A DNA stretch of 63,240 nt, filler included, from Reticulomyxa filosa (GCA_000512085.1; 19 parts of 19 records of this genome joined end to end with filler, not necessarily neighbours in it), one strand, 5' to 3'. Shown: positions 1-63,240, counted from the first letter of the whole stretch. Numbers and translations are program-made. Notes: generated by a model not told the origin, from the letters alone.

Positions 1-1
<1 letters not shown>

Positions 2-33
<32 letters not shown>

Positions 34-232
34 TAATAATGACAGTAATAGCATCACGAAACACATCCACCCAGTGCAAAACAGTACTGGTCCGATTGTG
101 CTTAGCTCGCCAAGTAGTGGTAATACACAACATAGCTCCTCCATACATACTATAACACCCAGTGAACAGCCTCAGCCCAATGCCTCCGCTAACACAGATA
201 AAGATGTTGGTCCAAGTGCCGACAACACATAA
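2..232 (+). CDS. 3' end of a low-complexity Asn/Ser-rich protein (partial)
   Basis: Open frame from the AAT repeat: NNNDNNDSNSITKHIHPVQNSTG...VGPSADNT-stop. No domain recognised. Confidence 0.4.
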
Positions 233-608
233 AGATAGAACACCACAACAAATGAAAGTTAGACAAATCTCATCGCTCCGTTTTTTTATTTTATTTTTGG
301 ACAGACCATGTTTCATAGTCAAGGATTGTTACGAGTGCTTCTTTCCACAAATGTTTCATTTCCTTCCATGGCTCCGGTTTTGTGTTTCATTTGTCACTAG
401 ACGTTGGAGAGAAACATGTTCTTTTTTTCTTCCAATACTTAAAAAAAAAAATCCAATTGCAACGAGCTGTAATTCCCTCCATTTAAAAAAAAACATCAAC
501 TTTTCAAGCACACCAGAACCAAAAGATTTATCAAGACACTTGGACAAAAAAGTTCGAGGGGCGTTAAACAAACAAAAAAAAACAAGAAACAACACAACAA
601 ACCCAGCA

Positions 609-2173
609 ATGACTCAGCAAGGTCCGGATAATGCAGCTTTAAATACAGCAATTGTAGAAGAAGATAAAAAAGAGGAAAAAAATTCAAAGTATTATTACAA
701 TGCGAATCCAGTACCCTTGAAAGACGCCCCAGCGGAGCACTCGCAAGCGGAGACCGCAGGAGATGCGGAAATGACAGCATACCTGCAAAAAGAGTTTGGA
801 GAAAAGTTGAACAAAGTGCCGCAAGACGCGATAGTACGCTTTGTCAGAGGTTACGCTCACGAGACAGACAGAAAAAAGGCGACTGTGGAACGTCTGGGCT
901 ATTATTTAGTGCGTTACCTTTTTTTTATATATGTATATAATGTCATGTATGATGTGTCTTTGAAAAATGAAAAGAAGAGCAATCACAAGGGACACAATGA
1001 CAACAAAAAAAAAATAATGTTACGTTTCAGGAGTGCTTTGAGAAATATCACTTTGACACAATGCTGAAAGACGAGTGGGCAGCGGAAGAAGAATGTTTGA
1101 AAGCGTGGCCAGTTTATATTTACGGTTCGGTGATCATTGTAAACTTTTTTTTTTTTTTTGAGTCTTTGTTAAGTGCAATTCCTAACAAACAAATAAATAA
1201 ATAAACAAATTTTTTTTTTTTTAAAAATGAAAGGTACGGACAATCAAGGACATCCGGTATTATATGACGAAGTTGGTTGTTCGACGTCGGAACTTGCCGA
1301 AACCACATTTGGTGGGGACATGGAAAAACTCCGGATTTTTCGCTTGCGCTTTATGCAACGCTTAGCCGAGCGGTACAAGTCTATGTCCATCACTTACAAA
1401 CACCAACACGCTTTCATATTGCCATTTACTAGTCATTGTTATTATTACTATTATTAATTATTAATTATTATTTATCACATATTGATTTTTAATATTCAGT
1501 AATAACAATAACAATAACAATAATGACAACAAAACAAAAATAGCAAAGCGAAACTCTCAAAGAGGCACGGAGTAATGATATACAAACATGTGATGGTCAT
1601 GGATGTTAGTGGGGCGTCCATGTCATCTTTGAACAAATTCAAAAATTTGGTTCAAACTGTCATCACTGAAGAACAGTTTTGTCTTCTTTCGTTTTTTTTT
1701 TTTGGTGCAAGTCTTGTCTCATTTTTTGTCTTCAAATTTTTTTTTAAAAAAAAAGACATCTATTTCCAGAAACGCTGTATAAATTGTTTATTGTTAACGC
1801 TTCCTGGACATTTCGGGCGATTTGGAAAATTGTGTCCAATTTCGTAGATCCCATCACTTATCAAAAAGTGTTGTGTTTTTTCCATCTTTTTCTTACATCC
1901 TTTTTTTTTTTTTTTTTTGAAAAAAAAATGCTCAAACGTAAAAAGATTTAATAATAAATATAGGTAAATGTATTGGGAGGTAGCTATTTAGATGAAATGT
2001 CGAAAATAATCGACAAAAATGAGATTCCTCCAAAATACGGCGGAACTGCTTCTAGACTGATCGCTTATGGAATGGACAGCGAAGACGCGGAAGCTGCTCG
2101 ACAACAAGAGGCCAAAGAACCAACCGAAGAAAAAGAAAAAGAAAAAGGGAACGAAAGCGAAAACAAATCGTAA
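609..2173 (+). CDS. CRAL-TRIO/Sec14-family lipid-binding protein, 6 exons
   Basis: GT-AG exons 609-908, 1031-1124, 1234-1372, 1544-1675, 1756-1867 and 1964-2173 join in frame. Motifs: DAIVRFVRG, YIYGTDNQGHPVLYD, VMVMDVSG, FPETLYKLFIVNASWTFRAIWKIVSNFVDPITYQKV, IDKNEIPPKYGG. Confidence 0.92.
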
Positions 2174-2298
2174 CAAGGAAACAAATAAAATACGTTAATT
2201 AGAGCATTTAATAAATGTTGATTTGTAATGTCACCATGCATAGTGAGACATTATGCATGTTCAATGATGGGTTCCCCCCTCATATCCAAAAAAAAAAA

Positions 2299-2398
2299 NN
2301 NNNNNNNNNNNNNNNNNNNNNNNNNNNNNNNNNNNNNNNNNNTTAATTAATTAANNNNNNNNNNNNNNNNNNNNNNNNNNNNNNNNNNNNNNNNNNNN
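2299..2398. other. Artificial contig linker N44-TTAATTAATTAA-N44 (first of 18)
   Basis: Identical 100-bp spacer with stops in all six frames. Copies start at 2299, 4025, 6714, 11215, 14086, 18038, 20046, 21773, 23020, 24260, 25669, 35722, 41599, 50549, 56641, 58794, 60970 and 62080. Confidence 0.98.
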
Positions 2399-2989
2399 TT
2401 CAATTGAATAATTAAATTTTGTGTGTTGTAATCAAAATCTCATATTTAACTATTTTTATCATTTGACCCAGAACAATCAATATCTTCTATCCAGTTTTCA
2501 TTTTCAACTTTTTGATTAAGGTTTTCTTCGTGTAAAATGAAACATGATTGAGCTCTTTTCTATAAGGGCAATGAAATGGGTTGTTCCTTCTCATAAAACT
2601 TCGATTTTCTTTTTTAAAATGGGAGGGACATTAATAACGTATACCTGTTTAAAAATGAACAAATTTTGAACGTCTCATTGATTTTGTTGATTTTATGTTT
2701 TTGCAATATCTTAAAACAATGTATGCTTCTTTCTTCCTCCCCTTCTTAACAAACCAGAACACTTTTTTAAACATTTTTGCAAGGTTACTAAAAAAAAAAA
2801 AAGAAAAGTAGGGCAAAAATATCGAGAAAAAAAATCAATAATAGTTAAATCAGAAGGAGGTAAAAAAAAGCAAGCAATGACCGATTTCCGTGTAAATACT
2901 CTAACGCTGTTTGACGAAATTCTGTTGCCATTATGCAGCGGTGGTACGATTCGCCAGCATGATTTGTATCATTCAAGCAACGAATATTT

Positions 2990-3640
2990 GTACGAGTCAA
3001 CAGAAAGGAAGCTGAGTTTGATATTGGCGAACGAGCGAATAAGTTGCAGCTTTCTATTTGCGTATGAAATCAAGGCATATGTGTATGGACAGCCCATCGA
3101 AAGGGAAAAGATTATTTGTGGCGCGCAAAAACGTGGCAAAAAACATGATAATGTATTTGCATCGTGATATCCTGACGTATACGAAAACGAAATACAAGTA
3201 TTGTATGGCCTGTTGAATATTCACTATTTGTAATAAAATATAGCGTTGATGTCGTTGGTGGTAATTCTAATGTGATATGTTCTGCATCGCTAAATACAAT
3301 TCATTTTTTGGGTATTCGATCAAATAAGGATCAATTGTACATGATCAAAGGAGATAAGAAAAAAGTATAAAATAACATGTTTTAAATTTTTACAATTTAA
3401 AAAGAAAAAAAAAAGAGTATTTTTTGGATCAAAAATATTATTAATGAATATTATAAAATATTTTGAAACATAATATTATTTCCTTATTGCTGACAATTGC
3501 AAAAAATAGACGTCATTATCTTGGAAAATAACAACGATTTAAATAATTCAAACAAATTTAAATATTTTTATACCAGACATGAATTGGATCACATACAGAT
3601 GTGGAGGTCAGATTCACTTTCAAAAAAGGGATATGCATTT
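2990..3640 (+). pseudogene. Degraded WD40-repeat gene of the expanded Reticulomyxa-type family
   Basis: Frameshifted remnants VDVVGGNSNVICSASLNTIHFW / IRSNKDQLYMIKGD near 3245-3360, plus a C-terminal HIQMW remnant. Multiple stops; boundaries approximate. Confidence 0.55.
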
Positions 3641-4124
3641 GGTTTGATTTATTTTGGAACCAATAAATCATTTTTTTAAAAACCAATCTTAACGTTTGAT
3701 ACAATGAATAAAGTTTCCTTTCTAAAGTGAACATTATCAAATAGTTTGTCAAATAAACAAAAAAAACCAACAAAAGTTTTGAAATGAAATAATTCCAAAA
3801 ATATCATTGGCTAAATAAAAATAAATCAATGACAATTAATTCTTTTCCCCACATTCAATACATTTTCACTTCACTCTCAAACAATCTTCACCTGGAGATA
3901 CTGTTTCAAAAAACAATTCAACATCACATTCATTCAAATACCACACAGCTGGATTGTATTTGTCTTGTTCCAATCGTATTAGTATCTTCCATTTGTTTAA
4001 TTCATTTTCAATACTCTTCTTTTTNNNNNNNNNNNNNNNNNNNNNNNNNNNNNNNNNNNNNNNNNNNNTTAATTAATTAANNNNNNNNNNNNNNNNNNNN
4101 NNNNNNNNNNNNNNNNNNNNNNNN

Positions 4125-4190
<66 letters not shown>
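4125..4190. repeat. (TA)n microsatellite, intronic, at contig start
   Basis: Pure TA run. Confidence 0.95.
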
Positions 4191-4199
<9 letters not shown>

Positions 4200-4218
4200 T
4201 GTGATGATATACGTAAAG

Positions 4219-5464
4219 TGGGACCCTTGGATCGCTTGCTCAAAATCAACAGCAAATTCATATTGTCTGACGTATTCGTCGACGTCGGAGCACAAATGTG
4301 TGGCGAGTAGTTCGGCGTATTCAAACAGCGGCAAGTATTTGTGCAACCAAACCACGTACCAACTCAACCCGTTTGCGTGTGAAGTGAGTGACTTGGACGG
4401 AAAGTACGGGCGATTATTTTTGAGTAATGGCAATCAAACCTTCATTCGAACGGATGTTTCATTTTGGGAAATGAAGTCTTCTGACCTCCATGCCAAGTCG
4501 ATTGTCTTTCATTGCGGGCAGTCCAACGACCGTGCTTTTTGCGCTCCCTTCAATACCTCCAGCTATACTGCTGCTACCAGCTCCATTTCTCAAACAGGTA
4601 TACATATATATATATATATATACATAAAGATGGAGCCACTCGACAGAGAAGAAAAGAGTGGTGGGGGTAGGAAAAGAAGAGGCTCTAAACAAAATTTGGA
4701 GTGACTCCAAAATGTTACACTCTATCTATACTATATACATATATAAAGTGGATAGTAATGTGAAAGCGTCATTTGAAAAGCTGTCAAAAGGTTCAAAAAT
4801 TGAATTAAATGCCGACGGGACTTATAAAGTGCAATTGAATTTGACAAGCATAAAATCGTCAATAAATTGCGAAAGCGTGATTTATCGCATTTACAACTCG
4901 TGGAACGACACGAACAAAGAGACGTCGTACATTGGCAATGAAAAGTGTTCGCGAGTAGTAGGTCGAGTATATGATCCGACAGCTACGTGTTTGCCCAATA
5001 GTGACTCCAAATTTTGCCACCATTCACCATTCCTGTGCAATGACACTACGTACGTGTATCAGTGCAATTCAACGGCCAATCGCTACAGCTGCTCTCCGAG
5101 TGACTTATCCGGAAAGTATGGAGCTCTACACACTCTAAACTTGTCGAGGCTCTACTTTTCCTTGAATGGAGTGGATGACGTGATGGTCCCTCTGAACTTG
5201 TTGCACTACCCCAACTCCAAATCTATCGTTTTGGAGTGCGCTTCTAATAACTCTATCCTCGCTTGCGCCAAGCTTACCTTTAATGTCAATTCGGACGACA
5301 GCAGCTCGTCCACCGTTGTCATTATTATCATTATTGTCTTTAGCATCATCGGCGCCATTGCTGTTGGCGTCTTCATTTATTTGTGGTGTAGAAAGCCAGC
5401 CCCTGCTAATCCGAGAGACGAAGAAGAAAATATACCTTTACACCCCAGACAACAGTCTCTTTAA
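4219..5464 (+). CDS. Type I membrane protein with at least 2 Cu-only SOD-like (Sod_Cu) repeats, 5'-partial
   Basis: Exons 4219-4597 and 4749-5464 (GT-AG, frame-consistent). Repeat 1: WDP..C..ACEVSDLDGKYG..KSIVFHC..RAFCA. Repeat 2: YRIY..C..GRVYDP..CSPSDLSGKYG..KSIVLEC..ILACAKL. These are followed by TM segment VVIIIIIVFSIIGAIAVGVFIYLW and a short tail. Confidence 0.75.
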
Positions 5465-5877
5465 TTTTTTTTTTTTCTTTTTTTGCAATATGTATCCATT
5501 GTTACTACTTCTTAGCGTTCATACGTCTTCTTATTATCGGATCATATTTTATTTCATAATACTGTCTTTTTTTCAATAGCATCTTTGTAAGTCTTCGAAA
5601 AAAAGAAAGACATGGAAGTAAATAGATCCAACCTGTTTCAATTTAGAATAAAAAACACTTTGTTATCAATAGCAAAAAAACTGGGATGGAACAATAAAAA
5701 AAAGGTACGTTCAATCTAGATTTTTTTTTTTCTCCAGGGGGCCGTGAAAAAAAAAAGATATCATAATAAAATATCAAGCTTGCAATATTAAAAAAAAAAA
5801 AATCGTGTAGAATAGGAAAGGGAGGGGCATAAATAAACAAATCTAAAAATAAGAAAGAAGCGAAAATATAAAAAAAC

Positions 5878-6254
5878 ATGACATTGCAAGCGCAAGTGTT
5901 GTTTGAGTACGAAGCACAAGACGGCGACCAGTTGACAATAAGGCCAGGAGACATAATAGAAATCCTGGACAACTCGACGGGTTTGAATGGATGGGCACTT
6001 GGTCGAAGAGGGTCAGTGGAACTTGTATGTATAAAGAAGAGGAAAAACAAGGATAGAGAGGACACCAAAAAAAAAAATAAAAAATAAGTAACAGCAAAAT
6101 CGCAACAAAAATGTGAATAGAGATAAAGAAGGCTATGTGCCAGCCGAATATGTGCGATATATAGACCAAAGAAATTATGACAGGTATATATTGTATATAT
6201 ATATATATGTTATGTATTTATTGGATTTGAAATCACAATTGAAACGATATCTTT

Positions 6255-6286
<32 letters not shown>

Positions 6287-6713
6287 ATGTAAAGTGGATG
6301 GCACACGGCGGAGTTTGAACAGTATTACACACGTGTGTTGATAGAGGAACAGCAAATGGGGTACTGTGACAAGTTAAAGTATAGCATTGAAGAGGTGTTT
6401 ATCCCGTGGCCATGTTCCAAATACATGTACACGTTCGCGCAGCCTGATTTGAAGCGCAGTGCCGGTTTACATTTGCTTTTCGCTTTTCTCATGGCCGTCG
6501 TGGACACACTTACCATTTTGGCGCCTTGTTTTACTTTCAATACTAATCATACCAGTCAACAGTTAATATTATATACACATATACACATATGTATATGTAT
6601 ATATGTATACATATATATGCATATACATATATTTATGTATATACAATAGTCCGAATAGTTCACAAGTCACATTGACCTGTGTAAACATATCGCTTCGTGT
6701 AGTGTTGTGTTTA
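5878..6713 (+). CDS. N-terminal SH3 domain protein with a downstream hydrophobic segment, 3'-partial
   Basis: AQVLFEYEAQDGDQLTIRPGDIIEIL..GWALGRRG (intron 6012-6120) DKEGYVPAEYV is a canonical SH3. A later exon encodes LHLLFAFLMAVVDTLTILA. Confidence 0.85.
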
Positions 6714-6899
6714 NNNNNNNNNNNNNNNNNNNNNNNNNNNNNNNNNNNNNNNNNNNNTTAATTAATTAANNNNNNNNNNNNNNNNNNNNNNNNNNNNNNN
6801 NNNNNNNNNNNNNAAGCGTTTTAAGATTATTGCTGATCGGTATCGCAATAGAAGAAAGAGGTTTGGCCTACGTTTTAATCTTATTACTGCTTTTTATAA

Positions 6900-7484
6900 T
6901 TGGGAGCTGAAGTTATGAGTTTCGAAAGAAGTCTAATGATAAATAGAGAAAATTCTTTTGCTTTATCCTTACGAGGGGAGATTAGAAGACAAAAGAACGA
7001 AAACAAAGCAGCGCTAGAGGATTTAAATCAAGCTCTCGCGCTTGACCCTTATCGTGCCGAAGCATTATTATCGAGAAGTAAAATTTATATTAACTCTGAT
7101 ATCCCTAACCAAAAAGAAGAAGCTTTAACAGATGAGTTTAAAGCATTTGGAATTAACCCTAAATTGGAGCTTAAATCATTATTTAAGCTATCACTGCTAA
7201 CTATGCTTAGAAATATTGCTGAAATTACAACCAGCTATATAATTGACAGATCGGCCTATTTCAGCAATCCTGGTGAAAAACCTTTTGATCCCTATGCAAG
7301 GACATTTCAATTAGTTAATATTGTTGGCATTTCACATGTAATAAATAATTTAATACGCTCAAATGGAATCGTCATTAAAGAACATCCTGTATTTGAGCTG
7401 CTTGATAGCGAAGTTAGAAAATTAGAACAACAACAAACGAAGGCAAGTGAACCCATGCAAGGAGTGGTAAAATTAGTAAGGTAA
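6900..7484 (+). CDS. Bacterial TPR-repeat protein (start uncertain)
   Basis: ALSLRGEIRRQ..AALEDLNQALALDPYRAEALLSRSKIY fits the TPR pattern. Intronless and convergent with pgk. Confidence 0.65.
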   Translation: MGAEVMSFERSLMINRENSFALSLRGEIRRQKNENKAALEDLNQALALDPYRAEALLSRSKIYINSDIPNQKEEALTDEFKAFGINPKLELKSLFKLSLLTMLRNIAEITTSYIIDRSAYFSNPGEKPFDPYARTFQLVNIVGISHVINNLIRSNGIVIKEHPVFELLDSEVRKLEQQQTKASEPMQGVVKLVR

Positions 7485-7490
7485 GCTGGT

Positions 7491-8684
7491 TTAACTCCTC
7501 AAAACTTCTACCCCTGGAAGCTGACCATTTTCTAAGTATTCAAGAAACGCGCCACCTGCTGTTGAAATGTAGGACATAGAATTTGCTACTCCAGCTTTCT
7601 GCACGGCCGCAACTACATCTCCTCCTCCTATTATGCTAATCAACTTTTTTTCCAGAGTTAATTTACTAATTAGACGGGCAATCGCATAAGTTGTTACCGT
7701 GAATCGGTCATCTTCATACAAACCTAAAGGTCCATTCCATAACACCACTTTTGCTTGTTTTAGAATAGTATGAATTTCAGAGTATGATTCTGGACCCAAA
7801 TCGTAAATCTGTAAACTTTTCGTTATAGAATCAACATTACTTATAACTACATTATTCGTTGCTGTATCCAAACTAGAAAAATCTGAAGGAATATAGATTT
7901 TAGCTTTATGCTGTTTATTGAGAAAAAGCTTAGCTTGGGTTACAAAACTTTCCTCATAGTAGGACTGCCCTATTTCTCTACCCATGGCTTTTAAAAATGT
8001 ATTAGCCATCGCTCCAGTGATAATGAGGTGTTCGAGTCTATCGGCTAAAAAATCAAGTATTTTAAATTTGGTGGAAACCTTCCCCCCCCCTATAATTGCA
8101 ACTGTTGCTTCATTCTGATTGCTTAATACTAAATCCAAATTACTAATTTCCTTTTCCATCAAAAAGCCAGCGTATGAAGGAATAAATTGCGTAATACCAA
8201 CAATTGAAGCATGAGATCTATGCGAGCAAGAAAAAGCATCATTGACATATATATCCGCTAATTTAGCTAACGCCTTTGAAAAGGTTATTTCATTAGATTC
8301 CTCTTCCTTGTAAAATCTGAGATTCTCCAGTAATAAAACTTCTCCTTCCTTTAATTTCATAATTTTTTCTTCAACCTTGTTTCCAACAGAATCATCAATA
8401 AATTCAATAGCATAGCCTGACAATTTTGCTATTTCAGGCACCAGCTGTTGTAAAGACATGCTTGGCACCTTATTACCATTGGGTCTACCAAAATGAGAAG
8501 CTAAAATTACTTTAGCTTTGTTGGCAACAAGATACTCTAAAGTAGGTAATATACTGCTAATTCGCGTGGCATCAATTATTTGCTTATCTATAATTGGAAC
8601 GTTAAGATCTACTCTTAGAAACACTTTTTTATCTAATATATCTGCGCTTTTTAGACTTCTTAAAGATTTATTAGAGGTTACCAT
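7491..8684 (-). CDS. pgk: Phosphoglycerate kinase (bacterial)
   Basis: RVDLNVP, SHFGRP, LLENLRF, YVNDAFSCSHRSHAS, WNGPLG, GGGD, STAGGAFLEYLE. Start overlaps the gap stop. Confidence 0.97.
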   Translation of the reverse strand: MVTSNKSLRSLKSADILDKKVFLRVDLNVPIIDKQIIDATRISSILPTLEYLVANKAKVILASHFGRPNGNKVPSMSLQQLVPEIAKLSGYAIEFIDDSVGNKVEEKIMKLKEGEVLLLENLRFYKEEESNEITFSKALAKLADIYVNDAFSCSHRSHASIVGITQFIPSYAGFLMEKEISNLDLVLSNQNEATVAIIGGGKVSTKFKILDFLADRLEHLIITGAMANTFLKAMGREIGQSYYEESFVTQAKLFLNKQHKAKIYIPSDFSSLDTATNNVVISNVDSITKSLQIYDLGPESYSEIHTILKQAKVVLWNGPLGLYEDDRFTVTTYAIARLISKLTLEKKLISIIGGGDVVAAVQKAGVANSMSYISTAGGAFLEYLENGQLPGVEVLRS

Positions 8685-9681
8685 AATAAACCGCAACATC
8701 TAGCATTCTGTTAGAAAAACCCCACTCATTATCATACCATGCTGCAATACGACAAAAGTTCTCGTTGACTACTCTAGTTTGCGTTAAGTCGAAAATTGAA
8801 CTTTTTGAATTATGATTAAAATCAATAGAGACAAGCTCTTCATGAGTATAATCTAAAACTTTGCCAATCTTACTTTTAGCAGCATCTTTAATGATCTCAT
8901 TAATTTCTATCGCTGAAGTCTTAGATTTACTAGTAAACTTTAAATCCACCATTGAAACGTTATGAGTTGGCACTCTAACTGAGACACCGTCTAATTTTCC
9001 TGCCAATTCAGGTAACACTAAACCTAGAGCTTTTGCCGCTCCAGTACTAGAAGGAATCATAGATATCCCGCATGCTCTAGACCTTCTTTTATCCTTGTGA
9101 ATTGCATCTAAGACACTTTGATCATTAGTATAAGAATGAATAGTAGTCATAAAACCACTTTCTATAGTCAATGCATCGTTAAGAATCTTTGCAATAGGTG
9201 CAAGGCAGTTGGTAGTACAAGAACCAATTGATATAACCTTATCTTCTCTTGTTAATACTTGTTCATTCACTCCATATACTATAGTTTTATCCGCACCCTC
9301 ACAAGGTGCTGAAACTATGACTTTTGATATATTTGATTGTAAATGTTTGGCAGCCGCTTCACGTTTTGTAAACGCTCCTGAACATTCCAAAACTACATCT
9401 ATATTATATTGAGACCAATTAATTTTTTCAGGTTGTATTTCAGAAATAATCGGAATTTTTTTACCGTTAATCTCTATACTATTATCATCAATTTTCTGAA
9501 ATTTATTAAATATGCCGTGAGTAGAATCATAATGTAATAGATGTATGTGGTGATCAATCTGTCCAAAGCCAACATTTACTACAACAACCTCAATATCTTT
9601 TCTTCCACTTTCGACCCAGGCCCGAAGTATACATCTTCCTATTCTTCCAAAACCATTTATAGCAACTTTTATTGTTTTCAT
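8671..9681 (-). CDS. gap: Glyceraldehyde-3-phosphate dehydrogenase type I (bacterial)
   Basis: INGFGRIGR, SCTTNCLAP, TTIHSYTNDQ, STGAAKA, RVPTHNVS, WYDNEWGFSNR. Confidence 0.97.
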   Translation of the reverse strand: MKTIKVAINGFGRIGRCILRAWVESGRKDIEVVVVNVGFGQIDHHIHLLHYDSTHGIFNKFQKIDDNSIEINGKKIPIISEIQPEKINWSQYNIDVVLECSGAFTKREAAAKHLQSNISKVIVSAPCEGADKTIVYGVNEQVLTREDKVISIGSCTTNCLAPIAKILNDALTIESGFMTTIHSYTNDQSVLDAIHKDKRRSRACGISMIPSSTGAAKALGLVLPELAGKLDGVSVRVPTHNVSMVDLKFTSKSKTSAIEINEIIKDAAKSKIGKVLDYTHEELVSIDFNHNSKSSIFDLTQTRVVNENFCRIAAWYDNEWGFSNRMLDVAVYYGNL

Positions 9682-9688
9682 AAATTTT

Positions 9689-10060
9689 TCAAGCAATGAG
9701 GTAATTACAAATATAAACCGCGATAATCATTAAAATACTTGCTATTAAAACTCTTTTAGTAGGAAAGAAATTTAAGTCATTAATTATTTCTTGAGGCTTC
9801 AATTTCAAATTCTCATTAACTGGAATTTTAAGCAGATTAAAATCAAAATCTGTTTCTCCTAAAAATTCTGAATATATTTTAACATATCCATTGAAATAAA
9901 CATGAGATGGTATGTGTTGTGTTTCTCCATCTTCAATAGCTTTAATATAAGATTCTCTTATTTTAAGCTTGTCTGCTACTTCTTTATACGAAATATTCAT
10001 CTGTTGTCTTCGCGACTTTAAGCTTTTGCCAATTTCAATATAATAATCCTTATTAATCAT
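9689..10060 (-). CDS. HTH (RodZ-like, HTH_25) membrane protein
   Basis: IGKSLKSRRQ..ISYKEVADKLKIRESYIKAIEDG..YFNGYVKIYSEFLG plus a C-terminal TM segment. Lacks the RodZ periplasmic domain. Confidence 0.8.
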   Translation of the reverse strand: MINKDYYIEIGKSLKSRRQQMNISYKEVADKLKIRESYIKAIEDGETQHIPSHVYFNGYVKIYSEFLGETDFDFNLLKIPVNENLKLKPQEIINDLNFFPTKRVLIASILMIIAVYICNYLIA

Positions 10061-10504
10061 TATTTTCCCCGTATAATTGGTTAGCTTGCTCTACAAAAGC
10101 CGACGCCATTTTTTCTGCTGCCTTGTTAAAAAATATACCGATAATTTTTTCAAGTACAACTGATTTGAAAGCAAAGTCTATATGAAAATTAATTTCAGTA
10201 CCTTTTTCATTTTGTTTTAATTCCCAGGTATTATTAAGGTATTTAAACGGTCCAGAAACCATCTTTACCTTCACTGAGGCTTTGTTTTTAAGAGGTGGAC
10301 TAAGGCTTATTTCACTTCTATATCGCTCTACGAATGCTTTAAAAGAGATCTCCAAATCTGCAATAATTGTTTTATCTGATTCTTCAACAATATTTACTGA
10401 ATTACACCAAGGTAAGAATTCTGGATAGATTCAATATCTATAATTAACTCATAGATTTGTTCTATATTGAATTTAGAAAAATATTTATTGTTAAATTCTG
10501 TCAT
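10053..10504 (-). CDS. ratA: RatA/PasT/Coq10-family START-domain protein, 1-nt frameshift near 10426
   Basis: AGGA RBS precedes ATG at 10504. MTEFNNK..IYELIIDIES / YPEFLPWC..GPFKYLNNTW..FHIDFAFKS..AFVEQANQLYG. Confidence 0.85.
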
Positions 10505-10506
10505 TC

Positions 10507-11214
10507 CTATTTTTCATTTATATTATTCCAGGGTCTATCATCAATAAAATCTTTAGTGCCAACAATTTTCATTTTATCTTTTTCTATCCATATCGATAGA
10601 TTACCTCTTCTTTTTAGGCTTGTTAGATTAACATATTGTTTAACATTTTGGCAAATAAAAGCATCTTCTGAAAGATTGATGACTAATACATGATTAGTGC
10701 ATTGGTTCAAATTAAAATTATTTTCCTTTATTATCAACACCTTATCCATATAGTTGCAATAATTTAATCGGCAATCAGACATCATATTGTCCTTTAAAGG
10801 TAACAATTCTGCTCCTTCCATGTTCTGCCAAATTTCTCTAACAAACCTGGCTTTCGCTTTGGAGGATACCAATAATCTGCCATTTGTATCTCTAACTGCA
10901 AATAATTTCCCTTGCTCTTCTACTAAAAGATCTGGTTTTGCCAACGGATTCTTCAAAAAAAAGCCCACAATTATAATTGGTAGTATTAGTAATTTTAATC
11001 TTGTTTTAGTGATAAAGAACGTTATCCCACCCATGCTAATTAGCATAATACCCATAATAGAAAAGCTTGGTAACCTAATTAAAGCAAAAGGCAACTCACT
11101 AATTTTAAGAGAAAAATTATATATCAACTCAATCCCATACAGGGCGATCGGATGAATAAAAATTATAAACAAGTTAGGATTTGAGCCATATAAAGATCAT
11201 TCCAACCAGCAGTA
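10507..11214 (-). CDS. comEC: ComEC/Rec2 competence protein, C-terminal part (5'-partial)
   Basis: TM helices followed by PDLLVEEQGKLFAVR..SSKAKARFVREIW..RRGNLSIW..RPW, the typical alphaproteobacterial ComEC tail. Confidence 0.7.
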
Positions 11215-11553
11215 NNNNNNNNNNNNNNNNNNNNNNNNNNNNNNNNNNNNNNNNNNNNTTAATTAATTAANNNNNNNNNNNNNNNNNNNNNNNNNNNNNN
11301 NNNNNNNNNNNNNNTGCTCCGTCGTTCTGGGCAGCGCCACTTCGAAATAGCTTCGAGCACAGCCCGGCTCACTTCGAACCGTGGGGTCCTGCCATGCGAC
11401 GTCGTTCTTTTCCTCGCCTGCTACGCAAGGGCGTCCGAGCCGCCCGGAGAGGCCCTAGCGCAGGAAGACGGAGACTGCACTGTTGAGTTCCATGGAATCC
11501 TGACCCGCGATTTCCATCGAATATTGACCCACCCTCTTTGCGAGCCAGCCGGC

Positions 11554-12357
11554 TCACGGTGTGGATAAGTTCTTGGCTTTCTCCTTTTTAGGTTGGACTG
11601 CTTGAACGGGTTGAGCCGAGCTGTGCTTGAAGCGGAAGCTGTCGTTTCCGGTCTCCAGAATATGGCAGTGATGCGTGAGCCGGTCCAGCAACGCCGTCGT
11701 CATCTTCGCGTCGCCGAAGACGCTGGCCCACTCGCTGAAGCTCAAGTTGGTTGTGATCACCACGCTCGTGCGTTCGTAGAGTTTGGACAGCAGATGGAAC
11801 AACAGCGCGCCACCTGATGCGCTGAACGGCAGGTAGCCCAGTTCATCGAGCACCACCATGTCCGCGTACATCAGTCGGTGCGCGATGTGGCCGGGATTGC
11901 CACTGGCCTTCTCTTGCTCGAGTGCGTTGACCAGTTCTACCGTCGAGAAGAAGCGCACCCGGCGGTGTTGGTGCTCGATGGCCTGCACGCCCAGCGCCGT
12001 GGCGATGTGGGTCTTGCCGGTGCCCGGACCGCCCACGAGCACCACGTTCTGCGCATCGTCCATGAACTCGCATCGGTGTAGCTGACGCACCAGCGCCTCG
12101 TTGACCTCGCTGTTGGCGAAGTCGAAGCCAGCGAGATCGCGATAGGCTGGGAAGCGAGCGAGCTTCAACTGGTAGGCCACCGAGCGTACCTCCCGCTCGG
12201 CTGTCTCTGCCTTTAGCAACTGCGAGAGCATCGGTTGGGCCGCCTCGAAGGCCGGCGATCCCTGCTCGGCCAGCTCCGCGACGGCCTGGGCCATGCCGTG
12301 CATCTTGAGTTCGCGCAGCATGATCACGATGGCGCCGCTGGCAGGGTCATGTCGCAT
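11554..12357 (-). CDS. istB: IS21 helper AAA ATPase IstB
   Basis: Walker A GGPGTGKT, Walker [20 protein letters not shown]. Overlaps the istA end by 11 bp. Confidence 0.96.
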
Positions 12358-13936
12358 GGCGCACCTCCTGGCTACTCGACTTGGAGTTCAGCGGCCCGCG
12401 CAGGCCGCCAGCAGCGCTGGCACGCCCCCGGAGCGTGTCGTAGCGCAGCACATCGGCCTTCGGCTCGTTCATCAGGCGCAGTGCCTGCGGTGCCGTGACA
12501 GGCGCCGGCGCAATGGGCTTGGCATCGAGCAGTCGGTGCAGCACATTCAGCACATGAGTCTTGCTGGCCACGCCGGCTTCCAGCGCCAGTTCGACCGCGG
12601 TCAGCACTGCCTGCTCGTCGTGGTGCAGCACCAGCGCCAGGATCTCCACCATCTCGCGGTCTCCGCCTGGCTGCTTCAGCAGCGCGGCCTGCAGCCGCCG
12701 GAAGCCCTGCGGCAGCTCGCTGAAGGGCGCTCCGTTCCTGAGCGCTCCTGGCTTGCGTTGCAGCACTGCCAGGTAGTGCCTCCAGTCGTAGACGGTCTGA
12801 CCTGCGGTGTCGTGGCGACGGTCAATGATGCGCGTGTGCTCGCACACGATCTGGCCCTCGGCCGCCACGACGAGGCGTTCGGCGTACACGCGCAGGCTCA
12901 CTGGCCGGTTCGCGTAGGAGGCCGGAACGCTGTAACGGTTGCGCTCGAAGTGCACCAGGCAGGTGGGCGAGACGCGCTTGGTGTGTTCCACGAAACCATC
13001 GAAGGGTCTGGGGATCTGCAACAGTAGTGGCCGTTCCTGCGCCCAGACATCGGCTACGGTCCCTGGCAGCTTGCCGTGGACGATCTCGCCCCACAGCGCC
13101 TTGCAGCGGTCCTCCAGCCAGTCGTTGAGCAGCGCCAGCGTGGCGAACGCCGGCACAGGTTGCCACAACCGGTGGCGCGCATCACGCACGTTCTTCTCGA
13201 CCTGGCCCTTCTCCCAGCCCGAGGCCGGGTTGCAGAACTCGGCCTCGAACAGGTAGTGACTGACCATGGCGCTGAAGCGCGCGTTGATGTCGCGCTCCTT
13301 GCCGCGGCGTACCTTGTCCACGGCGGTCTTCATGTTGTCGTAGATGCCGCGCCGAGGCACGCCCCCGAGTACCTCGAAGGCCCGGTTGTGCGCATCGAAC
13401 AGCATCTCGTGGGTCTGCAACAGGTAGGCGCGCACGATGAACGCACGGCTGTGGCTGAGCTTGAAGTGCGCCACCTGCAGCTTGGTGCGTTCACCAGCGA
13501 TGACGGCCCAGTCCTCGCTCCAGTCGAACTGGAATGCCTCGCCGGGACCGAAGGCCAGAGGCACGAAGGTGCCGCGCCCGGTCGTCTGCTGGACCTCGTG
13601 GAGATGCGCATGCCACGCTCGTGCAAAGGCCGCCACGCGGTTGTAGGAGCCCTGGTAGCCCAGCGCCACCAGATCGGCGTGCATCTGCTTGAGCGTGCGC
13701 CGCTGCTTGCGTGACTTAGACGCCTCGCTCTTGAGCCAGCCGCCGAGCTTCTCGGCGAACGCGTCGAGCTTGCTCGGGCTGATGCGCTTCGCGTAGCTGG
13801 GCGCCGCCTCGCCCTCGCGAAGGTACTTGCGGATGGTGTTGCGAGACAAGCCCGTGCGCCGGGCTATCTCTCGGATGGACAGTTGCTCTCGCAGTGCCCA
13901 ACGCCTGATGACACTCAGTGTCGCCACGTCAATCAC
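12347..13936 (-). CDS. istA: IS21 transposase IstA
   Basis: N-terminal [27 protein letters not shown] motifs [21 protein letters not shown]. Also NRYSVP. Confidence 0.96.
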
Positions 13937-14311
13937 TCCTGTGCTCCTGCTGCTAAAAGCAGCAGGTTAGGGTTATCACGTGGGTCAGATTTAGATGGAA
14001 ATCACCGGGCCAAGTGGGTCACTTCTGGATGGAAATCAACATACGGCGTTTTTGGCTGACTACTTTGTCAAGGACGCTTTCAGGANNNNNNNNNNNNNNN
14101 NNNNNNNNNNNNNNNNNNNNNNNNNNNNNTTAATTAATTAANNNNNNNNNNNNNNNNNNNNNNNNNNNNNNNNNNNNNNNNNNNNTGGAGTCGTATGCAA
14201 TACTTTTTTTTCCCAATGTGTTGTTTTTTTAAATTTATTTTTTTTTCCTCCTTTTTACAATAAAAATTATTTCTTCCCCCTTTTTTTTTTTTTTTTTTTT
14301 TTTTTTTCTCC

Positions 14312-15597
14312 TTACAAAAAAAGATAGCTGTATATATAAACTGTGTTTTGCTGTGAGCATAGTTGAATAAGAGGGGAACGGGAACAAAAGAGCATCTCGT
14401 AGTGGCTTACAGAAAAAGAATACAAACAAAAATCATCTTTGGGATGCTCATGATTTTTTGAGATGACGTCGTTTTTCTTGTCAATCTTGACTGTTATGTC
14501 AATGGGAATCTCATCCAAAAAGTTGCGATAGATATAAAGATCAAAGGATACGTATTTATTTTTGTCTTTTTTGTTTTTTGTCAATCCAAACGGTGAGCGT
14601 AATGCCAAACTCATTTCCCCATTGAGATCGATCATTGCGCCAATACAGCTGTCGATTGGAGTTTCTGCCGCCGTCTTCCTATTGTTGTTCGATTTTATTG
14701 CCAAATACACCTTTCCCTCCATTATCTCCATCCAAAATGTCTGATAAGTTAGATTTACTGGTTGTTCAGGCTCGTCCCTTATTGGCTAGCACACACATAC
14801 ATAACGAACATTTTCATTACGAAAAAAAATACGCATACTTATTATTATTATTTTTTTTTTTTTTGCTTTCAAGAAATTGAATGCAATCAAGATTTTGGCA
14901 AGAATCAAAAAAAAGTTTAGGATAAGTAAATAAATAAACTGTTGCATTTCGAATTTTTTCAAACCATAAACTTTTGAGCACTTTAATGGTTCCTTTTTTG
15001 TGACAACGTGTGAGCAGATTGTTTTGTATCTTTTGTGTTAAATGCACTTGGATTTGCAAAACAGAATTTTGAATGACGGAAATGTTTCCTTTTTTGGCGC
15101 TAACGCTGACGAACTCATTTAATTGTGCACTTATGTTTTTGCTGTTTTGGTGTGTGATGTGCAGCCATTCATCCTTGTCTTCCAAATTATATGTGACCTG
15201 AGGAGAGTTCTTCACTCATTTGTGCACAATTGCGTCCAACCTTTCGGCTCGTTACCCCCACTGCGTATTAAATCCAACGCGTCACACTTTGGGCAAAGCT
15301 CACGATAGCGCTTTATCTTTTCTTGTTCGTCACTGCTACCTAAACATTTAATTTTCAAAAAATACTTTTCTTTTTTTTTTGATTTTTTTTTAGTTTTTAT
15401 TTGATATTTTTTTCAAGGAAAAAAAAAGCAAAAGTAGAATCTTTGTTTACTCCCTTACTCAGTCTCATGTCGTCTTTCATTTGTCGGCCTGTCTGGTTAA
15501 ATACCCATTGTAACATTAACAACCGCAATTTTTTCGTTTGCGTAACTCTTTCGGCAAGAGCAGTAGTAGAAGTGCAACATTCGCGATCCTCCATCAC
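14312..15597 (-). CDS. Fragmented unknown eukaryotic coding region
   Basis: Several coding-like minus-strand ORF pieces separated by intron-like AT runs and stops. No domain recognised. Confidence 0.25.
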
Positions 15598-17169
15598 ACC
15601 ACGAGAGAAATCAAATTTGATCCGGTGACGCTATCGATTTACAAAAATCAATTTTCTTTGGGTCTTTCTACGCGAAAAGACTCTAGGACACCTAGCGCTA
15701 ACGTTGAAGACAAAAAAAAAATCAAGAGCAAAAATAAAATATACAACTACACTACACAAAGATCAGGATTAAAAGACTATGTCTTATGCACTCACTGTTC
15801 AAATGAAGCCATTGCGGTACACACTCAAAAAAAAAAATAAAATGAAAAGTTATATTAGCTAATATTATTTCATATTATACACGAGAAGTAATCTGGATCT
15901 ACATTTTTGCATGTATTAATAATTCGATTGACTAAATTTCTTTTTATGAATATAATCAAAATGTGCGTCATGATCAATATTTAAATATACCGATTTTACC
16001 TGGCAAAGAAAAGACAAGTCATTAAAATATTCATAAGTACATATTAAAAAGTTTTGTTCAAGATTGAATTACACAAGAAAAAGCTTTCATTTTTAGAATG
16101 TATTTGATCCGCAATATAATGCAACATTATTTTGACTTGTGAATTTGTGTATATTATTGATCTTAATCTGTTGTATTTATTATCTTACCACCAGTTTCCG
16201 TCTTGATTGGTTCGTTTATTCATTACAGTCGCCGGATCGCTGGTTAATATATGTTATTATAAAGCATTAAATATACATATATATTTTTCATCTACTTAAT
16301 TTTGGAAGAAATGTCGCAATTAATGGATGCTGCAATTAAGTTTTGAAAGAATTATAATGACAAAAAAATTTTTGGACTTTTGCTAAACACAAAATTTAGT
16401 TAAATTTGCAATTTACATTGAAAAATGTCTGTAACTTTTTCAAACTTAATTTATGTTATTTATTAATTTGGTTCATTAAATTTGTTTCGGTCATTGTTTC
16501 TACATATACAAGAACAAATGATAAATTGAAAAGTCCGCATATTCTGATTTTAGTTTTGTTTGATTTAATCCAAAAATTATAATTCCATCATTATTTGTTT
16601 GATTTTGAAATTTTTTTTTATGTGCGTATGCAAACATACTATTGTAAATAATACATTGATAGTGTTTTCTTTTTTTTGTGTTCTTTTGTTTAATTGTTTC
16701 AGTGAATTTCTAAGCATAGCAGATTTAAAAATATAACTTATTTTTTTTGAATTAAAATTAAGACTTATATCTTAATACAGAGCTGCTTGTCGATAATATG
16801 AGTAAAAGACAATATAAAAAAAGCCAATAAATGAAAAAATATTTGATATAATTGTTACACTGCAAATATCTGTTTGTCAAGTACAGATCAATACATTGAA
16901 CATGATCAAGATTATGCACAGCTAGTGAAATAGATTTTTTCAGCTCAAACAGGATTTTACAAAAGTTTCAGTTTTACTTTTACTACTCGTAATAAAACAG
17001 GATAAAAAAGAACATGATTGATGCTTTTTCTTAAAGAAAAACTATTAACTTGAATGATGCATTTATATTATTCTTTTGAATCAATGTTGCCTTTCTAATT
17101 TAAAATGATCTGTTTTTGCTTCTACTAATAAAGTAAAAAAACAGCATTAATTTGTTAGCTGGAGAATAT

Positions 17170-17378
17170 ATCATGGGGTAATAGTTACAGTTTTGGGCAA
17201 GATTTGATTGAACTATAAATGGCTTAACTCTTATCAGCAGGGAGCACCAATTAGTTATGGAAGGGTATATGACAAACATGTGATAGCTATCTTTAGTACT
17301 CCAAATTACTACTACCGATGCGGGAACCAATCTGTTGTTATGGAAATGGACGAACATTTGGAGCACACCTTGTTTGTT
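17170..17378 (+). pseudogene. PP2A-type Ser/Thr phosphatase catalytic subunit C-terminal relic
   Basis: GNSYSFGQD, INGLTLISREHQLVMEGY, and after a frameshift DKHVIAIFSTPNYYYRCGNQSVVMEMD. These match PP2A GAGYTFGQD, NGLTLVSRAHQLVMEGY and SAPNYCYRCGNQAAIME. Confidence 0.8.
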
Positions 17379-18530
17379 TTTTTTCTTTCATTTGATATAT
17401 TCTAACAATATTTGCTTGTTTCAAGAAAATACAAAAAAACTTAATCATATTGTTGGAGAAACAGTGATTTACTTCAACTGAATGCAAAGTTGAACAAGTT
17501 TGTCTTTTTCTTGATTTAACACTTATATTTTGTCTTCTGAATTGCTTCTTTTTAATTCTAATTTTTTGTTCTTAGCTCATTTTTATTTTTCATCAAAAAC
17601 AAAACTGATATAAGCTCATTTAGTTTGTCATCGAAGCTGCGACTGATTTATACAAAGAAAAAATTCAATAAATTTTTTTAGAGTAGTAACTTATTGCGTA
17701 AATGAGTATTTGAATTATTGTTGATGTAACACTGATGAGCCTGGTGTTACCTTGAATATGGTCATTTAATGAGATTTCATTGATAAGTTTTTTTTTTATG
17801 TGTTTTCTTGTGTCGGACTATCTTTTTTCAGTTTGTTGTAATTATTCTCAAGTTTTTATTAATATACTTTTTGCTTGTCTGTCAGCACGTCCTTTATTAA
17901 TTTTTTGATTAAGTTTTAATCATCAACATTGTTTTGAGTTAACGTAAAATCTTGAAAAAAACAGAGAAATTATAACAATTAAAAAGATGAAAAATAAGGA
18001 AATAATTGAAAATCATTGTTAATTATCTTTTGCTATGNNNNNNNNNNNNNNNNNNNNNNNNNNNNNNNNNNNNNNNNNNNNTTAATTAATTAANNNNNNN
18101 NNNNNNNNNNNNNNNNNNNNNNNNNNNNNNNNNNNNNGTCGTATTTGCTCCAAAAATGCCATTAGTCGTGACCTCCTTTGATGAGTGCAAACCATTGGGT
18201 ATGTCTAAAAATAAAAAGAATTTTTCATATAATAATAATAATTTATATTGTATTGTTTTTATAGGACGAATGGCGGCAATGGACTCGAACTCGTTGATCA
18301 TGTTGGGAAAAGTTGTGTCAGTAGAATACAAGTGAGACAAAATAATTGACACAAAAACTTTTAAATGAATGATTATTTTGTTTTAATAATTCCACCTTAT
18401 TTTTTAATAAAAACATTTTTGTTTTTTTGATTTTATTTTTTTTATGTGCAATATTAACATCACGTTATATAAGCACGAGTTCAATTTTAATATTTTCCCA
18501 CATTGACAGTATTAATATATACACATTTCT

Positions 18531-19050
18531 AATACTTTTTGATTAAAAAAATATTGATTCTCTCGCAACACAAAAGATTCTTTGTTTTCACAAAAAAGGA
18601 GGAATTAGAAAAAAATGGTGATAGCAAATTGTCCTATAAAAAAGTATTTTCTTTATAAAAAAACGCCCATGCCTTTTACATCCGTCCCGATACAAAGCCG
18701 TGAACTCCAGGATCCCCGGCCGCACGTACTACCATCTTTGTGCCCCACCCGGTCACGTTCCATTATAGTCCGCAGTGCTCAAGTCTCACAGACTAAAAGC
18801 GGTACTACCACAGCACTTTACCGCCAAGTGCTGCTTGGGGTAGTACCTGAGTGCATATTGTCTTAATTTGTATAGTACCAATTAAAATTTCATGCCCACT
18901 TTTTTTTTTTGAAAGATGATTGATGAATCCATTTTTTTGCAACAATTTGTTATCTTCCTGTTTTTTTCTAATTCATTCTTTTTTGTAAAACAACAAAAGA
19001 GCATTTTGCATTATGAGAGAAGTAATATTTTTCTAATCAAAAAATGTTTT
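18531..19050. mobile_element. MITE-like element: degenerate ~120-bp inverted repeats enclosing a GC-rich structured core
   Basis: Left arm TTTTTGATTAAAAAAATATTGATTCTCTC..CAAAAAAGGAGGAATTAGAAAAAAATGGTGATAGCAAATTGT matches the reverse complement of 18940-19050 (TTTTTGATTAGAAAAATATTACTTCTCTC..CAAAAAAGAATGAATTAGAAAAAAACAGGAAGATAACAAATTGT). Confidence 0.6.
18664..18899. ncRNA. Candidate structured RNA or structured repeat core (unassigned)
   Basis: About 54% GC by hand count (18664-18860) in very AT-rich flanks. Several hairpins; oligo-T 3' on either strand. Confidence 0.35.
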
Positions 19051-19467
19051 CAAACGACGAGTGGTTATGGATTTACTGCACCAATGTGCCTTAAAAGCAG
19101 TCCCAGATTTAAACATTTCTCTAGGTTTTCCTTGAGGTAATGTACATGACATTTTAGTTGCATTCATGTCTTCCCTTGGCTGTGGCACTTTTCATTAAAA
19201 ATGGAAAATGTTCACAGATAGCTGGATCAAAATTATCTTTTAAAAATAAATTTTTGATTTTTCAATCACAATTTTTCTACTTGCGTATATGTACTATCTT
19301 CTTCCTTTTAGAAAATGAAAAGTGTATTATTGAAAAAAAGGCAATGGCTTTTGAATATTTGTTCAAAGCAGCAGTCATTTTCTTATTTTAATTAAACATG
19401 GTTTCGATCATAAATAAATAAATAAGTTTATGATAACTTGATGAATAATGATGGTGTCATTATGAAA

Positions 19468-19958
19468 TTAAATTAACAGCAATTCTTCCAAAGCACTTGA
19501 TGTTGTTAATGCAACATTTTGCAAGTGAATGCTATTGTTGTCAATTGCGTCGTTTAGATTGACATTGCCGTTACCTTGATCAATTTGTGGATGTGCGGAT
19601 GATCGCTGTGGAAAATTGGATTGTAAGTGCATCAAAGGCAATAGATTGGGAATGACAGACATTGACTGCGCCCCTTGCCGAGGAGTGGCCATATTTTGTG
19701 CTTGAAATTGTTGGAACAACAATATTTGCTCTACGGCCAATCTCTGCTGTTGATATTGTTGCGCCAACATATCCCACAATGAATATTCACTTGCACATCG
19801 TCTATTTCATTCATTGGCATCATTTTTCCCATTTGCAGAGCAACCAAACAAACATAAAAAGAATTGGCGTAACTGATAAGCTTTGATTCTTCTTTCGTTG
19901 AAGATACTTTCATAATGTCTTCATTCGCTTCTTTACTTCCATGGTTTGATTTATTCAC
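19468..19958 (-). CDS. Gln-rich low-complexity protein fragment
   Basis: QQYQQQRL..QQFQAQ ORF with an upstream frameshifted piece. No domain recognised. Confidence 0.3.
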
Positions 19959-20145
19959 TTTTCTTCTTTTCTGTCCTGGGAGAAAACATCACTGGAACTC
20001 CTTCTTTGTTGGTTAAACTCGACACATTACAAAAACCAACATAAANNNNNNNNNNNNNNNNNNNNNNNNNNNNNNNNNNNNNNNNNNNNTTAATTAATTA
20101 ANNNNNNNNNNNNNNNNNNNNNNNNNNNNNNNNNNNNNNNNNNNN

Positions 20146-20813
20146 ATATATATATATATATATAGGTATATGTATATATGTTTACAATTAATACCATTGG
20201 CTGACTTTTGATCATTGCTATTGTTATTGTTGCCATTGTCGGCTACTCCTTCTTGAGTTTGGATTTTTCTTAAATGAGCTTGCAACTCTTGATTCGCTTG
20301 CTGGATCAATTGCGATTGCTGCTGCTGTTGATATAACATTTGTTGATGCTGTTGCTTTAACCATGCATTTTGCAGCGCGCTCATGGCCTCCCAGTTTGGA
20401 ACGAAATAATTCGTTGTATTAACATTGGCATTTGTATTTGTATTTGCATTTGTATTTGTATTTGTATTTGTATTTGTATTTGTTACTGTGTTTACTGTTG
20501 CGTTCATTGTTGACGATACATTGGCATTCGTTCCTATCGATGCTCCAAATGGCACCCCCTCATTTAGCACTCCCATTACATTGGTGAATGAAGAAACGCC
20601 CGGGTTTGATACTTGCGCCATTCCATTCTGTCCGGCGCTTGTCGAGTTGGGCGTGACTGAGGTTGATATGTTGTTGGCCTTCGGCTGTGACTTAGAGCCT
20701 TCCAGGGGTTGACCATTCAAAGATGTGATAGTTGTTTTTTGCTTATTTGGATCGCTAGATGGAGTAGAAGATGTACTTGAGACATGCAAACGTGATGTAT
20801 TGCCTGTATTCAT
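20146..20813 (-). CDS. Asn/Gln/Ser-rich low-complexity protein, first exon (3'-partial)
   Basis: ATG at 20813, TN repeats and a poly-Q stretch, running into a (TA)n intron. Head-to-head with CysRS. Confidence 0.6.
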
Positions 20814-21009
20814 CTTTCTACATGATACGTAGCAACCCCTTACGTTTTTTTCTTTCGATTTTCTTTTAAGGTATTTTTTTTAGCTTTTCCCCAATTAGAA
20901 AACGAGTTATATTGAAACTTAAAGCATTACAATATATTCAAAAAGTTTATCAAATTTCTAGTAATTTCAACAAAAATGCTGTAAAAAAAAGGGGTACTAT
21001 TGGGGTGTA

Positions 21010-21772
21010 ATGTTTCGTTGGTCGCGTCTTCGTGTCGTGCCTAGACAAAGAACACCAATATTGCAAGTATGCAACCGAGCTTATGGCAATCTGAAAATTT
21101 TGAGTCGATCAAAATCAGCGACGCAAAAGCTGGAGCGTCAACTTTATAAGTCAGATAAACGCGTGATCAGCACATTGCAACCTGACCCGGCGTATCCGCC
21201 ATGGCGAACCCCTTACAATGTTGGGGAAGAGCCCAAAGGAAGCAATGCAATAATGGTGCTAAATAGTTTGATTCCGTCGCAAAAAGTTCCATTTGTTCCG
21301 CAAAAAGCAATTTAGGTATCAATTAAAAAAAAAAAGAATTTATTTGAACAAGAAGGAGAAAGGAAGCAAAACATAAATTACTTTTTTAAAAAAATGTGAA
21401 TAGTGAAATGGTACAGTTGTGGTCCGACCGTGTACGCACCTTCTCACATGGGTCATGCCCGTACGTATATAACATTTGACATAATCCGCAATGTGTTGGA
21501 ATACTACTTTGGCTACCAAGTGAATTTGGTGATGAATATCACCGACATTGACGACAAGATCATTTTGGGAGCTCGCGAAAACTATCTCTTTCATGAGTAT
21601 GTGCGCAATGTCAACCAATTGGATCGAGGCCAAGTGATAAGCGACATTACCACTGCGTTGGAGATTATTTTGAAGAAGCGAAAACACGCAGTCAAAGTTC
21701 TACCCTTTTTTTTTTTTTTTAATAAATTAAATAAAAAAAGGGGGGGGGGGGGGGAAGAAGATTTTTCTTACC
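21010..21772 (+). CDS. CARS: Cysteinyl-tRNA synthetase, N-terminal part, with an Arg-rich presequence
   Basis: [43 protein letters not shown]. Intron 21316-21403. One base is missing near 21306. Confidence 0.92.
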
Positions 21773-21872
21773 NNNNNNNNNNNNNNNNNNNNNNNNNNNN
21801 NNNNNNNNNNNNNNNNTTAATTAATTAANNNNNNNNNNNNNNNNNNNNNNNNNNNNNNNNNNNNNNNNNNNN

Positions 21873-22103
21873 GAACACGAACACGAACACGAACAGGGAA
21901 TTGTCGTGTACGACATAACCGACCCCAAACTATTCGAAAACAGCAGCAAGCAATACGGGATCATCAAGCCCGACGAAATCATCAAACCTCGTTCCAGTGT
22001 AGACGACATTGATATCGATATCGATGTTGATGTTGATGCCGATAGTGATATCGATGAATTGTGGGAAACTGTGTCTTCTCCTAACAATCATAATAACAAT
22101 AGC

Positions 22104-22143
<40 letters not shown>

Positions 22144-23019
22144 TTAATAATAATAATAATAACAATAGTAATAATAATAATAATAATAATAACAATAACA
22201 ACAATAATAATAATAATAATAATAACAATGATGATGATTGGTGGGATGATTGGAATGCAGAGCTTCATTCAACTCCTGGGAACACACCCACTCCTAATCT
22301 TACCCCCACTCCTGACGGCTCTATCCCTATTGTCATCACTACTTCCAATTCCAATTCCAATTCCAATTCGAATTGGAATGTTCGTCATAGTAATAACACT
22401 CACCTCAATCCCAATTACAATCCCAATGTCAATGTCAATGCCAATGCCAATGCCAATACCAATAGCAGTGGCAATGGACCTACCATCACTGTAACAGTGA
22501 CTGAGAGCACGGACACAAAGGCGCATGAAAAAGCGGCCAACGAACAGGCGGGTCGAGACTGGAGTGAGTTGCCAGGCACGCGCAAGTCGGTGGATTACGG
22601 ACGCACGCGAGGCAACAGCAGTGACAAAGAGGCTTCTTCTCCGCCAGTCACGTATAAGCCATTGAAGCAAACAAAGACTTCCTCACCAATTGCAGCAGCA
22701 ACAACAACAACAGCGGCAACAACAACAACAAAGAAAGAAGACTCACCCAAGTCAATAACAAGGTCATATTCAGTGCATACGAAGATGAGATCGGGCAATG
22801 GATTCCGAGATTTTGTTCGATCCATTACGTCAAAGAACTTATTGCATCGCAACGACTCCAACGAAGACAATGCCAATGGTCATTCGTCGCCGAGACATGC
22901 CGAAGACTCTCCCACTCCGGGCAATGTCGCAACGGAAACAAAGGGATTCCAAAACAGTCCCAAGCCCGAAGCAACAGGAGGGTCTCCCTCTAAGAAAGCA
23001 ACAACAACAACAACAACAA
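21873..23019 (+). CDS. Internal exon of a poly-Asn/Thr low-complexity protein
   Basis: Stop-free frame across the whole contig, with AAT and ACA repeats. Confidence 0.6.
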
Positions 23020-23119
23020 NNNNNNNNNNNNNNNNNNNNNNNNNNNNNNNNNNNNNNNNNNNNTTAATTAATTAANNNNNNNNNNNNNNNNNNNNNNNNN
23101 NNNNNNNNNNNNNNNNNNN

Positions 23120-23475
23120 GAAAAAGTAGGCCTCCCTTTGCCTGCGGTGAATCAAATTGAGTTGCACCCTTGGCTTCAACAGAAAGAAATTATAAAACAT
23201 TGCCCCAAAGCAAAGGCATTGTGGTTGAGGTGTATTCGTCTTTGACCAAAGGACAGAGATTGAAAAAAACCAAATCAACATTTGCAGGAAATGAGTGGAA
23301 CGATAAAAAAAAAGTGTTCCTCAGTTGTTGATCAAATGGTCCTTGCAAAAGTAGTTATGGGTGTATTGTTATGTGGAACTGGGATATCGACAACAATGAT
23401 ATTCAGTTTTTTGATGGTTTGAATAAAAACTTTCATTGCACTTGGGATCCAACAAGGAAAGCATGGATAGTTTTT
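23120..23475 (+). pseudogene. Aldo-keto reductase C-terminal relic
   Basis: LPAVNQIELHPWLQQKEIIKHC / KGIVVEVYSSLTKG / PQLLIKWSLQK-stop / WDPT. Frameshifts present and the IPKS segment is missing. Confidence 0.8.
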
Positions 23476-24359
23476 AAACTGTGTTTTTGCATTACTGGCA
23501 CTTTTCAAATATTTATTTATTTTGTTTTTAAAAGCGACTAGTTTTCTAAAGGCTTTTAAACAGAGGACGAAGCCAATTGACGTAAATCCATTCTTGTACT
23601 GGCAGAAAGACCGACCAGAAGAGAAGAAAGCAGCGTTGTTCTTCACAAGTAGACAATCAAAAAATCAAGGATGATATAAGTTCCCTTAAAATTTAAGACT
23701 AGGCTTGCGTTCATTAGTAACTCTTTGATGTCGAATGTTTCTTTTTAATCATTTTTTAACATCAAAAAAGTACTAAACACTAAAAATGTTATAAACTGAC
23801 AAAATAACTCGTAAAAAAAAAAAAATGGAAGGAACAACTAAAACTAAAAAAAATAATTCTCGTTTGATTGAAATTCTTTAAAAAAGGAGCTGTACAGATT
23901 AAAAAAGCACGACGATTATTTGAGTTGCGCACGTTTGTGGATGAAAGCAACTCAGACGGTAAGTCCTTTTTTGTTTTGTGCTTGAAGAAATTGACACAAT
24001 GATTGAAAAAATTTTTTGTTTTGAGTTTCGGTTGGATGTGTATCATTTGTGTAATGTGTTTTATTTTTGTCCTGAAATGTCTTTTTCTTTTTTTTAATTG
24101 AACAAAGACTTGTAAGTCTTTTTTATTGAGTAAAGTGAAACTCTACAACAGTATATTCATTAAAAGCTCTTGCAAATCTTGCTTACACCTTTTTTTTTTG
24201 AAAACCAAAACTAAAAAATGACACTTTTTCGCAAAACAAAACCAAAGTCAAAACAATAGNNNNNNNNNNNNNNNNNNNNNNNNNNNNNNNNNNNNNNNNN
24301 NNNTTAATTAATTAANNNNNNNNNNNNNNNNNNNNNNNNNNNNNNNNNNNNNNNNNNNN

Positions 24360-25668
24360 ACAATCAGCTTTGGCTATTGTTTTGCACCATAAGATTATAG
24401 CGCAATCCAGTTTTCCTTGTTCGTTGACGATATACATCGCATTTCGACACTTTCGCTGGTGCTTTGCCACGCCAAAGATTATCATGTATATACTTATGTG
24501 CCTACGCTGATGGCAAACAAGTTTTCTAAATATTCGAGCTGCAATTGCATTGACATTGTAATAATCTTCCATTGGGCTATATAGGAAGTAAGTCCAATCA
24601 GGAAACGTGCAAAATCGCCATTTGCGAACATGAATAGCCATTTCATAACGATAATCATGAAAGCATGCAGACTAGTTGTTTATATATATAAAAAAAAAAT
24701 AACGTAGTATGGCGAGGATGATGAAGATAAGACATAGTATTCATGTACCTTCTTTTTTTTGCTGCCTTGAGTTTCTCAAAGCTCCTTCAACAATTGGGTA
24801 ATCACCCCCAATGCAATGGTCCTCTCTATCGCAATGTGCTATCTCCAAAACAACGCCCGCGATCTTTTGCCACTTCTTCATCCAATCAAGCCGCTGCTAC
24901 TTCGCAACACCATAACATCACTATCATTTCCACTTTTCGCGATTTCTTTTTTTCTTGGCGAGCTTGCTGTTGAGTTTGCGGCACTAAGATTTCGATTGTC
25001 TGCGATTGAGCTAAATGATCTTGTAAAATTGTCCCAATGCTTTGTCCTCCAATCGCAAAGCCATACCATCGGCACAATCATTATTTAAAACCAAATGTAC
25101 ACATACCCGCACGTACACTTTGATAGGATCGATCAGTCTCCTATAATCAATTGTTCGGCGTTCATAAGTTGTCTCCAATTCCCACAACAACTGGATTTTC
25201 ATTATTCGTCGTCGATATCTTTGATACTCCACACGCCAATAATCATCCACATCGACTTGTTCGCCATTAATGTAGGCACACAAGTCTTCAAATACTTCGA
25301 TTTGCACCATACATTCTTCTTCCCTTACTTACAGGCCTTTGATTTTCGCCACAAACGTTTCTGCTGCTGTTGTTGTTCTTGTCATTGTCCTTGTTTTCGT
25401 TGTTGTCTTCGTCGTTGTCGTTGTCCTTGTTCTTCTTCTCATTTTTTTCTTCTTCTTCTCATTTTTTCTTCTTTTTTCATTTTCAAACTCTTTTCCTTTT
25501 TTTTTTTTTCTCTTTCTTTTTTTTATATCTTTTTCTCTTTTAATCTTTTTTTCTTTTTTTCAAATTGTCATTTTTTTTTTTTTCATTTTCTAACTTTTTT
25601 ATTTTTATTTTATCATTCTTTTTTAATTTTTTGGTTCTTTTTTTATTTTTGGTTCTTTTTTTTTTTTT
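24360..25668 (-). CDS. Unknown multi-exon protein fragment
   Basis: Coding-like pieces (VQIEVFEDLCAYING.., AIHVRKWRFCTFPDW..) after a K/E/N-rich tract. No domain recognised. Confidence 0.3.
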
Positions 25669-25768
25669 NNNNNNNNNNNNNNNNNNNNNNNNNNNNNNNN
25701 NNNNNNNNNNNNTTAATTAATTAANNNNNNNNNNNNNNNNNNNNNNNNNNNNNNNNNNNNNNNNNNNN

Positions 25769-25810
<42 letters not shown>

Positions 25811-25811
25811 G

Positions 25812-26890
25812 TTATTGTGAAAACGAAAACGATTCGTATTCTTCTGCAGCGGCGACAAATTGATTCATTTGTTTAAGAACATTTGCTTTTTGGAATTTGG
25901 CACGGACATTGCCCGATTGAATGCCCAAGGCGCGATTGACGTATTGCAAAGCAGGTCGAGCTTGTGCTGATGGACCAGCGTGGTGGAAATGCAGCAGTAC
26001 AACAGCACACACTGCTTGTTAATATCTAACGCCTTTTCGAAATGGTACATGGCCAAGTCGTACTGCTGTTGGTAATGGAAAATGTGTCCCAAGCCATACC
26101 ACGCGTTGTAGTGACGCGGGTCCAGTTCCAATGCTTTGCGGAACATCGTCTTGGCTTGGTCAAAGTTCTCATTCATCATGTGCTCATGACCTTGCAGCGT
26201 GTATGCATAGCTGTAATGGGGACTTAGTGCCACCGCGCGACAAAATCTTCGAATCGCCTCGTCGTGCGACTTCGACTGCGAGTACAAGTTCCCAATCACC
26301 ACCCACGTCTCTGCGACATTTTGCCATTTCCGAGCAATGCTGCGCTAACAACGTCAGTTCCGTCACTTCGCGAGTGTGCCATAGTGTCGTGGAATAGTAA
26401 TCCAATCCTTCCATTCGATATGGATATTTCGTTAGTAGCTCTTTATATTCTGTTATCGCCTTTTTTTTTAATTTTTTATATAGTATACACATTACATATA
26501 TGTATATGTATATATGTATATATGCATATGTATATATAATATATATATATATATGAAACTCTTGTGTAATCAGTCATTTCGAAAAAGCACTTGGCAATAG
26601 ACTCCAAAACGAAAGCGGAACGCCGATGAATCTGGGGCAACGCGACAAAGCATTTCAAAGCGTCGTTGATTTGGTATTGCCTCAAAAACAGATATCCACA
26701 ACAAATGTTTTGCAAAATGCGACGCCATTCGTTGTCGCTCGTCTTTCCACTGCTCTGTGTGTTTTTCTTTGGTTCGTTGATGTCCATTTGTTTCTCACTG
26801 TTATTATTTATGTTATCATTTTCATTGTTGCTATTATTATTATTATTATTATTATCATCATCATTACCATTATCATTGTCATTGTCATTG

Positions 26891-26925
<35 letters not shown>

Positions 26926-27751
26926 GTTATTGACATTGAGTTGGAAACATTGTTGTGAGACGTAAGTGCGACTGAGTTCACCGAGATCGCAGAGAGCTGC
27001 AATGGCTCCCCAATGGAAAGAGTCGCGTTGCAAACACAGCTTGTAATACAATTTCGCTTGCATGTGCCGTCCGCTCCAACGGTACACTTCCGCCAGCAAA
27101 TACAAGCCATGGCTTCCGTTGGGAATCGGCAGCGTGGTTTTCGGCGCGAGTCCTAGTTCGCATAGCTTTTCGATCTTGCTTGTCATCGACCACTTCTCTT
27201 TCTTGTTGCTTCCATTTTGAGTCCACGGTGGCATCTTTGTCATGTTCAAGTCGAGTTTGTCTCCTGCATAAAGCCAAATCACAACAGTTTTTTTGCCACT
27301 GATGTTTGTTAGAAACACCCCCCTTTTTTTTTTTTTTTTTTTCTTCCGGACATTAGCAACACAGGAAAAAAATATATACATACATATACATATATATATG
27401 TATATCAGACAGACCTGCCAAAAATTCTTCGGCTTCGTCGTAACGCTGCAGTTCGAAACAAACTTTGGATAGAAAAAATCGACTTTGAGACAACATGTCG
27501 TCGTTGGTAGCCACAAAGTCGTCAAAGATAACCAATTCGGATTTCCACTTTTGTTGTTTTGATCTCACCATCTCGTACAATACGTGGTAACTTCTCGTCA
27601 ATTGCTTCTTGTCATAGTAACACTTGGCTAACAACAGACGGTTCTCTAAATTATCATTGCTTGACAAAAGCCGCTCCGTATAAAATATCGCCGATTGGAT
27701 ATCGTAGTTATCCAAACTTGATAATGCGCGCTGCTTCAGAAAACAGTCCAT
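25812..27751 (-). CDS. CDC27: APC/C subunit CDC27/APC3 (multi-exon, 3'-partial)
   Basis: SAIFYTERL..LLAKCYY, PYRMEGLDYYSTTLWH, ETWVVIGNLYS, YAYTLQGHE, ALELDPRHYNAWYGLG. Small indels near 26315 and 25952. Confidence 0.92.
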
Positions 27752-28208
27752 TATGGCTTTTTTTTTCTCACCAATGGGCTGGAGAATAATCGTAACAAAA
27801 TAAATTATATGACTGAGACAAGTTGATTTCCTTCTAGTGCTTCAAAGGTTAATCATTCATTTGCCTCCAAAAAAACATGAACTATGGGATCACTTTTCCT
27901 CCAACTAAAACAAGACTAAAACACAAGTACGCTTTTGAGGAGTGACCATAACACTACATTTACGTTTGCTTTAACCAGAAGAAACATGCATCGTTTTGTT
28001 TTGAAGCATCTTCAAGTGGTACCCAGACAATTGCCCACTTACAATAAAGTGAAACTTTGATTTATTTGGGAAAAAAAAGAGAACCCAAGATTATTAAATA
28101 TTTTTTAAAATCAGTTTATGTGGATACTGTGGTCACTGCAATTTGGACAAACAAGTCTAGCACAGCATGATATTTCTGCGTTTTTTAGTAAACTTTAAGA
28201 GAAAAAAA

Positions 28209-28880
28209 ATGTTCCCGTCGCCAGGCTACATCTTCCTTGCGGTAGTAGCATTTTTATCAGCACTATTTTTAGGTGGAATTTTCCTCTATCTCTGTTATAA
28301 TTTCTATGGGCGAAAAGAAAATGGTGATGAAGGGAACGTGCAGCGCTACCAAGTGCTAGTAACGCTTTACATAGGACTATCAGTAGTGGAAACGATTATT
28401 GACACAATATGGTGGTGTCTTGCATTTGTTTATGGAGATAGTGTGTCGCCAACGTTAGACAAAATGATAATAGCAGAAGATATAGTGTGGTCAACCGCGC
28501 GTATTCTGCATTTTTTGGTATGGGCTTACCGTTTGCGTGCAGTGTTTAAAGTAAGCGCATATAACTATCCTTATCTGATACACAGGTCGTTGTTTGTGCT
28601 CCTGACGCTGGTAATCGTTCTATTTATCGCAAATGAGATTATCACCGACGTATTATGGACTAGTAGTGGCATCAGCGGACGCGTGATTTTGGTCGCAAAC
28701 ATCATGGTGTTCACTTTCGATTGTATACTTTCTCTTTATATGTTGGTGTTATTCATCGATGCGCTTATGCGTGTCGTAGTCGCTCGCGCGCTCACCGAGC
28801 AAAAGTCTAAGGAAGCTTCTTCTGTCCAGCTAAGCAGTTTTGTGAGAGTAATGAACACATTGTTGTAACCTTTATGCGTG

Positions 28881-28912
<32 letters not shown>

Positions 28913-29418
28913 AAAAATATATGTATACGTATGAAAAAAAGGCGTTATATAAACATAAAAAAAAAATTTAATATACGTATACATGAAATACTTTTGCACG
29001 TTGTGTGATGAAAGGCTTCGGGAGCAGGGAAAGTATTAAATCAGAAAAAGTATTGGATACCAATGATTATACAATGCTGCACACAGCAACGCGTATAACG
29101 ATCGTAGCGTTGATAGCATTGATCAGTAGCGAGTTTTGGTATTTGGTATGGATATTGCGAAGATATGCAGATAACATTGTGTTTTATTACTTAGATGCTT
29201 TGTGGAATGTGGATACTGTCATTAACGTCTTGTGTGTTCTCGCCTCTTTGAAGATCGGCCTGATCCCTTACCAGTTCATTTGTGGATATGGACAGGAGTC
29301 TAAACAGTATCACACATGTTGTCGCTTCGGGCTTCACACCTTTTGTGTTTATGCTATGGTTACGTCAGCCATGAAAACAGTTCAATACAAACTTGAGACC
29401 GAATCGCAACTTGAATAG
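28209..29418 (+). CDS. Orphan seven-transmembrane (GPCR-like) protein, 2 exons
   Basis: Five hydrophobic helices in exon 1 and two in exon 2. YRL at the TM3 end, a long loop between TM5 and TM6, and a Cys-containing tail. Confidence 0.65.
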
Positions 29419-30018
29419 TTTTTTGGTTTTGTCTTTTCTTTTTCGTTTGCGCGAAGATTGCTTTGCTTTTTCAATTTTTTTTTTTTTTGGCACGACTCGA
29501 TAAAAAAACAAAGCAAATTGACTCTTTTTTGTATAAAAAAAAAAAGTCAGTTTAGCCATCAATTTGGATGTAAATTCCAAAATGATTTTTCTTTAAAAAA
29601 AATTTGTGGAAGAGGAGGAGGGGGGAACATGAAAGAAAAAAATATTGTGGGATATGTGTTTGCGCAGCTACTCCAATTAGAGCTGTTATATTTGTTTCGA
29701 AAATTTGAACAGGGAGCGAAAACGACTCTTTCTCCAATTTTCAATTAAATAATGTAGAGGCAAAATCTCTTAGAAAAACAGCTTTGTTATGCTCACGAAG
29801 AATACCACTTAACACTATTCAGCTTTAGTCTAATGTCATCACTGCATTGAATTGAAAGAGCTGTACAAGAAACAAATGCAGCATTTTTCCCGAATGAAGG
29901 CAAGCCCAGCGTTCATTTACCAAAGAAAAAAAAAAATGTTCTGATACATATTTAATGAGTAGCATTAAAAAAAATAATTATAACAAAAGTGTTCATTAAG
30001 TGAACAACATTGTTGAAA

Positions 30019-31383
30019 CTACAATTGAGATAGCTTTTGGTCAATCAGCGTAAGAATATGCTTTGTCATATCAGTGGTGGAAAAGCGTCCTTTTAGATCG
30101 GGCGTGACAAAGCCGTCTTTTAGCATTTGTTGAATACAAGTCTCCAAAACATGACTCAAACGAAAGTCCCCCAAATACTCTAACAACAACACAACACTTC
30201 TCCATTGAGAAATGGGATTGACTTTATTTTGCTGTGCAATGTCGGGAGCACTTCCATGAGTGGGTTCGAACAGCGCATATCTATAGCAAGGTTGATCCGA
30301 TTCTGAATGCGTGGTCGCATCATCTTTGGAGGACAGAGATACATCCGTTTGCCACTCTGCATGGAATTGCGCCGCCGGCATTAAACCCAAGCTTCCAATC
30401 ATTCCTCCTAACAAATCACTGACCAAATCTCCATACAAATTCGGACAGCTCAGCACATCAAAGTCGGAATGCTTCGTCATCAATTTGTATAACAAAGAGT
30501 CCGCCAATTGTTCTGTATACACGATCGATTTCCTGTTCAAAGGCTCATTGCCACATGCGCGATGGCATTCCAAAAACAGCCCATCCGATTTCTTGTTCAC
30601 GTTGGCCTTGTGCACCGCTGTCACTTTTTGGCGATGATGCGTGCGCGCGTAATGAAATGCAAACTTTGCAATACGTTCACTACATTTCCTTGTTATACGC
30701 TTGATCGCTTCAACACGATCTCCATTGTCATAGACATGCTTTTTTTTTTTTTTTAAAAAAAAAAAAAAGGGAAAGTTTGTTGATTGCCTGAGTTTTTTTT
30801 TTTTTTTGGAAGGAGGAAAAAAAAAAAAAGAGGTTTTTTTTTTTTTGCAGACTTCTTCTCCCGAGTAAAGGTCTTCAGTATTTTCACGGATTGTTATGAT
30901 GTTGACGTTTTGAAAGGGCACTTGTGCATCGGTGCCGATTGGACACGAGATGGCTGGACGCACGTTAGCATATAAATCAAAGATTTTACGCAGTGCTTGG
31001 TTGGGGGATGTATATTTGTAGTTTTTGTTCAGGTTGTCAATATAAAAAGATGTGTCTCCTGGGGGGATTGTTACCGGTCCTTTAAATATTATTTTCAACT
31101 CTTTGAAGGCTTCAATGTGCTGCGGGGATATCGCATAGCCTTTAGATTGGTACAATGAATAACCAAATGGCATGTCTTCAAACTCAATCCGAAGAGCTGA
31201 TTTGCTATGGTTTACCAAACAGTCAACCACTTGCTTGGAGGACTCGACCAACTCAGGACCCACTCCATCTCCTGCCAGACATAATACTCTGTGTGTCTTT
31301 GTGTGAGTATATCTCGAGCCATTATAAACCAATTTTGCAGGGATAATTGAAAATTTCTTGTTTAATTTTTGGAACATCTTCAC
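30019..31383 (-). CDS. Isocitrate/isopropylmalate dehydrogenase family, NAD-IDH-like, mitochondrial-type N-terminus
   Basis: GDGVGPE, SPNQALRK, LYANVRP, IRENTEDLY, VHKANV, NLYGDLVSD, FEPTHGSAPDIA. Intron 30739-30852. The likely ATG is a few codons into the ORF. Confidence 0.93.
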   Translation of the reverse strand: MKMFQKLNKKFSIIPAKLVYNGSRYTHTKTHRVLCLAGDGVGPELVESSKQVVDCLVNHSKSALRIEFEDMPFGYSLYQSKGYAISPQHIEAFKELKIIFKGPVTIPPGDTSFYIDNLNKNYKYTSPNQALRKIFDLYANVRPAISCPIGTDAQVPFQNVNIITIRENTEDLYSGEEVCKKKKTSFFFFPPSKKKKKLRQSTNFPFFFFLKKKKKHVYDNGDRVEAIKRITRKCSERIAKFAFHYARTHHRQKVTAVHKANVNKKSDGLFLECHRACGNEPLNRKSIVYTEQLADSLLYKLMTKHSDFDVLSCPNLYGDLVSDLLGGMIGSLGLMPAAQFHAEWQTDVSLSSKDDATTHSESDQPCYRYALFEPTHGSAPDIAQQNKVNPISQWRSVVLLLEYLGDFRLSHVLETCIQQMLKDGFVTPDLKGRFSTTDMTKHILTLIDQKLSQL

Positions 31384-32179
31384 TTTGTACTAACTTTTTC
31401 CTTTTTTCCTAACTAACCGAACAAACAGCAACAGTGTACTATTCTTTAAATAACGGACCTCAACTTAAAACCGAAAAAATCAAACAATCAGGATTTGTTT
31501 GTAGTAAGGTTAGCAAGTCAAAGGTATACGATATTTCATTACAATTACTTTATTTTTGCTAATGTTAGCTGTTACGCGGATTAACTTTAGACAATAAATT
31601 TAGACAAAGAAAACATACTAACTTTGATAAATAAAAATGAATTAGTTAACGTATAATATTACTATCAGATACAATCGACTGCAAAAAGATTAGCCAAACG
31701 ATTCATATAAATATTTGCAATTTTATTCATGAAAAATAAACATTTTTTTCAAATTTTCAAAAAACAAACAGTAACAAATGTTCATTTTTACACTTTTTTT
31801 AAAATGATATTACACATAATTGAGAATCCAAAAATAGTTTTCAATGAACGCTAGCTTTCCATTATAAAATTGCAAATGTTTAGCATTCATTTGGTGTGTT
31901 CTTTTTTACTGTTAACGTATATAAAGCGAAGCGAATATACGAAAATTCGCAACAAATTGTAAAAAATGTGTTATAATACAGTAAGTTATAACATACATTA
32001 GATTGATTAAGTCGAAAGCGTTGAATGTCAAGACCATACTATAATAAGTTGCAAAAAACTGTAAGAACTAAATGGCACACATTTGAAGAAAATCGATTTT
32101 CTCAATGAAAAATAAACATTTAAACAAAAATACAAATATTGTAGTTTTAAATATGAAATCGATTTTAACCGACAGAAAA

Positions 32180-34870
32180 AAGTTATAATAAAATCAATGT
32201 ATTTTCATACGACTGAGTGATTTTTTTCGGAATTTTTTTCTGGAGTTTTTTTGGAGTATTTTTTTGATCTGTAGACTGGTCTTCTGTTGTTTTGTTTGGC
32301 TTGTTTGGTACATTTAATGTACTTTGACTGTTTCTGTTTTGATTATTTTTATCTTGATTTCCTTCTGTTTCTTTTTGCATTTTATTTTTCAACTAGTAAA
32401 ATTTTATTAGTAAACTTTTTTCTACTAGATTCTAGTGTTATGACCCAAAATTAGTATTATTAATTAAACAACTAGTGTTTAATACTTATTATACTTTTTG
32501 TTTAAGTTTTTTAGTACTAGTTGTATTTTATATTTGCTATTTGAACTTTTTTGAAAATTTGGTTTTTTATTTCGCAGTAGTACTTTCGTCCTTATCTGGA
32601 CTCAAAGCTGTCAAGTTTAATAAAAAACAAATTATTATTCTTTTTTGTGAAAAAACACAATTCTATGCTCCCTTGACCCCTTTTAGTTCACAAAGTTTAT
32701 TATATTCTTTTTCAAATATTTCAATTGTTTTCTTTGCATCTTCAATCCATGATAATGCTTCGAAATCTATTTTTCCATCTTTATCTTGATTCCAACTTGT
32801 ACTATTCTTTTGGCGATCCAGTATTTGCTTTTGTTTTCATTTGTCATTTGCTTATTTCTATTATTTCTTTTTATTTGTTCAGTTTAATCATGGTTTAGGT
32901 AGTTTATGCTTTAGATTTTGATTTTGAAGGTTTTTCTTTTTGAGGTGTCCACTCGTTCAGTTCTTTTATGATTTGTTGTTGTATGTAAAATTAACCATTT
33001 TTGTTAATTTGTTGTTGTTTTGTTTCATGTTTATAGTTTATTTACGATTTTATTATTAATTTAATTTGAGAATAACTACTTTCGATTAAGTACTTATTGT
33101 TGGTCATTATAGTGTTTCTTTTGTGGTCATTATTTTCGTTTATGTAGTGATCATTATTTTTGTTTCTGTTATGTACCTCTTATGATCATTATTTTCTTTT
33201 CTGTGATGTTCACTATTTTCGTTTATGTAATGGACTTCTACTTATTATTATTTTTATATATTTCCTGTAATTTGTCTGCTTGAGTTTATTCCTCTGATTA
33301 TCCTGTATATATTAGGCATTGCTGTTCTTGTCCACTTAATTTTCTGTTTTATTATTTCATTTATTTCATCTTCTTCTATTTTGGTATCATATTTTTCTGT
33401 TAAATTATATTTTGTTGCTATTTTTGGAAATTCATTTCATTATTTCCTTCTTTCTTCTGTTAGTAATTTCTTCTTTTTATATTCTTCTGAATCCATGAAT
33501 GTGTATTGAAGATTTCTTTTAACTATTCCTTCTGCATATTCACATTTAATAAGTTCATTTATCACTCCTGTAATTTCAATATCATGTATTTTTTTGTTTG
33601 GTGTTAATTTACTCCATCTGTCTCTGATTGTCGTCATTGCTTGTGTTCTTCATGATTTTACTCCGATGTTTCTGGGTTTGCATATCTTTGTACCATTCCT
33701 GTTTTAGGTGTTACGTACCATGTAAAGTTGTTATTTTTCTTTAAATTTCTTTTATGTTCTTTTTTGATTTGTGCCTCTTATTGTAATTTATTTTTAGAGT
33801 TTCTGTCTCTGTTTTGTCTTGTTTTATGTTAGTTTTTATGTATTTGATTTCGTTTATTAGTTCTTGTACTTCTTTTTGCTCTTCTAATTCTATTATTTCG
33901 TTGTTATTTGTTACTGTTGTGAGTTGAAAGTTTGGTCTTAATTGAGCTCTATTCCTTCCTCTTATTATTTACTTTATTCTTTGTATTTCTTTTTTGTTGT
34001 CTCTTATTGACATAGAGTTCCACGTTAGCTGACTTTGAATTTTACTTATTATGTTGTTTTGTTTTTCTATTTCTATTGTTAGTTTTTGTTTTGTTTCTCG
34101 TTGTTAGTACTGAATTCTTTTTCATATTTCCTTTTGCTATTCTTAATTTCTAATTTTCCGTTTTCGATTGTGATTGTTTTATCTTCTCCGTGTTGACTAT
34201 AATTATCCGTTTCAATTGTTAAGTCTAGATATTTCTGTACTGGGTTGGCTGTCATCTCTAGTCCCCAGTCTGTGTACATATTTTCTAGATCTTCTTTAAT
34301 AAATTTGGATATTCCATATTTCTCTTTGTTAATTATAATTATTATCATTATCCATTTTCTCTTTTTGTTTTATTTGTGTTCTAAATTTTCGAAAACTTGT
34401 TTGTCTTAAACTTCATCTTCTATCATATATGTGTTTCCTTTTATTGTTTTGTATTTGCTCCGTACATTTTCTATTATGAAATTATCTTCTTGTATCCTAT
34501 GTTAATCCTGTTACTTTAACATTATATTTTTCACTAGTTTTGTGCTGTTTTCTCAATCCAATATATTCTTGCTTTTACACATATTTGATCTGGTCCATTT
34601 TCTTTGTTTATGTTGATTATAGTTAATCCTTCTACTATCGCTACCCATGTTTGAGCTTGTGTTTCCGAATGCAACTCTAAAAGTGTATTGTGTTCTTCCT
34701 TTTGTTTTATTTTCACATGCTTCATTCCATTCTACGTTTGCGATGGTCATTGTATCACCAACTATTTGTTTTTCTAGTCTTTTAGATATTTTTAATTTTG
34801 CATGTTTCTGGATTTCTTTATTCCTATTAGAATTTTCCTTAGAAATTTCTTTATTTTTGGATTGACTTTT
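32180..34870 (-). pseudogene. Long, degraded, strand-biased coding-like relic (possible transposon or viral ORF)
   Basis: Intronless. Plus strand strongly T-rich. Many short K/E/N/I-rich minus-strand ORF pieces broken by stops. Confidence 0.35.
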
Positions 34871-35084
34871 TTCGGAGTTAAAAAGGATTTTATAAGTGCG
34901 ATTTTTAAATTAAATGCTGTCCGTTGACATTTAAAATAGTTTTGTCATGTTTGCACACTTCTAACATGTGCGAATGCAATTGATTTTACTGCCACGTAAA
35001 CAAAAAATATGAATAGTTTTTTTTTTAACAAAGAGTCCATGATAAATAAATTGGCTCAATAAATAAGATATATAATTTTTTAAG

Positions 35085-35721
35085 ATGAATGGACTAACAA
35101 AATTGGGCGTTGTCTTGGAAAATCCAGGCGATGATGATAATCCTTTGCCAGAGAAGAAGAAGGTTTCATTTGAAAGCGACTCGTCAGAGAACAAGCCACT
35201 ATCCGGAGAGGTGACAATAGACAACGAGAAGATCGAATCTCTGTTGTATCCAGACGGAACAGTTGACGTTGCACAACTAAAAAATCAAAACATTGCGCTA
35301 ATGTTCAGTGTCTCTGTGATTGATATATGTATAAGTACATTGTGACGCATATGCAAAACAAAAAATTCTATGTGATGTCCTCCCCTCTTGTCCCCTTCGA
35401 ACTTTGGGAGGGGGGGAAAAAAAAAAAATTTGTAAGGACATGTTACGATTAGAGAAGCAATATGAAGACGCACGAAAGAGATGGGAAAAAAGGGAACAAG
35501 AATATGAAATGGATCAAAAGAAAATGATAAAGGTGGAAAGGTATTATAAACAAGAAATCGAAAAGTTGCGAAGCAAAGTGATGCCAATCAAAACAATTGA
35601 AATAGACAAGGGAAAGAATATCGTGGTTAGCACTCCAACAGTCGAGCAAATGATAGCGCTATTGATCAATGTTGATCAACTATTAAGTTTATTCTTTATA
35701 AATAAATAAATGTGTATATAT
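35085..35721 (+). CDS. Coiled-coil protein fragment
   Basis: ..VAQLKNQNIALMFS (intron) DMLRLEKQYEDARKRWEKREQEYEMDQKK.. Confidence 0.45.
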
Positions 35722-35821
35722 NNNNNNNNNNNNNNNNNNNNNNNNNNNNNNNNNNNNNNNNNNNNTTAATTAATTAANNNNNNNNNNNNNNNNNNNNNNN
35801 NNNNNNNNNNNNNNNNNNNNN

Positions 35822-35856
<35 letters not shown>

Positions 35857-35920
35857 ATTTTTTTTCTAACTTGTTGGAACATTTCAACACACAATAAATC
35901 GCTTCATTGATACTCTATTA

Positions 35921-36349
35921 TTATTCAAAAGTACATATGTATATATGTGTATATGTATATATGCATATATATATATATATATATAATATGCATAGTTGGT
36001 CACTAACATGAATAGACAGCCCTTTGATGGCAACACTGAGATACTTCAAAGAAGGATTAGGCATTTCATATCTCTGATAGTGACTGAGTATGGCCAGGCT
36101 CGACAAAACCAAATACATCATGTCGAACTTTGTTTCAATGGAAATGTCTTTGTTTGAATCGTTTGCCGTTTTCGTTTCCTCTTCGCTTTTGCTTCCATTT
36201 TCATTGTCTTGGTCCTTTGTCTTTGCAGTCGTCATCTCGGCCTCTATTTCCGATTCTTGCTTCTTTTCTTCGCCTTTCAATGCGTCGCTTTCCATTCCCG
36301 CTTTGTCCGCGTTTCGACGTTTCAAAAACTGATTTTTATTTCATAGTTT

Positions 36350-36388
<39 letters not shown>

Positions 36389-37273
36389 GCTGTTATTGTC
36401 CCTTGGTCTCTTCTCTTCCTTCCTGCATTTCATCAGTTCAGAAACTATTCAAAAAAAAAAAATTAATAATAACTTTGAACAGTATTTTGAAATAATCTTT
36501 TGTTAATAAGTACTCAGTGAAAACATTGCTATGGATGTTATGCGATAGACTCATCAATGTCAAAGTAAATTCCAATACACTCTTGCACAACTCGTCTGAT
36601 TCAATTTACAACCCATATAACTCATATGCATATACATATATATACATATATATGCATATATGTATACATTAGTTTGATCACAGAAAACAGAAAAAAAAGA
36701 GAACAGTAAACTATTGGAAGCCAGCACGGTAGTTATTTGATCATATAATATATCAAAGTATGAATCAAATTTATCTTCACATAAATAGGTGATGAGATCA
36801 CTTGTTGACAAATGATACTGTTTCGATAACACGCTTAATAGTGTTGATATCACACAAAAACAATTGCAAACTATCGTGTTATTTGTGTTTATCACTGCAT
36901 TTACACAATACTCAAATATTCCGCTCAGTCTTTTCTGTGTACAATCATCATCAATGTATTTATCAGTGTATATGTGTTCTTACCGCTTTTCATTCAAACA
37001 AACACTTTTTTTTTTTTTTTCCCCCTCCTTCTCATACTTTGACCAAACTTGGAGAGACACTTTGTCCACTGATTTTAGCGCCTTTTGGATGACCACCAAT
37101 AAATGTTTTTTATCCACTGGGATTTGTAACAGCTCCGTGTTTGCAATATCTTTGCCTTGCACGAATACAGATTCATATACATCATATATTGTTGTTTCTG
37201 GGCTGCTGCTTCCAACAGTGGGCTTTTGAGATGATTTGTTTTCGAACAGCCAACTCGGCAGAAAATTTTCCAT
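35921..37273 (-). CDS. Hypothetical multi-exon protein (3'-partial)
   Basis: ATG at 37273. Exon-like ORFs separated by microsatellite introns. Confidence 0.45.
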
Positions 37274-37486
37274 TTAATTTAAAGTATTTTTTTCCCCGTT
37301 CCCTTTGCTTCAGTTTTTCTTTGAAATTTTTTCTCCATTGTTTCTGCGTTGTTAGTCCTTATCTTTGTCAGGCGCATAAGTATTACACTTATTCAAGTGG
37401 ACTGCAGTAATGTGTCGAGATCCAACGCATAGCAAATTTTTCATATCTTTTTTCAAGGAACCGTTACAAAAAAAAATCAAAAAATC

Positions 37487-38100
37487 ATGCTTTCGAAAGC
37501 AGTTTCTTCATATGGCAAAACGTCCTTGCTAAGGATTCAACAAAGGTTTTGGTTTGATTATGTGAAGTATGCGAATGGAGAGGACTCAGTAAAGAAGACA
37601 GAAGAAACAGAAAAAGAGTACTCGTTGGCGGCAACAAAAAAGATCAATGATCGATTTTCGTGGTCATTCGTCGATTGGTCCCAAAAACACAAACCAGAGA
37701 TTGAGCGAATGGGCAGCAATAAAATCGCAATACAATCAATTTGAAAGTTATTTACGAAGCGTAGATGTGTCCGGAAGTGAAAGTAAGAAAGAGATTGAGT
37801 TGCATAGTCCCGAGAAAAAATCGCCGATCCAAAGTTTATCGACAAAATAGAAATTGATCATCATGTCCAAAAAAATACATTGCAATCGATCACAAACATA
37901 AGTTCATTGAGCGGATGGGACAATAAGAAAATCGATTCCTTTGAAGAATCGTTTCGAAAGAGCGGTGACTTGCTTTGGGAACCATTGAGCGAACATAGAT
38001 GCTAAATCGCATCAAAGCGGCTGAAGATGAAGACGCAAAGCAAAAAGTTATTATCGAAGAACTCCAAAAAGATTATGAACAATTGGATGCCTAGAGACTT
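37487..38100 (+). pseudogene. Frameshifted mitochondrial-targeted protein, weakly ATP synthase subunit d-like
   Basis: Presequence-like MLSKAVSSYGKTSLLRIQQRF. Pieces FSWSF, AAIKSQYNQFESYL and EKIADPKFIDKIE lie in three frames. Confidence 0.3.
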
Positions 38101-38492
38101 GTTACGTTGTTTGACTATATTTTTTTGTATATAAATTTGCATATATATTATTATGTGCAGTATTATTGAAATATTGTGTACACATACATATTTATTTATT
38201 TGTTCTTGTTGTTTGTGTGACTTTGTACAGTGCTGTGACATTAAACTTTACACATTATATAAGTCAACATCCTATATTCGCAGAAAGCAATGATGATTTC
38301 AAGTCGGCTAAACAATTCTTTTATGATTATTTTATGCACACCGCTTAAATGAACTAAATAAAAAAGATGAAATTACAACATTTTCATGATTTTCTAATAA
38401 TATCCACTTTTGAGGAAAAGATAATCTTTGAATATTATTTAACTTTTATTATACTATTTGTGTGGAACAAATTTATATTATATTGCATGATA

Positions 38493-39929
38493 AAGTCTCG
38501 ACAAAAAAAAATTCACAAATATGAACTTTTTGTGTTTATAACGAAAATTTTAGAGCAAATTTTGATTATTTTTTCTGGTTTACTGTATATAAGTTTATAC
38601 TTTTATAAGTAGTTGTAAAAACTATAAACAAAATTTTATAAAAGTTTTTTGAAGAAAAAATTTTTTAAAAATGATTGTAAGGTGGTTGTTTTCATGTTGG
38701 ACTTGCTTTAGTTGCGGTCACAATTTTCCATATAAACTTTTCTTTTTCAACATTCAAACAAGTTTTTTGTTTTTATTGTTATTCTTTGGCTTCTGGTCAT
38801 GACTCACAAGCTGTCTGGAATACAACAATAAATTTTATTTGAAATAATACTTATGATAATGGCTGGCCAGCAATTTCGGATAAATCATGACACAACAAAA
38901 AAAGTTTACATCAGTATCATCAACAGTGGAACGATTACACGCAAAAGAAACTATTGATGTCCTAAAACTTAGACTGATATAGATTCGCTTAATTTATTCT
39001 GGAGATGCACAAACAGCATTATATTTGCAGCAACTACTCGCACGAACAAATAAAAGAGCGTTCTCCTTGAGCAATAAAAAGAACATTTTAAAATAACAGG
39101 TTTAAATGGTCGCATATGTATCAAAAAGCATATGTTAACTAATGCTATAAAAATTTACGTTTAGATTTATCCAAAAAACACAAATCATGGATCAAAAGTG
39201 ATTGGAGAAAAGTGATTTTTTCCGATGAAATGAAAAATAAATCGTTTCAGAAGTTACTGAAAAGAATACATTTGGCGAAGACATAATGAAATGATTTCCG
39301 ATCGTACTACTAAGCCTACTGTGAAGGTGGTGGAGGAAGCATGATGATTTGGGGCAAAAGGAGTCTGTGATCTGTCAAAATCACAGTAACTGTTAACTCT
39401 GAGTTGTATAAATAGACTATCGCTGATAAAATGTGGGATTTTATCTTTCAGCAAGATAATGTATCTTGTCACAAGTCAAATTCGACTATGGGATTTTTGG
39501 AGAATCATTGAATAGCGCTCTTAGAATATTCTCCGCATAGCACAGACCTCAATCCAATCTAGAATATGTAGCGAATTATAAAGATGAAGATAAATCAAAA
39601 TCATGATGTTAAATCTTTGGAGAAGCTTTGTGATGTGTTTGATAAATGATATGAAGAAATTAACAAAGATATTTGTAGAACTTTATTGGAATCCATGCCT
39701 TACCTCAAGGTGATGTGGATATTGTGCATCAATTACAATCATTTTTGAAAATATTTTTCTTCAAAAAACTTTTCTAAATTTTTGTTTATTGTTTTTACAA
39801 ACTACTTATAAAAGTGTAAACGTATATCCAGTAAACCAGAAAAAATAATCACAATTTGATACTAAAATTTTTGTTAGAAACACAGAAAGTTCATATTTTA
39901 GGGTTGTCTAATTTTTTTTGTCGCAACTG
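38493..39929 (+). mobile_element. Defective Tc1-family (DD34E) DNA transposon, about 1.44 kb
   Basis: TIRs 38493-38680 and 39733-39929, with TA flanks and a CAGT-type right end. Transposase relics WRKVIFSDE, GGGSMMIWG, FQQDN, and DLNPI-(TAG in place of E) exactly 34 codons after the second D. Confidence 0.9.
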
Positions 39930-40925
39930 TATTACAATACTGGGATTAGTTTGTTAATATATTTCTTTTATTTTGTTGAGATTGCTTATTGATAGAAAAT
40001 TTCTACATAATACAAAAGGATAAAAAAGAAAGTTTACATCAAATACAAACTTACATTAGACTATTGATTTTCTCAATGAAAAATACATTTAATCAAAAAC
40101 TTTTTGAAAATATACAAATCATGTAGTTTTTAAATATGCGTTTTTTTTATTTTATTCAATCTTTCGAAATTTTTCTACAATTTTTTTAATTTCAAACTTG
40201 TTGTTAATGTTAAAATTTCGTGAATACGAGAAACAATAATATCAATTTTTTAAAGACAAATAAAAAATAAAGTATTGAAAAAATTGTGAAAGATTAATAG
40301 AAAATCAAATTATTAGTTTGTAGATAATAATATATTGTATATTACAATTACTTTCTTCTTTTTCTTTATTTTCATATTTCTTTTAAATAAACATATTTTT
40401 CAATTTGAACATATTTCTTTCCAACGTTAAATAAAATTATGTCTTTTTTTTAACTTAATTGTTTTTAATTTTAACTTTGCTAATGCGTTCACTGCACATT
40501 AACAATATATTAACACTGAATTTTATTAATTGATATTAAATTTCTTCAATATGTATATATTTTAAATGTACTTACGTTTTTGCTGTTGGGCCATGCTCCT
40601 TTGAAGCGGGGTCATATAACCATCCCTCTAAAAAAAAGTTATGCATGTCAGTTATAAGTTCTACCCATACTTTTTTCGATCTTTTGGATTGGCAATATAT
40701 GGACCAATAAGAATAAGTCATTAAATAGATATCCTTTTCTTTGTTGTTGACGAAATGTAAGCCTACGTTCAAGTTTCATATGTACACTTGCGTGATAGAG
40801 TTTATGTTGAATTTCTTGTAACAACAATTTTTTTGACGGTTCGTGTGGTCGTAAATTGAAACCGGATTTTTTGCAAAAAAAAGAAAAAAGGACGAATTAC
40901 TCGTTCCAAATTTTTTAGATATCAA

Positions 40926-41564
40926 ATGTCTGTTGGAAAAATATTTCAGGTGTGTCCTGTCCAAAAAAGTAATCCATTGATAACATTTACAGTGGATTTG
41001 AGGAATGGGTTTTTCTTGACCGGTCTCGCAAGTGGCACAGTGGATGCGTGGCTGGTTCCAGCAGAATTGGGCGGAACAACAAATTTGAAAGAAACCTCGC
41101 ATGTGGTAGATGGAGGGAACAACTTATCACAAGAAGAGAAATACTCGACATATTTGTGTCGACGACTAATTGACGGAGATAACGAGAGCATTCGTCATAT
41201 TTACGTGCAGTATTATGACGACAGCAACAAAAGTCAAAGTCAAGAAAGCAAATCGCGCTCGAGCGGGTCGAAGCCGGACAAGCCAAGTCTACTGAATTGT
41301 AGCATCATATCAGTGGTTGGAGACTCTCATTTTCGCGTGTGGCGAGGATACAGCAGCGATCAGTCTTACACAATCCCATATAACGACTACAACCACACAA
41401 GCCATGCCTGTGCAGATGCGAGAATAGTATGCTATCGAAACCATGTATTGCTGTTTCCACAGCAGCCAAATAAAGGTCAAAAATCGCGTTTTCATTATAT
41501 CGATTTGGAATCGTTGGGTGCACAAGGACTAGAACAAGTAAGAATTAGGGGAGAAGAGAGAGAG

Positions 41565-41598
<34 letters not shown>
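40926..41598 (+). CDS. Beta-propeller/WD40-like protein, first exon (partial)
   Basis: FFLTGLASGTVDAW and ISVVGDSHFRVW resemble WD40 strands. Confidence 0.45.
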
Positions 41599-41998
41599 NN
41601 NNNNNNNNNNNNNNNNNNNNNNNNNNNNNNNNNNNNNNNNNNTTAATTAATTAANNNNNNNNNNNNNNNNNNNNNNNNNNNNNNNNNNNNNNNNNNNNTG
41701 CGGACACTTGTATGTACATTGAGTTAGCAATCATAATACTTTCCAAGGTGTAGTGATCGTCTGGATCGTGATTGTGACAACATTGCAAGAAATAAAGCGT
41801 CGTGTGGAAGCAAGACAGACATTGTGTAAAGTTCATAATTTTGTGAATAAATGTGCCATTTGCGATCAGTTGAGCTGATTATCGTTGATGAATCATGTAT
41901 CAAGAGCATGACATAACATTACAACATACTATTTGACAGTAGACCGAAAACATTCAGATTTAATATCGTACAATAACCACAATATTAATATAATACAG

Positions 41999-42323
41999 TA
42001 TAATGCAAATAAAGTTTAAACATAAAACGTCACCTTATATAGATTATTGATTTTCTTCATGAAAAAACAACATTAATAACTAATTTTTTTTAAAAAAATA
42101 GCTACAAATCGTGAAATTTTTCTAGAAAATTTTCAAAAATCAATAAAATATTCAAATTTTTTAAATACTTAGTAAATATATAATAAAAAATCAAAATAAT
42201 ATTTAAAAACTACACTATTTGTAGATATTTTTAAAAAATTAAGTCTTAATGTTGTTTTTTCATAAAGAAAATCCATCATCTATATAAGGTGCTGTTTTAT
42301 TTGTTAACTTTACTTGCATTATA
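41999..42323. mobile_element. AT-rich MITE (fold-back element)
   Basis: TATAATGCAA..CACCTTATATAGATTATTGATTTTCTTCATGAAAAAACAACATTAA..CTACAAAT recurs inverted at 42210-42323. Confidence 0.8.
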
Positions 42324-43342
42324 ATTTACTTCATTCTAACTGCAATTATCTTTGCAACTGTATGTTCTTTAGTTATATTATATTTTTTAAATTTATTCAA
42401 GAGATAATAAGCATCATATTCACTAAATCAAAATATTATTTTCGTATAATAACATATAATTTTTTACAGCATTTATTATTTATTTCGCATGAAAAAAATG
42501 TCTAAAAACAATTTCATAACGCTGCAAATATGAATGAATACGAAGAAGTTTGGGCAATCGCAGTATGATTTTTTCTTCTGGATTCCACATCCAACAAAAC
42601 ATCGACAATCGTTACACTGAATGTTCAATTTACCCACCCGTTTGAGCGCTTTCGAAGAATCATTCTTCATCTCCACTTTTGACTAGGGCATTGAGACTAA
42701 ACACATGAAAAACCTGGTATGAAAAGATGAGTAATAGATAGGGCAGTGTGAATAATTTCATTTATTTTATTTTAATTTTTGTTTTTTTTTAGAAATCAAT
42801 CAGTTTTTTGAGATATTCCTTTCCCCCTCCTCGTTCGTTCTTTTGTTCCGTTGCACAAAAATTCCTTTATTAATATTTTTACTTTTTGCTTTTTTTTATA
42901 GTTTGCTCTTTTTCCTCCTTTTTTTCTTCTCTAAGTGTTTTTCACATCAATCCGGTTTAGTCATAAATAAAACACATGTAAAATGACAATTGCAATGGGA
43001 GAAAAGATTTTTCATCACCAACTTGTCTACAACGATTATGCAAAGTTGTCCAGAAATTTTTTCAACTTAGGATCATTGCTTGAGAAAATTTTTAAAACAA
43101 CATTTTTGAGCAAATGTCTATACTGATCAACTTTAAGCATTTTTTGATTCAGGAAGAGATTTATTTCTTGTATCAAAGCTAAAAATTTTGCATTGTTATG
43201 ATAATCAATTTTGTACGATTTTACACTAACCGCACAATGTGTTCAAGTATATAATGACAAAAAAATGACATAAACAAGGTAAACCGTTCAAATTGAGTGG
43301 ACCTTTCATGAAGCTGGCACACAAGAAGGGGAAAACACATAC

Positions 43343-44654
43343 ATGGGAAATACAGGCAACAAGGAAATAGATGTTCAGGGTATCTTTTCATCCTTGCCAA
43401 ATGTTCCGACTGCCCTTTTTCAGAGTCAGTGTGTGGTCTGGAAAGATGAAATATTAATCTGTGGAGGAAGACCACACAACCACCACTGCTATTCCTATCA
43501 CACCACAAAAAGAAAATACAAAAAAATATGTGAATATCCTCACACCATTCGGATCTTTGGGCATGTGGTAGTGAAATGCGAGAGTGACAATAACGAGTTG
43601 ACATTATTGTCATTTGGTGGAGTGGATGTATCCAAATACACACTACTGATGAGTTATCAAAGTGTGTGGGAAAAGAGCAGAAGGAAAGAAAAGAAGAAAA
43701 ACGAATGGCGAGTAGTCCATCACGACACATCATTTGGAACAAGAAAGAGTAATTTGACAGGAGCGAGTGCATTGATTGGTGGGAAAAATAAAGATTTATT
43801 GTTTGTGACATATTTTCCAAATAAGATTGACGTAATCGATATGAAAACATATCACTATGTATGCGGAACGGGTAGTAATAGATTACCAATAAAAAGTCCC
43901 TATAGCCTTCAAAATCACTGCTTTGTACCTTTGACATCATCGAATCAAACAGTTGTAAATCATTTTCTTTTGATTCATAAAAACCTGAGTCTGTTAATCA
44001 AGTATAACGAAGAGGATAAAAAATTTTGCTACGAGTCATTACCGACATGTCCTTCTTTGGCCACTTGTGATTGTTATGGGTTCATTTCCTTCAATGATCA
44101 AATTTTTTTTTTTGGAGGCTATGACGCGAGTGCAATGACGGAAATAGACTACATTTTTATCTACGCTATGAAAGATAGAGCATGGACCCAGTCGAAACAC
44201 AGTTTACCCATTCCGACACGCGGATGTTGTCCTGTTTTGATCGGTGATGGCAGATTTCTACATCTCGTCGGTGGTCTCGCTCATCATCGCACACAAGCTA
44301 TGCATTTAGCTACCACTGTAAGAGCCTTTGACCAGGTGTGTTTTTTTTTTTTCTTTTTGTCTGTAATTCATTTGGTGATTATTTGACCATTTTTCAATAC
44401 AAAACAATTGCTACATTTATATACCATCGTTGCTTTTGTATACGTATAAACTTTTTTTTTGTGAAATAATGATTCCCCCTTTCCTTTGTTACGGTTTTCC
44501 TTTTTGCTGCAAACCGTGATGAATCTATATTGTGCAAACTAAGTGGCCACAAAAAGAGATAATGTCAATAACAGCATATTGGCAACGGCAAAGTGGAGCA
44601 AAGATGCTGGGATGGATCAGAGAATTCTTTTATATCATCGCAACTTATTTGTAA
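43343..44654 (+). CDS. Kelch-repeat protein of the expanded Reticulomyxa-type family
   Basis: QSQCVVWKDEILICGG..CYSYH..KICEYP..LLSFGG..YQSVW..ALIGGKNKDLLF..HCFV..FFGG..LHLVGG. Intron 44336-44543. Last exon ..AYWQRQSGAKMLGWIREF..YL-stop. Confidence 0.88.
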
Positions 44655-45325
44655 ATTGATTTTCATAGTCACTATGTGCACTATCTGGAATGCCTTGATA
44701 TCATCAAAGCTTTATTTGGTCTCCCATCTTTCGTCCCGTTTTTTCGGTCTCAATTGAATTGTTAAGGGAACCACATAGATTTTATCAATTGTATTTTTCA
44801 TGACATAACGAACCTACAACTATTTGAGGAGATGCTTGTGTTGTTGCACCAATTTCGCTGAGTAATCCTCCTCACAAAGACATGGTTGTGTTTGTCTTTT
44901 TTATTACTCTTATTATCGTTCAACTTGTTGATGTTAGTTAAACATTATCACATCTCACAACAAAACTTGTTTCGTAAAGTAGCGTTACTAAATCTGAGCG
45001 TTCAATCGAGCCACTTTTTCCAAGATTTTTTTTTTGCTACTTTTAAAAAATACTATGAAAATATGTAAGCGTTTCTATCAATTAAAAAAAGAAAAACAAA
45101 TTGAGGCAAATTGGAGTTTGAGAACATTATTTGAGTAAGCAAAAAAACTCGTTCAAGCTCAAGACTGACAATATACATGTCAAAAACCAAAAAAAAAAAA
45201 AGAGGAAAGGGCATGTTGTTGTCAACCGAGCAAAGAAGGTATTTAAAAAAAAACAACACCAGCAAAAAAAAAACAACACACCACACTCACATATTCACAT
45301 ACAAAATGCTCTTTTGTATTGTGAA

Positions 45326-47305
45326 TTAAGTTTCCATGTCAAAGAGTAAATCAATATTTTTTTCGCCATAGTGATCGCCATAGTCGCAGATATCGTCACC
45401 ACCAATGCCCGAAGGGAAAATGCTTGTATTACATAAATTATCAAAATCTAAATCCATCAGCTCATGACTGTTTTCATTTCTTTGGTCCCAGAAGCATTTG
45501 GAATTGAAATTGGGTACATTGGACAGCAAAGGTTTGTCATCTTCCGTTTTGCACTGTTGTTGCTGTTGGCGCTGTTGTTGTTCCAATTTGAACGTCAGTT
45601 TTTCAATTTGGTTGGTATTTTGCAATAATTGTCGCTTCAGCTCAGCGTTTTCATTTTTCAAAAATTGCTGCAATTCTTCGGCTTTTTCAACGCCATTGTG
45701 ACATTGCTGCGGTTGAAAACGTTGAAACAAATCGCAACAATGTCTTGCCAACTGTTGATTTATGCACTTCAAACGTTCGTGTTCCAATTGTAACAGTGTT
45801 GCTTGCTCTCTCAACATTGACGCTTCACGTTCTTTGTATCGTAACGTCTCAATGTCATTTGGCTTTGGCACAGGAGATCGATAATTCTCAAAACATTTTA
45901 TAGATGCATCGACATGGACATTCACGCTTGTGCAAGGATTGACGCTTGCATTGGCACTGCCACCGATACCTCCATTCAAGTTGAAGATTGGAATTTTTGG
46001 AATGGCCAACAATCCTTTCGATGCGTGCATGGTAGTTGAATCACAAATATGCATTTTTGCTTGTAATGATCACTCAGCATCTGATAGTGTCAAACAAACC
46101 ATGAAATCACATCTTTTTTTGTTTCATTGTTGTTAGTCACGAGTGTCGTAAATTTTATTTCTTATCCCAAAAAAAAAAAAGTACGTACAAATAAAAAATA
46201 TAAAAAAAAAATGCAAAACTGTGCACAGTCGGACAAAATCTTCTCGCGTGATTGGCTCGGAAACTCTTTGCTCTGTTTCATCGCATGCTTCATTCACATA
46301 ACGCTTTAAAGCAAGCACAAATTCGTTTTTTCGCTTTTCATTGAAGCAACTGTCAAATACAATAGGAATTGTTTGTGAGCCGCTTTTCGCAATTCTGGAC
46401 GGTTTGAATGTTCCCATTAACCAATTAGTGACCCTTCTTTTTTTTTTTTTTTTTTTATAGGTATGTTACTTCGATCCGGTTGTTTTTTTTTTTTAAAAAA
46501 GGTAATACCACCTCTTAGTTTTTTTAAAAAACTAAAAAACAACAAAAGTTTTGGAACAAACTTTCCAAAATATCCATTTGCTACAAGATGACTGAGCAGA
46601 CGCAGGTACGTGAGATAATAACGGATGTCGCTTTGATATCTGTAGTTAATTGTTAGTATTTTTAAACATTGTTTTTTTTTTAAAAAAAACATGTTTTATT
46701 GATACCTCAAATAAGTGCCGCAAAAAAGGAGTAAAGTAATTGGTACAATAATACTTGTTCTTTTTACATCGAACATTGGTTGTGTTGGCAAACAACTCTT
46801 CCACAAATTTCTCCGGGCTTTGTGATGGTATGTATGAAAATAGTTCGTGTAATTCAATGTTTTGATTTGCAACCTGTCCCAGTTCTTTGGCGAGTTGAAT
46901 GTCGGCCTTTCATAAAAAAAAAAAAAAAAGAAAAAATGAGTTTTCTTTCCTTTTTTTTTTGGTGTGGTAACGTGTATATGTACGTATATCTGTAGTGTAC
47001 GTAGGTTAATTTAATGAAAGAATAAAACTATAGAGATGTAGATTTTAAAACACTTGTTGGATGCAATGAACCGACGATTCACCTCGATCAATGTACAAAC
47101 GGCTTTCCTTTTTCACTTTGCAGTCATCATTTACGTCCTCACCACTTTTTTTGGGTTTGGGTTTACTTGGCGATCTTCCTGTCAACAGTCCACTGTTTGC
47201 AAAACTACCATCTCCATTTTCTCCCCAGTCATTCCCATTTTGAGGAAGGAATTTCAAGCCTGGTGGAGAAAATTCGCCATTTCCAATCAGATCACACATA
47301 TACAT
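45326..47305 (-). CDS. Hypothetical multi-exon protein with a C-terminal coiled coil
   Basis: Successive exon-like ORFs. Last exon contains LREQATLLQLEHERLK..LKNENAELKRQL. Start not resolved. Confidence 0.45.
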
Positions 47306-47508
47306 GCACTGAGAATTCTAATTTTTTTTTGCAGAAACTCTAGTTTTGAAAAGGAACAGACAAAAAAATAATCAATTACCACTTTGTAGTATTTTTCAAA
47401 TTCTGTTTTAGAGGTCGATTTTCTATCTCCAATAAAATCAAAGGAATCTATAGCGTTTGTTGTGATTTTTTACCCCTGTGAGTTTTTTTTGAATCAAGAG
47501 CCATATCA

Positions 47509-49185
47509 ATGAACGAAAATAATGATGTTGAAAACGATAACCCCAGTGAAGTGAATCTGGATGATCTGTTTGAGCCAGAAGAGGATGAAGAGGCTGTGAT
47601 CGTAGAGAAAGAGTCCTCGCCAGTGGCTGTTCCTCAAGAAAACAAAAGCAACGAGGAGAGCAAAGCTGTTTATGGAGAATTAAGTACTCAAGACGAGTTG
47701 AATTCATTGTTTGGGGAGAATGAGCCTCCAAATGAAGTGGGTGCCAATGAGAATGACGAGTTATTTATCTGATTTAAACAATAGCCCCATGTATTGAAGA
47801 AAATAAATGTTTTTTTAAGAAATCGATTAAAGAGCATTTGCGCAACAAAAAAAAAAAAAAGAGGGAGAGATGAGGATTAAAAAACCCTAACATTTCGTAA
47901 TATGTATGTCAAACATTTACTTAGGGAAGTGAATGAGGGATACATACGATCATACCAGAAGGACCAGTAAAGTCTGTAGAAACATCGTTTTTGTTGCGAC
48001 CATCCGTCGAGAGTGACCCAGAAGCGAAAAAGGATGAAACATTAAAAGCCCGAATTCATTTAGTAAAATTTCCAAAATCAATCGGATACGACACAGAAAA
48101 GTTTGATCCTGCCAAATTTGTGCCATCTACTGATCCTATCAAAAAGAACTTTATTTGCTGGAGAATTTTTACCGACAAAAGCACTGAAGAACAGTTTGTT
48201 ACGTCATCTCAATGGCCAAAAAAAAAAAAAAGAAAGAAAAATAAGTTGTCAATGAACAAAAAGAAAAGTCTTGGATTGTTTGTTTGTTTGTTTGTTTAGC
48301 GTGTATGTATTGTGTTAAATGATTTTGTAAAATGTGTTCGACTTGTTCAAAAAAAAAAAAGAAAGAAAGCAATACCCGTTTGTTGAAGTGGAGCGACGGG
48401 AGTTTATCTCTAATGATTGGCAAGGAAATATTCGATATTGAAGAGAGTGCATTGGATAGCGGCCGAGATTACTTGTACGCGAAATTGCACAATGCAGAAG
48501 GCATGAATTTGTACAAATGCCATGGGGATGTCATTTCTCGTTTCAATGTACGCTCGCGTACTGAAAATATGATCACCGCGATGAAAGAAAGAATGTCACA
48601 ACAAGCCAAAAGAATTGCATTGCATTCTGTCAAAGAATCCAAATCAGCTCAACGTGCCAATGTTTGTCCTCTTCTTATCTCATTCGTCATGAAGAGGAGG
48701 GACGAGAGACAAATATTAACATATACAAACTACAGAGACAAAAAAGTGAACACAATCCACTACTTGCAGAAAAAGAAAAGCTCATACAAAGACAAAGTAA
48801 ACGGCTACCAGGGCCTGCCCGAATATCCAAAGCGTTCTTGGAACAAGGGGCTAAAGATAGTGAATCGGACGATGAAGTAAAGTATCCAAGAGATTCTCGG
48901 TTTGTTGAATTTATTTATATATTTTTTTTTTGGGAGATGACGGATTGTGGATTTATATCATCTCTTTCTTAAAAAAAAAAATCAGCAATATTAAACAATA
49001 AAAGGGGTTCAAAGCTTAGTCCTCAGAATGCGAGCAGCGATGATGAGCAGCATGGCCGATCACAACCTCGACCGCAAATAATTGGGCAGAAACGTAAAAC
49101 TACCGAATCTTCCTCGTCTTCGGGAGATAGTGAACCAATTGTGCGTAAAAGAATACAAGTATTGGACTCTGATGATGATCCTTGA
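47509..49185 (+). CDS. LEO1: Paf1 complex subunit Leo1 (multi-exon)
   Basis: Acidic N-terminus with DDLF, then LVKFPKSIGYDTEKFDP, NFICWR and ESNTRLLKWSDGSLSLMIGKEIFDI. Ends RKRIQVLDSDDDP-stop. Confidence 0.9.
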
Positions 49186-49503
49186 ATCCGACTATTATAC
49201 ATTACAGAGGAAAAAAAAACGAAAAACTTGCAACAGTGATACTTTTTTCTCTCCTTTCAATATAAATGTCATAAGCGCTGATTTGTGCACAAAAATTTGA
49301 ATTGAAAAAAACCTCCCGCTTATTCTTACTGAAGACTACACAACTACATTGCATCAAGGGTTTTATGACCATTCATTTCGAAAATGAGAGGGTTTGAAAA
49401 CTTTAATTTTTTTTTTTGGCATTAAAAATGTTTGTTGGTATTAATTTCGAATTGAACAATAACGAAAGATAAGGAAGAAAAAAGGGGACCTCCAAATGCA
49501 TAA

Positions 49504-50292
49504 CTATTTTCTATTCTTTTTGTTTTGATCATTTCGATTGGGATTAAGGTACGTGTTAGTAAGTTCTACATGCAGTTCTGCCATCGTTTTGTCAAATTGA
49601 TACATGTATACCATATCAATTCCCCAATTTTTTAGTAATGACTTTAAGCGGGTTTGTGGCAATTCAGGATCTTTATCTTTTTCGTAGTCCCAAACATCAG
49701 CACTTTCGCTTGTGATAGTGCCCAATTTTACAACCATTGTTTCTGGTTTACTTTCTTTCTTTGACGAGATAAAATACTTCTGTATTCCCTTCACCTTCTC
49801 AGTGTAGTGTTTCTCAGAGCATCCCTTACCTTCTAAGCCTGGCAACTTGGCTGCACGTCCACAACCAATAAAACCTAATGCCAAACATGGATGTTTTTTT
49901 ATTTATTTTATGTTGCGAAATTACCAAACGAGGAAAATAAACATATTGGAGTGTCACAAGTTGCACGAGTATACGTATTTGTACAAAGAGCAATATCACC
50001 TACCATCTCCTAAATTAAGCCATAAATTGGATTCAATTCCGCAGTCACTGCATTTTGGTACAACACGAAACTCAGCAATTATCGTGAGCACATGTGACGG
50101 TAAGTAGTTGACTTGGTCTATTCGACACATGTGATCAACACAAGTTGAACAATCCTTGAAATCTTTTGCCATCAATTTATTTATTGGAATCAAGCGTCTT
50201 TCCCAGTTTTCCAAGTAGTCGCCTAAGTACTCCGCGTTTCGTGGCTGGGAAGACTGTCTTTCCAAATTTGGCGTTATCTGTTTTGTATTCAT
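49504..50292 (-). CDS. Stand-alone USP5/USP13-type ZnF-UBP (BUZ) domain protein, 2 exons
   Basis: Intron 49875-50003 joins KCSDCGIESNLWLNLGDG/FIGCGR..GKGCSEKHY..MVVKLGTIT..ADVWDYEKD..KNWGIDM..DKTMAEL, then a stop. Confidence 0.85.
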
Positions 50293-51262
50293 TTGTATAA
50301 TTCAAATGAAGGACAATCAAAGAAATGTCAAAGATTAGGGCTTATAATTTAAAAAAATTATCTTTTCATGGTCCTTAGGGTGCACCCTTTTTGTTCTAGA
50401 AAACAGGAAACAGTATTAATTAAATCTGCCTGTGTTGATAACAAAAGATATTATAAGAGGAACTGATGGAATAGGTCCTATCTCACAATGTTAAATGCTG
50501 AAAGATTTACAGTAAGATAAAAAAGAAAGTTGACACCTAAAATGCCACNNNNNNNNNNNNNNNNNNNNNNNNNNNNNNNNNNNNNNNNNNNNTTAATTAA
50601 TTAANNNNNNNNNNNNNNNNNNNNNNNNNNNNNNNNNNNNNNNNNNNNTTGAATCTCGACAATACAACTTTCTCCATCTAAAAAAAAAAAAATAAGTTTG
50701 CAAAAAGTTCAACACGAATGGACCAAAAAAAAAAAATTGAAATATATATAGATTAAACAGTTTGAGCTGACAAGAAAATTACAAGGATGTGATGAAACCG
50801 AATTTGTTATGTGCAATTTATAGGGTTCAATGCTGCTTCTAGAATCCTAGAATAAAAAAATATTTATTGGAGAGAATGTGTGTGAATTTTTTTCTCACGA
50901 ATAAATCATGACAAAGGGTTCTGTCGTTTGCCGATGATGCAAATCGAGGGTTAATGTTATTTTACTCAATGTCTTTGTTGAGACACATTTAAATTAATCG
51001 AATTGCTTTGCCAAGGTCTTATTGATTCAAGGCCTTATATAAAAAAATAATATCAGTTTCGATGAAGCAATAACACCAACTTTTTTTATTTATTAAAAAA
51101 CACAAAACTCCTGACAAACAATATATTTCGGGAAAAAGGAATAATCAGACTTGTGAGCAAGTCCGTTTTCACCTAAGATGAGCTGTTCCTTTGTGTAAAG
51201 TTCATTTTGAACGGGCCTGACCCAGTTATTAAGGAAAATACAACCGGAAAGGGTGGCTTATA

Positions 51263-52295
51263 ATGGGCAGTATTTGCTGCAAGGAAGGGCAATATGAACC
51301 AATTGAACAAATCCCGCAAGACTGGAGCTCAGCAGTGACAAACGGGGAAACAACCGGAGTGCAGTATCTGCACGCGGACGATCCAAGTTTGGTTGACAAG
51401 CCAGTGGACAAGCAAGGCCGCAAAGCACTGCACATAGCGGCGGCAAATAACTATGTAGAAATTGTGGAATATCTGTTGGCAAATGGTGCGAATGTGAATG
51501 CAGTAGCACCTCGTACCGGGGACACTGCACTGCACGAAGCAGCTCGAATCAATGCCATTCCGGTGATTCGCTTGTTGTTACAAAACGGTGGTAATCCGAA
51601 CATTGCGAACAGAAAACGACAAAAGCCACAAGAGTTGTGTAATGAAACTACACGTAGAGAATTTGCAAAAAATAAAGTACTGAATTTTATTTTATTTTAT
51701 TTTTTGCATATTTAAAAAAAAAAAAAAAAAGGGGGTTTCGAATAATTTTTTTTTTTGTTAAAAAAAAAATTAAGATTAAGCAATATCGTAATGCTTCATC
51801 TACACAAGCAAATATCAGCGAAGAAATTCGAATACGCGGTCTACCAGTAAAACAATTTGTGATGGAACAACAGCAAAAAGAAAAAGAAGAGATGACGGAA
51901 AAAAGGGAAAGATAGAAACCAACCGGCAACCGAATTTGGAAGAAATACAGGGATTGAATTGACTGAGATCAGTGACTGGTTCAAACTACTTTCCAAAAAA
52001 GAAATGATTTGGGATAAGTCAATTAGTGCCACCAAAAAAGAAATAGACCAAAATCGTGCTTTATTTAAACTTGTGTTTACTGTGGTTTTGGCTGCTTTGC
52101 GCACCAAAGACCGCAGTGCAAACTTGAAGAATACTAATCCATCAATTAAAAATCTGTGTAAAAAACTCCAAGAAAAATTCAAAAAAACCCGGCAAGAAGG
52201 GATTCAATTTGACTAAAAATCAGTTTACTACCGAGTTTCATATTTACTTAATGGAAATTCACGAGGAAATGATCGAAGAGGAAAAAGCTTTGTAA
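51263..52295 (+). CDS. Ankyrin-repeat protein with an N-terminal MGxxCC acylation motif
   Basis: GRKALHIAAANNYVEIVEYLLANGANVN and GDTALHEAAR..LLLQNGGNPN. Intron about 51678-51780. Small indels in exon 2. Confidence 0.88.
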
Positions 52296-53373
52296 GGAGA
52301 CTCTGGGTTTTGCAAATTGTTTTTTTGTGTTTGTTTTAGTTTCTTTTGTGATTTTCTTCCTCTTTCACTTTGAACTCTTTCTTCTTTAACGAAGCTTTGA
52401 TTGCAAAAGTTCATACTTAATTTTCTTTTTACTAATATACTCCAATTTTGTTACTTTAAAGTTCTTCACAAATTTTTTTTGTGAATATCCCACAAAAAAA
52501 ACATTGTAATGTCTCAAAGGCAGCAGCAAATACATACTATTCGTTTTAAAAAGTATGACAAACATAAGCGCAAATCCAGGCATACTCAAATACTTTTAAC
52601 AATATTCACAATACCCCAACGTTCTCAAACATCATTTGTGACAGTCCTTAAACTTGTTAGTTTTAAGGGGAATAACAACTACCAAAATATTAAAGTTTTA
52701 AATATCATCATGATAAAAACTTCAACAAGAATACCAGAAAATTTTTTAATTTCACAAAATTTTTTTAAAGGATTTTTTTTATATTGATATCACTAGATTT
52801 TGGTGCAGGATTAAAAAAAAAGTAATATTTTTCCCTTTTTTTTAATATATTTTGCTTTATTGTTGTTTTTTTTAGAGATATGGTTGTATGACTCGCCTTA
52901 AATGGCTTATCCCAACTACAAAAAAGTAAATAAATTTGCTGCATAGTTGTTAAAAGAAATAAATGATATCATTAAACTGAGCAATTTTTGTTTTTTTCTA
53001 AATCTAACATATAAGTAAAAGATCAATAAAATTTGGTAATTCTCAAACAATTGAATGCAGCGAGGAATTTATTCCAACCGACTAAAACAGAATGTTTTGT
53101 TTTTGTTTTGAAGTGAGTAATGGTATACATTGAATTTTGCTTTTTAGTTTTGATTACTGCAAAAGAGTTAATTGAATGTGTGAAAACTGTCAGATAATTG
53201 GATCAATGGTTTGTTTTAGTGTTTTATTGAAGTTGCAAATCATGTAAGATTATACTGTTGCTTTTTGGTCAGGATGCCATTTGCATTTTATCACATTTTT
53301 TGAGCCCCAAAAAAATTGACTTTTATACTGGGTTTCTTAACCGTATTTTTTAGCCCTCACAAAGCCACAAACC

Positions 53374-54219
53374 ATGCCATCAATTTTCAAACGAACAGCA
53401 AATTGTTTGCTATTTAAACGGCTAGGGCAAACTCATAACTTTGGTTTATCTTCAATCGATTCGTTTGGACATAACAACAGAGTAACACTGGCCTTCAATA
53501 GACAGTTTCATTTGAGTAATCCTTCAACCAACGACAACAAAGAGACAAACAGTATGTTTGCTCCATTGATTATTTGTGGTCCTTCTGGAGTGGGAAAAGG
53601 AACACTAGTCAACTATTTAGTACAATCATTTCCTCAACATTTTCAACAAATTATCGGTCACACCACCCGCAACCCGCGTAAATACGAAAAACACGGTAAT
53701 TGTACGTAAAAAAAAAAATGGACAAAGGTAAACAACGAAAAAAAATGAACAAATAGGTGACCATTATTTTTTTGTCAACGAGCAAGAATTCCAAAGCGCC
53801 ATCAAAGATAATGAATTTGTGGAATACACACAAGTTCACGGGAAGCATTATTATGGGACAAGCAAAAGACAGCTTTTGGAGGTTGAAAATAAAAAAAAAT
53901 TGGAATTTTGGAGGTCGATATCAAAGGAGCTTCCGTCGTTAAAGACAAGTTTCAAAAAGCTGAAAATAATCACAAGGATGCCCACTATGTATTTGTAACA
54001 ACAAGTGGAGGTGAAAAATCCTTGACTGAAAGGTTGTTGCAAAGGGGTACGGAAACAGCGGAACAAATCGCGCAAAGATTGGATACGGCAAAAAAAGAAT
54101 TTGATTTTTTGCGTCAAAATCCTAACTTCTTTGATTTTGTGTTGTTCAATGATGATTTGGAAACCTCACAGAAAAATTTTGTCAACACGTTGAAAATGTG
54201 GTATCTGTGTCTGCATTGA
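53374..54219 (+). CDS. Guanylate kinase with a mitochondrial-type presequence
   Basis: ICGPSGVGKGTL, HTTRNPRKYE, HYFFV, FVEYTQVHGKHYYGTSK, ILEVDIKG, RLLQRGTE. One intron; one A missing in a run near 53898. Confidence 0.93.
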
Positions 54220-54538
54220 AAATTTGTTGTTGTGCTCTATTTATTTTGAGAACATTTTGATATCGCATTATTTTCTAAGACTCTGCACAAACTTTTCGTC
54301 AAAGGATGCAAAAAGCAATGGGAGATACGTGTGATGAAAATTATGCGAATTTGCATAAAACACTTTTTCGAGTAGCTGATTGCTCTCCAAAGAAACAAAA
54401 AAGATTTGTTGGCAAGTAAACAACTTTTAAAAAGAATTTTAAAAGAGGTTCAGGCCAAACAAAGCCAATGTATTTATACAAGCTTAAACATATCATGAGA
54501 TAGAGAGCGAGGAAAAAAAAAAAGAAATCTTTTTTTGG

Positions 54539-56582
54539 TCAAATGTCTGGCATGACCGGAGGTTTAATGTTGATTTCGACAGTTTGATCAATTGTATGTA
54601 CTCGCTTCTCTCCCACACGCAATGTGGGCAGGGCTTTGTTGGAAGGTTCGATTTTCTTAGGAGCTTTCATTTGAGAGCTCTTCCACTTGAAGAATTTCTT
54701 TTGTGCCTCTTTGTCAAGTTCTTTCGAATAGCCGGGTGCTTTGGAGTTAATTGCATGAACCACCTTGGAGGCGTTTTCGCTATTGTCTTTGTTCGGATCA
54801 TTCAAGGCATATTCAATTCCTTCCTTCACGACATTTCTGAATTCGTCACCAATTTCTTCAGGGGATTTCGAATCATCTTCCTTGTTATCATCAGCATCAT
54901 CACTTGGGTTATACGTATCGTCTTGTCCCTATTTCCAATTTTTTTATTTTTTATTTTTTTTTTTGTATGCGTCCTTTTTTTTTTTTTTTATTCAAAAATG
55001 AATTATTACAAACATGAGCCGCTTTGGAAGATTGAAAGCCATCATTGTCCAAGCCATCATTTTCTTCTTGAACACCATCTTTGTCAGCGTCGTTCTTGCC
55101 TTTTCCGCGATTGCTGTTTGGATTTTCGGGATTGCCTTTGGCATTGCTGCTGCCATTGGGAGCATCGTCGTCATACTCAATCAAAGTATCATCATCACCA
55201 GGATTGTTCTTTGATCCGTCCTTATTTTCCACGTCATTTCCAGCATTTCCATTCTTGCCCTTGTCGTCATTGCCATTGTTTCCTCCCTTCTTATCGTTTT
55301 TGTCACTTCCTGGCCCTTTTCCATCCACCGTGTTCGGATTGTCCTGTTCGTTATCATAGACTTTTTCATTGTTATCATTATTATTGTTATTATTATCGTT
55401 ATTATTGTTATTATTATCGTTATTATTATTATTGTTATCATTATTATTATTATTATTATTATTGTTATTGTCTCCATTGTCATTTCTATTTTTGTCATCT
55501 TTGTTATTCAGTCCATTATCACTGTTATCTACATTTTCCTCGTCCGTACCTTGCGCACTTAGTTTGTTATCTTTTCCAGAGTGTGACTGTTTTTGGACAT
55601 TCTTGCCACCTTTTTGATCTAATCAATTATCACACACGCACATATATATATATATTTATATATTATATAATCCAGATTACGATAAGCAGATTTGTTTGTA
55701 TCAAAAAAACAAACCAGCTTTTTCAGCACTCATTTCATCATCAACCGGTTCCTCTTTTTTGACTTTTCCAAAGCGGATTTGCATTTCATTTTCTTTTCCC
55801 TTTTTGCCGCGGTTGCTTGGAAGTTGATTTTTTTGCTGATCGCGTATTTTTTTCCCATTTTGGGTGTCCCCCCCGTACGTGGTTTCCTCTTCGAGTTCCT
55901 GGTCTTTGCGTTTCTTCTTCCTGCCGTCGTCATCGTCGTCGTCGTCATCATCATCATACTCGGCGCCCTGCTTTTTGTCCGTCTTATCACCGCCGCTCTT
56001 GCCATCGCCGTTGGTCGGACCACTGCCGTCGTCATTGGAGTTATCAGCGTTGTGTTCGTCGTCGGGTTTGTACAGATCTTCGGAAGGGCCTTTCTGTGTG
56101 CCGTCAGCAATGTCCAGCCACTCGCGATTGGGAGACCCATCGGCGGGCAAGTTTTGGGTATCCGACCCATAGGGGATGGGCTTGTCTGGTTGGACCTCGG
56201 CCCAACTCACGGTGCCATCTCCAAATAGTAGCTTCTTCAACTGCTCCATCGCTTGCTTTCTTGCCTCCGGATTCGAGTTTCGCTCCGTGTTCATTTCCTC
56301 TGTCAACAGACCCACCGCATACAACACCGCGTCTGGGTTGCCCGACTTCATCACGCTGCTCAGAATCTCGTTCAGCGCATTCTGTGCCTCCTGCTTGTTG
56401 TTGCGGTACTTGGGATTGTCCAACACACGGAACAATCCATCGATCACATCGTCCAAGTGGCTCAACACCTGGTCTTTGTTCCCCTTGTCCAACAGCTCGT
56501 TAAACACGTTCGGCAACGTCTCAAGTGCAGTTTTGCTAACATTTTCGCGTTCGTCCAATGTCTTTGTTTCTCGTTCATTCAT
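54539..56582 (-). CDS. Internal exons of a large D/K/G/N-rich repetitive protein
   Basis: Long minus-strand ORFs separated by microsatellite introns. Recurrent EYDDD and TY.PSDD motifs. Confidence 0.55.
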
Positions 56583-56594
56583 TTCACAAACATG

Positions 56595-56630
<36 letters not shown>

Positions 56631-57247
56631 GTATATGTATNNNNNNNNNNNNNNNNNNNNNNNNNNNNNNNNNNNNNNNNNNNNTTAATTAATTAANNNN
56701 NNNNNNNNNNNNNNNNNNNNNNNNNNNNNNNNNNNNNNNNAGGCACAGAACAACTAGATACTGCAACATCTAGCAGTATCTGAAGGAAGTTCGAAGTTAA
56801 TCTTAGATTATTAACAACGATTTTCGTCATCAGCAAGATTGTGGCGAAAACAGAAACAATGACAAAGATACAAAGAAAATACTTAAAAGAAATTTTTTTA
56901 ACCAGTAAAATTTTTTTTAAAAAAAATTTTTAATAGTCAGATATCTGATATTGCGATTTTGCGCGAGATCAGATATATACAAGATAACAAACGAAACACA
57001 TAAAATGAACAGTCGAAACAAAATAATATCAACAAGAAAGAATTGCGAACAAAATTTAGCCACTTTTTTATTAAATAAGCCTAAATGGCAATATCAACAG
57101 CATTCACATGCTTTTCTTGAATAATAAGTGTTTAAATTTTATTTTTTATTTTAGTTTGCTTTAATTTGTTAAAAGATGTGAATTGAATCTCAATATTTCA
57201 CTGAAGCTTCAACACTTCGAAAGCAAGGCTAAGAGGATTCGGTTGAG

Positions 57248-58793
57248 CATTAGCATTGCTCATGTAATTCCCCCTGACCATTCCACAGTGACGAGCCAAA
57301 TTTATTTTCACAACCGTTGATTGATCTCGCCGTACAACTTTTGAGATTTTATTTGTTTTTTTTTGATATTTTAAAGATTAAATTAAAACTTAAAATTTGT
57401 TGATTGTGTGTGAGTTTTTGATATGTTTTGTTGATCTTTCTCATTCTTGCTAAAAAAAATTCAATAATCTTCCAGTGTTTCTTTGCTTTTGTGGATTGAT
57501 ACCACAAAGCAGGATAAATTTATTCACTTCAGGATTTGTCATTACTTCTTCTAGTCTTCTTGCGACAATTTTTTGTTTACCATGGTTTTCTTTTTGTTCG
57601 ATGTCCATTTTTTGCGTTATTGAAGTTATTAGCAAATTGAATAAGTTGTTCTCTGACAGCTAATACTATACATTCTTGTTCCTTAATCCAATGAACTTAA
57701 TCACTGATGTTGCTGACCGAAGTTCTTTGGATTTAATTGGAGTTGGAACATTGGAAAAAGAATATGAAAACTCGACGACAATTTCTTTGCTCCACATGTT
57801 CTCGAATGTAATCTCATCAGCTTTCTTTTCGTCGTTGTGTTGCGAATCTGAACTGACACAACTTGCAAAGTTGAGTGATAATGCTTTGCCTTCTTCACTT
57901 TTTCATTTATTAATCCATCATCTGGTGCTTTCCTTTTTGTTTTGTTTCTTTTGATGTTATTATTGTCAACATCCACCTTGTTCTGCTGCTTTGTCGTTCC
58001 CAATTCCAATGCATGACATGTTCGGAAGTGTAGTTAACATGTCTGTCTTAACATTAGATCGGATACTTGAACCAATTCCATGTGGGATTGCCAGTAAAGG
58101 AGTTACTATCTCAGTTACCAGGAGTTTGCACTTAGGTACACTTAGAGCAACTGAGGTCAATATGCTCGGTAAGTTTTAAAGCACTTCCACCTCTCACAGT
58201 CGATATGCTTGAAGTGATCTCGAGATAATCTTGACGATTTTTCACGATGATCGTTAATGATGATAATATAGATTTATTTTATTTTTTTTTTCGTGGTGAA
58301 GATAACCTTTTCGTTGATTCCCGGGCCTTTGAGGACCTTTTCGTTAGTTTCCGGCCTGTCTCGGAGCAGTAGGCTTTTCGCATGTTTTTGGCACAGACCG
58401 TTGATTGACATCAACTTTAACTTGAAATTTGCTTTGCTCTTTTAATATTTTAAATTTAATTAAGACATAAATTGATATTTTTGCTTGTTGTGTCGATTGT
58501 CAGTGAGTTTTAACAATTTTGTAAAGCTTTTCCTTTGCTTTTGTTTTTATTTAAATGTTGTGTTCCTTTTGGGATGAGATATTTTTTTTAGCAAGAATGA
58601 GAAAGATCAACAAAACATATCAAAAACTCACACACAATCAACAAATTTTAAGTTTTAATTTAATCTTTAAAATATCAAAAAAAAACAAATAAAATCTCAA
58701 AAGTTGTACGGCGAGATCAATCAACGGTTGTGAAAATAAATTTGGCTCGTCACTGTGGAATGGTCAGGGGGAATTACATGAGCAATGCTAATG
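57248..58793. repeat. Apparently perfect 213-bp inverted repeat pair (57248-57460 and 58581-58793)
   Basis: CATTAGCATTGCTCATGTAATTCCCCC..CTTGCTAAAAAAAAT is reverse-complemented at the contig end. Confidence 0.92.
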
Positions 58794-58893
58794 NNNNNNN
58801 NNNNNNNNNNNNNNNNNNNNNNNNNNNNNNNNNNNNNTTAATTAATTAANNNNNNNNNNNNNNNNNNNNNNNNNNNNNNNNNNNNNNNNNNNN

Positions 58894-60110
58894 GCTATTT
58901 ATTTTCAACTCAAATTGTACCCACAACTTTTTTGATATAAAGGACGCAAGTGCAAATGATGAAAACGAAGCATTGATTGTTCGTATTTTAGATCAGTTTT
59001 TACAAAATGAAACAAATCGCTTACATTGGATTAGACTATTGGTAGATCCTGATATCAACTCGAATTCTATGTTGAGCGAATTACTCAAAAAAAGCTTCAA
59101 AGACTGGCTAAATGAGGATAAAAAGGAGGGACAACCATTTCACTCCAAAGTCATTGAATTATTATCTTCTCCCACATTTCAAAATGACAGGTTATATTAT
59201 TCGATTTTCATGGAAGCTTTGGATAAGCGATATCGCGAATTGTGGCCAAACAATGATAAGTGGACAGATGATCAAATTAAAAGGATTCAACAATATAATG
59301 GAATTGTGGGTATTTTTAGATGAAGTAAATACATCTCCAGATATTGGATGGTTCAAAGAATTGATTTACGATCATAGTTTGGATGGAGTAAAAATCAGCA
59401 ATCAAATAAAGGTGATTGCAGCATGCAACCCTTATCGACCACGAAAAATAGAGAATGATGAAAATGTAAATATAAATGATCCATTAAGCAAATGGGTATA
59501 TCGTGTATTTCCATTGTGTGAAACCATGAAAGAATATGTTTGGCACTTTGGTCAGTTATCTCAGTTGGATGAAAAGCAATACATTCAAGCCATGGCCAGA
59601 CAATTGAAAGAGAAATTTGATAAACAAAGTTCTGTTTACGAAAAAATTCAAAAGTGGGATCAAAGATTACAGAATATATTGTGGCATCACAACAATTCTT
59701 ACGTAAACACTTGAAAAATGAATTCATTGTATCATTGCGTGATGTGAGTAGATGTCTCAAGTTTTTTCATTGGTTAATGCAACAACCTCAGACAGATAAA
59801 CCAGTAGAATGGACAGAAAGGGCATTAAAAATTGCATTGGGCTTGTGTTATTACTTTCGATTGGATAAAAGAAAAAGAAAAGAATATGATACAATGATGT
59901 TGGAAAGAAATCAATGTTCATTTGTAAAAGTGTTGAACGAAGAAATAGACAATTTATCCAAACCCTTTGAAATCCAACGCTCAGTAGTAAAGCATAATAT
60001 TTTGAAAGAAAATCTATTTGTCCTATTTTTTTGTATTGCCACAGTCACTCCCATAATATTGATTGGAAAGCCTGGTACTCCCAAAACTTTATCTTTGTAC
60101 TTCTGCATCC
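58894..60110 (+). pseudogene. RNF213/mysterin-like dynein-type AAA+ ATPase fragment
   Basis: WVFLDEVNT, IAACNPYR, VYRVFPL..YVWHFGQL..EKQYI, SQQFLR..VSLRDVSRC, ALGLCYYFRL, LKENLF..CI..PIILIGKPGTPKTL. Frameshifts present and the sequence breaks off abruptly. Confidence 0.85.
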
Positions 60111-61069
60111 TAATATATCCAAGAAATATTAAATATTTCAATGATAGTTATAACATAATTCAAATTGCAAATTAATAAATTTATCATTAATCATAATAAC
60201 TTTCCAAATAAATGATCAAAAGCATTTTTAAATTACAAAAATGAACAATTCTGTCAATAATCTATCTTTTGATTACGAAAACATTTATTTCGAATAGAAA
60301 AAGGCAACTTTTTCCTTTATTTATTCGTTGCTCGATATTGTTTCATTAAAAGAATAAAAATATCTTTTAAAATGCTAAGAAAATATTCACAACATATGCC
60401 CTTAAAGTTTGCGTTACTGGTTTATTGTTTTCAATTTATAATTTTCAATTGCAATTCATAAAAGCAGATAAAAGTGTTGAATATAAAATAATGACGGAAA
60501 AAACTAATAATTAAGTTGAGGAAATTTAAGAATATATAGTTTTATTTTCTTCAACTCTTTTAGACATTCTATATTCGTCAGACAATAAAAAAATGGTTTT
60601 GACCTCTAATTACGGCTTTTCATCTGATAAATTTGCACATTTTAAGATGCTTTGATTTATGAAACACAAATGAAGACTCATGCTTAGATAATGGTAAGCT
60701 GATGGGAGACAATCCAAACTCTGCGAATACGACACAACATATTTGAAGGAGTTGATACATAAGATTAGCTACGAAACTTTGTTTGGTTAAAAAACTAATG
60801 GACAAGACTAAAGATAAGGTTATTAATTTGATGAGTTTTTGGGTGCCTTTGTGGCAATTATAACCAAAAAATGATGACAGTGGACTTGGTAGATTGGGTA
60901 TGTCGCTGTTGTTTGGTGTTGTCTTCCCTTCGCTACTTTGGACTTTTTCAACGTCTTTTTTTTTTTTTTNNNNNNNNNNNNNNNNNNNNNNNNNNNNNNN
61001 NNNNNNNNNNNNNTTAATTAATTAANNNNNNNNNNNNNNNNNNNNNNNNNNNNNNNNNNNNNNNNNNNN

Positions 61070-62079
61070 AGAGACATTGAATAAAAATAAATCCAGACCA
61101 AAATCGCATTTCAAGCAATGCAAAAACTGCTACAGATTGCTCGTGAATGTCCAAAGAAACGCAAAGTATGTAAATATTGCGGATTGGCAAATCACGAAGC
61201 AGCTAAATGTCGAAACAAGGACGACCCAAGAAAACACAAATGTGTCATATGTCGTAAGCAACATCCAAGTGATTCAGTGCAATATGAAGTGATTCGCAAA
61301 GCAAGGGAAAAACTTGGTATTAAATTGACGAGGAAGGAAGATGCACTCCTGAAGAAAAAACCATTTCAAACCATTCCTATCAAATCAAATGTGCAGCAGC
61401 AAGCAAAGAATTACTCTTATACTGATGCTGCTAAAAGTCAAAGATTAAATGATAATGAAAATAATAATGGTTCTCGAAAATCAAAGAAAAGGACAAATAG
61501 AAAGAATAAAAGAAAAATCAATAACGATCAAAAACAACAAAATAAAATCAGATGCTGATGAAATCTTATAGCTAAAACGTGAATTAGCAGAGATGAAATC
61601 AGCATTCTAACAATTACAGTCATTATGCAATCAATTAATTCAATATTGATGCAGATGGGGATTGGTAATAGATCAAGAGATGAAATTAACATTAAGAATA
61701 CCAGTAGTCTATTGGTATTCCAGAATAATATCAATGGATTTTATTCCAAGGCCCAAATACTAGAACAGAATTTGCATTATAAGCAGCCCCATTTAGATCG
61801 AAGAAGAAGGACATCGATTATAATTTTCAGCATATATACATTTATCACTGGAGTGAGACAGGCAGGGCTGGAGTGTTATATCGAAGAGATTTACACTCAA
61901 TACTACGATCATTCAATAATGTGACTGATACATTTAATGTATTTGGGTATGAATCATGTCGGATGGAAATTTCATGTCCTGACCAAAAGAAATCGTTATT
62001 ATTCTGCAGTATAGTCACTTTAATATTCAAGCGTCCGAGCAAGAATTACAATATGCTCAGAAAATTACTAAATACATTG
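61070..62079 (+). mobile_element. Degraded non-LTR retrotransposon: ORF1 zinc knuckles plus start of the APE endonuclease
   Basis: QCKNCYR..EC, CKYCGLANHEAAKC and CVICRKQHPSDS, followed by LLVFQNNINGFYSK (APE motif I). Stops and frameshifts present. Confidence 0.75.
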
Positions 62080-63039
62080 NNNNNNNNNNNNNNNNNNNNN
62101 NNNNNNNNNNNNNNNNNNNNNNNTTAATTAATTAANNNNNNNNNNNNNNNNNNNNNNNNNNNNNNNNNNNNNNNNNNNNTCAGATTTTGACGTATCTTTC
62201 ATCTTTAATTACTAGCAGATCAAGACAGTTCATCTTTTTAAATTCCTTCAACAATGGCATTTCCGTTCAAAAGAACAATCAAGTCATAACAATTGTAAAT
62301 TGTATTTTATATTTTTTTTTTCATTCGCAAAGTATGAATGTATTGAAATTTAGTGCAAGCTCTGGACAATTACTCGAGATGATTTATGAATGTACATGCA
62401 TATTCACGCATTTATGTTTTTTCCTTTTTTTTATTTTTTTTAAAAAATATTTGTATAAACTTGCAGGAGGCATGCAAAGTGAATCAAAGACAGGAAAGTA
62501 TGAAGTGGAAATGAAAGGTATTGGTAAAATTATACGATAATATGATCAAAGAAGACATACTGAGGAAAAAGCTCGAACAAGGCAATGGAAACGTGTCAGT
62601 GGTGATTGATCAGACCACAGCCACATTACCAGACCAAAATGTAATTTATACATTTACATAATAAAAAAAATATAATACATACAAATACCACCTTTGCAAA
62701 ATATATAAATAGACTGATCCAACTGATGAGAAAAAAATTGAATAAGTTAAGATTACTGATACTCTCTTTGTTTATATTTCCTTTTTGACATACTTGCGCA
62801 ATAATATGTATTTTATTTTATCGACGACAAGAATGAAATAGAATCAGATAAATTGAAAAAAGAATAGAAAAATGCAGAAATTGGAGAAACTAACCAGGAA
62901 TTAATTTACAAGATTATTGCACAAATACTGATTGTTTAGCTTCAAAAACAAAGTTTCTAGTATGTGTGAATCTTGGATTTGATGATATTTCATTCAATTT
63001 AGACAAAATATTATATAATTGTCCAGACTGTGAAGGACA

Positions 63040-63240
63040 ATGCAAGGCTATTCAGATATAGGATGTATCATCCATACAAAGTAAGTGCATATGTGATAGA
63101 AGTAATATTTTCTCCAGATGATACTATAATTGCGTCTTGTTTAGATGATAAAACAATTGAATTATGAGATGTATTGACTGAAATACAAATCCAAACATTA
63201 AAAGGGCATTCTGATGATATACATGGAATAACATTTTCAT
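63040..63240 (+). pseudogene. WD40 repeat relic
   Basis: VIEVIFSPDDTIIASCLDDKTIEL-stop-DV..IQTLKGHSDDIHGITFS. Confidence 0.8.

What the first reader, a model, noticed from the sequence alone, without database searches (positions are those of the whole stretch)
4219..5464. Membrane-anchored Cu-only SOD repeat protein with a possibly active plus a dead domain, in a rhizarian-type genome
Seen: two tandem Cys-rich repeats with the C(E)xxDLxGKxG, SIVxH and RxxCA pattern, then one TM helix and a short tail. Known: this pattern marks fungal and oomycete Cu-only SODs (SOD5 type) and animal Cu-only SOD repeat proteins. Repeat 1 keeps the Glu/Asp pair, the last His ligand and the active-site Arg; its HxH would lie upstream of the contig edge. 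Repeat 2 has lost all four His positions and the Arg (YRIY, GRVYDP, SIVLE, ILAC). Inference: a cell-surface superoxide-handling or adhesion/receptor protein, in a lineage where I do not know this class to be described.
Basis: partly seen in the sequence, partly recalled or inferred. Interest (0 to 1): 0.8.

Follow-up and report, generated by a model that had tools for sequence, protein, structure and literature searches.

The report
Foraminiferal membrane-anchored Cu-only SOD-like tandem protein
The window holds the last two exons of a Reticulomyxa filosa gene for a cell-surface protein built from one copper-only superoxide-dismutase-type domain followed by a conserved copper-less copy and a membrane anchor, which extends an enzyme class described only for fungi, oomycetes and animals to Foraminifera.

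Summary
The piece is a whole 2,589-bp contig of Reticulomyxa filosa, carrying gene RFI_17481. Two exons (4219-4597 and 4749-5464) encode three parts.

- **Domain A:** the C-terminal two thirds of a SOD-like domain. It keeps the Glu/Asp pair, the last Cu-ligand His, the catalytic Arg and the disulfide Cys.
- **Domain B:** a complete second SOD-like domain. All four His, the Glu and the Arg are replaced.
- **Anchor:** a transmembrane helix and a 25-residue tail.

Pfam Sod_Cu misses the protein, but the homology is solid:
- An exhaustive phmmer search finds 201 relatives. They include Pfam-positive multi-repeat SOD proteins such as the Capsaspora CSRP.
- Family profiles hit only Candida SOD5 in the PDB, at E 1.6e-10.
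- The AlphaFold model of the window's domain B (pLDDT 89) matches SOD5 best, at Z 14.6.

Homology starts exactly at the first codon of exon A, right after the bridging His. The HxH motif, the bridging His and the signal peptide therefore lie beyond the contig edge. In 99 of 100 complete relatives with the same visible site residues, all three upstream His are present.

The active-plus-dead "AB" unit is a conserved architecture, also found in the foraminifer Bolivina argentea. It is a new variant of a known kind. SOD activity is inferred, not shown.

The parts
4125..4218 (+). 3' end of the upstream intron. A (TA)37 microsatellite lies at 4125-4199 at the contig edge. The acceptor follows as ...ACGTAAAG|TGG, with AG at 4217-4218.
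   Evidence: Tandem repeats and sequence. Homology to all relatives starts exactly at W (4219), directly after their conserved GGH (alignment). The NCBI model's MIYVK start has no counterpart in the relatives.
4219..4597 (+). Exon encoding the C-terminal ~2/3 of domain A, the Cu-only-SOD type. It holds a Cys-rich loop IV, then E and D in CEVSD (4381-4383 and 4390-4392). It also holds the last Cu-ligand His in SIVFHC (4510-4512), the Arg (4531-4533) and the disulfide Cys (4540-4542) in RAFCA, and the start of the linker.
   Evidence: The only PDB sequence hits are Candida SOD5 (E 0.11 for the single sequence; E 1.6e-10 for the family profile).
4598..4748 (+). Intron (CAG|GTATAC ... TATAAAG|TGG), phase 1. 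The split codon G+TG gives Val.
   Evidence: The NCBI model P0001 reads part of it as 34 residues that are absent from all 28 aligned relatives. No RNA runs were listed to confirm the splice.
4749..5290 (+). Domain B: a complete SOD-like beta-barrel without a Cu site. H1, H2, H3 and H4 are replaced by R, Y, V and E. The Glu is S and the Arg is I. The Asp, both disulfide Cys and the DLSGKYG motif are kept. Six N-glycosylation sequons lie in the exon.
   Evidence: AF2 model pLDDT 89. Foldseek top 5 are SOD5, E 9e-5. VIA-align gives Z 14.6, rmsd 2.9 A, 139 of 153 residues. The profile hits only SOD5 in the PDB.
5291..5314 (+). Ser-rich stalk between domain B and the membrane.
   Evidence: Translation; low pLDDT block.
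5315..5386 (+). Single transmembrane helix of 24 hydrophobic residues.
   Evidence: DSSP helix 187-213 in the AF2 model.
5387..5464 (+). Cytoplasmic tail of 25 residues (juxtamembrane Cys-Arg-Lys, acidic stretch) and the TAA stop at 5462-5464.

Best explanation
The window carries the last two coding exons of Reticulomyxa filosa gene RFI_17481. The product is a type-I membrane glycoprotein with two tandem domains of the open-site, Cu-only SOD (SOD5/CSRP) lineage in its ectodomain.

**Domain A** is the catalytic-type domain. In the family it has four His Cu ligands, the E/D pair that replaces the Zn site, a short loop VII, the catalytic Arg and the conserved disulfide. I propose that it binds one Cu on the cell surface and disproportionates extracellular superoxide.

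**Domain B** is a conserved Cu-less copy. It packs against A and sits next to the membrane. It most likely acts as a structural partner or spacer, as domain II does in CCS and as the Cu-less repeats do in CSRPs.

**Shown:** gene structure, homology, fold, site residues on the contig, and conservation of the A+B unit.

**Inferred:** the three upstream His ligands and the signal peptide of this gene, Cu binding, SOD activity, and the role of domain B.
For: **Identity.** 100% match to RFI_17481 on a 2,589-bp contig.

**Homology.**
- 201 relatives at E <= 1e-3 and 84 at E <= 1e-10.
- Direct hits include Pfam Sod_Cu multi-repeat proteins: P0085 at E 1.4e-10, P0098, and Capsaspora CAOG_08503 at E 1.3e-8.
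- The family profile hits only Candida SOD5 in the PDB. E is 1.6e-10, and YHIH, GGH.DP, EVGD, V.H and R..CA are aligned.
- The domain-B profile also hits only SOD5.

**Fold.**
- Window domain B: pLDDT 89, Z 14.6 to SOD5, against about 11 for Cu/Zn SODs and CCS domain II.
- Full-length relative P0003: pLDDT 87, pTM 0.82. Domain A scores Z 14.8 and domain B Z 14.2 to SOD5.
- ESM Atlas: 27 of 30 feature hits are Sod_Cu clusters, and the best shape hit is an oomycete SOD-like cluster.

**Site.**
- E, D, H4, R and Cys are conserved in 27-29 of 29 domain A sequences and are present in the window.
- 99 of 117 complete A-type domains carry H-H-H-E-D-H-R.
- 99 of the 100 that share the window's visible E, D, H and R have all three upstream His.
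- H4 to Arg spacing is 7 residues, against 6 in SOD5 (alignment). Loop VII is therefore short.

**Surface location.**
- Nine N-glycosylation sequons and a TM helix.
- Relatives have signal peptides and either a GPI-like end (22) or a TM plus tail (9).

**A+B unit.**
- Architecture counts: AB in 53 and ABAB in 7 of 191 retrieved proteins.
- All B domains form one clade (support 100) and the foram-like A domains one clade (support 93), with mirrored subtrees.
Against: - The exon(s) with HxH, the bridging His, the partner disulfide Cys and the signal peptide are not on the contig. The Cu site of this gene is therefore incomplete as observed.
- A few relatives (P0016 and P0019) have lost the Cu site in domain A too, so loss does occur. 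Those relatives also lost H4, which the window keeps.
- No expression data could be found.
- Pfam Sod_Cu does not reach significance.
- A 35-40-residue Cys-rich insertion in loop IV near the metal site has no counterpart in SOD5. It could change access or function.
- Activity has not been measured for any member of this subfamily.
Confidence: 0.72

Rival explanations
1. The same fold and homology apply, but the protein is not an enzyme. It would be a surface Cu-binding or Cu-sensing protein, or an adhesion or receptor protein that uses the SOD barrel as a scaffold. The short cytoplasmic tail would signal or sort.
For: - Domain B shows that the barrel is kept under strong constraint without any metal site.
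- Some family members have lost the site in both domains (P0016 and P0019).
- The related Capsaspora protein couples SOD repeats to a TM segment and a cytoplasmic SH3 domain, which looks receptor-like.
- The function of CSRPs was long called enigmatic.
Against: - The Arg that guides superoxide is conserved in 28 of 29 domain A sequences, together with all Cu ligands. That is not needed for mere Cu binding or adhesion.
- Oyster CSRP and fungal Cu-only SODs are active SODs (PMC13017621).
- The tail is only 25 residues and has no recognisable domain.
Confidence: 0.2
2. The window's copy is a 5'-truncated or otherwise dead gene fragment. It would be a pseudogene, or a partial duplicate next to a microsatellite, and not part of an intact gene.
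For: - The contig starts in a (TA)37 repeat, and no upstream exon is available.
- No RNA run was listed.
- The closest relative in 15 billion proteins is only 54% identical, so nothing confirms the 5' end.
Against: - Both exons are open over 363 codons.
- Splice sites are canonical, and three acceptors in the piece share one motif.
- Every family-invariant Cys and motif residue is intact.
- Assembly breaks at microsatellites are the ordinary reason for such contig ends (my inference).
Confidence: 0.06
3. The protein is an unrelated Cys-rich surface protein, and the SOD5-like motifs are chance resemblances.
For: Pfam Sod_Cu gives no hit at E <= 10. The single-sequence PDB hit is weak at E 0.11.
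Against: - Profile E 1.6e-10 to SOD5 only.
- Direct phmmer hits to Pfam-positive SOD repeat proteins.
- Structure Z 14-15, with all 50 listed hits being SOD folds.
Confidence: 0.01

Closest known systems
Candida albicans SOD5, the prototype fungal and oomycete Cu-only SOD (PDB 4n3t)
   Same: - It is the nearest solved structure for both domains (Z 14-15) and the only PDB sequence or profile hit.
- The E-x-x-D signature is the same, loop VII between the last His and the Arg is short, and the disulfide and the extracellular anchoring match.
   Different: - SOD5 has a single domain and a GPI anchor.
- Here a Cu-type domain is fused to a Cu-less copy, with a TM helix plus tail in this gene.
- Loop IV carries a 35-40-residue insertion with five extra Cys, plus a Cys right after the last His.
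- Sequence identity is only about 20%.
- Pfam Sod_Cu fails to detect the protein.
[quoted passage not shown]
   Same: - Tandem Cu-only-SOD-like domains on one extracellular polypeptide, some with and some without Cu sites (PMC13017621).
- The window's protein hits the Capsaspora CSRP and other Pfam-positive repeat proteins directly.
   Different: - CSRPs have 4-12 repeats with 5-9-residue linkers, and it is the N-terminal repeats that are dead.
- Here the unit is strictly A (site) then B (dead, membrane-proximal), occurring once or twice (AB or ABAB), with a linker of about 19 residues.
- The CSRP repeats form a separate clade from both A and B.
- CSRPs are reported from Animalia and Capsaspora only.
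Domain II of the copper chaperone CCS
   Same: It is a SOD-fold domain that has lost its Cu site and works as a partner of an active SOD domain. It is a structural hit at Z about 11-12. It is an analogy for domain B.
   Different: CCS is intracellular, is a separate polypeptide from its SOD partner, and carries Cu-binding domains I and III. Domain B is closer to SOD5 than to CCS.
Two-domain SOD5-like proteins of other SAR protists: Paulinella, Chromulina nebulosa and the oomycete Nothophytophthora
   Same: They share the same superfamily branch, the Cys-rich loop IV, two tandem domains and surface anchoring.
   Different: In those proteins both domains keep the Cu site ('AA' type). The fixed active-plus-dead AB pair was found with names only in the foraminifera Reticulomyxa and Bolivina.

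Membership tests
Open-site Cu-only SOD (SOD5 type) | Cu/Zn-SOD eight-stranded beta-barrel fold | tested here: met
   - Window domain B: Z 14.6, rmsd 2.9 A, 139 of 153 residues to SOD5, and all listed hits are SOD folds.
- Domain A is only partly on the contig. In the full-length relative P0003 it scores Z 14.8 to SOD5.
Open-site Cu-only SOD (SOD5 type) | Four His ligands of Cu (SOD1 H46, H48, H63 and H120) | tested here: inconclusive
   - Domain A: the last His is present (4510-4512). The other three lie upstream of the contig edge.
- They are present in 99 of 100 complete relatives that share the window's visible site residues. They are also present in the R. filosa paralogue RFI_29532 and in Bolivina.
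- Domain B: not met, with R, Y, V and E at these positions.
Open-site Cu-only SOD (SOD5 type) | No Zn site; E110/D113 signature in its place | tested here: met
   Domain A has CEVSD with E and D at the SOD5 spacing, aligned to SOD5 EVGD. Domain B keeps only the Asp (CSPSD).
Open-site Cu-only SOD (SOD5 type) | Shortened loop VII (electrostatic loop) between the last His and the catalytic Arg | tested here: met
   The spacing is 7 residues from H to R in SIVFHCGQSNDRAFCA, against 6 in SOD5 (alignment). The long loop of Cu/Zn SOD1 is from established knowledge.
Open-site Cu-only SOD (SOD5 type) | Catalytic Arg and intramolecular disulfide (SOD1 C57-C146) | tested here: met
   - Domain A: the Arg and the C146-equivalent are present (RAFCA). 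The C57-equivalent is upstream of the contig, and is a Cys in 26 of 26 relatives.
- Domain B: both Cys are present and the Arg is replaced by Ile.
Open-site Cu-only SOD (SOD5 type) | Extracellular, surface-anchored | tested here: inconclusive
   A TM helix, nine N-glycosylation sequons and many Cys are present. The signal peptide is off the contig but present in relatives. Localisation is not testable here.
Open-site Cu-only SOD (SOD5 type) | Cu-dependent superoxide dismutase activity | not testable with these tools
   This needs recombinant protein and an activity assay.
Pfam PF00080 Sod_Cu | Score above the gathering threshold (28.9 bits) | tested here: not met
   There is no hit at E <= 10 for either exon, and none for nine closer full-length relatives. 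More distant relatives pass, for example P0085, P0098 and P0109.
CSRP (Cu-only SOD repeat protein) | [quoted passage not shown] | tested here: not met
   There are two domains (four in ABAB relatives). The dead domain is C-terminal to the active one and the linker is about 19 residues. The A and B domains form separate clades from the CSRP repeats. It works like a minimal CSRP but is not a member of that clade.

The most novel reading that the evidence does not exclude
Open-site Cu-only SODs are not an opisthokont invention. A Cys-rich-loop branch is spread through SAR protists: Foraminifera, Paulinella, chrysophytes and oomycetes. Foraminifera have independently fixed an obligate tandem of one catalytic and one Cu-less domain. 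In this tandem the dead domain would act as a built-in partner for the active one, for stabilisation, for Cu loading from the medium, or to hold the active site away from the membrane. It would form a dedicated superoxide-handling coat on the reticulopodial surface.
Probability: 0.3. Interest if true: 0.65.

Novelty: new variant of a known kind. Interest (0 to 1): 0.55.

Why it matters
A 2026 review states that open-site Cu-only SODs occur only in fungi and oomycetes. It also states that tandem Cu-only SOD repeat proteins arose in the opisthokont line and occur in animals plus Capsaspora (PMC13017621). A 2025 survey found repeat forms only in Animalia (PMC12217663).

This gene and its roughly 200 relatives, invisible to Pfam, show a sizeable branch of tandem Cu-only-SOD-like surface proteins in Foraminifera and other SAR protists. 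That changes the inferred origin of the class: either older than opisthokonts, or spread by transfer.

The branch also offers a minimal two-domain natural system for asking what Cu-less SOD repeats are for.

Foraminifera live across steep oxygen gradients and expose large pseudopodial networks. An extracellular SOD coat would therefore be physiologically relevant.

It remains an annotation-level advance until activity is measured.

Tried and rejected
- **Pfam.** A scan of both exons, and of full-length relatives, gave no Sod_Cu hit. This is a sensitivity limit and not evidence against homology.
- **PDB search with exon B alone.** It returned only TM-segment noise.
- **Genome-contig scan**. The collection holds prokaryotes only, so the blank result is uninformative.
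- **RNA evidence for the splice and expression.** No run was listed.
- **Fusion with the downstream SH3 gene**, suggested by Capsaspora's SOD-repeat + TM + SH3 protein. The ORF ends in TAA with no good donor before it. The SH3 exon starts with its own ATG 414 bp downstream. No foram-type relative with a long tail has an SH3 domain. I rejected this as unsupported.
- **Chance-motif explanation.** Rejected; see the rival explanations.
- **Papers.** PMC5076504 and PMC5880121, the original phylogeny and review of Cu-only SODs, are not held. Their taxon lists were not checked directly.
- **Joined two-exon protein.** The exons were searched by reference. Whole-protein searches used the stored database model P0001, which contains both exons plus a retained intron piece.
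- **Disulfide pairing.** It could not be read from the models because no coordinates are returned.

Full report
**What is in the sequence**

The piece 4125-6713 is an entire 2,589-bp contig of Reticulomyxa filosa. Exon B matches NCBI protein RFI_17481 (P0001, 403 aa) at 100% identity over its whole length.

The contig opens with a (TA)37 microsatellite. It runs into an acceptor site ACGTAAAG|TGG at 4218/4219.

- Exon A spans 4219-4597 and ends at a CAG|GTATAC donor.
- Exon B starts after TATAAAG| at 4749 and runs to the TAA stop at 5462-5464.
- The codon split by the intron reads Val.

The NCBI model instead starts at an ATG inside the upstream intron. It also reads part of the 4598-4748 intron as 34 residues. 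That stretch is an insertion absent from all 28 aligned relatives, and the MIYVK start has no counterpart either. The splice model is therefore supported by homology and by canonical sites.

It is not supported by RNA, because no RNA run was listed. Whole-protein searches used the stored database entry P0001.

**The observation**

There are two Cys-rich repeats, a 24-residue hydrophobic helix (5315-5386) and a 25-residue tail. The two repeat types are homologous to each other: family profile against family profile gives 99.8% probability and E 1.2e-27.

**Homology**

Pfam does not recognise either exon, nor nine closer full-length relatives. Exon A alone hits only Candida albicans SOD5 in the PDB, and weakly, at E 0.11.

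An exhaustive phmmer search of 1.8 billion representatives with P0001 found 201 proteins at E <= 1e-3 and 84 at E <= 1e-10. Among the direct hits are proteins that Pfam scores as multi-repeat Sod_Cu:

| Protein | E-value to P0001 | Pfam Sod_Cu repeats | Note |
|---|---|---|---|
| P0085 | 1.4e-10 | four | |
| P0098 | 5.8e-9 | six | |
| P0109 | 1.3e-8 | ten | Capsaspora owczarzaki CAOG_08503 |

The Capsaspora protein is the Capsaspora CSRP discussed in the literature.

A profile of 29 relatives (A1) hits only SOD5 in the PDB, at E 1.6e-10. The alignment places YHIH, GGH.DP, EVGD, V.H and R..CA on the SOD5 ligands and signature residues. A profile of the second repeat alone (A2) also hits only SOD5, at E 2.8e-4 to 1.5e-3.

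**Fold**

*The window's exon B*, modelled with 39 aligned sequences, has mean pLDDT 89.
- The five best Foldseek hits are the five SOD5 entries (E 9e-5 to 1e-3). All 50 listed hits are Cu/Zn-SOD folds.
- VIA-align gives Z 14.6, rmsd 2.9 A, over 139 of 153 SOD5 residues. The best Cu/Zn SODs and CCS domain II reach about 11.

*The closest complete relative*, P0003 (435 aa, 50% identical in the phmmer search), models at pLDDT 87 and pTM 0.82.
- Its domain A scores Z 14.8 to SOD5.
- Its domain B scores Z 14.2.

The ESM Atlas agrees by features and by shape.

**Anatomy of the family**

Complete members have these parts, in order:
1. A signal peptide.
2. Domain A, with K-Y-H-I-H, C-x7-H in GGH(W/Y)DPW, C-E-V-G-D-W-S-G-K-Y-G, S-(I/V)-V-F-H-C and R-A-F-C-A.
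3. A short linker.
4. Domain B.
5. Either a terminal hydrophobic, GPI-signal-like end or a TM helix with a tail. I counted 22 of the first and 9 of the second.

Residue at each site in the window's two domains:

| Site (SOD1 / SOD5 numbering) | Domain A | Domain B |
|---|---|---|
| His ligand 1 (H46) | off the contig | R |
| His ligand 2 (H48) | off the contig | Y |
| Bridging His (H63) | off the contig | V |
| Glu (SOD5 E110) | E, kept | S |
| Asp (SOD5 D113) | D, kept | D, kept |
| Last His (H120) | H, kept | E |
| Catalytic Arg (R143) | R, kept | I |
| Disulfide Cys, C146 equivalent | C, kept | C, kept |
| Disulfide Cys, C57 equivalent | off the contig | C, kept |

The window's exon A begins at the Trp that directly follows the bridging His. 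The HxH, the bridging His, the partner Cys of the disulfide and the signal peptide are therefore encoded upstream of the contig edge.

Among 117 complete A-type domains, 99 carry H-H-H-E-D-H-R. Of the 100 that share the window's visible E, D, H and R, 99 have all three upstream His. Relatives that lost the site (P0016 and P0019) also lost the last His, which the window keeps.

In domain B these replacements, or similar non-ligand residues, hold in all 29 aligned relatives. The Asp, all Cys and the DLSGK.G motif are invariant or nearly so. Domain B is thus a selected, non-catalytic domain and not decay.

Both domains carry a Cys-rich insertion of about 35-40 residues in loop IV, plus a Cys right after the last-His position. 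SOD5 lacks both features. In domain A, the Cys before the Glu and the Cys of a Y-x-C motif are present together in 19 sequences and absent together in 9, and are never discordant. That predicts a disulfide between them.

**Distribution**

Architectures among the 191 retrieved proteins:
- AB in 53.
- ABAB in 7.
- Various all-A arrays in the rest.

In a domain tree, all B domains form one clade (support 100), the foram-like A domains form one clade (support 93), and the Pfam-positive CSRP repeats form another (support 98). The A and B subtrees mirror each other. The AB unit is therefore ancestral to this group, and ABAB arose by duplicating the unit.

Named AB members:
- R. filosa RFI_17481.
- R. 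filosa RFI_29532.
- A full-length protein of the rotaliid foraminifer Bolivina argentea.

The other AB members are unnamed (meta)transcriptome contigs. Two-domain forms with both Cu sites occur in Paulinella, Chromulina nebulosa and the oomycete Nothophytophthora.

**Mechanism**

The best-supported reading is a cell-surface Cu-only SOD. Domain A would bind one Cu in an open site and dismutate extracellular superoxide. Domain B, membrane-proximal and packed against A, would serve as a structural partner or spacer. The TM helix replaces the GPI anchor used by many relatives.

The conservation of the Arg together with all the ligands argues for catalysis over mere Cu binding. Fungal Cu-only SODs and oyster CSRP are active enzymes (PMC13017621).

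Cu binding, activity, localisation and the role of domain B are inferences. A non-enzymatic surface role is the main rival, at about 0.2. A truncated pseudogene is unlikely, at about 0.06.

**Comparison with what is known, and novelty**

The protein works like a minimal CSRP and is closest in structure to SOD5. It is not a member of the CSRP clade, and it fails the Pfam threshold.

It differs in four ways:
- A fixed order, with the active domain first and the dead domain second.
- The Cys-rich loop insertion.
- A TM anchor in this gene.
- Its lineage.

A 2026 review confines open-site Cu-only SODs to fungi and oomycetes, and CSRPs to animals plus Capsaspora, with an opisthokont origin. A 2025 survey found repeat forms only in Animalia, and single-domain homologues in unspecified 'unicellular eukaryotes'. 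No searchable paper links Cu-only SODs with Rhizaria or Foraminifera. Two key older papers could not be read.

I rate this a new variant of a known kind, of moderate interest.

Noticed in passing
window 5878-6560 (+): A second gene lies 414 bp downstream on the same strand.

- Exon 1 (5878-6011, starting with its own ATG) and exon 2 (6121-6183) together encode an SH3 domain. Pfam SH3_1 gives E 2.7e-9 for exon 1, and exon 2 supplies the ...GYVPAEYV end.
- Exon 3 (from 6295) encodes a region with no Pfam match and a hydrophobic stretch. It runs toward the contig end.
- The Capsaspora SOD-repeat protein has a TM segment and a cytoplasmic SH3 domain on one chain. I found no evidence that the two R. 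filosa genes are joined.
   Followed up: partly
window 4217-4221, 4747-4751, 6293-6297: Three acceptor sites in the piece share the motif (T/A)AAAG|TGG(A/G). The introns are rich in TA and TATA(C/T)A microsatellite sequence (4125-4199, 4600-4625, 6255-6286, 6566-6643). The contig starts inside one such repeat, which is probably why the assembly broke there.
   Followed up: partly
P0001 (NCBI RFI_17481) residues 1-5 and 132-165: The public gene model appears mis-annotated. Its start codon lies in the upstream intron, and it translates 34 residues of the 4598-4748 intron. Both segments have no counterpart in any relative.
   Followed up: yes
alignment A1, conserved Cys columns: Each domain has nine conserved extracellular Cys, which is an odd number. 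One lies just upstream of the HxH position. Either one Cys per domain is free, or an inter-domain disulfide links A and B. This could not be resolved without model coordinates.
   Followed up: no
P0016 and P0019 (relatives): A sub-branch of AB proteins has lost the Cu site in domain A as well (G/F or G/Y for HxH, R for the bridging His, R for the last His). These proteins carry long low-complexity cytoplasmic tails. They are fully non-catalytic derivatives of the family.
   Followed up: partly
P0064 (Paulinella micropora, 1297 aa): A Paulinella relative combines SOD5-like domains with a pectinacetylesterase (PF03283) domain, at E 6.6e-12. It is an unusual fusion.
   Followed up: no
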